Source: Oscillospiraceae bacterium
GTDB lineage: Bacteria; Bacillota; Clostridia; Oscillospirales; Oscillospiraceae
Length of the DNA stretch: 29,288 bases
Reading direction: 5' to 3'
Assembly (NCBI GenBank): GCA_017420125.1
Contig: JAFOJR010000100.1
Coordinates: 1-29,288 of the forward strand
In this document: piece after piece, positions 1 to 29,288 of the stretch
Numbering within the stretch: the stretch's first letter is position 1
Layout of the letters: every line of letters begins with the position of its first letter
Program-made: the position numbers and the translations under genes
The notes under the pieces: generated by a model
The model's input: only the letters and a program-made list of their open reading frames with translations
Databases searched by the model: none
Told to the model about the DNA's origin: nothing

Positions 1-528
1 AAAGTCAATCAGATCCAGCCGGGCCGCTTGAAAACGGTCTTTCAATACCTGGTTGATCTTTTGCGCATATGCGGCGATTTGCGCCAGTTCTGTTTCTGTC
101 GCCCAACCCATGGCCAAAATATGAGAATCATTTACCATCGGATCTCCCAGCGCATCGTTTTTATAGCAGTATTCTATTACCGGACGGCGCAGTGTCGTCC
201 CCTCCGCTACGCCCAGCCGCTTTGCCAGCGAACCGGCCGCCACGTTTCGCACCACAACCTCCAGCGGAATAATTGTCACCTGCCGCACCAGCGTTTCCCG
301 CTCTGACACCTGCCGGACAAAATGGGTAGGAATTCCCTGTGCCTCTAATTGCTGCATTAAATAATTGGTAATGGTATTGTTGACAATTCCCTTGTCCTTG
401 ATACTACCTTTCTTCTTCCCATTAAACGCTGTGGCGTCGTCTTTATAGGAAACCAAATATAGTCCATCTTCTGATGTCCGGTAAACCTTTTTTGCTTTCC
501 CTTCATACAATTGTTCTCTCTTTTCCAT
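1..528 (-). CDS. purC: Phosphoribosylaminoimidazolesuccinocarboxamide (SAICAR) synthase, 3'-truncated by the window edge
   Basis: Not in the ORF track. Manual minus-strand translation from ATG 528: MEKREQLYEGKAKKVY...YKDDATAFNGKKKG...PTHF...IIPLEVVVRNVAAGSLAKRLG...EYCYKNDALGDP...LDLIDF. SD AGGAGGGG just upstream. Confidence 0.96.
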   Translation of the reverse strand, partial: MEKREQLYEGKAKKVYRTSEDGLYLVSYKDDATAFNGKKKGSIKDKGIVNNTITNYLMQQLEAQGIPTHFVRQVSERETLVRQVTIIPLEVVVRNVAAGSLAKRLGVAEGTTLRRPVIEYCYKNDALGDPMVNDSHILAMGWATETELAQIAAYAQKINQVLKDRFQAARLDLIDF

Positions 529-560
529 GATTCCCCTCCTGCTTGCTGTGCCTGATTTGG

Positions 561-606
561 AAAAACAAAAACTGTGCCACGCCTTTATCGGAGCCGACAC
601 AGTTTT
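561..606 (-). terminator. Terminator-like hairpin in the purC leader
   Basis: Minus strand AAAACTGTG(606-598)...CACAGTTTT(576-568), extendable by G-U pairs, followed by TGTTTTT; about 20 nt upstream of the purC SD. Confidence 0.6.
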
Positions 607-613
607 ATCGTTC

Positions 614-754
614 TTATATCCATACAACAGATGCTCTGGCAGAAAGATGCACAGATGCAGAGATGCCGTGATGCCGTGTTTTTTGAGAAGCCGGCCGCAT
701 CCAACTGCAGAGAGCCTGATCTTTTGTTCTTTGTCTCTCTGTCACACACTTCAT
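614..754 (-). CDS. Putative 46-aa leader peptide (uORF) upstream of purC
   Basis: GGAGG 6 nt before ATG 754; MKCVTERQRTKDQALCSWMRPASQKTRHHGISASVHLSARASVVWI then TAA 616-614. No recognisable family. Confidence 0.4.
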   Translation of the reverse strand: MKCVTERQRTKDQALCSWMRPASQKTRHHGISASVHLSARASVVWI

Positions 755-817
755 GTTCTGCCTCCATCTGACATATTGTTTTACCTTCCCTGCATTTTAA
801 AGGTAAAACCCACGCAT

Positions 818-846
818 ATTTTATTTTATTTTCATCTTTTTTGCAA
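818..846 (-). promoter_or_regulatory. Candidate sigma-A promoter for purC (proximal)
   Basis: TTGCAA(846-841)-17 nt-TAAAAT(823-818). Confidence 0.6.
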
Positions 847-856
847 GTTGTTCTTT

Positions 857-885
857 ATGCTAATTCACAATTTCAGCGTTGTCAA
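857..885 (-). promoter_or_regulatory. Candidate sigma-A promoter for purC (distal)
   Basis: TTGACA(885-880)-17 nt-TAGCAT(862-857). Confidence 0.5.
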
Positions 886-1135
886 CAATCCTTTCCCCTT
901 CCAGTCACAGGAGATTGTGAATCCTGCAAGCAGTCCGTTTCTTTTTTTGCAGCAGAGGAACTGCCTGCACCATAGCCTGTGCAATCAGCCAATGGCCTGC
1001 TGCGCTGAGATGAATTCCGTCCAAACAGAAAAATTTGCTCCATGTTTTTTCTGCAGAAAAGCCGTACGAACATCAAACCCCGGTGCGCGGGAAGACGGAA
1101 CCTTTTTCTGCTGCTGTCAAATACAGGAGATAGAT

Positions 1136-1170
1136 AAAGCACCCTGCCAAAGGCAGGGTGCTTTTCTTTT
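1136..1170 (-). terminator. Intrinsic terminator after the ABC ATPase
   Basis: Perfect 13-bp stem AAAGCACCCTGCC/GGCAGGGTGCTTT with 3-nt loop directly after the stop at 1171. Confidence 0.85.
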
Positions 1171-1917
1171 TCACTGCTCCCGGAATCGGGCCAAAAAATC
1201 TTTTGTGCTCTGCATTTTGGGATTGCCAAACAGTTCCTGAGGCGGCCCTTCTTCACAGATGACACCGTCTGCCATGTAGACCACATGGCTGGAAACGTCT
1301 CGGGCAAAGGCCATTTCATGGGTCACCACCAACATGGTCAGCCCTTCTTTGGCCAGTGCACGCATGACTGTCAAAACCTCTCCCACCATCTGGGGATCCA
1401 GCGCAGAAGTGGGTTCGTCAAACAGCAATACTTCCGGTTCCATCGCCAGCGCTCTGGCAATGGCTACCCGCTGCTTTTGCCCGCCGGAGAGCTGCCGGGG
1501 CTTTGCGTTGATATACGGCGCCATACCTACCTTACCCAGATAGTACAGTGCCGTTTCCCGGGCGGCTTTCCGTTCCTTTTTCAGCACCTTTAACATTCCC
1601 ACCATGCAATTATCCAACACTGTCATGTTATTAAATAAATTAAAATTCTGGAATACCATTCCCACTTTTGCCCGATAAGGCGCCACGCTGACTTCGGTCC
1701 GGGTCAGAATATTTTCCCCCCGATGGAGAATTTCCCCGCTGGTTGGTGTCTCCAGAAGATTGATGCAGCGCAGCAAGGTGGACTTTCCGGAACCGGATGC
1801 GCCGATGATGCAGGTAACATCTCCTGTGTGAACAGAAAAGTTAATGTCCTTTAAAACTTCGTTTTTTCCAAAGGACTTGCTCAAGTGGCGGATTTCCAAT
1901 ACGGCTTCTCCGTTCAT
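1171..1917 (-). CDS. Polar amino acid ABC transporter ATP-binding protein (GlnQ family)
   Basis: Walker [10 protein letters not shown]-loop MVFQNFNLF, signature LSGGQKQR, Walker [14 protein letters not shown]-loop VTHEM; ATGA overlap with the permease stop. Confidence 0.96.
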
Positions 1918-2732
1918 TTTCTGTCTCCCCCTTCTGCATCTTCATCGGTGTATCCTCTGCCGGGATAATTATATAGACCGCTGGTATGAGCCAACGTATC
2001 TGTAGAAGCCAAGTCATAGCTGTCCGGCCCGTCCATTTTCCGTTCCACAGCCCGCAGAATACGGGAGAAGGTAACGGTAAGGATCAGGTAGACCACCATG
2101 GTAATGGCAAAAGTTTCAAAATAAGTATAATAAGTGCCCGCAACCGACTTACTGGCAAAGAACAGTTCCACGACGCCGATCACGGAAAGCACGCAGGTGT
2201 CTTTGATATTGATAATCAGGTTATTGCCGATTTGCGGCATAATATTTCGCATCGCCTGCGGCAGAATGACGGACCGCATTGTTTGCCAATGGGTCATGCC
2301 GATGGCTTTTGCTCCTTCGGCCTGTCCCGGATCAATGGATAAAATCCCCCCTCTGGTGGTTTCTGCCATATAAGCTCCGGTATTGATGGAGACAATGATA
2401 ATTGCTGCCAGCCAAATGCTGATGTCTAACCCGGCGTATAGCAGCCCGTAATAGATAAACATGGCCTGTACCATCATCGGTGTGCCGCGGAACACTTCCA
2501 CATATGCATACAAAATGCCTTTGATGGCCGTAATCAAGACACGCTTCACAGACCATTTTTTCTGATCCACCGGGATGGTTTGTACAGTGCCCACAAGAAG
2601 TCCAATTACACAGCCAATTGCCGTACTCACCACAGCAATCAGCAGCGTAGACCCGGCGCCTCGCAAAATAGACATTCCATATCGCTGAATGATAAATAAG
2701 ATTCTCTCTAAGAATCCTGATGGCAATGACAT
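1914..2732 (-). CDS. Polar amino acid ABC transporter permease (HisM/GlnP family)
   Basis: [35 protein letters not shown] (EAA loop), ILPQA, NIKDT; SD GAGGAG. Confidence 0.95.
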
Positions 2733-2881
2733 AACAATCGTCTCCTCTTTTCAGACTATATGGGCGCCGCAGAAACTCTTTGGCGCCCATACAACATATA
2801 CATAAGTTCAAGCATCAACTGATTCCAAAAATAAATCAAAAAATCTGCCTTTGTACTCTGTTTGTCCCTTTTTTGTCCCTG

Positions 2882-3787
2882 TTAATTGGACAGAGGCTGT
2901 GCAGCAATGGCTTCATCCATCATCGCATTAAAATCAGCTTCCGTCATGGTAGACAAAACGCTGTTCATAGCGTCAGTCAGTTCGGTGTTGCCTTTCTGGA
3001 CAGAGATTCCGATGTTGATTTCTTCCTCGGAAACCTGGAAATCATCATCAGAACCGGTGAAATCCAGAACGGTCATGTTGGGATATGCGATGCAGGCTGC
3101 TTTTGCAGTAGGCATATCAGTGACAACCAAGTCAACTTTTCCAGAATCCAGCGCAACTAACATTGCGGGAGCAGATTCCATTGCAGGCTGGATGTTGGCA
3201 TCTTTGATCTGGGGCAGGCAAACATCATACCATACCGTGTTGATCTGAGACGTAACCTTGGCGCCAGTCAGATCGGCAACACCTTTCGCCGCTGCATATT
3301 GGCCGTCTGCCTTGGTGAGACCGACAATGGAAGCATAGTAATACGGCTCGGTGAAATCTACTGTTGCCATTCGTTCAGAGGTGATAGACTGGCCGGCAAT
3401 CGCGCAATCGATCTTTCCGGACTGAACTGCAATAGGCAGAGAATCCCAATCCAGCTTATAGATTTCCAGATCCCAATTCAACTTTTCACAAATGAGCTTT
3501 GCCATCATTACGTCGTAGCCATACGCGTAATCCTGGCTGTCCACAATGGGAACAGCGCCATTAGAATCATCGCTCTGTGCCCAGTTGTAGGGAGCATAAG
3601 CGCATTCCATACCTACACGCAGGACCTTCCGCTCACCGTCCGTGTTTGCTGCTGCAGAGGGCTCTGCAGAAGCCTCTGTGGTGGGTTCTGCGGATTCTTC
3701 CGTTCCGCCGGTGCCGCCGCCGCAGGCACATAAAGCCAGCAGCATCATCAGAGAAAGCGCCAACGCAATCATACGTTTCATTTTCAT
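2882..3787 (-). CDS. Amino acid ABC transporter substrate-binding lipoprotein (SBP family 3), probably lysine-binding
   Basis: Lipobox LALCA-C, LRVGMECAYAPYNW, GYDV..AK.IC, G.IDCAIAGQSIT.ER..VDF..PYY. ATG 3787 is 10 nt from SD AAGGAG; the track's ATG 3796 is only 1 nt from it. Confidence 0.93.
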   Translation of the reverse strand: MKMKRMIALALSLMMLLALCACGGGTGGTEESAEPTTEASAEPSAAANTDGERKVLRVGMECAYAPYNWAQSDDSNGAVPIVDSQDYAYGYDVMMAKLICEKLNWDLEIYKLDWDSLPIAVQSGKIDCAIAGQSITSERMATVDFTEPYYYASIVGLTKADGQYAAAKGVADLTGAKVTSQINTVWYDVCLPQIKDANIQPAMESAPAMLVALDSGKVDLVVTDMPTAKAACIAYPNMTVLDFTGSDDDFQVSEEEINIGISVQKGNTELTDAMNSVLSTMTEADFNAMMDEAIAAQPLSN

Positions 3788-3837
3788 ACTTTCCATACTC
3801 CTTTTTCCTGAATTTTCTATCTTGATTTCAAAATAGA

Positions 3838-3881
3838 CAAAAGAAAAGCCATGTCACCTCATCCGCTGAAGCACACATGGC
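3838..3881 (-). terminator. Expression-platform terminator of the lysine riboswitch
   Basis: GCCATGT...ACATGGC with inner CTTCA/TGAGG stem, followed by TTTTCTTTT on the minus strand. Confidence 0.85.
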
Positions 3882-3911
3882 ATAAGCTTGCGGCATTGCC
3901 GCATCAGTTCC

Positions 3912-4073
3912 CATGATAGCGCTCCACAGTTGTGGCAGTGCGCCGAATCTTTTCCGACGCCCCAGCGCGGCAGTTCCAGGTACAGCTGCCATGCTTCGGC
4001 CGACATCCCTTTAACCTGCAGCGGGTACCTACCCTTGCTGCAGACGACTCATGATGCCCGCGCCTCTATCATG
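3912..4073 (-). ncRNA. Lysine riboswitch (L-box)
   Basis: Minus strand: P1 CATGATAG/CTATCATG, AGAGGCGCG, ATGAGT, AAAGGG, GCCGAAG, CTGGGG, ACTGCC, GGAGCGCT in canonical order, followed by a terminator. Confidence 0.93.
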
Positions 4074-4111
4074 TTCGATATGATTTTCCTTTTTTATTAT
4101 GTATTGGTTTA

Positions 4112-4140
4112 AACTTACCATGGTTTTCGTCTTCTGTCAA
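4112..4140 (-). promoter_or_regulatory. Sigma-A promoter of the riboswitch-ABC operon
   Basis: TTGACA(4140-4135)-17 nt-TAAGTT(4117-4112) with TG extension. Confidence 0.7.
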
Positions 4141-4199
4141 CCGTTTCCCATGGAATCTCACAGATTCTGCCTTTTTCTATCTTTTCCCCGCAGGATATG

Positions 4200-4233
4200 C
4201 GAAAAGCCGTCGCTTTTCAGCAACGGCTTTTCG
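4200..4233 (-). terminator. Terminator after the P-type ATPase
   Basis: CGAAAAGCCGTTGC/GCGACGGCTTTTCG stem (one G-U on the minus strand), 11 nt after the stop. Confidence 0.8.
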
Positions 4234-4244
4234 TGTCCTTTTTC

Positions 4245-6833
4245 TTATATTTCCTGCCGCAAACGGGCAATTCCTTTTTGCAGCTCCGTAAACAGCAGCA
4301 TTAAAACACACAAACCCAAAATTTCCAGCCATTGCAGCCCCGGGATAACACCCAGGCCGAATAGCGTCCGCAGCGGCGGCAGCAAAACGACAATCAGCTG
4401 CAGCACAGTGGAAGCACCCAAAGCCAGCCACAACACGGGATGTTTTTTTGCTTTCATTCGGAAAACAGACAATCTCTCTGACTGGAATCCCAATGCAGCA
4501 AACAACTGAGCCATTGCCAATGTTACAAAAGCCATACTCATACCGATTTCCGGAGAAAAACGACAACCCAGCAAAAAAGCGACAATGGTAAGCAGCGCTT
4601 CAAAGGCGCCGGTCAGCGCAATACGGAGCCACTCCCGTCCCGTGAAAAACGGAATGGATTTGTCCCGCGGCTTTCGCTCCATCACACCATCTTCTTCCGG
4701 TTCTATGCCCAACGCCAGCGCCGGAAGAGAATCCGTTACCAGATTGACCCATAAGATATGCACAGGGTTTAAAATCCGCCAGCCTGCCAAAGTGGCCACC
4801 AGCATGGTCACTACTTCACCGGCATTGGAGGACAGCAGGAATCGAACCGCCTTGTGGATATTGTCAAAAATCCGTCGGCCTTCCCGCACAGCAATTACAA
4901 TCGTAGCAAAATTGTCATCCGTCAAGATCATATCCGATGCGCCTTTGGAAACATCGGTTCCTGTGATTCCCATGCCGACACCGATATCTGCCGCCTTCAG
5001 TGCTGGAGCGTCATTGACACCATCGCCGGTCATAGCCACAACCTTGCCTCGCTTTTGCCACGCAGCCACAATTCGGCTTTTATGCTCCGGCGCCACCCGA
5101 GCAAAAACTGCAATATCCCGAATCTGATCGTATAACTCCTGATCGCTCATGGCTTCCAATTCCACACCGGTAATAACCCGCCGGCCATCTCCCAGGATAC
5201 CCAACCGTCCGGCAATGGCAGCTGCCGTAATTTTATGGTCTCCCGTAATCATTACAGGCAGGATGCCTGCTTTTCGGCAGGTTTCAATGGCACGCTTGGC
5301 TTCCTCCCTGGGCGGGTCGATCATGCCCACCAAACCGCAGAATACCAATCCGCTTTCCGTCCCTGCCTGATCTGCCGGGTTGAAAGACGCCGCTTCTATG
5401 TCTTTATAGGCAAACGCCAGCACGCGCAGTGCCTGTTGCGCCATTTCCTCGTTGGCTGCCGCAATTTCTTCGATGCTGCCCATCCGGATTTCCGCGCCGT
5501 CTTTCAAGCGGCGGCTGCACCGAGACAACAGCACATCCGGTGCTCCTTTCACCAACACACGCAGCTTTCCATCGGGCAGCGCCCGAACCACAGTAGACAG
5601 TTTCCGATCGGAGTCAAAGGGAAACTCACCTGCTCGCACTCTCGCTTTCACCGCGTCCACGGTGCAGACGTTTTGGGCCAGCAGATAGTCCAGCAGTGCC
5701 GTTTCCGTAGGATCTCCCACAAACTGTCCGTCATCGCTGGGTGTCCCGTCGTTGCAATGGAGCATGGCCTCAAACAGATGATCCGGCGCTTCTTCGCCGG
5801 TCCAAATCTGCTGAACCGTCATTCGATTCATAGTCAACGTCCCGGTTTTGTCGGAACAAATCACTTGGGTAGAGCCCAATGTTTCCACTGCCGGCAATCG
5901 GCGGATAATGGCACCCTGGTCTGCCATGCGGCGCATTCCCATGGCCAAAACAATGGTAACTACCGCCACCATGCCCTCTGGAATGGCAGCCACCGCCAGA
6001 GAAACCGCCGTCAAAAACATGTCAATAGCCGTTCGGCCGGACAGAAGCCCTGCCGCAAAAATGACAACAGCAACGCCGATAACACCGATGGAAAGCACGT
6101 TGGAAAGCTGGTTCAGCTTTTTTTGCAAAGGAGTACTTTCTGTCTTTCCGCCGGACAGCTGATGGGCGATTTTGCCCATTTCCGTCTCCATGCCTGTAGC
6201 GGTCACTACGCCGGAAGCGCGGCCATATGTAACAGCTGTTCCCATATAGGCCATATTGATACGGTCTGCCAGCGGCACGTTCAAATCTTCCACCACGGCA
6301 GCGCTCTTCTCCGCAGGGAGCGACTCGCCGGTAAGGGCTGATTCTTCCACTTTTAACGAATGACAGGTAACAATGCGCAAATCCGCCGGAACACTGTCCC
6401 CCGCTTCCAAGAGAACCAAATCTCCCGGAACCAATTCAGCTGCCGGCAGTTTCATCGTCGCACCATCCCGCACTACTTTCGCAAAAGGTGCAGCCATTTT
6501 TTCCAAAGCTTCCAATGCCGCTTCCGCCCTGGCCTCCTGTACCGTCCCTAATATGGCGTTTAAAACAATCACTATGGCGATGATGCAGGCATCCACCCAT
6601 TCTCCTAAAAAACCGGAAATTAACGCAGCGGCAATCAGGACCCATATCATAAAGTCCATAAATTGTCCCAGAAAAATGCTGAAAACACTTCGCTTTTTCC
6701 CTTTTTTCAACTGGTTCGGTCCAGATTGTTCCAGCCGTTGTTTGGCCGCTTCTGCCGTCAAGCCAGCCGGGCCGGTTCCCCACACCGCAAGAACGGCGCT
6801 CGTCTCCTGTGTGTGCCAGAATTTCTGTTCCAC
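4245..6833 (-). CDS. P-type IIA cation (Ca2+)-transporting ATPase
   Basis: LTGES, AIPEGM, DKTGT, KGAP, GMIDPPR, MITGD, FARVAPEHK, TGDGVNDAPALK, TM5 SSNAGE, TM6 WVNLVTDS. The track's TTG at 6929 lies inside the promoter; GTG 6833 (VEQKFW) is my preferred but uncertain start. Confidence 0.95.
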   Translation of the reverse strand: MEQKFWHTQETSAVLAVWGTGPAGLTAEAAKQRLEQSGPNQLKKGKKRSVFSIFLGQFMDFMIWVLIAAALISGFLGEWVDACIIAIVIVLNAILGTVQEARAEAALEALEKMAAPFAKVVRDGATMKLPAAELVPGDLVLLEAGDSVPADLRIVTCHSLKVEESALTGESLPAEKSAAVVEDLNVPLADRINMAYMGTAVTYGRASGVVTATGMETEMGKIAHQLSGGKTESTPLQKKLNQLSNVLSIGVIGVAVVIFAAGLLSGRTAIDMFLTAVSLAVAAIPEGMVAVVTIVLAMGMRRMADQGAIIRRLPAVETLGSTQVICSDKTGTLTMNRMTVQQIWTGEEAPDHLFEAMLHCNDGTPSDDGQFVGDPTETALLDYLLAQNVCTVDAVKARVRAGEFPFDSDRKLSTVVRALPDGKLRVLVKGAPDVLLSRCSRRLKDGAEIRMGSIEEIAAANEEMAQQALRVLAFAYKDIEAASFNPADQAGTESGLVFCGLVGMIDPPREEAKRAIETCRKAGILPVMITGDHKITAAAIAGRLGILGDGRRVITGVELEAMSDQELYDQIRDIAVFARVAPEHKSRIVAAWQKRGKVVAMTGDGVNDAPALKAADIGVGMGITGTDVSKGASDMILTDDNFATIVIAVREGRRIFDNIHKAVRFLLSSNAGEVVTMLVATLAGWRILNPVHILWVNLVTDSLPALALGIEPEEDGVMERKPRDKSIPFFTGREWLRIALTGAFEALLTIVAFLLGCRFSPEIGMSMAFVTLAMAQLFAALGFQSERLSVFRMKAKKHPVLWLALGASTVLQLIVVLLPPLRTLFGLGVIPGLQWLEILGLCVLMLLFTELQKGIARLRQEI

Positions 6834-6914
6834 TAACTCATTCCCTACCCTTCTTTTTGCTTGCTTCGCTTTGCAGTGTTCCTTTTTGTAACGGTTGTTT
6901 TCAGATGATGTGTT

Positions 6915-6943
6915 ATTATAGTACGCCAATCTCTTCCTGTCAA
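6915..6943 (-). promoter_or_regulatory. Consensus sigma-A promoter of the ATPase
   Basis: TTGACA(6943-6938)-17 nt-TATAAT(6920-6915), exact consensus. Confidence 0.9.
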
Positions 6944-7019
6944 TTCAGACGAAACACCATTGCGAACCTCGTTTTGCTCTCCATACACATTTACAATTTA
7001 TTCACGATTTTTTCAAACT

Positions 7020-7048
7020 TTGCTCTTATTTATCCGTTATGATACAAT
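7020..7048 (+). promoter_or_regulatory. Candidate sigma-A promoter in the ATPase-spmA intergenic region
   Basis: TTGCTC(7020-25)-17 nt-TACAAT(7043-48) with TG extension at 7040-41. Confidence 0.55.
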
Positions 7049-7054
7049 CATCCC

Positions 7055-7210
7055 CAATAGGGATGTACGATGAAACTGTAAAAACCAGAATCAGTTTCAA
7101 GTATCATAATACCCTCCCAACTTCATATTCATCAAAACTCTGTAAACAGAACAACACGAGACATTTAGGGCTGCCTTTCTCCCCCGATTGGCAGTCCTTT
7201 GTCTGTTATT
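7055..7210 (+). ncRNA. Candidate small RNA with C-rich anti-SD-like motifs
   Basis: Lies between the promoter above and a hairpin AGGGCTGCC/GGCAGTCCT (G-U favours the plus strand) followed by TTGTCTGTTATTTT; contains CCCTCCC and TCTCCCCC. Confidence 0.35.
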
Positions 7211-7316
7211 TTCCCCCTCCGTATGGTTTCGCTCTTTGTGTGAGCGCCCAGATTTTCGTCATGGAAAAGCCTTCCCGCGTATATAAATAGAAAAACAGAC
7301 CATATCGGAGGGGGAG

Positions 7317-7913
7317 ATGTTTTATATGGCAATGTCTTTCATCTGGGTTTTTATGATTTTGCTTTCTGTTGGTTCCAGTTTCTTTTTCGGCACGGGTGAG
7401 CAGGTCTCAAAGGCTGCATTGGAGGGCGCGGCAGAAGCAGTTCAGCTCTGCCTCTCCATGGCGGGAATTCTCTGCCTGTGGAGCGGCATTATGGAAGTGA
7501 TGCGGCGGTCCGGACTTATGGGGACTCTGTCTCGGATTCTGCGTCCGATTTTGGCGTTGCTCTATCCTCAGTTTAAGCATGACAACAGCGTTATGGAACC
7601 ACTTTCCGCCAATGTGTCTGCCAATTTGCTGGGCTTGGGAAATGCCGCTACCCCCATGGGAATTCAGGCTGCAACACAGATGAATCGTACCTGCCCCGGC
7701 GTGGCCACAGACCCACTTTGCATGTTGGTGGTGTGCAACACTGCCTCAATCCAACTGATTCCCGCTACCATTGCCGGTGTTCGGGCTGCCGCAGGCGCTG
7801 CCGCTCCTTTTGACATCCTTCCGGCAGTGTGGCTGGCCTCCGTCTGCTCTGTTTTGGCCGGCATTTCTGCGGCAAAGCTGTTTCAGCATATCTGGAGGGA
7901 CAGCCTGCAATGA
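7317..7913 (+). CDS. spmA: Spore maturation protein A
   Basis: GILCLWSGIMEV..RSGL, ANLLGLGNAATPMGI.A, NTASIQLIPAT; strong SD GGAGGGGG. Confidence 0.95.
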   Translation: MFYMAMSFIWVFMILLSVGSSFFFGTGEQVSKAALEGAAEAVQLCLSMAGILCLWSGIMEVMRRSGLMGTLSRILRPILALLYPQFKHDNSVMEPLSANVSANLLGLGNAATPMGIQAATQMNRTCPGVATDPLCMLVVCNTASIQLIPATIAGVRAAAGAAAPFDILPAVWLASVCSVLAGISAAKLFQHIWRDSLQ

Positions 7914-8437
7914 ACCTGCTGTTTTCTATGCTGGTTCCGCTGATCCTGGCTTTGGTGGCTCTGTTTGGCTTTCTCCGTAAAACGGATGTTTACGCTGCTT
8001 TCTCCGTCGGCGCAAAAGACGGGCTGCATCTGTTGACGCGGATTTTCCCTGCCCTGGTGGGACTGCTCACCGCCGTGTATATGCTGCGGGCTTCCGGACT
8101 GCTGACTCATTTGGAGCAGATTCTTGCTCCCGCCTTGTCTTTTTTGGGAATTCCACCGGAAACCGTGGCACTGATGCTGGTGCGCCCTGTATCCGGCAGC
8201 GGCGCCCTGGGCGTAGGCGCAGAATTAATTTCCACCTATGGCCCGGACTCCATCATTGGCCGCACAGCAGCTGTGATGCTGGGCTCTACGGAAACCACTT
8301 TCTATACAATTACCATTTATTTTGGCGCAGCGGGCATTTCCAAAACCCGTTACGCTATTCCCGCCGCGCTCTGCGCTGATTTTGCAGGTTTTTTGGCCGC
8401 CGCTTGGGCCGTTCGGCTGTTTTCTGCTCTCTCTTAA
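7910..8437 (+). CDS. spmB: Spore maturation protein B
   Basis: Y.AF..GAK.G, FPALVGLL.AV.MLRASG, L.RP.SGSG, GSTETTFYT...YFG. ATG 7910 with GGAGG, ATGA overlap with spmA. Confidence 0.95.
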   Translation: MNLLFSMLVPLILALVALFGFLRKTDVYAAFSVGAKDGLHLLTRIFPALVGLLTAVYMLRASGLLTHLEQILAPALSFLGIPPETVALMLVRPVSGSGALGVGAELISTYGPDSIIGRTAAVMLGSTETTFYTITIYFGAAGISKTRYAIPAALCADFAGFLAAAWAVRLFSALS

Positions 8438-8466
8438 TTCATACAGTGCATCAAATCTCCTCGCAG

Positions 8467-8504
8467 AAAAACCCTCTTCTGCCAATGGCAGAAGAGGGTT
8501 TTTT
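8467..8504. terminator. Bidirectional terminator between convergent spmB and ybaK
   Basis: AAAAACCCTCTTCTGCC-AAT-GGCAGAAGAGGGTTTTTT. Confidence 0.92.
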
Positions 8505-8979
8505 AAACCGTCAGCGGCGCAAAGGCCCCTTTGGTCACACGGACTAAATCCTGCGGTGCTAAGTCAATTTGATATCCGATTTTCCCTGCGCTGACAATAA
8601 TATTCTCTTGTTCTGCAGCTGTTTCATCAAAAAAAGTAGGGAACGATTTCTTCATCCCCACAGGAGAACAGCCGCCCCGCACATAACCGGTCACACGATT
8701 AATTTCCGCTACGGGAATCATTTCTACAGACTTGACTTTTGCGGCCTTTGCAGCTTTTTTCAAATCCAGCGTCTGGCAGACCGGGATCACAAAAACGTAA
8801 TACTGCCGGTCTGCTCCTTTGGTCACCAGCGTTTTAAACACTGTACGAACATCTTGGCCCAGAAGCGCTGCCACTGTTTCGCCGTCCACTGCCTCTTTGC
8901 CATGAGGATATGTATGAGCCTGATAAGGAATTTTTTCTTTTTCCAATATCCGCATTACATTTGTTTTAACCTCTGCCAC
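8503..8979 (-). CDS. ybaK: Cys-tRNA(Pro) deacylase, YbaK/EbsC family
   Basis: KTNVMRIL, VFKTLV, LDLKK.AKA, TGYVRGGCSPVGMKK, VSAGKIG.QI.L.P.DL; start GTG 8979 preferred. Confidence 0.93.
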   Translation of the reverse strand: MAEVKTNVMRILEKEKIPYQAHTYPHGKEAVDGETVAALLGQDVRTVFKTLVTKGADRQYYVFVIPVCQTLDLKKAAKAAKVKSVEMIPVAEINRVTGYVRGGCSPVGMKKSFPTFFDETAAEQENIIVSAGKIGYQIDLAPQDLVRVTKGAFAPLTV

Positions 8980-11164
8980 TGGAGACACCTTCTTCCTTGT
9001 CCCGTCTGTCCTGCGCTGCTTGCTTTATGGAGAGGGACAGCCGGTTCTTTTCCAAGTCTACCGCCAGCACCACCACATCCACAATTTCTCCCACCGAAAC
9101 CGCTTCCGACGGGTGGCGAACAAACCGGGTGGACAGTTCTGAAATATGCACCAATCCGTCCTGGTGCACACCCACGTCCACAAAAGCACCGAAATCCACT
9201 ACATTTCGCACAGTGCCTTTCATCTGCATCCCCGGCTTTAGATGCTTCATTTCCATCACATCGCTGCGCAGCATCGGCGGTGGGAGCTCATCCCGCGGGT
9301 CCCGCCCCGGTTTTGTCAGCTCCACGGCAATATCCCGCAGCGTGGGAACGCCTACTCCGCATTGGGCAGCAGTTTTCTCTGTTCCCAAAGTCTCCATCCT
9401 CGTCTGCAGGTCGCTGCATCGGCCAGCTTTTACATCCTCCAGGCCATACCCGCAAAGGGCCAGCAGGCGTTCTGCTACTTCATATGATTCCGGATGAACA
9501 CCGGTGTGATCCAAAATCTGATTGCTTTCCATAACCCGCAAAAAGCCGGCACACTGCAAAAACGCCTTTGGTCCCAGCTTCGGCACTTTTAAGAGCTGCT
9601 TCCGATTGGAAAAAGCTCCGTTTTCTTCCCGATAGGCCACAATGTTTTTGGCAGTTGCGGTTGTCAGCCCCGCAACATGCCGCAGCAGAGACTGAGATGC
9701 AGTATTTAAATCCACACCTACCTGATTGACACAGCTCTCCACCACGCCGTTCAGTGTTTCGTCCAGCTGTTTCTGGGGTAAATCATGTTGATACTGCCCT
9801 ACACCAATGGCTTTGGGATCGATTTTTACCAATTCTGCCAGAGGGTCCTGCAATCGCCGGGCAATTGATACAGCACTGCGCAGCGAAACGTCATAATCCG
9901 GGAACTCTTCTGCTGCCAGCTTGGAAGCGGAATAAACCGAAGCGCCGGCTTCGCTGACCACCATGTATGACACCGGCTGGTTCAATTCCTTCAGCAAATC
10001 GGCCACAAAACGTTCCGACTCCTTGGAGGCCGTCCCGTTGCCAATGGCAATCACCTCCACTCGGTGGTTCTCGATCAAGTACTTTGTTTTTTTCGCTGCT
10101 TCCTGAATCTTGTTGTGCGGCGGTGTGGGATAGATAACGTCTGTAGCCAGGACTTTCCCTGTTTCGTCTACAACTGCCAGCTTACATCCGGTGCGGTATG
10201 CCGGGTCCAGTCCTAAGGCACGTTTTCCTTTCACCGGCGGCTGCATCAGCAGGGGCTTTAAATTCAGCGCAAACACGTGAATAGCACCTTCACTGGCCTG
10301 CTCTGTTAACAGATTGCGGATTTCCCGTTCCAAAGACGGAAACATCAAACGGCTCCAGGCATCTTCTGCCGCAGCCTTGACCAGATCAGCGCCAAAGCCG
10401 CCTGGTTTTCCTATCCGTTGCCAGATTAAATGGCGGGCCTGCTCTTCCTCCACAGAAAGGCTGCATTTTAAAAACCCTTCTCGTTCTCCTCGGTTGATGG
10501 CTAAAATCTGATGACCCTGCAATTTGGAAACCGACTGTTGAAAATCATAATACAACCGATAAACAGAATCCTCTTCTCCGGTTGCTTTGGAGAGCAGCAT
10601 ACCTCGTGTCCACAAAAAAGCACGAAGCAGCTTTCGAATGGCCGCATCTTCCGAAATCCATTCTGCCATAATATCCGATGCGCCGGCCAGAGCCGCCTGT
10701 GCGTCCGGCACTTCCAATGCCTCGTCCACAAATTCCGAGGCGGCAGCAAGAGGCGTTCCCGTCTCTTTCCCCTGAGCAAAGATGCGCCGGGCCAACGGTT
10801 CCAGCCCCCGTTCCCTGGCAATGGACGCCCGGGTACGCCGTTTCTGCTTATACGGACGGTATAAATCTTCCACTTCGGCCAAAGTGGCCGCTTTTTCAAT
10901 GGCTTGGGCCAATTCTTCCGTCAGCTTGCCCTGCCCCTCAATGGCAGTTTTTACTTCTTCCCGCCGTGCCTGCAAATTACGCAGATAGCCCAGCCGTTCC
11001 ACCAGCGTCCGGATGGTCTGATCATCCATGGCGCCGTGAAGTTCTTTCCGATAACGGGCAATGAAGGGAATCGTATTCCCTTCATCAATCAGTTGTATTA
11101 CGTTTTTAACATGTTCCGGCTTTTGCCCCAGTTCCGCTGCCAAAACAGCAACCAAGTGTTCCAT
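8966..11164 (-). CDS. tex: Tex-family RNA-binding transcription accessory protein (YqgF-like, HhH and S1 domains)
   Basis: GNTIPFIARYRKE, LYRPYKQKRRTRA, GLDPAYRTGCK, IAIGNGTAS.ES, SEAGASVYSAS, RRLQDPLAELVKIDPK.IGVGQYQHD, NVVDFGAFVDVGVHQDGLVHIS. ATG 11164 has SD AAGGGG. Confidence 0.96.
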   Translation of the reverse strand: MEHLVAVLAAELGQKPEHVKNVIQLIDEGNTIPFIARYRKELHGAMDDQTIRTLVERLGYLRNLQARREEVKTAIEGQGKLTEELAQAIEKAATLAEVEDLYRPYKQKRRTRASIARERGLEPLARRIFAQGKETGTPLAAASEFVDEALEVPDAQAALAGASDIMAEWISEDAAIRKLLRAFLWTRGMLLSKATGEEDSVYRLYYDFQQSVSKLQGHQILAINRGEREGFLKCSLSVEEEQARHLIWQRIGKPGGFGADLVKAAAEDAWSRLMFPSLEREIRNLLTEQASEGAIHVFALNLKPLLMQPPVKGKRALGLDPAYRTGCKLAVVDETGKVLATDVIYPTPPHNKIQEAAKKTKYLIENHRVEVIAIGNGTASKESERFVADLLKELNQPVSYMVVSEAGASVYSASKLAAEEFPDYDVSLRSAVSIARRLQDPLAELVKIDPKAIGVGQYQHDLPQKQLDETLNGVVESCVNQVGVDLNTASQSLLRHVAGLTTATAKNIVAYREENGAFSNRKQLLKVPKLGPKAFLQCAGFLRVMESNQILDHTGVHPESYEVAERLLALCGYGLEDVKAGRCSDLQTRMETLGTEKTAAQCGVGVPTLRDIAVELTKPGRDPRDELPPPMLRSDVMEMKHLKPGMQMKGTVRNVVDFGAFVDVGVHQDGLVHISELSTRFVRHPSEAVSVGEIVDVVVLAVDLEKNRLSLSIKQAAQDRRDKEEGVSSGRG

Positions 11165-11201
11165 TCTATATCCCTTTCCCTGCACCGTTTTCCGTATGTG
11201 C

Positions 11202-11609
11202 TCATTCACTAAAGGAAATATGGTCTATGCCGTGCTGTTCAAATTCCACAATGTAATCGTCAATCCGGCTGGCCAGTTCTTCCAGGCTGTTCGGATCGCT
11301 GGATTCTTCCAGCATGTCTCTCCGGGCCAGTTCCTCTGCCAGAATCTCAAAAAACGCTGTATTTTCATAATCCAAAATCGCTTCATGGATTCCGCCTTCT
11401 ACAAACGCCCGAGAAGGCACCACCTCTCTGCCACAGGTTTCCGACAGGATCGGCATCCCTTGGGCTGCAGCTTGAGCAAACAAAAGGCTTTCCACCTCAT
11501 CATAGTCCTGAAACCGGTCATTGCCTCGAATCGAATTTAAAATCCAGTTTCCAATATACACCATGTCCAAAAGCCGTCGATATTGTTTTTTCGTCAGTTT
11601 GAGCTCCAT
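11202..11609 (-). CDS. Hypothetical acidic protein (135 aa)
   Basis: SD AGGAGG before ATG, protein-like composition, co-oriented between galU and tex; no function recognised. Confidence 0.85.
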   Translation of the reverse strand: MELKLTKKQYRRLLDMVYIGNWILNSIRGNDRFQDYDEVESLLFAQAAAQGMPILSETCGREVVPSRAFVEGGIHEAILDYENTAFFEILAEELARRDMLEESSDPNSLEELASRIDDYIVEFEQHGIDHISFSE

Positions 11610-11678
11610 TGCCGCCCTCCTTATGACCTATGATTCAATAAAAAATAAATGCTTTTTCTGCCATATTGATGCCCGTTT

Positions 11679-12548
11679 TTACTTTTGTCCAGCCCTTTCT
11701 TTCAGATAAGCTTCCAGCCAAGGACCGGTTTCCGGATCCCGGGCGGAAAACTCCAAAGTGGCTTCTAAAAATCCAATGGGATTCCCTGTATCATAGCGAC
11801 GCCCTTCAAAATCCACCGCTACCATAGGGGATCTGAGGCAAAGCTGCTGCAGTGCATCCGTCAGCTGAATTTCCCCACCGTACCCCGGTTTCAGATTCTC
11901 GATGATGTCAAACACATCCGGCGTCAAAACATATCGGCCCAAAATAGCATAATTGGAAAACGCCTGCCCCGGACCCGGCTTTTCGATCATATCGGTAGCA
12001 CGAAATACCTTTTCCTCCAGCGGCTCTACCTTTACAGAGGAATAGCGGGACAGCGCTTGATCCGAAACTTTCTGTACACCGAGGGCCGAAGCCTCATACC
12101 GTTCTGCCGCATCAATCAACTGGCGCAGCACCGGCGTCTCGGCCTGCATAATATCGTCTCCCAACAAAACAGCAAAAGGTTCATTCCCCACAAAACCTCG
12201 GGCCTTGCCCACGGCGTGGCCCAACCCTTTTGCTTCTTTTTGCCGAATAAAGTAAAAATTGGCCAAATCGGCAGGATTATGTACTTGTGCCAACTCTTTT
12301 GCTTTTCCCGAATTGGCCAGTTTCCCTTCCAGATCGGGGTGATAGTCGAAATAATCATCAATGGCTGATTTCCCGCGATTTGTAATGATTAAAATATCTT
12401 CAATCCCGGATGCCACTGCTTCTTCTATAATATATTGGAGTACCGGCTTGCCTGCCAGATACAGCAGTTCTTTCGGCACGCTTTTTGTCACTGGGAGCAT
12501 CCGTGTCCCCCAGCCGGCGGCAGGTATCACCGCTTTTTTTACTTTCAT
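11679..12548 (-). CDS. galU: UTP--glucose-1-phosphate uridylyltransferase
   Basis: KAVIPAAGWGTRMLP.TK..PKELL, RQKE.KGLGHAV, FAVLLGDD, EKP, GRYVLTP, GGEIQLTDA, RYDTGN; SD GAGGAG. Confidence 0.96.
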   Translation of the reverse strand: MKVKKAVIPAAGWGTRMLPVTKSVPKELLYLAGKPVLQYIIEEAVASGIEDILIITNRGKSAIDDYFDYHPDLEGKLANSGKAKELAQVHNPADLANFYFIRQKEAKGLGHAVGKARGFVGNEPFAVLLGDDIMQAETPVLRQLIDAAERYEASALGVQKVSDQALSRYSSVKVEPLEEKVFRATDMIEKPGPGQAFSNYAILGRYVLTPDVFDIIENLKPGYGGEIQLTDALQQLCLRSPMVAVDFEGRRYDTGNPIGFLEATLEFSARDPETGPWLEAYLKERAGQK

Positions 12549-12554
12549 TTTCGT

Positions 12555-12791
12555 TTACTCCTCTCCTGCACCGCTTTGCAGTTGGTCCATTTGGCGGAAT
12601 CTCTTCCGCGCCGATCCAAACATCGTTCGAAACTGCTGGGATATTGCCAGCTGCAGCAGCATCAAAAGCAACAGCAAGCCCAATACATAGCAGGCAAGCA
12701 CTTCACCCACTGTCACTTGGGGTCTGTTGAGCCTGAAAGCGGCCGTGAAATTCTCCGGTATGGTAACATGGGAAAGGACCACATCTATCAT
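12555..12791 (-). CDS. Small putative membrane protein, true start uncertain (frame stays open to 12923)
   Basis: Hydrophobic segment VLACYVLGLLLLLMLLQLAI followed by basic residues; stop abuts the galU SD; ATG 12791 has no good SD. Confidence 0.5.
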   Translation of the reverse strand: MIDVVLSHVTIPENFTAAFRLNRPQVTVGEVLACYVLGLLLLLMLLQLAISQQFRTMFGSARKRFRQMDQLQSGAGEE

Positions 12792-13055
12792 CAGTCCGTT
12801 GAAACCCGCTGGTGCCAGTGGCGCCGCCTTTTTACCCGCAGCCGTGATGTGCAGAACGCCGCCAAAAACGCAACCAAAAATCCAAATACAATGTCTGAAA
12901 CGCCATATCTGCCGATCCCGTCGTCAAAATGCACTTCACAAACAATCTCCTGCGGCACACGGAAAATAAAGCGGAAGAACGCAGAACACTTCCGAAACAC
13001 GGCTGTGAAAGTGCGGTTCCTTCCCTTTGATCTCCCCTGCGGGATTCTGGTGCTC

Positions 13056-13064
13056 ATTTTACCA
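13056..13064 (-). promoter_or_regulatory. Extended -10 promoter candidate upstream of the galU cluster
   Basis: TG-G-TAAAAT; -35 poor. Confidence 0.45.
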
Positions 13065-13153
13065 CGGTCATGCGGAAAAATCCACCCTTTCTTTTCTACT
13101 GTTCAAAATAGGAACAAGCCCTTTCTGAAATGCTTTTTCCTTTTCAAATACTT

Positions 13154-13193
13154 GCAAAGGCATGCCTTCCCAAATGGGCAGGCATGCCCTTGC
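13154..13193 (-). terminator. Stable hairpin after hsp20
   Basis: GCAAGGGCATGCCT/AGGCATGCCTTTGC (G-U on the minus strand) 9 nt after the stop; weak U-tract. Confidence 0.65.
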
Positions 13194-13202
13194 GCGGTTC
13201 AC

Positions 13203-13628
13203 CTACTGGACTTCAATCTGTCTTGCGGGGCTTTTGGGTTCTTCTGCGGTTTTTGGCAGCCGAACCTCCAAAATGCCGTTCTGATACAAGGCTGTAATCT
13301 GATCAGTGTTGATGCCATCTAAACTGAAACTGCGGGAAAAAGAACCACTTTTTCGTTCTCTGCGGATAAAATGCTTTCCTTTTTGTTCCTGCTCCACAGC
13401 ATGTTTTGCCTGGATGGTCAAGCATCCTTCTTCTACATGGAGTTGGATATCCTTCTTTTCAAAGCCCGGCAGCTCTGCCTGAAGCGCAAAAGAAGTTTCG
13501 TCCTCCATAACATCCGTCCGAAAGCGGGTAAATTCCTCCGTTAGCGTGCCCCACAAATTCTGCTCCATGCGGTCCAAATAGCGGAACAGGTTCTTTTCCT
13601 CCCGATCCACTGGGATCAGTCCATACAT
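13203..13628 (-). CDS. Small heat-shock protein, Hsp20/alpha-crystallin family
   Basis: TDV.E......LQAELPGFEKKDI.L....G.LTI, RRER..GSFSRSF.L, I.A.YQNGILEVRLPK. ATG 13628 has SD AGGAGGAGG. Confidence 0.95.
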   Translation of the reverse strand: MYGLIPVDREEKNLFRYLDRMEQNLWGTLTEEFTRFRTDVMEDETSFALQAELPGFEKKDIQLHVEEGCLTIQAKHAVEQEQKGKHFIRRERKSGSFSRSFSLDGINTDQITALYQNGILEVRLPKTAEEPKSPARQIEVQ

Positions 13629-13815
13629 TCTGTTGCCTCCTCCTAACATTAAAGTAAAATGGAAATGATCATTCCCCATTTTCATCATCTCCTGCTTCTC
13701 TCTTTTTTATGAATACCAAATTATACGAATGCTTTTTGGCATATTTTTTATAATCTCTTTCCATAATATTGAAAAAAGCGGTTCCTTTTCTCAAATTTTT
13801 TGGTATACTAACAAT

Positions 13816-14709
13816 ATGGAATACTATAAAGCGAGAAATACTATGAATTTATGTAATCGTTCCGATGTGCAGGCATTGTTGGCTCGTCATGGGTTTCGGT
13901 TTTCCAAATCCATGGGACAAAACTTCCTGATGGACGCCGCTGTCCCCGTCCGCATTGCTGAAGCTGCCGGGCTTTCCTCTTCTGTAGGGGTGTTGGAAAT
14001 CGGACCCGGTATCGGTGCGCTGACTGTGGAGTTGACGCAGCGGGCCGGGCGGGTAACCGCAGTGGAGCTGGACCGGGCGCTTCTCCCCCTTTTGGCGGAA
14101 ACGTTGGCACCGTATCCGAATACGGATGTAATCCATGGGAACATCCTTCAGCAGGATTTGCGGGAATTGATCGCCCGTGTTTTCCCCGGCCTTACACCGG
14201 TGGTCTGTGCCAATCTGCCCTATAACATTACTTCCCCCGTTTTGACGCACCTGATCGAGGCGGACTGTTTTCGCCGCATCACGGTGATGGTTCAACGCGA
14301 GGTGGCCTTGCGGATTTGTGCTGCACCCGGCACTGCGGATTATGGCGCATTTTCTGTTTATATGCAGTATCATATGCAGCCGGAACTTTTGTTTGATGTC
14401 CCGCCGGAGTCTTTTCTGCCGGCCCCAAAAGTAACATCTTCTGTCATCACTATGACACCTTATGAAACAAAGCCTGTTTCTGTGCAGAACGAAACGCTGT
14501 TTTTCCGGGTGGTAAAAGCAGCTTTCGGCCAACGGCGCAAAACCTTGCCTAATGCTTTGCTTGCCGCTTTTGGCGGACAACTTACAAAATCAGACCTGCA
14601 GCAGATTTTATCTGCCTGCGGTCTTCCGCTGGATATTCGCGGCGAGCGTTTGGACCTTGCTGCCTTTGCTGCCGTGACGGAGCAAATTCAATCTGCACTC
14701 TCTGTTTAG
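13816..14709 (+). CDS. rsmA: 16S rRNA m6,2A1518/1519 dimethyltransferase
   Basis: SKSMGQNFL, VLEIGPGIGALT, AVELD, ANLPYNITSP, MVQREVA.R..A.PG...YG.FS, F.PAPKV.S, AFGQRRKTL.NAL, RGE.L. Start is ATG 13816 (possibly leaderless) or ATG 13843. Confidence 0.96.
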   Translation: MEYYKARNTMNLCNRSDVQALLARHGFRFSKSMGQNFLMDAAVPVRIAEAAGLSSSVGVLEIGPGIGALTVELTQRAGRVTAVELDRALLPLLAETLAPYPNTDVIHGNILQQDLRELIARVFPGLTPVVCANLPYNITSPVLTHLIEADCFRRITVMVQREVALRICAAPGTADYGAFSVYMQYHMQPELLFDVPPESFLPAPKVTSSVITMTPYETKPVSVQNETLFFRVVKAAFGQRRKTLPNALLAAFGGQLTKSDLQQILSACGLPLDIRGERLDLAAFAAVTEQIQSALSV

Positions 14710-14807
14710 CACCACCTGCTTTTTCTGCGGACAAAAAGTCAAAATATCACAGCTAATCTTTATATTTCAGTTCATGAAATTATGGTATAAAAATGAGGAG
14801 GACCATT

Positions 14808-16577
14808 ATGACCTTAACGGAAAATCAGTCTTTAATCGACTGGGTAAATGAAATCGCAGCCCGCACCAAGCCTGACCAGGTTGTCTGGATTGACGGCACC
14901 AACGAACAATTGGAAACGCTTCGTACCATCGGCTGCTCCACCGGAGAACTCTACAAACTGGACGAAACACTGCATCCTGGTTGTTTCCTCCACCGCACTG
15001 CTCAAAACGACGTGGCGCGGGTAGAAGGACGTACTTTCATTTGCTGCAAGAACGAAAAAGACGCCGGACCCACCAATAACTGGATGGCGCCGGATGAAAT
15101 GTATAAAAAACTGTACGCGCTGTATGAAGGCGCTATGAAGGGCCGGACCATGTATGTCATCCCCTATTCTATGGGTGTCATTGGCTCTCCTTTTGCCAAA
15201 TACGGCATTGAAATCACGGACTCGATTTACGTTGTCCTCAGCATGGCTATCATGACCCGGGTGGGTAAATCCGTGTTGGATGCACTGGGTCAGTCCATCG
15301 ATTACATCAAAGGCGTTCATTCTTTGGCACAGCTCAATGAGCAGGAACGATACATTGCCCATTTCCCAGAAGACAACACCATCATGTCGGTCAATTCCGG
15401 TTACGGCGGCAACGTGTTGCTGGGTAAAAAATGCTTTGCCCTGCGCATCGCTTCCTATTTAGGCAAAAATGAAGGCTGGATGGCCGAACATATGCTGATC
15501 CTGGGTATCCAGAATCCCAAAGGAGAGGTCCGGTATTTGTCCGCAGCCTTCCCTTCTGCCTGCGGTAAGACAAACCTCGCCATGCTCATCCCACCGGAGG
15601 GATATCAGAAAAAAGGCTGGAAGGTCTGGTGTGTCGGCGACGACATCGCCTGGATCCGCATTGGTGAAGACGGCCGGCTCTGGGCCATGAACCCAGAATA
15701 TGGCTTTTTCGGCGTGGCTCCCGGCACCAACGCCCGTTCCAATCCCAACGCATTGGCTGCCACAACAAAGGGCACAATTTTCACCAACGTGGTACATGAT
15801 CTGGATAACAATACGGTCTGGTGGGAAGGCCTTAGCGACACGCCGCCTCAGAACGCACTGGACTGGACCGGGAAACCTTGGAACGCCTCTATGGGGGTCA
15901 AAGGCGCCCACCCCAACTCCCGTTTTACTGCACCGGCGAAAAACTGTCCCTGTATTTCCCCGGAATTTGAAGCGCCCCAAGGGGTTCCTTTGTCTGCTAT
16001 TGTATTCGGCGGACGGCGAGCCAAAACTGCACCCTTGGTATATCAGTCCAGAAACTGGATACACGGCGTCTTCGTAGGTTCCATCATGGCTTCGGAAACC
16101 ACCGCTGCTGCCACCGGCGCCGTAGGTGTTGTCCGTCGTGACCCCATGGCTATGCTCCCCTTCTGCGGCTATAATATGGGAGACTACTGGCAGCATTGGC
16201 TGGACATGGGCGATAAAATTGAAAACAAACCGAAAATTTTCAATGTCAATTGGTTCCGTACCGATGAGGATGGTCACTTTATCTGGCCAGGCTTTGGAGA
16301 TAATCTGCGGGTGTTGGAATGGATTATGAGACGCTGCTTTGATGAAGTAGACGCCAGAGAAACAGAAATTGGCTTCCTGCCCTATCCGGAAGACATTAAC
16401 CTGGAGGATCTGACGATTTCCAAGGATACACTGGCCGGTCTTCTGGCTGTGGATCGTCCTCTCTGGCAGAAAGAGGTGGACAGCATCTCGGAGTTCTATC
16501 AGATATTTGGCGATACACTCCCCGATGCATTGAAAGCAGAACTGCATACCCTAAAACGTAATCTGGGCCAGGAGTAA
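14808..16577 (+). CDS. pckG: Phosphoenolpyruvate carboxykinase (GTP)
   Basis: DVARVE.RTFIC, YGGN.LLGKKCFALRIAS, WMAEHMLILG, AAFPSACGKTNLAM, VGDDIAW, NPE.GFFGVAPGT, AHPNSRF, RRDPMAMLPFCGYNMGDY, WPGFG.N.RVL.W. ATG 14808 follows SD GAGGAGG. Confidence 0.97.
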   Translation: MTLTENQSLIDWVNEIAARTKPDQVVWIDGTNEQLETLRTIGCSTGELYKLDETLHPGCFLHRTAQNDVARVEGRTFICCKNEKDAGPTNNWMAPDEMYKKLYALYEGAMKGRTMYVIPYSMGVIGSPFAKYGIEITDSIYVVLSMAIMTRVGKSVLDALGQSIDYIKGVHSLAQLNEQERYIAHFPEDNTIMSVNSGYGGNVLLGKKCFALRIASYLGKNEGWMAEHMLILGIQNPKGEVRYLSAAFPSACGKTNLAMLIPPEGYQKKGWKVWCVGDDIAWIRIGEDGRLWAMNPEYGFFGVAPGTNARSNPNALAATTKGTIFTNVVHDLDNNTVWWEGLSDTPPQNALDWTGKPWNASMGVKGAHPNSRFTAPAKNCPCISPEFEAPQGVPLSAIVFGGRRAKTAPLVYQSRNWIHGVFVGSIMASETTAAATGAVGVVRRDPMAMLPFCGYNMGDYWQHWLDMGDKIENKPKIFNVNWFRTDEDGHFIWPGFGDNLRVLEWIMRRCFDEVDARETEIGFLPYPEDINLEDLTISKDTLAGLLAVDRPLWQKEVDSISEFYQIFGDTLPDALKAELHTLKRNLGQE

Positions 16578-16625
16578 CCGCTCTTCCCCAGAGCAGAATC
16601 TGATCAGTCGATTCAGTTAAACAGA

Positions 16626-16670
16626 CGGACGCAGCAGGACATCCCTTCCCTCTGCGTCCGCTTTTCTCTT
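16626..16670 (+). terminator. Terminator after pckG
   Basis: CGGACGCAG/CTGCGTCCG stem followed by CTTTTCTCTT. Confidence 0.75.
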
Positions 16671-16793
16671 TCCATCAGTGCCTGTGAAACCGTCTCTTAT
16701 CCTTTGGGAAAGCCATCTTTTTTAAAGGGCAAATCCCTTGCAGGGCAGATTACACCGATTCTTTTTCCCCATTTCGGGAAAACGAAGTCATGA

Positions 16794-16822
16794 TTGACAG
16801 TCATTGGAAAATAGACTACAAT
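16794..16822 (+). promoter_or_regulatory. Sigma-A promoter of the spt-like/SDR pair
   Basis: TTGACA(16794-99)-17 nt-TACAAT(16817-22). Confidence 0.85.
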
Positions 16823-16862
16823 AACGCCAGAAAGTACTTGAACACAGAAAGGAGTTTTCCTT

Positions 16863-18065
16863 TTGGATCTTTTTGCAAAATGCGAACAATTCACAGAGGT
16901 AAAAGACCTGAAAGCGCGAAATATTTACCCCTATTTTCACGCTCTGGAATCCAGGCAGGACATAGAAGTCATGATGGAAGGCAAACGCCGTATTATGCTT
17001 GGTTCCAATAATTACTTAGGACTTACTGTACACCCGGATATTATCCGTGCCGGGCTTCAGGCTCTGGAGCAGTACGGCACCGGCTGCTCCGGTTCCCGCT
17101 TTTTAAACGGCACCCTTCAATCCCACATTGAACTGGAACAGGAATTGGCTCACTTCTTGGAAAAAGAAGCTGCTATGACCTTTTCCACGGGGTTCCAGTC
17201 GAATTTAGGCATTATCAGTGCATTGGTGGGCCGAAATGATTATGTCATCTGCGATCGGGAAAACCACGCCAGCATTTACGATGGCTGCCGCCTCAGCTTT
17301 GGCAAAATGCTTCGCTACCGCCACAACGACATGGAAGATCTGGAACGGATTCTCCAACGGGTGCCGGACACTGCCGGCATCTTAATCGTTACTGACGGGG
17401 TATTCAGCATGGGCGGTGACATTGCCAACCTGCCTGCCATTGTCAAATTGGCAAAAAAATACGGCGCGCGCACCATGGTGGACGACGCCCACGGTTTAGG
17501 CGTCATCGGAAATGGCGGCCGCGGCACGGCAGATTATTTCGGTCTGACGGATGAAGTAGACATTTTTATGGGAACATTCTCTAAATCTCTGGCCAGTTTG
17601 GGTGGCTATATGGCCGCCAGCGAAACGGTGGTAGACTATGTCCGTCACAATTCCCGGCCCTTTATTTTCTCCGCCTCCATCCCTCCTTCCAACTGCGCTG
17701 TAGCTTTGGCCGCTCTGCGGTATTTGGAAGCGCACCCGGAGCGGGTTTCCCGTCTGGCCGAGTTGTCCAGATACGTGCGGGAAGGAATGACAAAACGAGG
17801 CATTCCCATCCGCCCGTCCCAATCTCCCATCCCCGGCCGACCGGCGGATACTCCCATTGTTCCTATTTATACCCACAATGCGTACAACACTCTGACCATT
17901 GCAAAGGAACTGTATGAAGAAGGAGTTTATGTAAACTCCGTTCTGCCGCCTGCGACACCTCCCACCGACTGTCTGTTGCGCACCAGTTACATGGCTACTC
18001 ATACAGAGCCTCTCTTGGATGAAGCGATGGATATCATCGCTTCGGTCCTGGCGCGCCACGCTTAG
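16863..18065 (+). CDS. spt: PLP-dependent alpha-oxoamine synthase, most similar in motifs to bacterial serine palmitoyltransferase
   Basis: Family certain: GSNNYLGL, NHASI.DG, DGVFSM.GD, DDAHG.G, GTFSKS, FSAS. SPT-type details: YPYF, GSRFLNGT, STGFQSN, PPATP, MATHT. TTG start 8 nt after SD AAAGGAG. The symbol is an inference. Confidence 0.75.
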   Translation: MDLFAKCEQFTEVKDLKARNIYPYFHALESRQDIEVMMEGKRRIMLGSNNYLGLTVHPDIIRAGLQALEQYGTGCSGSRFLNGTLQSHIELEQELAHFLEKEAAMTFSTGFQSNLGIISALVGRNDYVICDRENHASIYDGCRLSFGKMLRYRHNDMEDLERILQRVPDTAGILIVTDGVFSMGGDIANLPAIVKLAKKYGARTMVDDAHGLGVIGNGGRGTADYFGLTDEVDIFMGTFSKSLASLGGYMAASETVVDYVRHNSRPFIFSASIPPSNCAVALAALRYLEAHPERVSRLAELSRYVREGMTKRGIPIRPSQSPIPGRPADTPIVPIYTHNAYNTLTIAKELYEEGVYVNSVLPPATPPTDCLLRTSYMATHTEPLLDEAMDIIASVLARHA

Positions 18066-18110
18066 GCGATGCAGATGGAAACAAAAAACGAGAAAGAGAT
18101 GGTTGGTGCA

Positions 18111-18899
18111 ATGAAACGTGTTGCAGTTGTCACCGGTGGAAGCAGCGGTATTGGCCGCTGTACCGCCGATCTGTTGGCCCAGAATGGATATCTGGTTTAT
18201 GAGTTGAGCCGTCGGGGCAAAAGCCGTCCCGGTGTGGAGCATCTCACCGCAGACATCAGTAAAAAAGAAGAAGTGGAAGCCGCCTTTTCCCAGATCTTTA
18301 CCCGGGAGGGCCGGCTGGACGCGCTGATCAACAACGCCGGTTTCGGCATCTCCGGCGCGGTGGAATTCACAGATCCGGCAGACGCACGTCGTTTGTTTGA
18401 TGTCAATTTTTTTGGAGCGCTGCATTGTGCTCAATGCGCCATCCCCTATCTGCGGCAAACCGGCGGCGGACACATTGTAAACCTCAGTTCGGTGGCCGGC
18501 CCTCTTCCCATTCCATTCCAATCGTTCTATTCCTGTGCCAAAGCCGCCATCAATGATTTGACGCTGACCCTCGCCAATGAGCTGCGGCCTTTTCACATTG
18601 CGGTCGCCGCAGTAATGCCGGGGGATGCCAAAACCGGCTTTACGGCTGCAAGAAAGAAAAATACGGACGGGGAAGAATTTTACGGTGCCGCCATTCAGCG
18701 GGCAGTACAGGCCATGGAGCGCGATGAGCAGAACGGAATGCCTCCCATTGCCATTGCTCGTAAAATTCTGCGAATTCTTTCCAAATCCTCTCCTAAGCCT
18801 TTGGTAGTGGCCGGGAAAAAATATCAGCTCTTCATGTGTCTTGCCAAATTCCTGCCCATACGGACTGTGAATTTCATTATCGGAAAAATGTATGGCTAA
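18111..18899 (+). CDS. Classical short-chain dehydrogenase/reductase, candidate 3-ketodihydrosphingosine reductase
   Basis: TGGSSGIG, LSRR, NNAG, catalytic Ser in LSSVAG, YSCAK (YxxxK), PGD.KTGFT. Start ATG 18111 or 18069 (3 nt after the spt-like stop). SDR fold secure, substrate inferred. Confidence 0.85.
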   Translation: MKRVAVVTGGSSGIGRCTADLLAQNGYLVYELSRRGKSRPGVEHLTADISKKEEVEAAFSQIFTREGRLDALINNAGFGISGAVEFTDPADARRLFDVNFFGALHCAQCAIPYLRQTGGGHIVNLSSVAGPLPIPFQSFYSCAKAAINDLTLTLANELRPFHIAVAAVMPGDAKTGFTAARKKNTDGEEFYGAAIQRAVQAMERDEQNGMPPIAIARKILRILSKSSPKPLVVAGKKYQLFMCLAKFLPIRTVNFIIGKMYG

Positions 18900-18925
18900 T
18901 TCATCTGCGATCTTTTAAAACCATC

Positions 18926-18954
18926 TTGACAGGTACAACGGAACCGCGTAGAAT
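18926..18954 (+). promoter_or_regulatory. Sigma-A promoter of the DUF554 gene
   Basis: TTGACA(18926-31)-17 nt-TAGAAT(18949-54). Confidence 0.8.
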
Positions 18955-19019
18955 CGTTCTGTTGTTTGTCCGGCTTTTCTGCCCTTTTATGTCAAATTTT
19001 TGTCAAGGAGGAATCCCAT

Positions 19020-19739
19020 TTGATCGCCACTGTCATCAATGCCGGTCTTGTTTTAATCGGCAGCATCTTGGGTCTTCTGCTGCGGGGACGGTTAAATGAA
19101 CAGCTTTCTTTGAGCCTGACCCGGGCTTTGGCGCTCTGTGTCATGCTCATCGGGATCCAATCCGCTATAGGCAGCCAAAACCTTCTTTGTGTCATCATCT
19201 GTATGGTGGTAGGCACTTTGCTGGGCGAGTGGCTGCATATTGAAGACCGGTTGGACAACCTGGGCGAGGTTTTGCGCCGCAAATTGGTGCACAGCAACGG
19301 AAACAGTCGATTTACAGAAGGTTTCGTCTCTGCCACTATTTTATTCTGTGTTGGTTCCATGGCCATCATGGGCAGCATTGAAGCAGGATTGAACCACAAT
19401 TATACCATTTTGGTTTCAAAAGGCATCATCGATGGCGTTACTTCGATTTCGTTTGCTGCCTCCATGGGCATCGGCGTAGCCTTTTCTGCCATCCCACTGT
19501 TGCTGTATCAAGGTGCAATCACCCTCCTTGCCATAGCTGTGGGGCCGTTTCTGGCTACCCAAACCGCTTCTATTACAGAGCTTTCTGCTGTAGGCGGCGT
19601 TATTATTATGGGCATCGCTTTTAATATGTTTCAATTTTCAACACACAAAATCCGTGTCGGCAACATGCTGCCCGCCGTTTTTCTGCCATTTCTGTATATC
19701 CCATTTTCCAACTGGATTTCCACTTTGATTGCAATTTGA
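19020..19739 (+). CDS. DUF554 (YdfK-like) multi-pass membrane protein
   Basis: ATVIN...V..GS.LG, GEWL.IE.RL, GFV.A..LFCVGSM.I.GS...GL, K..IDG..S..FA..MG.GV.FSA.P, GG.....I. TTG 19020 after SD AAGGAGG. Confidence 0.9.
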   Translation: MIATVINAGLVLIGSILGLLLRGRLNEQLSLSLTRALALCVMLIGIQSAIGSQNLLCVIICMVVGTLLGEWLHIEDRLDNLGEVLRRKLVHSNGNSRFTEGFVSATILFCVGSMAIMGSIEAGLNHNYTILVSKGIIDGVTSISFAASMGIGVAFSAIPLLLYQGAITLLAIAVGPFLATQTASITELSAVGGVIIMGIAFNMFQFSTHKIRVGNMLPAVFLPFLYIPFSNWISTLIAI

Positions 19740-19752
19740 ACACGTTTATTGG

Positions 19753-19785
19753 CCGGAAGAGGTTGTATGCCTTTTCCGGTTTTTT
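19753..19785 (+). terminator. Terminator after DUF554
   Basis: CCGGAAGAGG/CCTTTTCCGG stem followed by TTTTTT. Confidence 0.85.
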
Positions 19786-19862
19786 ATTCATTTTTATTGA
19801 ATATATTCATTTTTATTGCGCAAATTACACAAGATATTGCAAAGGAATTCCGAAATTCTTTG

Positions 19863-19892
19863 CTTGCATAATCATTCATGCTGTGTTACAAT
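19863..19892 (+). promoter_or_regulatory. arg operon promoter with overlapping ARG box (ArgR/AhrC operator)
   Basis: TGCAT-AATC-ATTCA (19865-78) fits TGNAT-N4-ATNCA and covers the -35 TTGCAT(19864-69); 17 nt; TG-extended TACAAT(19887-92). Confidence 0.85.
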
Positions 19893-19980
19893 GACCCCAA
19901 TAAAAATTCTAGGAAATACGCAAGGCCCCTCGAAAGCTTTTGGCTGGTTGCCCTTGCGTCCCCCTACAGGAGGAAAAACA

Positions 19981-21201
19981 ATGAAAGAAATCAAAAAAGT
20001 AGTCCTCGCCTATTCCGGCGGACTGGATACATCTGTTATTATTCCTTGGCTGAAAGAAAATTATAACAATTGTGAAGTCATTGCCGTCTCCGGCGACGTG
20101 GGCCAAGGCACGGAACTGGACGGGCTGGAAGAGAAAGCTATTAAAACCGGCGCTTCCAAATTATATATCGAACATCTGACAGAGGAATTCGTGGATGAAT
20201 ATATTATTCCTACCATGAAAGCCGGGGCAGATTATGAAGGCTATCTGCTGGGCACCTCTTTTGCCCGTCCCATCATCGCAAAGAGAATTGCAGAAATCGC
20301 TCTCGCTGAAGGAGCAGACGCTATTGCCCATGGCTGCACCGGCAAAGGCAATGATCAGGTTCGGTTTGAACTGGCCATCAAAACCTTCGCCCCGGAAATG
20401 GAAATCATCGCTCCCTGGAGAACCTGGGAACTGAAAAGTCGGGAAGATGAAATTGCTTACGCCGAAGCACACAACGTGCCTTTGAAGATTAACCGGGAAA
20501 CCAATTATTCCAAAGATAAAAACATCTGGCATTTAAGCCATGAAGGACTGGATCTGGAAGATCCGGGCAATGAACCCAAATACGATGAAATTCTGGAAAT
20601 GGGCGTCACTCCGGAAAAAGCACCCGACGTCCCCACTTATGTAACCATCGGCTTTGAAAGCGGCACGCCTGTCTCTGTCAATGGCGAAACCATGAATTGC
20701 ACCAAGATTATTGAAACATTGAATGAGCTGGGCGGAAAAAACGGCATCGGCATCTTGGACTTGGTGGAAAATCGCCTGGTGGGTATGAAGAGCCGCGGCG
20801 TATATGAAACACCGGGTGGCGCTATTCTGTACCGCGCTCATGAAATTTTAGAATCTATCACATTGGATAAAGATACTGCCCACGAAAAGGCCCGTCTGGC
20901 CATCACCTTTGCCGAACTGGTTTACAACGGAAAATGGTACACTCCCCTGCGGGAAGCTCTCTCCGCCTTTGTAGACAAGACTCAAGAGCCCGTTACCGGA
21001 ACCGTAAAGCTGAAGCTGTATAAGGGCAATCTCATTCCCGCCGGTGTCTGGTCCCCCAATTCCCTCTACAGCGAAGATCTGGCCTCCTTTGGGGAAAGCG
21101 ATTACAATCAGATGGATTCCCAAGGCTTTATCAATCTATATGGCCTGCCGAATAAAGTCCAGGCTTTGCTGCAGAAAAAGCGGAATCAGTCTACACTTTA
21201 A
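19981..21201 (+). CDS. argG: Argininosuccinate synthase
   Basis: [63 protein letters not shown]; SD AGGAGG. Confidence 0.98.
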
Positions 21202-21214
21202 TTTTTGATATCTC

Positions 21215-21249
21215 TGCCACCCGCCGGAACCGTTTTCCGGCGGGTGGCA
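21215..21249 (+). repeat. Perfect 15-bp intergenic inverted repeat between argG and argH
   Basis: TGCCACCCGCCGGAA-CCGTT-TTCCGGCGGGTGGCA, no U-tract. Confidence 0.9.
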
Positions 21250-21281
21250 CTCATACAGGTGAACATGGAAGGAGCAGTACT

Positions 21282-22682
21282 ATGAAACTCTGGGCAGGAA
21301 GATTCCAAAAAGAAACAGATACTGCCGTCAACGATTTTAATTCTTCTATCCTCTTTGACGCCCGGCTGTATCAGGAAGATATCGCCGGCAGCATCGCCCA
21401 TGCCACGATGTTGGGTGAACAAGGCATCATTACCACAGAAGAATCCCAACAGATTATTGCTGGGTTAAAGGCTATTTTAGCAGATATTGAAGCAGATCAG
21501 GTGCAATTTTCTCTGGAAAACGAAGATATTCACATGAATATCGAAACCATGTTGACCCAGCGCATCGGCGCCACCGGAAAACGTCTGCACACCTCCCGCA
21601 GTCGAAATGATCAGGTTGCAGTCGATTTGCGTCTCCATCTGAAGAAGGAGATTGTCCGGATTCGGGACATGATCCTGGACTTGGAAGACGTGTTGCTCCA
21701 GAAGGCAGAGGAAAATCTGGAAACGGTCATGCCCGGCTACACCCATATGCAGCGCGCCCAGCCCACCACCTTTGCCCACTATATGATGGCATACGCCAAC
21801 ATGCTGCGACGGGATGTCACCCGGCTGGAAGACTGTTTGGAGCGGATGGATGAATCTCCCCTGGGCAGCGGGGCGCTGGCCTCCAGCACCTACCCAATTA
21901 ATCGTCATCGAACTGCGGAACTGCTGGGTTTTGCCCGCATCACGGAAAACAGCCTGGACGGGGTATCCGACCGGGATTTTGCCATTGAATTCACTTCCGC
22001 CCTCTCCATCCTCATGATGCATCTGTCCCGTTTTTCGGAAGAAATCATTCTCTGGTGTTCCTGGGAATTCCGTTTTGTAGAATTGGACGACGCTTATTCC
22101 ACCGGTTCTTCCATCATGCCGCAAAAGAAAAATCCCGATGTAGCCGAGCTGGTGCGGGGCAAAACCGGTCGGGTTTACGGCTCGCTGATCACGCTTTTAA
22201 CGGTGATGAAGGGCCTGCCCCTCGCTTACAACAAAGATATGCAGGAAGACAAAGAGCCGATTTTCGATGCCATTGACACCGTCTCGCAATGTTTGCCGGT
22301 ATTTGGCTCCATGGTAAAAACCCTCACAGTCCTGCCAAAAAATATGCGGAATGCCGCTTCTGCCGGTTTTATCAACGCTACGGATTGTGCAGATTATCTG
22401 GTTAAAAAAGGTCTGCCTTTCCGGGACGCATATATGATTGTGGGCCGTTTGGTTCACATGTGCATGCAATCTGGTGAAAATCTGGAGACTTTGACTCTTC
22501 GGGATTTCCGCGCTGTCTCTGATTTGTTTGACATGGATGTTTACCATGCTTTGGAGCTGAAAACCTGCGTCAACGGCAGAAAGGCGGACGGTGGCCCCTC
22601 TAAAACAGCAGTGGAAAAACAAATTGCCTCGATTCGTGCTTTTGTCCAAGCACGGCGGGCGAAAGAAGGCGACATAAAATGA
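21282..22682 (+). CDS. argH: Argininosuccinate lyase
   Basis: KLWAGRF, EDIHMNIE, LHTSRSRNDQV, MPGYTHMQRAQP, GSSIMPQKKNPD, AYNKDMQEDKE, ATDCADYLVKKG.PFR. Confidence 0.98.
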   Translation: MKLWAGRFQKETDTAVNDFNSSILFDARLYQEDIAGSIAHATMLGEQGIITTEESQQIIAGLKAILADIEADQVQFSLENEDIHMNIETMLTQRIGATGKRLHTSRSRNDQVAVDLRLHLKKEIVRIRDMILDLEDVLLQKAEENLETVMPGYTHMQRAQPTTFAHYMMAYANMLRRDVTRLEDCLERMDESPLGSGALASSTYPINRHRTAELLGFARITENSLDGVSDRDFAIEFTSALSILMMHLSRFSEEIILWCSWEFRFVELDDAYSTGSSIMPQKKNPDVAELVRGKTGRVYGSLITLLTVMKGLPLAYNKDMQEDKEPIFDAIDTVSQCLPVFGSMVKTLTVLPKNMRNAASAGFINATDCADYLVKKGLPFRDAYMIVGRLVHMCMQSGENLETLTLRDFRAVSDLFDMDVYHALELKTCVNGRKADGGPSKTAVEKQIASIRAFVQARRAKEGDIK

Positions 22683-23644
22683 ACGCACAAACCAAACCTA
22701 AGATTTTTATCGACGGTCAGGAAGGCACCACGGGGTTGCAAATCCATGATCGGCTGGGCAGCCGGAGCGACATCTCCCTGCTGACCATCGACCCTGCTCT
22801 GCGGAAAGATCTCAACGAACGGAAACGGCTATTGAATGCCGCAGATCTGGTGTTCCTCTGCCTGCCGGACGCGGCTGCACGGGAAGCCGTTTCCCTGATT
22901 GACAATCCCAACACCCGGGTCATCGATGCTTCCACTGCCCATCGAACTGCGCCTGGCTGGGTCTATGGTTTTCCTGAACTGAATCCCACGCAGCGGGATG
23001 ATATCCGTATCGCCAAACGGGTGGCCAATCCTGGCTGCCACGCCACCGGCTTTATCTCCACCGTATATCCTCTGGTGGCCGCTGGCCTTCTATCCGAAAA
23101 CAGTGCCCTCACCTGCTTTTCTTTAACAGGATACAGCGGCGGCGGCAAAAAAATGATCGCCTCGTATGAAGCGGACCGTCGTCCTGTTGCGTTGGACAGC
23201 CCTCGGATTTACGGTTTAACTCTGCAGCACAAGCATTTGCCGGAAATGCAGAAAATCACCGGGCTGAAAAATCCTCCTGTTTTTTGTCCTGTGGTTTCCG
23301 ATTATTACAAGGGAATGGCAACTACTATTATGCTCCCCTCTTCTTTGCTTCGGGGGGCACCTTCGGCAAAAGATATTTGGGATGTCTTAAACGCCCACTA
23401 TGCAAATCAGGCGCTGGTCCAAGTGGCCCCGTTCCAGGGGGAGGGATTTTTGCACGACAATATGATTGATGCCAACCACATGGCGGGCTCTAATGCGCTG
23501 GAAATTCTCGTCTGCGGCAAAGAAGATCAGACCATCGTCACTGCATTGTTTGACAATTTGGGCAAAGGTGCTTCCGGCGCCGCCGTACAAAATATGAATT
23601 TGATGCTGGGTCTGCCTGAAACAACAGGTCTTTTGGAAGATTGA
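22679..23644 (+). CDS. argC: N-acetyl-gamma-glutamyl-phosphate reductase, type 2 (uncommon form)
   Basis: KIFIDGQEGTTGLQI, VFLCLPD.AA, IDASTAHR, YGFPEL, VANPGCHATG, GYSGGGKKMI, HKHLPEM, DNLGKGASGAAVQNMNLMLG; ATGA overlap with argH. Confidence 0.96.
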   Translation: MNAQTKPKIFIDGQEGTTGLQIHDRLGSRSDISLLTIDPALRKDLNERKRLLNAADLVFLCLPDAAAREAVSLIDNPNTRVIDASTAHRTAPGWVYGFPELNPTQRDDIRIAKRVANPGCHATGFISTVYPLVAAGLLSENSALTCFSLTGYSGGGKKMIASYEADRRPVALDSPRIYGLTLQHKHLPEMQKITGLKNPPVFCPVVSDYYKGMATTIMLPSSLLRGAPSAKDIWDVLNAHYANQALVQVAPFQGEGFLHDNMIDANHMAGSNALEILVCGKEDQTIVTALFDNLGKGASGAAVQNMNLMLGLPETTGLLED

Positions 23645-23707
23645 GTTCCTCGTTCTTTGAAAATTCTTTCGATAGGCAGTCAAATTCCAAGGGAAAGGAT
23701 AAAGGAT

Positions 23708-24925
23708 ATGAAACAGATTTCTGGCGGCGTTGCTGCCGCAACCGGATTTACCGCCGCAGGCCTTCATTGCGGTGTAAAAAACAAAAACCATACCAAAAAA
23801 GATTTAGCCCTGATCGTTTCCCAGGGGGACTGCGCCGCCGCCGCTGTGTATACCCGCAACCGCGTTAAGGCCGCCCCTATTTACGTTACGATGGAGCATT
23901 TGGAAAATGGCGTGGCGCGGGCCATTGTCTGCAATAGTGGCAATGCCAACGCTTGTGCTCCCATGGGTCACGAAAACGCTCAAAAAATGTGCGATGTAGC
24001 AGGAGAAGCTCTGGGCCTCTCCCCAGACGATATTGTGGTCGCCTCCACCGGCGTCATTGGCCAAACACTGAATATCAAGGCGCTGGAAGAAGGCATTCCC
24101 AAAGCCGCTGCCATTCTTTCAAAAGATGGTTCCGATGATGCTGCACAGGCTATCATGACCACAGATACCGTCAAAAAAGAATTTGCCCTTCAAGTGCAAA
24201 TTGGCGGGAAATCAGTGACCTTGGGCGGTATCGCCAAAGGCTCTGGTATGATCCATCCCAACATGGGTACCATGCTTTGCTTTATTACCACAGACGCTGC
24301 TATCACCCCGGAAATGCTGCAAGCGGCACTGTCTGAAATTACCGCCCGTACTTTTAACCGTGTGGTGGTGGATGGAGACACTTCCACGAATGACATGTGT
24401 GTGGTTTTGGCCAACGGCATGGCGGAAAATCCGCTGATCGAATGGAAAGACGACAATTATAAAGTCTTTTCCGCTGCACTGTATCAGCTTTGCGAGCTCT
24501 TTGCCAAGTCCATTGCCGCAGATGGGGAAGGGGCTTCCCGCCTGATCACCTGCAACGTACGCAATGCCCGCAGCGAGGAAACAGCAGAACGTATGGCAAT
24601 GGCTGTCATCAGCTCTCCTTTGGTGAAAACCGCCATGTTCGGCGCGGATGCCAACTGGGGCCGTGTACTCTGTGCCATGGGCTACTCCAAGGCGCCCTTT
24701 CGCCCGGAGCATGTGGACATCCAGTTTCAATCCGTTGTCGGGTCCATCACGGTCTGCAAAAGTGGAGAAGGTCTGGCTTTTGATGAAGACAGCGCCAAAA
24801 GCATCCTGTCCCAGGACGAAGTCATTATTGACATCAATCTGCAGGAGGGGCAGGACAATGCCACTGCTTGGGGCTGTGACCTGACATATGACTATGTGAA
24901 AATCAACGGCGATTACCGCACTTAA
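23708..24925 (+). CDS. argJ: Ornithine acetyltransferase / bifunctional ArgJ
   Basis: NSGNANAC, STGVIG, IMTTDT, GIAKGSGMIHPNMG/TML (autocleavage Thr), DGDTSTND, DGEGA, KTAMFGADANWGR, WGCDLTYDYVKING.YRT. Confidence 0.97.
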   Translation: MKQISGGVAAATGFTAAGLHCGVKNKNHTKKDLALIVSQGDCAAAAVYTRNRVKAAPIYVTMEHLENGVARAIVCNSGNANACAPMGHENAQKMCDVAGEALGLSPDDIVVASTGVIGQTLNIKALEEGIPKAAAILSKDGSDDAAQAIMTTDTVKKEFALQVQIGGKSVTLGGIAKGSGMIHPNMGTMLCFITTDAAITPEMLQAALSEITARTFNRVVVDGDTSTNDMCVVLANGMAENPLIEWKDDNYKVFSAALYQLCELFAKSIAADGEGASRLITCNVRNARSEETAERMAMAVISSPLVKTAMFGADANWGRVLCAMGYSKAPFRPEHVDIQFQSVVGSITVCKSGEGLAFDEDSAKSILSQDEVIIDINLQEGQDNATAWGCDLTYDYVKINGDYRT

Positions 24926-24977
24926 CCGAAATCCCTCATAGAACCCTGCATTTGTATCAAAATCGGGAGGAATCATC

Positions 24978-25832
24978 ATGCCTTATTCTTCTGCGGATCG
25001 CGCCACCGTTTTGGTGGAAGCGCTTCCCTATATTCAAAAGTTCAACGGAAAAACCATTGTGGTGAAATATGGCGGGAACGCCATGGTCAGTGAAGCGCTG
25101 CGCCATGCAGTAATCAGCGACATCGTCCTGTTGTCCCTTGTGGGGATCCGGGTGGTGGTTGTGCACGGCGGCGGTCCGGAAATCAATGATATGCTTCAAC
25201 GAGTGGGAAAGGAATCCCGTTTTGTAAACGGTCTCCGCTATACCGACCAGGAAACAATGGACATTGTTCAAATGGTACTTTGCGGCAAGGTGAACAAAGA
25301 TTTGGTTGCAACCCTGAACCGCATGGGTGGCAAGGCCCTCGGTCTTTGCGGCATAGATAGTGGAATGTTCTCCGCTACCCGGCTGTCTGACGAGTATGGC
25401 CTGGTGGGTGAGATTTCCAGTGTGGATCCCACTATCGTCACGGACACACTGGAACGTGGATATATCCCGGTGATCTCCTCCGTAGCGCTGGGGGAAGACG
25501 CCGAAACCTCCTATAACATCAATGCGGATACAGCGGCCGCCAAACTGGCTGTAGCCATGCACGCGGAGAAACTGATCCTTCTCACTGACGTAAAAGGACT
25601 GCTGCGAGACCCGAAAGACGATTCTACCCTTTTGCGAGTAGTTCCTGTGTCCACTGTTCCCGGGTTGATCAAAGACGGGATCATCTCCGGTGGGATGATT
25701 CCCAAAGTGGACTGCTGTGTGGAAGCCGTCCGCTCCGGCGTATCTCGCACCCATATCTTAGACGGACGACAGCCCCATTCTATTTTGATTGAAATGCTCT
25801 CCGATGAAGGCATCGGAACGATGATTTTATAA
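24978..25832 (+). CDS. argB: Acetylglutamate kinase
   Basis: [62 protein letters not shown].....G.GT. Confidence 0.97.
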
Positions 25833-25910
25833 TATCCTGCCCCTTTTGGGGCAGCACATCCATCCCTTGGCTTTTGTTTCCAGGGATATCCATCAAACGG
25901 GAGGAAGATT

Positions 25911-27110
25911 ATGTCTTTTGAATCATTACAGCAGGCAGATCGGCAGAATGTTCTGCAAACATATGCCCGGTTCCCCGTGGCCATCGACCACGGAGCAGGG
26001 GCAACCCTTTATGATGTAGAAGGGAAAAAGTACATCGATTTCACCAGCGGCATCGGTGTCAACTCCATCGGCTACGGCAATGCCAAATGGGTAGACACCG
26101 TTACCCAGCAGGCCAAAAAACTGGCCCATATTTCCAATCTGTTTTACAGCGAACCCTACATCAAACTGGCCGAAACCCTGTGTCGGCGCAGCGGTATGGC
26201 CGGCGCCTTCTTTGCCAATTCCGGCGCAGAATCAAACGAAGGTATCATCAAGCTGGCCAGAAAATACAGCTTTGACAAATATGGAAAAGGAAGAGGAACT
26301 GTCATCACGCTAAATCAATCTTTCCATGGCAGAACCATTTCCACTTTGGCTGCCACCGGCCAAGAAGTGTTCCACAATTATTTCTTCCCCTTTACCGATG
26401 GTTTCCGCACCACTCCAACCAATGATATGGAAGGTATTTCCGCCGTGGCAGGACACGATGTGTGTGCTGTGCTGCTGGAACTGGTACAGGGAGAAGGCGG
26501 CGTACTTCCGGTAGACCCTGCATTTGTGAAAGACCTTGCCGCTTTGTGCAAAGAGCGGGACTGGCTCCTGCTGGTGGACGAGGTGCAAACCGGCATCGGC
26601 CGCACCGGCACTTTATTTGCGTTCCAGCAGTATGATATCCAGCCCGATGCAGTCAGCTTCGCCAAAGGCATTGCCGGCGGACTTCCCTTCGGCGGATTCC
26701 TCGCCAACGCCCGGTGTAAAGATGTACTCGGCCCCGGCACCCACGCCACCACCTTTGGCGGCAATTTGATCTGTGCTGCAGCCGCCTGCACGGTGCTTGA
26801 CATCTTAAACGACGACATGCTGGAGCAGGTAAAAGAAAAAGGTGCCTACCTCTGTACTCAGATTGAAGCCATGAACAGCCCCCTCCTCGGCACGCCGCGG
26901 GGACTCGGTATGATGATCGGCATTCCTGTTCTGGAAAAAAGCAATAAGGAATTGGCCGTCCAAATGGTGGAAAACGGCCTTCTCTGCCTTACCGCCGGCA
27001 AGGACGCGCTCCGGCTTCTGCCCCCACTGACCATCACAAAGGAAGAAATGGATGAAGGACTTGCCATTATGAAGCAAGTACTTTCCTCTGTGGAGGGAAC
27101 TGCCCAATGA
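25911..27110 (+). CDS. argD: Acetylornithine aminotransferase
   Basis: YIDF.SGIGVN..G, FFANSGAESNE..IKLARK, SFHGRT, E.VQGEGGV, DEVQTG.GRTG, AKG.AGG.P.G, H.TTFGGN, LRLLPPL; position in the arg operon. Confidence 0.95.
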   Translation: MSFESLQQADRQNVLQTYARFPVAIDHGAGATLYDVEGKKYIDFTSGIGVNSIGYGNAKWVDTVTQQAKKLAHISNLFYSEPYIKLAETLCRRSGMAGAFFANSGAESNEGIIKLARKYSFDKYGKGRGTVITLNQSFHGRTISTLAATGQEVFHNYFFPFTDGFRTTPTNDMEGISAVAGHDVCAVLLELVQGEGGVLPVDPAFVKDLAALCKERDWLLLVDEVQTGIGRTGTLFAFQQYDIQPDAVSFAKGIAGGLPFGGFLANARCKDVLGPGTHATTFGGNLICAAAACTVLDILNDDMLEQVKEKGAYLCTQIEAMNSPLLGTPRGLGMMIGIPVLEKSNKELAVQMVENGLLCLTAGKDALRLLPPLTITKEEMDEGLAIMKQVLSSVEGTAQ

Positions 27111-28024
27111 CCCAAAAAAATCTGCTGAAACTCATGGATCTGACTCAGGAAGATATTACAGAAATTCTGGATACCGCCGATCAGATGAAATATAATCTAA
27201 AGCATCATATCCCTCACCCTTCTTTGCAGGGACAAACACTGGCCATGATCTTTGAAAAAAGCTCTACCCGAACCCGTACTTCTTTCGAAGTAGGTATGTA
27301 TCAGTTGGGCGGCCACGCTCTTTTCCTCAGCAGTAAAGAATCTCAACTGGGCAGAGGGGAACCGATCGAGGATACCGCCCGGGTTCTGTCTCGTTATTGC
27401 AATGGGATCATGATTCGCACTTATGCCCAGTCGCAAGTGGAAGATTTGGCCCAATATGCCACCATTCCTGTCATCAACGGCCTCAGCGATTTTTGCCATC
27501 CCTGCCAGGTGCTGGCCGATCTGATGACCATCCGGGAAAAAATGACCCGGCTGGAGGGCTTGAAATTGTGCTATATCGGCGATGGCAACAATATGGCCAA
27601 TTCTCTCATTGTCGGCGGTATCAAATGCGGCATGAAGGTCTCCGTTGCTTGTCCTGATGGATATCTTCCCGATGCTTCTGTAATGGAATTTGCCCGCCAA
27701 AACGGTCAGTTTGAACTGACCGACCAGCCGGAAATTGCCGCAGTGGATGCTGACGCTTTATTTACAGACGTCTGGGCCAGCATGGGCATGGAGCAGGATG
27801 CCGCTGCCCGGCGGATTGCGTTTCAGGGCTATCAGATCAATGATGCCATTATGTCACTGGCGCATCCCGGCGCCATAGTGCAGCATTGCCTGCCTGCCCA
27901 TCGAGGCGAAGAAATCACTGCCCAGGTCTTTGAAGCCCACGCAGATGAAATTTTCGAGGAGGCGGAAAACCGGTTGCATGTCCAAAAAGCCGTTATGCAC
28001 CTCCTGATGCACAAGAACAAATAA
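27107..28024 (+). CDS. argF: Ornithine carbamoyltransferase
   Basis: FEKSSTRTR.SFE, HPCQ.LADL.T, GDGNNMA.S, TDVWASMG, HCLPAHRGEEI, AENRLH.QKA; ATGA overlap with argD. Confidence 0.97.
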   Translation: MTQKNLLKLMDLTQEDITEILDTADQMKYNLKHHIPHPSLQGQTLAMIFEKSSTRTRTSFEVGMYQLGGHALFLSSKESQLGRGEPIEDTARVLSRYCNGIMIRTYAQSQVEDLAQYATIPVINGLSDFCHPCQVLADLMTIREKMTRLEGLKLCYIGDGNNMANSLIVGGIKCGMKVSVACPDGYLPDASVMEFARQNGQFELTDQPEIAAVDADALFTDVWASMGMEQDAAARRIAFQGYQINDAIMSLAHPGAIVQHCLPAHRGEEITAQVFEAHADEIFEEAENRLHVQKAVMHLLMHKNK

Positions 28025-28103
28025 ATCAAATGATTTCTTTTTGCACCGCAAACATTTTTCGAAGCCGTACGCTTTCTGCGGTGTGGATTTGGAATTTCCT
28101 TTG

Positions 28104-28165
28104 CAAGGGGATCGGCGCAGTCGGTTAAGCGACTGTGCCGATCCCCTTGTGCTTTCTTCCTTTTG
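28104..28165 (+). terminator. Terminator of the arg operon
   Basis: 20-bp stem CAAGGGGATCGGCGCAGTCG/CGACTGTGCCGATCCCCTTG (one G-U on the plus strand) then TGCTTTCTTCCTTTT. Confidence 0.8.
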
Positions 28166-28257
28166 TGTGGCACGGTTCGGAAAAAGATTTTAAATATGTG
28201 CGATAAAACGGCCGCTTTCTGCATTATATAATTAGAAACATGTAAAGGAGGCTTTTC

Positions 28258-29121
28258 ATGCGCAAAAACAAACCAGCTCTGTCTTTGGCCCTTATCTGCT
28301 TTTTTCTTCTGTTTTGCGTTTTTTTGCTTTTTCTGCAAAAGTCACAGCCAGGTGCGGATAACAGCCGCCTGATGACTGCCACACTCTTGAAAGTTGGAAA
28401 AGCGGATGCCACCATTATCCAGTCCGGCGAAAATGTCATAGTCATTGACTCAGGCGAGGAAGAGGATGGCGCCGAGGTGCAAGCATTTTTGGCCGCTCAA
28501 AACATTTCCCACATCGACACACTGATTATCACACATTTCGATCAAGATCACGTGGGAGGTGCAGACACTCTGGTGGAACAGATGGACATCGGAACCGTGC
28601 TGCTCCCGGCGTATCATGGAACCAACACGGAGTACGCGGACTTTATTCAAGCCATGAACCGAAAAAGCCTGACACCACAGTCACTGACAGAGCCTTTCCA
28701 CTTCACCCTTGGAAACCTGGATGTTCTGGTGGAACCGCCATTGTCCTGCGAAATCCCAGAAGGATATCTGGAATACGACAACAATTTCTCTCTGTTTGTC
28801 ACTGTGACCTATGCTGAAAATGTACTGCTGTTTACCGGTGACGCTGAGAAACAGCGGATTCGGGAATGGCTGGAAAGCGGGACGGTTTCAAAATGCGACT
28901 TTTTGAAAATGCCCCATCACGGCATTTACACTACTGCCCTGCAGGATCTGATCGATGCCACTACTCCTGCCTATGCGGGTATCTGCACTTCCAAAAAACA
29001 CCCTGCTGATTCCCTGACACTGGACCTTCTAAAATCTTTTGGTATTCGCACGTTCCAGACAAAAGACGGAAATATCATTGTCACCGGCGATGGCAAGCGG
29101 CTGGACGTTCGGCAAACCTGA
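28258..29121 (+). CDS. Membrane-anchored/secreted ComEC/Rec2-type metallo-beta-lactamase-fold hydrolase
   Basis: N-terminal hydrophobic helix; L.VGKADA, VIDSG, ITHFDQDHVGG (HxDxDH), NN.S, FTGDAE, LKMPHHG; SD AAAGGAGG. Confidence 0.9.
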   Translation: MRKNKPALSLALICFFLLFCVFLLFLQKSQPGADNSRLMTATLLKVGKADATIIQSGENVIVIDSGEEEDGAEVQAFLAAQNISHIDTLIITHFDQDHVGGADTLVEQMDIGTVLLPAYHGTNTEYADFIQAMNRKSLTPQSLTEPFHFTLGNLDVLVEPPLSCEIPEGYLEYDNNFSLFVTVTYAENVLLFTGDAEKQRIREWLESGTVSKCDFLKMPHHGIYTTALQDLIDATTPAYAGICTSKKHPADSLTLDLLKSFGIRTFQTKDGNIIVTGDGKRLDVRQT

Positions 29122-29137
29122 AAAGGAGGCGTCCCGT

Positions 29138-29288
29138 ATGGTACAGACTGTATTCAACCGTTATGAAAAAAAATATTTAATGCCTGCATCGATTTATCAC
29201 GAACTGAGATTTCGGCTGTCCCCTTACATGGAAGAGGATCTGTACGGGCTGCATACAATTTGTAATATTTATTATGACACGCCGAACT
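29138..29288 (+). CDS. VTC-domain (polyphosphate polymerase domain) protein, 3'-truncated by the window edge
   Basis: Not in the ORF track. SD AAAGGAGG, then MVQTVFNRYEKKYLMPASIYHELRFRLSPYMEEDLYGLHTICNIYYDTPN; F.RYEKKY and I..IYYDT are typical of this family's N-terminus. Confidence 0.8.
   Translation, partial: MVQTVFNRYEKKYLMPASIYHELRFRLSPYMEEDLYGLHTICNIYYDTPN

Follow-up and report, generated by a model that had tools for sequence, protein, structure and literature searches.

A Conserved Gene Pair for an SPT-like α-Oxoamine Synthase and a KdsR-like Reductase in Clostridia

Results

Organization of the Locus

We have analyzed a pair of adjacent genes within a stretch of 29,288 nucleotides (the window) from an uncultured Oscillospiraceae gut bacterium. 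The first gene (16863..18065, forward strand) begins with TTG and encodes a 400-amino-acid PLP enzyme, an α-oxoamine synthase (AOS) that is SPT-like as judged by NCBIfam and PDB matches, pocket residues and a phylogenetic tree. The sequence contains a Shine-Dalgarno element AAAGGAG (16849..16855, forward strand) 7 nt 5′ of the start, and homologues align from residue 1–2 of the protein. The second gene, on the same strand, is a 276-amino-acid ORF (18069..18899) for a classical SDR, identified as a KdsR-like 3-ketoreductase by the NCBIfam KdsR model. This ORF contains further in-frame ATG codons at 18075, 18099 and 18111. The conserved protein is that of 262 amino acids starting at 18111; since this methionine is where the alignments to homologues and to the KdsR model begin, the gap between the AOS stop codon and the SDR is 3–45 nt, and the alternative starts from 18069 to 18111 thus confirm the spacing that had been claimed.

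Both ORFs were found where the original prediction had placed them, in the order AOS then SDR, and the motifs that it listed are present in the translations. These are YPYF, GTGCSGSRFLNGT, FSTGFQSNLG, RNDYVICDRENHASIYDGCRLSF, GTFSKSLASLGG, PPATP and MATHT in the AOS, and NNAGFGISGAVE, IPFQSFYSCAK, PGDAKTGFTAAR and ERDEQNGMPP in the SDR.

Upstream lies a PEPCK gene (14793-16577; Pfam). A terminator-like hairpin read from the sequence 3′ of this gene (GGACGCAG ... CTGCGTCC, with a T-rich tract; 16627..16671, forward strand) sets the two-gene unit apart from it. The near-consensus promoter that had been proposed for the pair is indeed there: a promoter scan finds a sigma-70-type element TTGACA-17-TACAAT (16794..16822, forward strand) that matches at 11 of 12 positions. 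About four sites would be expected by chance in this region by such a scan, so the match alone is weak. RNA-library contigs of three runs (X16, X17 and X18) begin at 16845-16847, around 15 nt past the expected start site, a contig end being no proof of a transcript start.

On the downstream side there is a DUF554 membrane-protein gene (18966-19739, forward strand; Pfam). It has a promoter-like site of its own (18926-18954, forward strand; promoter scan) and a terminator at its 3′ end (19751-19781, forward strand; terminator scan), and the latter scan found no terminator between the SDR and DUF554. RNA contigs span the interval between these genes (18900-18965), and the DUF554 gene is possibly also reached by read-through from the pair. 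We considered whether DUF554 might belong to the conserved unit and rejected this, as it follows the pair in the three closest relatives only.

Both genes are covered, and the junction between them is bridged, by RNA-library contigs from four runs in two studies, all of them animal-gut libraries; RNA libraries may carry DNA. The region 16634-16750 has no contig in three of the four runs.

The organism had been described as a spore former, and this holds at the level of gene content. Tandem SpmA/SpmB-like genes lie in the same window (7317-8437), and SpoIVA is found in the same genome with a score of 627 bits against a cut-off of 460.

The α-Oxoamine Synthase Is SPT-like

Among NCBIfam families the AOS scores best against Bacteroidota-type serine palmitoyltransferase (SPT; SerpalmtaseCFB, NF047600), the model that names the Bacteroides SPT. 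The score is 527.8 bits, followed by Kbl (379.9 bits), BioF (372.3 bits), ALAS (254.7 bits) and CqsA (201.6 bits). It is nevertheless below the curated cut-off of 640 bits for the NF047600 equivalog, and the alpha-proteobacterial SPT model gives only 341 bits against a cut-off of 670. Among proteins in the PDB the best match is the SPT of S. multivorum (418.6 bits, approximately 53% identity over the full length), with Sphingomonas SPTs at about 294 bits, Kbl at no more than 258 and cysteate acyltransferase at no more than 232. Identity is 37% to E. coli Kbl and 31% to E. coli BioF.

In the tree the Clostridial AOS sequences form a clade with support of 100, and a sister lineage (P0122), in which the AOS gene overlaps an SDR, joins them with support of 99. 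Together they fall within an SPT-like group of 119 rows (support 99) that leaves E. coli Kbl and BioF outside; the rows are representatives labelled by their NCBIfam scores, with no experimentally characterized SPT among them. None of the 20 nearest or scored SPT-like representatives reaches any curated cut-off, and the Clostridial clade is therefore placed among enzymes of undefined specificity. The original prediction had called for a phylogeny with BioF and Kbl; the Clostridial enzymes group with SPT-like enzymes to the exclusion of E. coli Kbl and BioF, but as their own clade. One close relative (P0128; 625 bits, also below the cut-off) lies in a cluster of sphingolipid type that encodes AOS, GNAT, SDR, FabA, KS, ACP, PPTase and an epimerase.

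The catalytic residues of the AOS are His135, Asp207, His210, Lys241 and Arg373, which are invariant in 118 homologues and align with His159, Asp231, His234, Lys265 and Arg390 of the S. paucimobilis enzyme. All the roles of the PLP catalytic set are thus represented: the stacking histidine, the aspartate to N1, the histidine to O3′, the Schiff-base lysine and the carboxylate-binding arginine. The residues contacting PLP-L-Ser in S. multivorum SPT have been described (PMC10196870), and these are kept in the AOS. A set of positions distinguishes SPT from E. coli Kbl and BioF, namely Tyr27, Phe28, Gly80-Ser81, Asn85, Ser243 and Ala274 in S. multivorum numbering. At every one of them the AOS has the SPT residue, as do 115–118 of the 118 Clostridial homologues. 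The network around the serine hydroxyl (Asn52, Gly80 and Ser243) is retained, and the acyl wall is formed by Tyr27 and Phe83, the latter being found in E. coli Kbl as well.

The likeness to the Bacteroidota SPT (S. multivorum, PDB 3A2B/8GUH) thus extends from the general character of the protein, a soluble fold-type I PLP enzyme of about 400 amino acids, to the catalytic His, Asp, His, Lys and Arg, the serine-binding network, Tyr27 and Phe83, and both enzymes carry a hydrophobic residue where that of Sphingomonas has Arg378. There are also differences. The AOS has isoleucine for Met271 and a nine-residue insertion at residues 319-327. It has serine for Ala79, at its own position 76, where serine is invariant in the clade; this position is the equivalent of human SPTLC1 Cys133 and is tied to the choice of amino acid. 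The shortfall in score (528 against 640 bits) and the separate clade also set it apart, as does its setting, in an operon with its reductase in a monoderm host that has no outer membrane. On the scores, the 53% identity to a solved SPT, the pocket and the tree, the protein is clearly SPT-like and not BioF or Kbl, as had been proposed. Its specificity for serine and a long-chain acyl group is an inference.

The Partner SDR Resembles KdsR

The best of 18,950 families for the SDR is KdsR (NF049977), the Bacteroides 3-ketodihydrosphingosine reductase, at 226 bits. The generic SDR subfamily PRK06179 comes second with 204 bits, about 23 bits lower. KdsR gives the best E-value for all 30 SDR orthologues examined (E = 1.5e-76 for the best of them), and this SDR is by far the strongest KdsR match in its own genome, where the runner-up has 105 bits. 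The protein had been likened to the BT_0972/KdsR family; that family is the best match here and in every orthologue, but 226 bits is well short of the curated cut-off of 400. Since both proteins of the pair lie under their curated cut-offs (528 < 640 and 226 < 400), we regard them as a clade of their own.

The SDR resembles KdsR in being a classical SDR of about 265 amino acids to which the model aligns over its full length. It scores 154 bits against adh_short and contains the TGGSSGIG motif, and Thr8, Gly9, Gly13, Gly15, Ser127, Tyr140 and Lys144 (numbered from 18111) are invariant in the 30 orthologues. Arg34, which follows β-strand 2 in the same numbering, is also invariant, suggesting an NADPH-dependent reductase. 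The genetic arrangement differs: the Bacteroides kdsR gene presumably does not lie beside spt, whereas at this locus the reductase gene adjoins that of the AOS. Given its best family, we consider the SDR a candidate KdsR-like 3-ketodihydrosphingosine reductase, a role to which its linkage with an SPT-like gene lends indirect support.

Distribution of the Gene Pair

Of 78 informative related loci, 66 have the SDR following the AOS at a distance of no more than 80 nt, so the pairing is not due to chance. Family f21 keeps the genes side by side but in divergent orientation. In an order-wide sample both genes were found in 21 genomes, the AOS only in 3, the SDR only in 4 and neither in 93, so that the AOS is present in about 20% of that sample, in a patchy manner. 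Other organisms have the pair too: orthologues were found in approximately 14% of the Clostridia genomes sampled. It is conserved, phyletically coupled and patchy across Clostridia.

Neighboring genes were surveyed at 80 loci using a simple ORF caller, whose antisense shadow ORFs were disregarded. The only recurrent neighbors are the SDR and MarR regulators, the latter lying 5′ of the pair at 9 of the 80 loci, while ABC transporter, transglutaminase, ETF and MatE genes are lineage-specific.

No gene for ACP, acyl-CoA ligase or N-acyltransferase was found near the pair, and genes of the bio, tdh, ACP and ceramide-synthase kinds are all absent from the window, in agreement with the original prediction. 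Across the genome there is no second AOS, and neither BioB, BioA nor Tdh is found above the cut-offs. We take bacterial ceramide synthase (bCerS) to correspond to the Acetyltransf_6 / FemAB-like families; a search for homologues of this type, also called for in the prediction, gave no such domain in a genome estimated from marker counts to be about 91% complete. The MAG measures 1.23 Mb, compared with 1.7-3.3 Mb for its relatives, and absences from it are therefore weak evidence. NCBIfam accessions adjoining the SPT models were tried as a ceramide-synthase model and rejected, being unrelated MscS channel families.

Discussion

The reading that we favor, and consider rather probable, is that the two genes form a single transcription unit making a long-chain amino-alcohol (sphingoid) base. 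By homology, the PLP enzyme would bind an amino acid, most likely L-serine, as an external aldimine. Condensation with a long-chain acyl-CoA or acyl-ACP and loss of CO2 would then give a 3-keto long-chain base of the 3-ketodihydrosphingosine type. The adjoining SDR, probably using NADPH, would reduce the 3-keto group, and the most likely product is a sphinganine-like long-chain base. This may remain free, or it may be modified by a non-homologous enzyme. The proposal of a sphingolipid-biosynthesis operon is sustained as far as a conserved pair of SPT-like and KdsR-like genes, but because no ceramide-synthase-type gene was found it is unsupported beyond the sphingoid-base step.

The Caulobacter-type ceramide pathway (Spt, ACP, bCerS and CerR) likewise has an SPT-family enzyme for its first step, but the AOS reaches only 341 bits of the 670 required by the alpha-proteobacterial model, and the genome yields no Acetyltransf_6 or FemAB-like acyltransferase. 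The order implied here, with reduction before any acylation, is that of the KdsR route.

The same chemistry might be directed to another substrate or product. Use of glycine, alanine, threonine, a sulfonated amino acid or a medium-chain acyl group would lead to a deoxy-sphingoid base, some other amino lipid or a diffusible amino- or hydroxy-ketone signal; CqsA and a reductase together make a diffusible ketone signal. We think this unlikely, though deserving of real weight. The separation of the clade, the score below the SPT cut-off and the uncharacterized nature of all its neighbors in the tree are consistent with such a change, as are the invariant Ser76 and the missing ceramide synthase. 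So is the MarR gene that precedes the pair at some loci, MarR regulation being common in regulated accessory pathways. Against it, the serine hydroxyl network and both residues of the acyl wall have been kept, and the scores for cysteate acyltransferases (232 against 418 bits) and CqsA (201 bits) are low.

A role as a Kbl-type glycine C-acetyltransferase working with a dehydrogenase, either in threonine degradation or in forming aminoacetone and from it aminopropanol, seems improbable. The AOS shares its superfamily and core PLP residues with E. coli Kbl and BioF, and an AOS beside a dehydrogenase recalls the arrangement of E. coli kbl-tdh; these systems differ from it in pocket residues, partner genes and position in the tree. 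The Kbl models NF005394 and TIGR01822 still reach 379.9 and 312 bits, but these values are below their cut-offs of 460 and 493 and far under the SPT score. The pocket departs from that of E. coli Kbl at all of the SPT-specific positions, and the partner is a classical SDR, neither a zinc Tdh nor an extended-SDR Tdh. The failure to find Tdh in the genome, the distance of the clade from Kbl and the patchy occurrence of the gene also argue against this function. That the enzyme is the BioF of biotin synthesis is very improbable: JGI and UniRef name its homologues 8-amino-7-oxononanoate synthase and the BioF model TIGR00858 gives 372.3 bits, but the cut-off is 426.45, the identity to E. coli BioF is low and the pocket different, BioB and BioA were not found above the cut-offs, and the conserved partner is an SDR rather than a bio gene.

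Returning to synthesis of a sphingoid base, a wider proposal can be made, to which we would give slightly less than an even chance. It is that around one in seven of the species sampled, monoderm spore-forming Clostridia of gut and rumen, produce sphingoid bases, either free or with unusual modifications, by means of a minimal two-gene unit and with no canonical ceramide synthase, and so supply animal guts with host-active sphingoid lipids as an unrecognized second source besides Bacteroidota. To our knowledge, Clostridia are not a group known to make sphingolipids. In the gut-microbiome literature that we searched, bacterial sphingolipids are ascribed to Bacteroidota and some Proteobacteria, and one paper (10.1101/2021.12.01.470820) has used Bacteroides spt alone to quantify the sphingolipid capacity of microbes. 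If the clade does make sphingoid bases, estimates of that capacity overlook a large group of Clostridia that live in the guts of ruminants and humans, sphingoid lipids are not bound to the presence of an outer membrane, and the public labels of 8-amino-7-oxononanoate synthase are wrong.

Our search for literature on SPT in Clostridia or Firmicutes, on Christensenella lipids and on AOS-plus-SDR pairs found nothing relevant, and no lipid data were found there for carriers of the pair. The pair is present on the minus strand of NZ_CP076563.1, from the cultured organism Christensenella sp. MSJ-20, with the AOS at about 1,437,495-1,438,664 and the SDR immediately 3′ of it at about 1,436,713-1,437,486. 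A direct test is therefore possible.

The gene pair and its transcription

The alpha-oxoamine synthase (AOS) is encoded on the forward strand at 16863-18065, in an open reading frame of 400 aa with a TTG start codon located 7 nt 3′ of AAAGGAG. The reductase (SDR) gene follows in the same direction, its longest frame (18069-18899, forward strand, 276 aa) containing further ATG codons at 18075, 18099 and 18111. Both relatives and the model for KdsR, the Bacteroides 3-ketodihydrosphingosine reductase, align with the SDR from the methionine at 18111, and since the frame opens at 18069 the genes are separated by 3-45 nt. A promoter sequence TTGACA-17-TACAAT (16794-16822, forward strand) matches at 11 of 12 positions, and a hairpin with a T-tract (16627-16671, forward strand) lies at the end of the upstream PEPCK gene. 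The placement of the two frames, their spacing, the near-consensus promoter and every motif quoted in the original prediction of a sphingolipid operon are thus confirmed.

The remaining genes of the window are PEPCK and other housekeeping genes (amino-acid ABC transporter, P-type ATPase, SpmA/SpmB-like proteins, Tex, RsmA), together with DUF554 and an arginine-biosynthesis cluster. No lipid, biotin or threonine-degradation gene was found among them, in agreement with the earlier statement that bio and tdh genes are not adjacent. The arginine cluster (19816-28024) is contiguous, comprising argG, argH, argC-like, argJ, argB, argD-like and argF; in the listed argG frame ∼55 codons precede the conserved domain, and the true start probably lies later. 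The gene region for the DUF554 membrane protein (18926-19781) has its own near-consensus promoter, TTGACA-17-TAGAAT. As this ends only 11 nt 5′ of the listed TTG, translation probably begins further downstream. No terminator was found in the window sequence between the SDR and DUF554 genes.

DNA of the window is present in animal-gut metagenomes, mainly bovine, from a dozen studies. About half of it is found in metatranscriptomes (four runs from two studies), the contigs of which cover both AOS and SDR. Three RNA-library contigs begin at 16845-16847, directly 3′ of the predicted promoter. The junction between AOS and SDR is spanned by two contigs, and the gap between SDR and DUF554 by three. 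DNA carry-over is possible in such libraries and contigs cannot prove transcript ends, but the data fit a single transcript that starts at this promoter and may read through into DUF554. One contig of the RNA-library run X15 lacks a base at 18884, which would alter the C-terminal end of the SDR and probably reflects either variation between strains or an error in the contig.

The AOS is related to serine palmitoyltransferase

Pfam assigns the AOS only to the general aminotransferase class I/II fold. Comparison with 18,950 NCBIfam models gave the Bacteroidota-type serine palmitoyltransferase (SPT) as the best match, with 527.8 bits, followed by beta-proteobacterial SPT (393.7), Kbl (379.9), BioF (372.3), ALAS (254.7) and CqsA (201.6). 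No curated cut-off was reached among these models; that of the top model is 640 bits, and membership of the curated SPT family was therefore rejected. The ranking against solved structures agrees: S. multivorum SPT matches over its full length (418.6 bits, ∼53% identity), ahead of the Sphingomonas SPTs (∼294 bits), Kbl (≤258), cysteate acyltransferases (≤232) and BioF (≤208). The prediction of an SPT-like enzyme, as opposed to BioF or Kbl, is upheld by both comparisons.

Residues His135, Asp207, His210, Lys241 and Arg373 of the AOS align with His159, Asp231, His234, Lys265 and Arg390 of S. paucimobilis SPT. In place of Arg378 of the Sphingomonas enzyme there is a hydrophobic residue, a feature shared with S. 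multivorum SPT. Relative to the latter there is a nine-residue insertion, SQSPIPGRP, at residues 319-327, where the Sphingomonas enzyme has seven residues fewer than the AOS. Many Clostridial homologues are shorter in this region, so the insertion is probably a variable surface loop.

A 2023 crystallographic study of S. multivorum SPT enumerated the residues around PLP-L-serine, i.e., Asn52, Tyr54, Gly80, Ser81, His138, Ser185, Asp210, Ala212, His213, Thr241, Ser243, Lys244, Met271, Phe272, Ser273 and Ala274, with Tyr27 and Phe83 as the acyl-site wall (PMC10196870). We aligned 118 homologues from Clostridia and three nearer representatives with the AOS and with Kbl and BioF from the annotated E. 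coli K-12 genome. The pocket and wall residues are retained in the AOS with two exceptions: Ala79 is replaced by serine, which is invariant across the Clostridial clade, and Met271, a main-chain contact, by isoleucine. SPT differs from both E. coli enzymes at Tyr27, Phe28, Asn85, Ser243 and Ala274, and from Kbl but not BioF at Gly80-Ser81; the SPT residue is present at each of these positions in 115-118 of the 118 Clostridial sequences. Of the sequence evidence, this conservation speaks most strongly for the predicted use of serine and a long acyl chain by the AOS.

A maximum-likelihood tree was calculated for 128 sequences. To the AOS and 11 Clostridial homologues we added 114 representatives retrieved by exhaustively searching 1.8 billion proteins, as well as the Kbl and BioF proteins of E. 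coli. A single clade (support 100) unites the Clostridial sequences, its sister being the representative P0122 (support 99), and both are nested in an SPT-like group of 119 rows (support 99) that excludes Kbl and BioF. Twenty representatives across this group all matched the Bacteroidota SPT model best (387-625 bits), none passing any NCBIfam cut-off. From the tree placement and these scores, we assign the AOS to a large SPT-like radiation, most of whose members are uncharacterised. Its score is among the higher ones of the range but lies outside the curated family.

The genes around P0128, the representative scoring 625 bits, encode AOS, GNAT, SDR, FabA, ketoacyl synthase, ACP, PPTase and an epimerase-type reductase, and look like a sphingolipid cluster. 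In P0122 the AOS and SDR genes overlap, and are followed by a small GNAT, with PTS genes alongside. In a well-supported clade of ∼800-aa proteins (P0132, P0142 and about ten further representatives) an N-terminal FemAB-like/Acetyltransf_6 (GNAT) domain is fused to the AOS, which could combine base synthase and N-acyltransferase in one enzyme. P0142 has an additional C-terminal PilZ domain, and is possibly responsive to c-di-GMP. Pfam finds other fusions of the SPT-like domain in P0127, P0138, P0213 and P0175, the partners being DUF1571, a STAS domain, a response-regulator receiver, and a thioesterase-ACP-luciferase-like monooxygenase module.

The SDR and the function of the pair

The SDR is a classical SDR (Pfam adh_short, 154 bits). 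Its top NCBIfam family is KdsR, with 226 bits across the whole model, a lead of only ∼23 bits over the generic subfamily PRK06179. The predicted likeness to the KdsR family (BT_0972) therefore stands as the best match, but membership of the curated family was rejected, the cut-off being 400 bits. By a wide margin this is the strongest match to KdsR in the genome, the next scoring 105 bits. All 30 AOS-adjoining orthologues from other lineages match KdsR, and no other family gives a better E-value than KdsR does (1.5e-76). Across the orthologues there is no variation in the glycine-rich motif, Ser127, Tyr140 or Lys144, nor in Arg34, just past the second strand. In classical SDRs arginine at this position indicates NADP(H). 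Arg34 thus suggests that the SDR uses NADP(H) and would act as a reductase in biosynthesis.

On sequence grounds, the pair probably makes a sphinganine-like long-chain base in two steps. A related product, built from a different amino acid or a different acyl chain, is an appreciably weaker candidate. The role of Kbl or of BioF is in either case very improbable, given the top-scoring model, the SPT-type pocket, the tree, and a genome in which BioB, BioA and Tdh were not found above cut-offs (1.23 Mb, ∼91% complete).

That metagenome-assembled genome comprises 219 contigs with an estimated completeness of 91%. Relatives have genomes of 1.7-3.3 Mb, those of the same family 1.8-3.3 Mb, and the completeness may be overestimated, so absences carry limited weight. 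It contains a single AOS gene. Searching its 1.23 Mb with Acetyltransf_6/FemAB-like profiles, which we take to represent the bacterial ceramide synthase type, revealed no such homologue. SpoIVA is present, so at the level of gene content the lineage sporulates, as originally proposed.

Linkage and distribution

Among species-representative genomes we found 387 relatives. The best 80 of these have 69-83% identity and nearly all are labelled Clostridia (Oscillospiraceae, Acutalibacteraceae, Ruminococcaceae, Christensenellaceae); their sources are digesters and the guts of ruminants, humans and chickens, and one member, Christensenella sp. MSJ-20, is cultured. Among these 80, 78 loci have sufficient sequence, and in 66 of them an SDR gene lies ≤80 nt downstream of the AOS. 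The only other recurrent neighbour is a MarR regulator (nine loci), the rest being lineage-specific. We found no report or prediction of this clade in the literature searched.

In 121 genomes drawn evenly across the order, the AOS is present in 24 and the SDR orthologue in 25; 21 have both, three the AOS only, four the SDR only and 93 neither. These are bare counts, as related genomes are not independent. In one family of this sample the two genes adjoin but diverge. Across the class, an orthologue (57-74% identity) occurs in 33 of 243 other high-quality genomes, from about a dozen families beyond the order, and in eight of the nine genomes in one family. From these counts the trait is accessory, patchy and widespread. 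Two metagenome-assembled genomes labelled Kiritimatiellia (L073 and L087) carry a 69%-identical AOS flanked by MatE and M18 aminopeptidase genes, without the SDR, reflecting either horizontal transfer or mis-binning.
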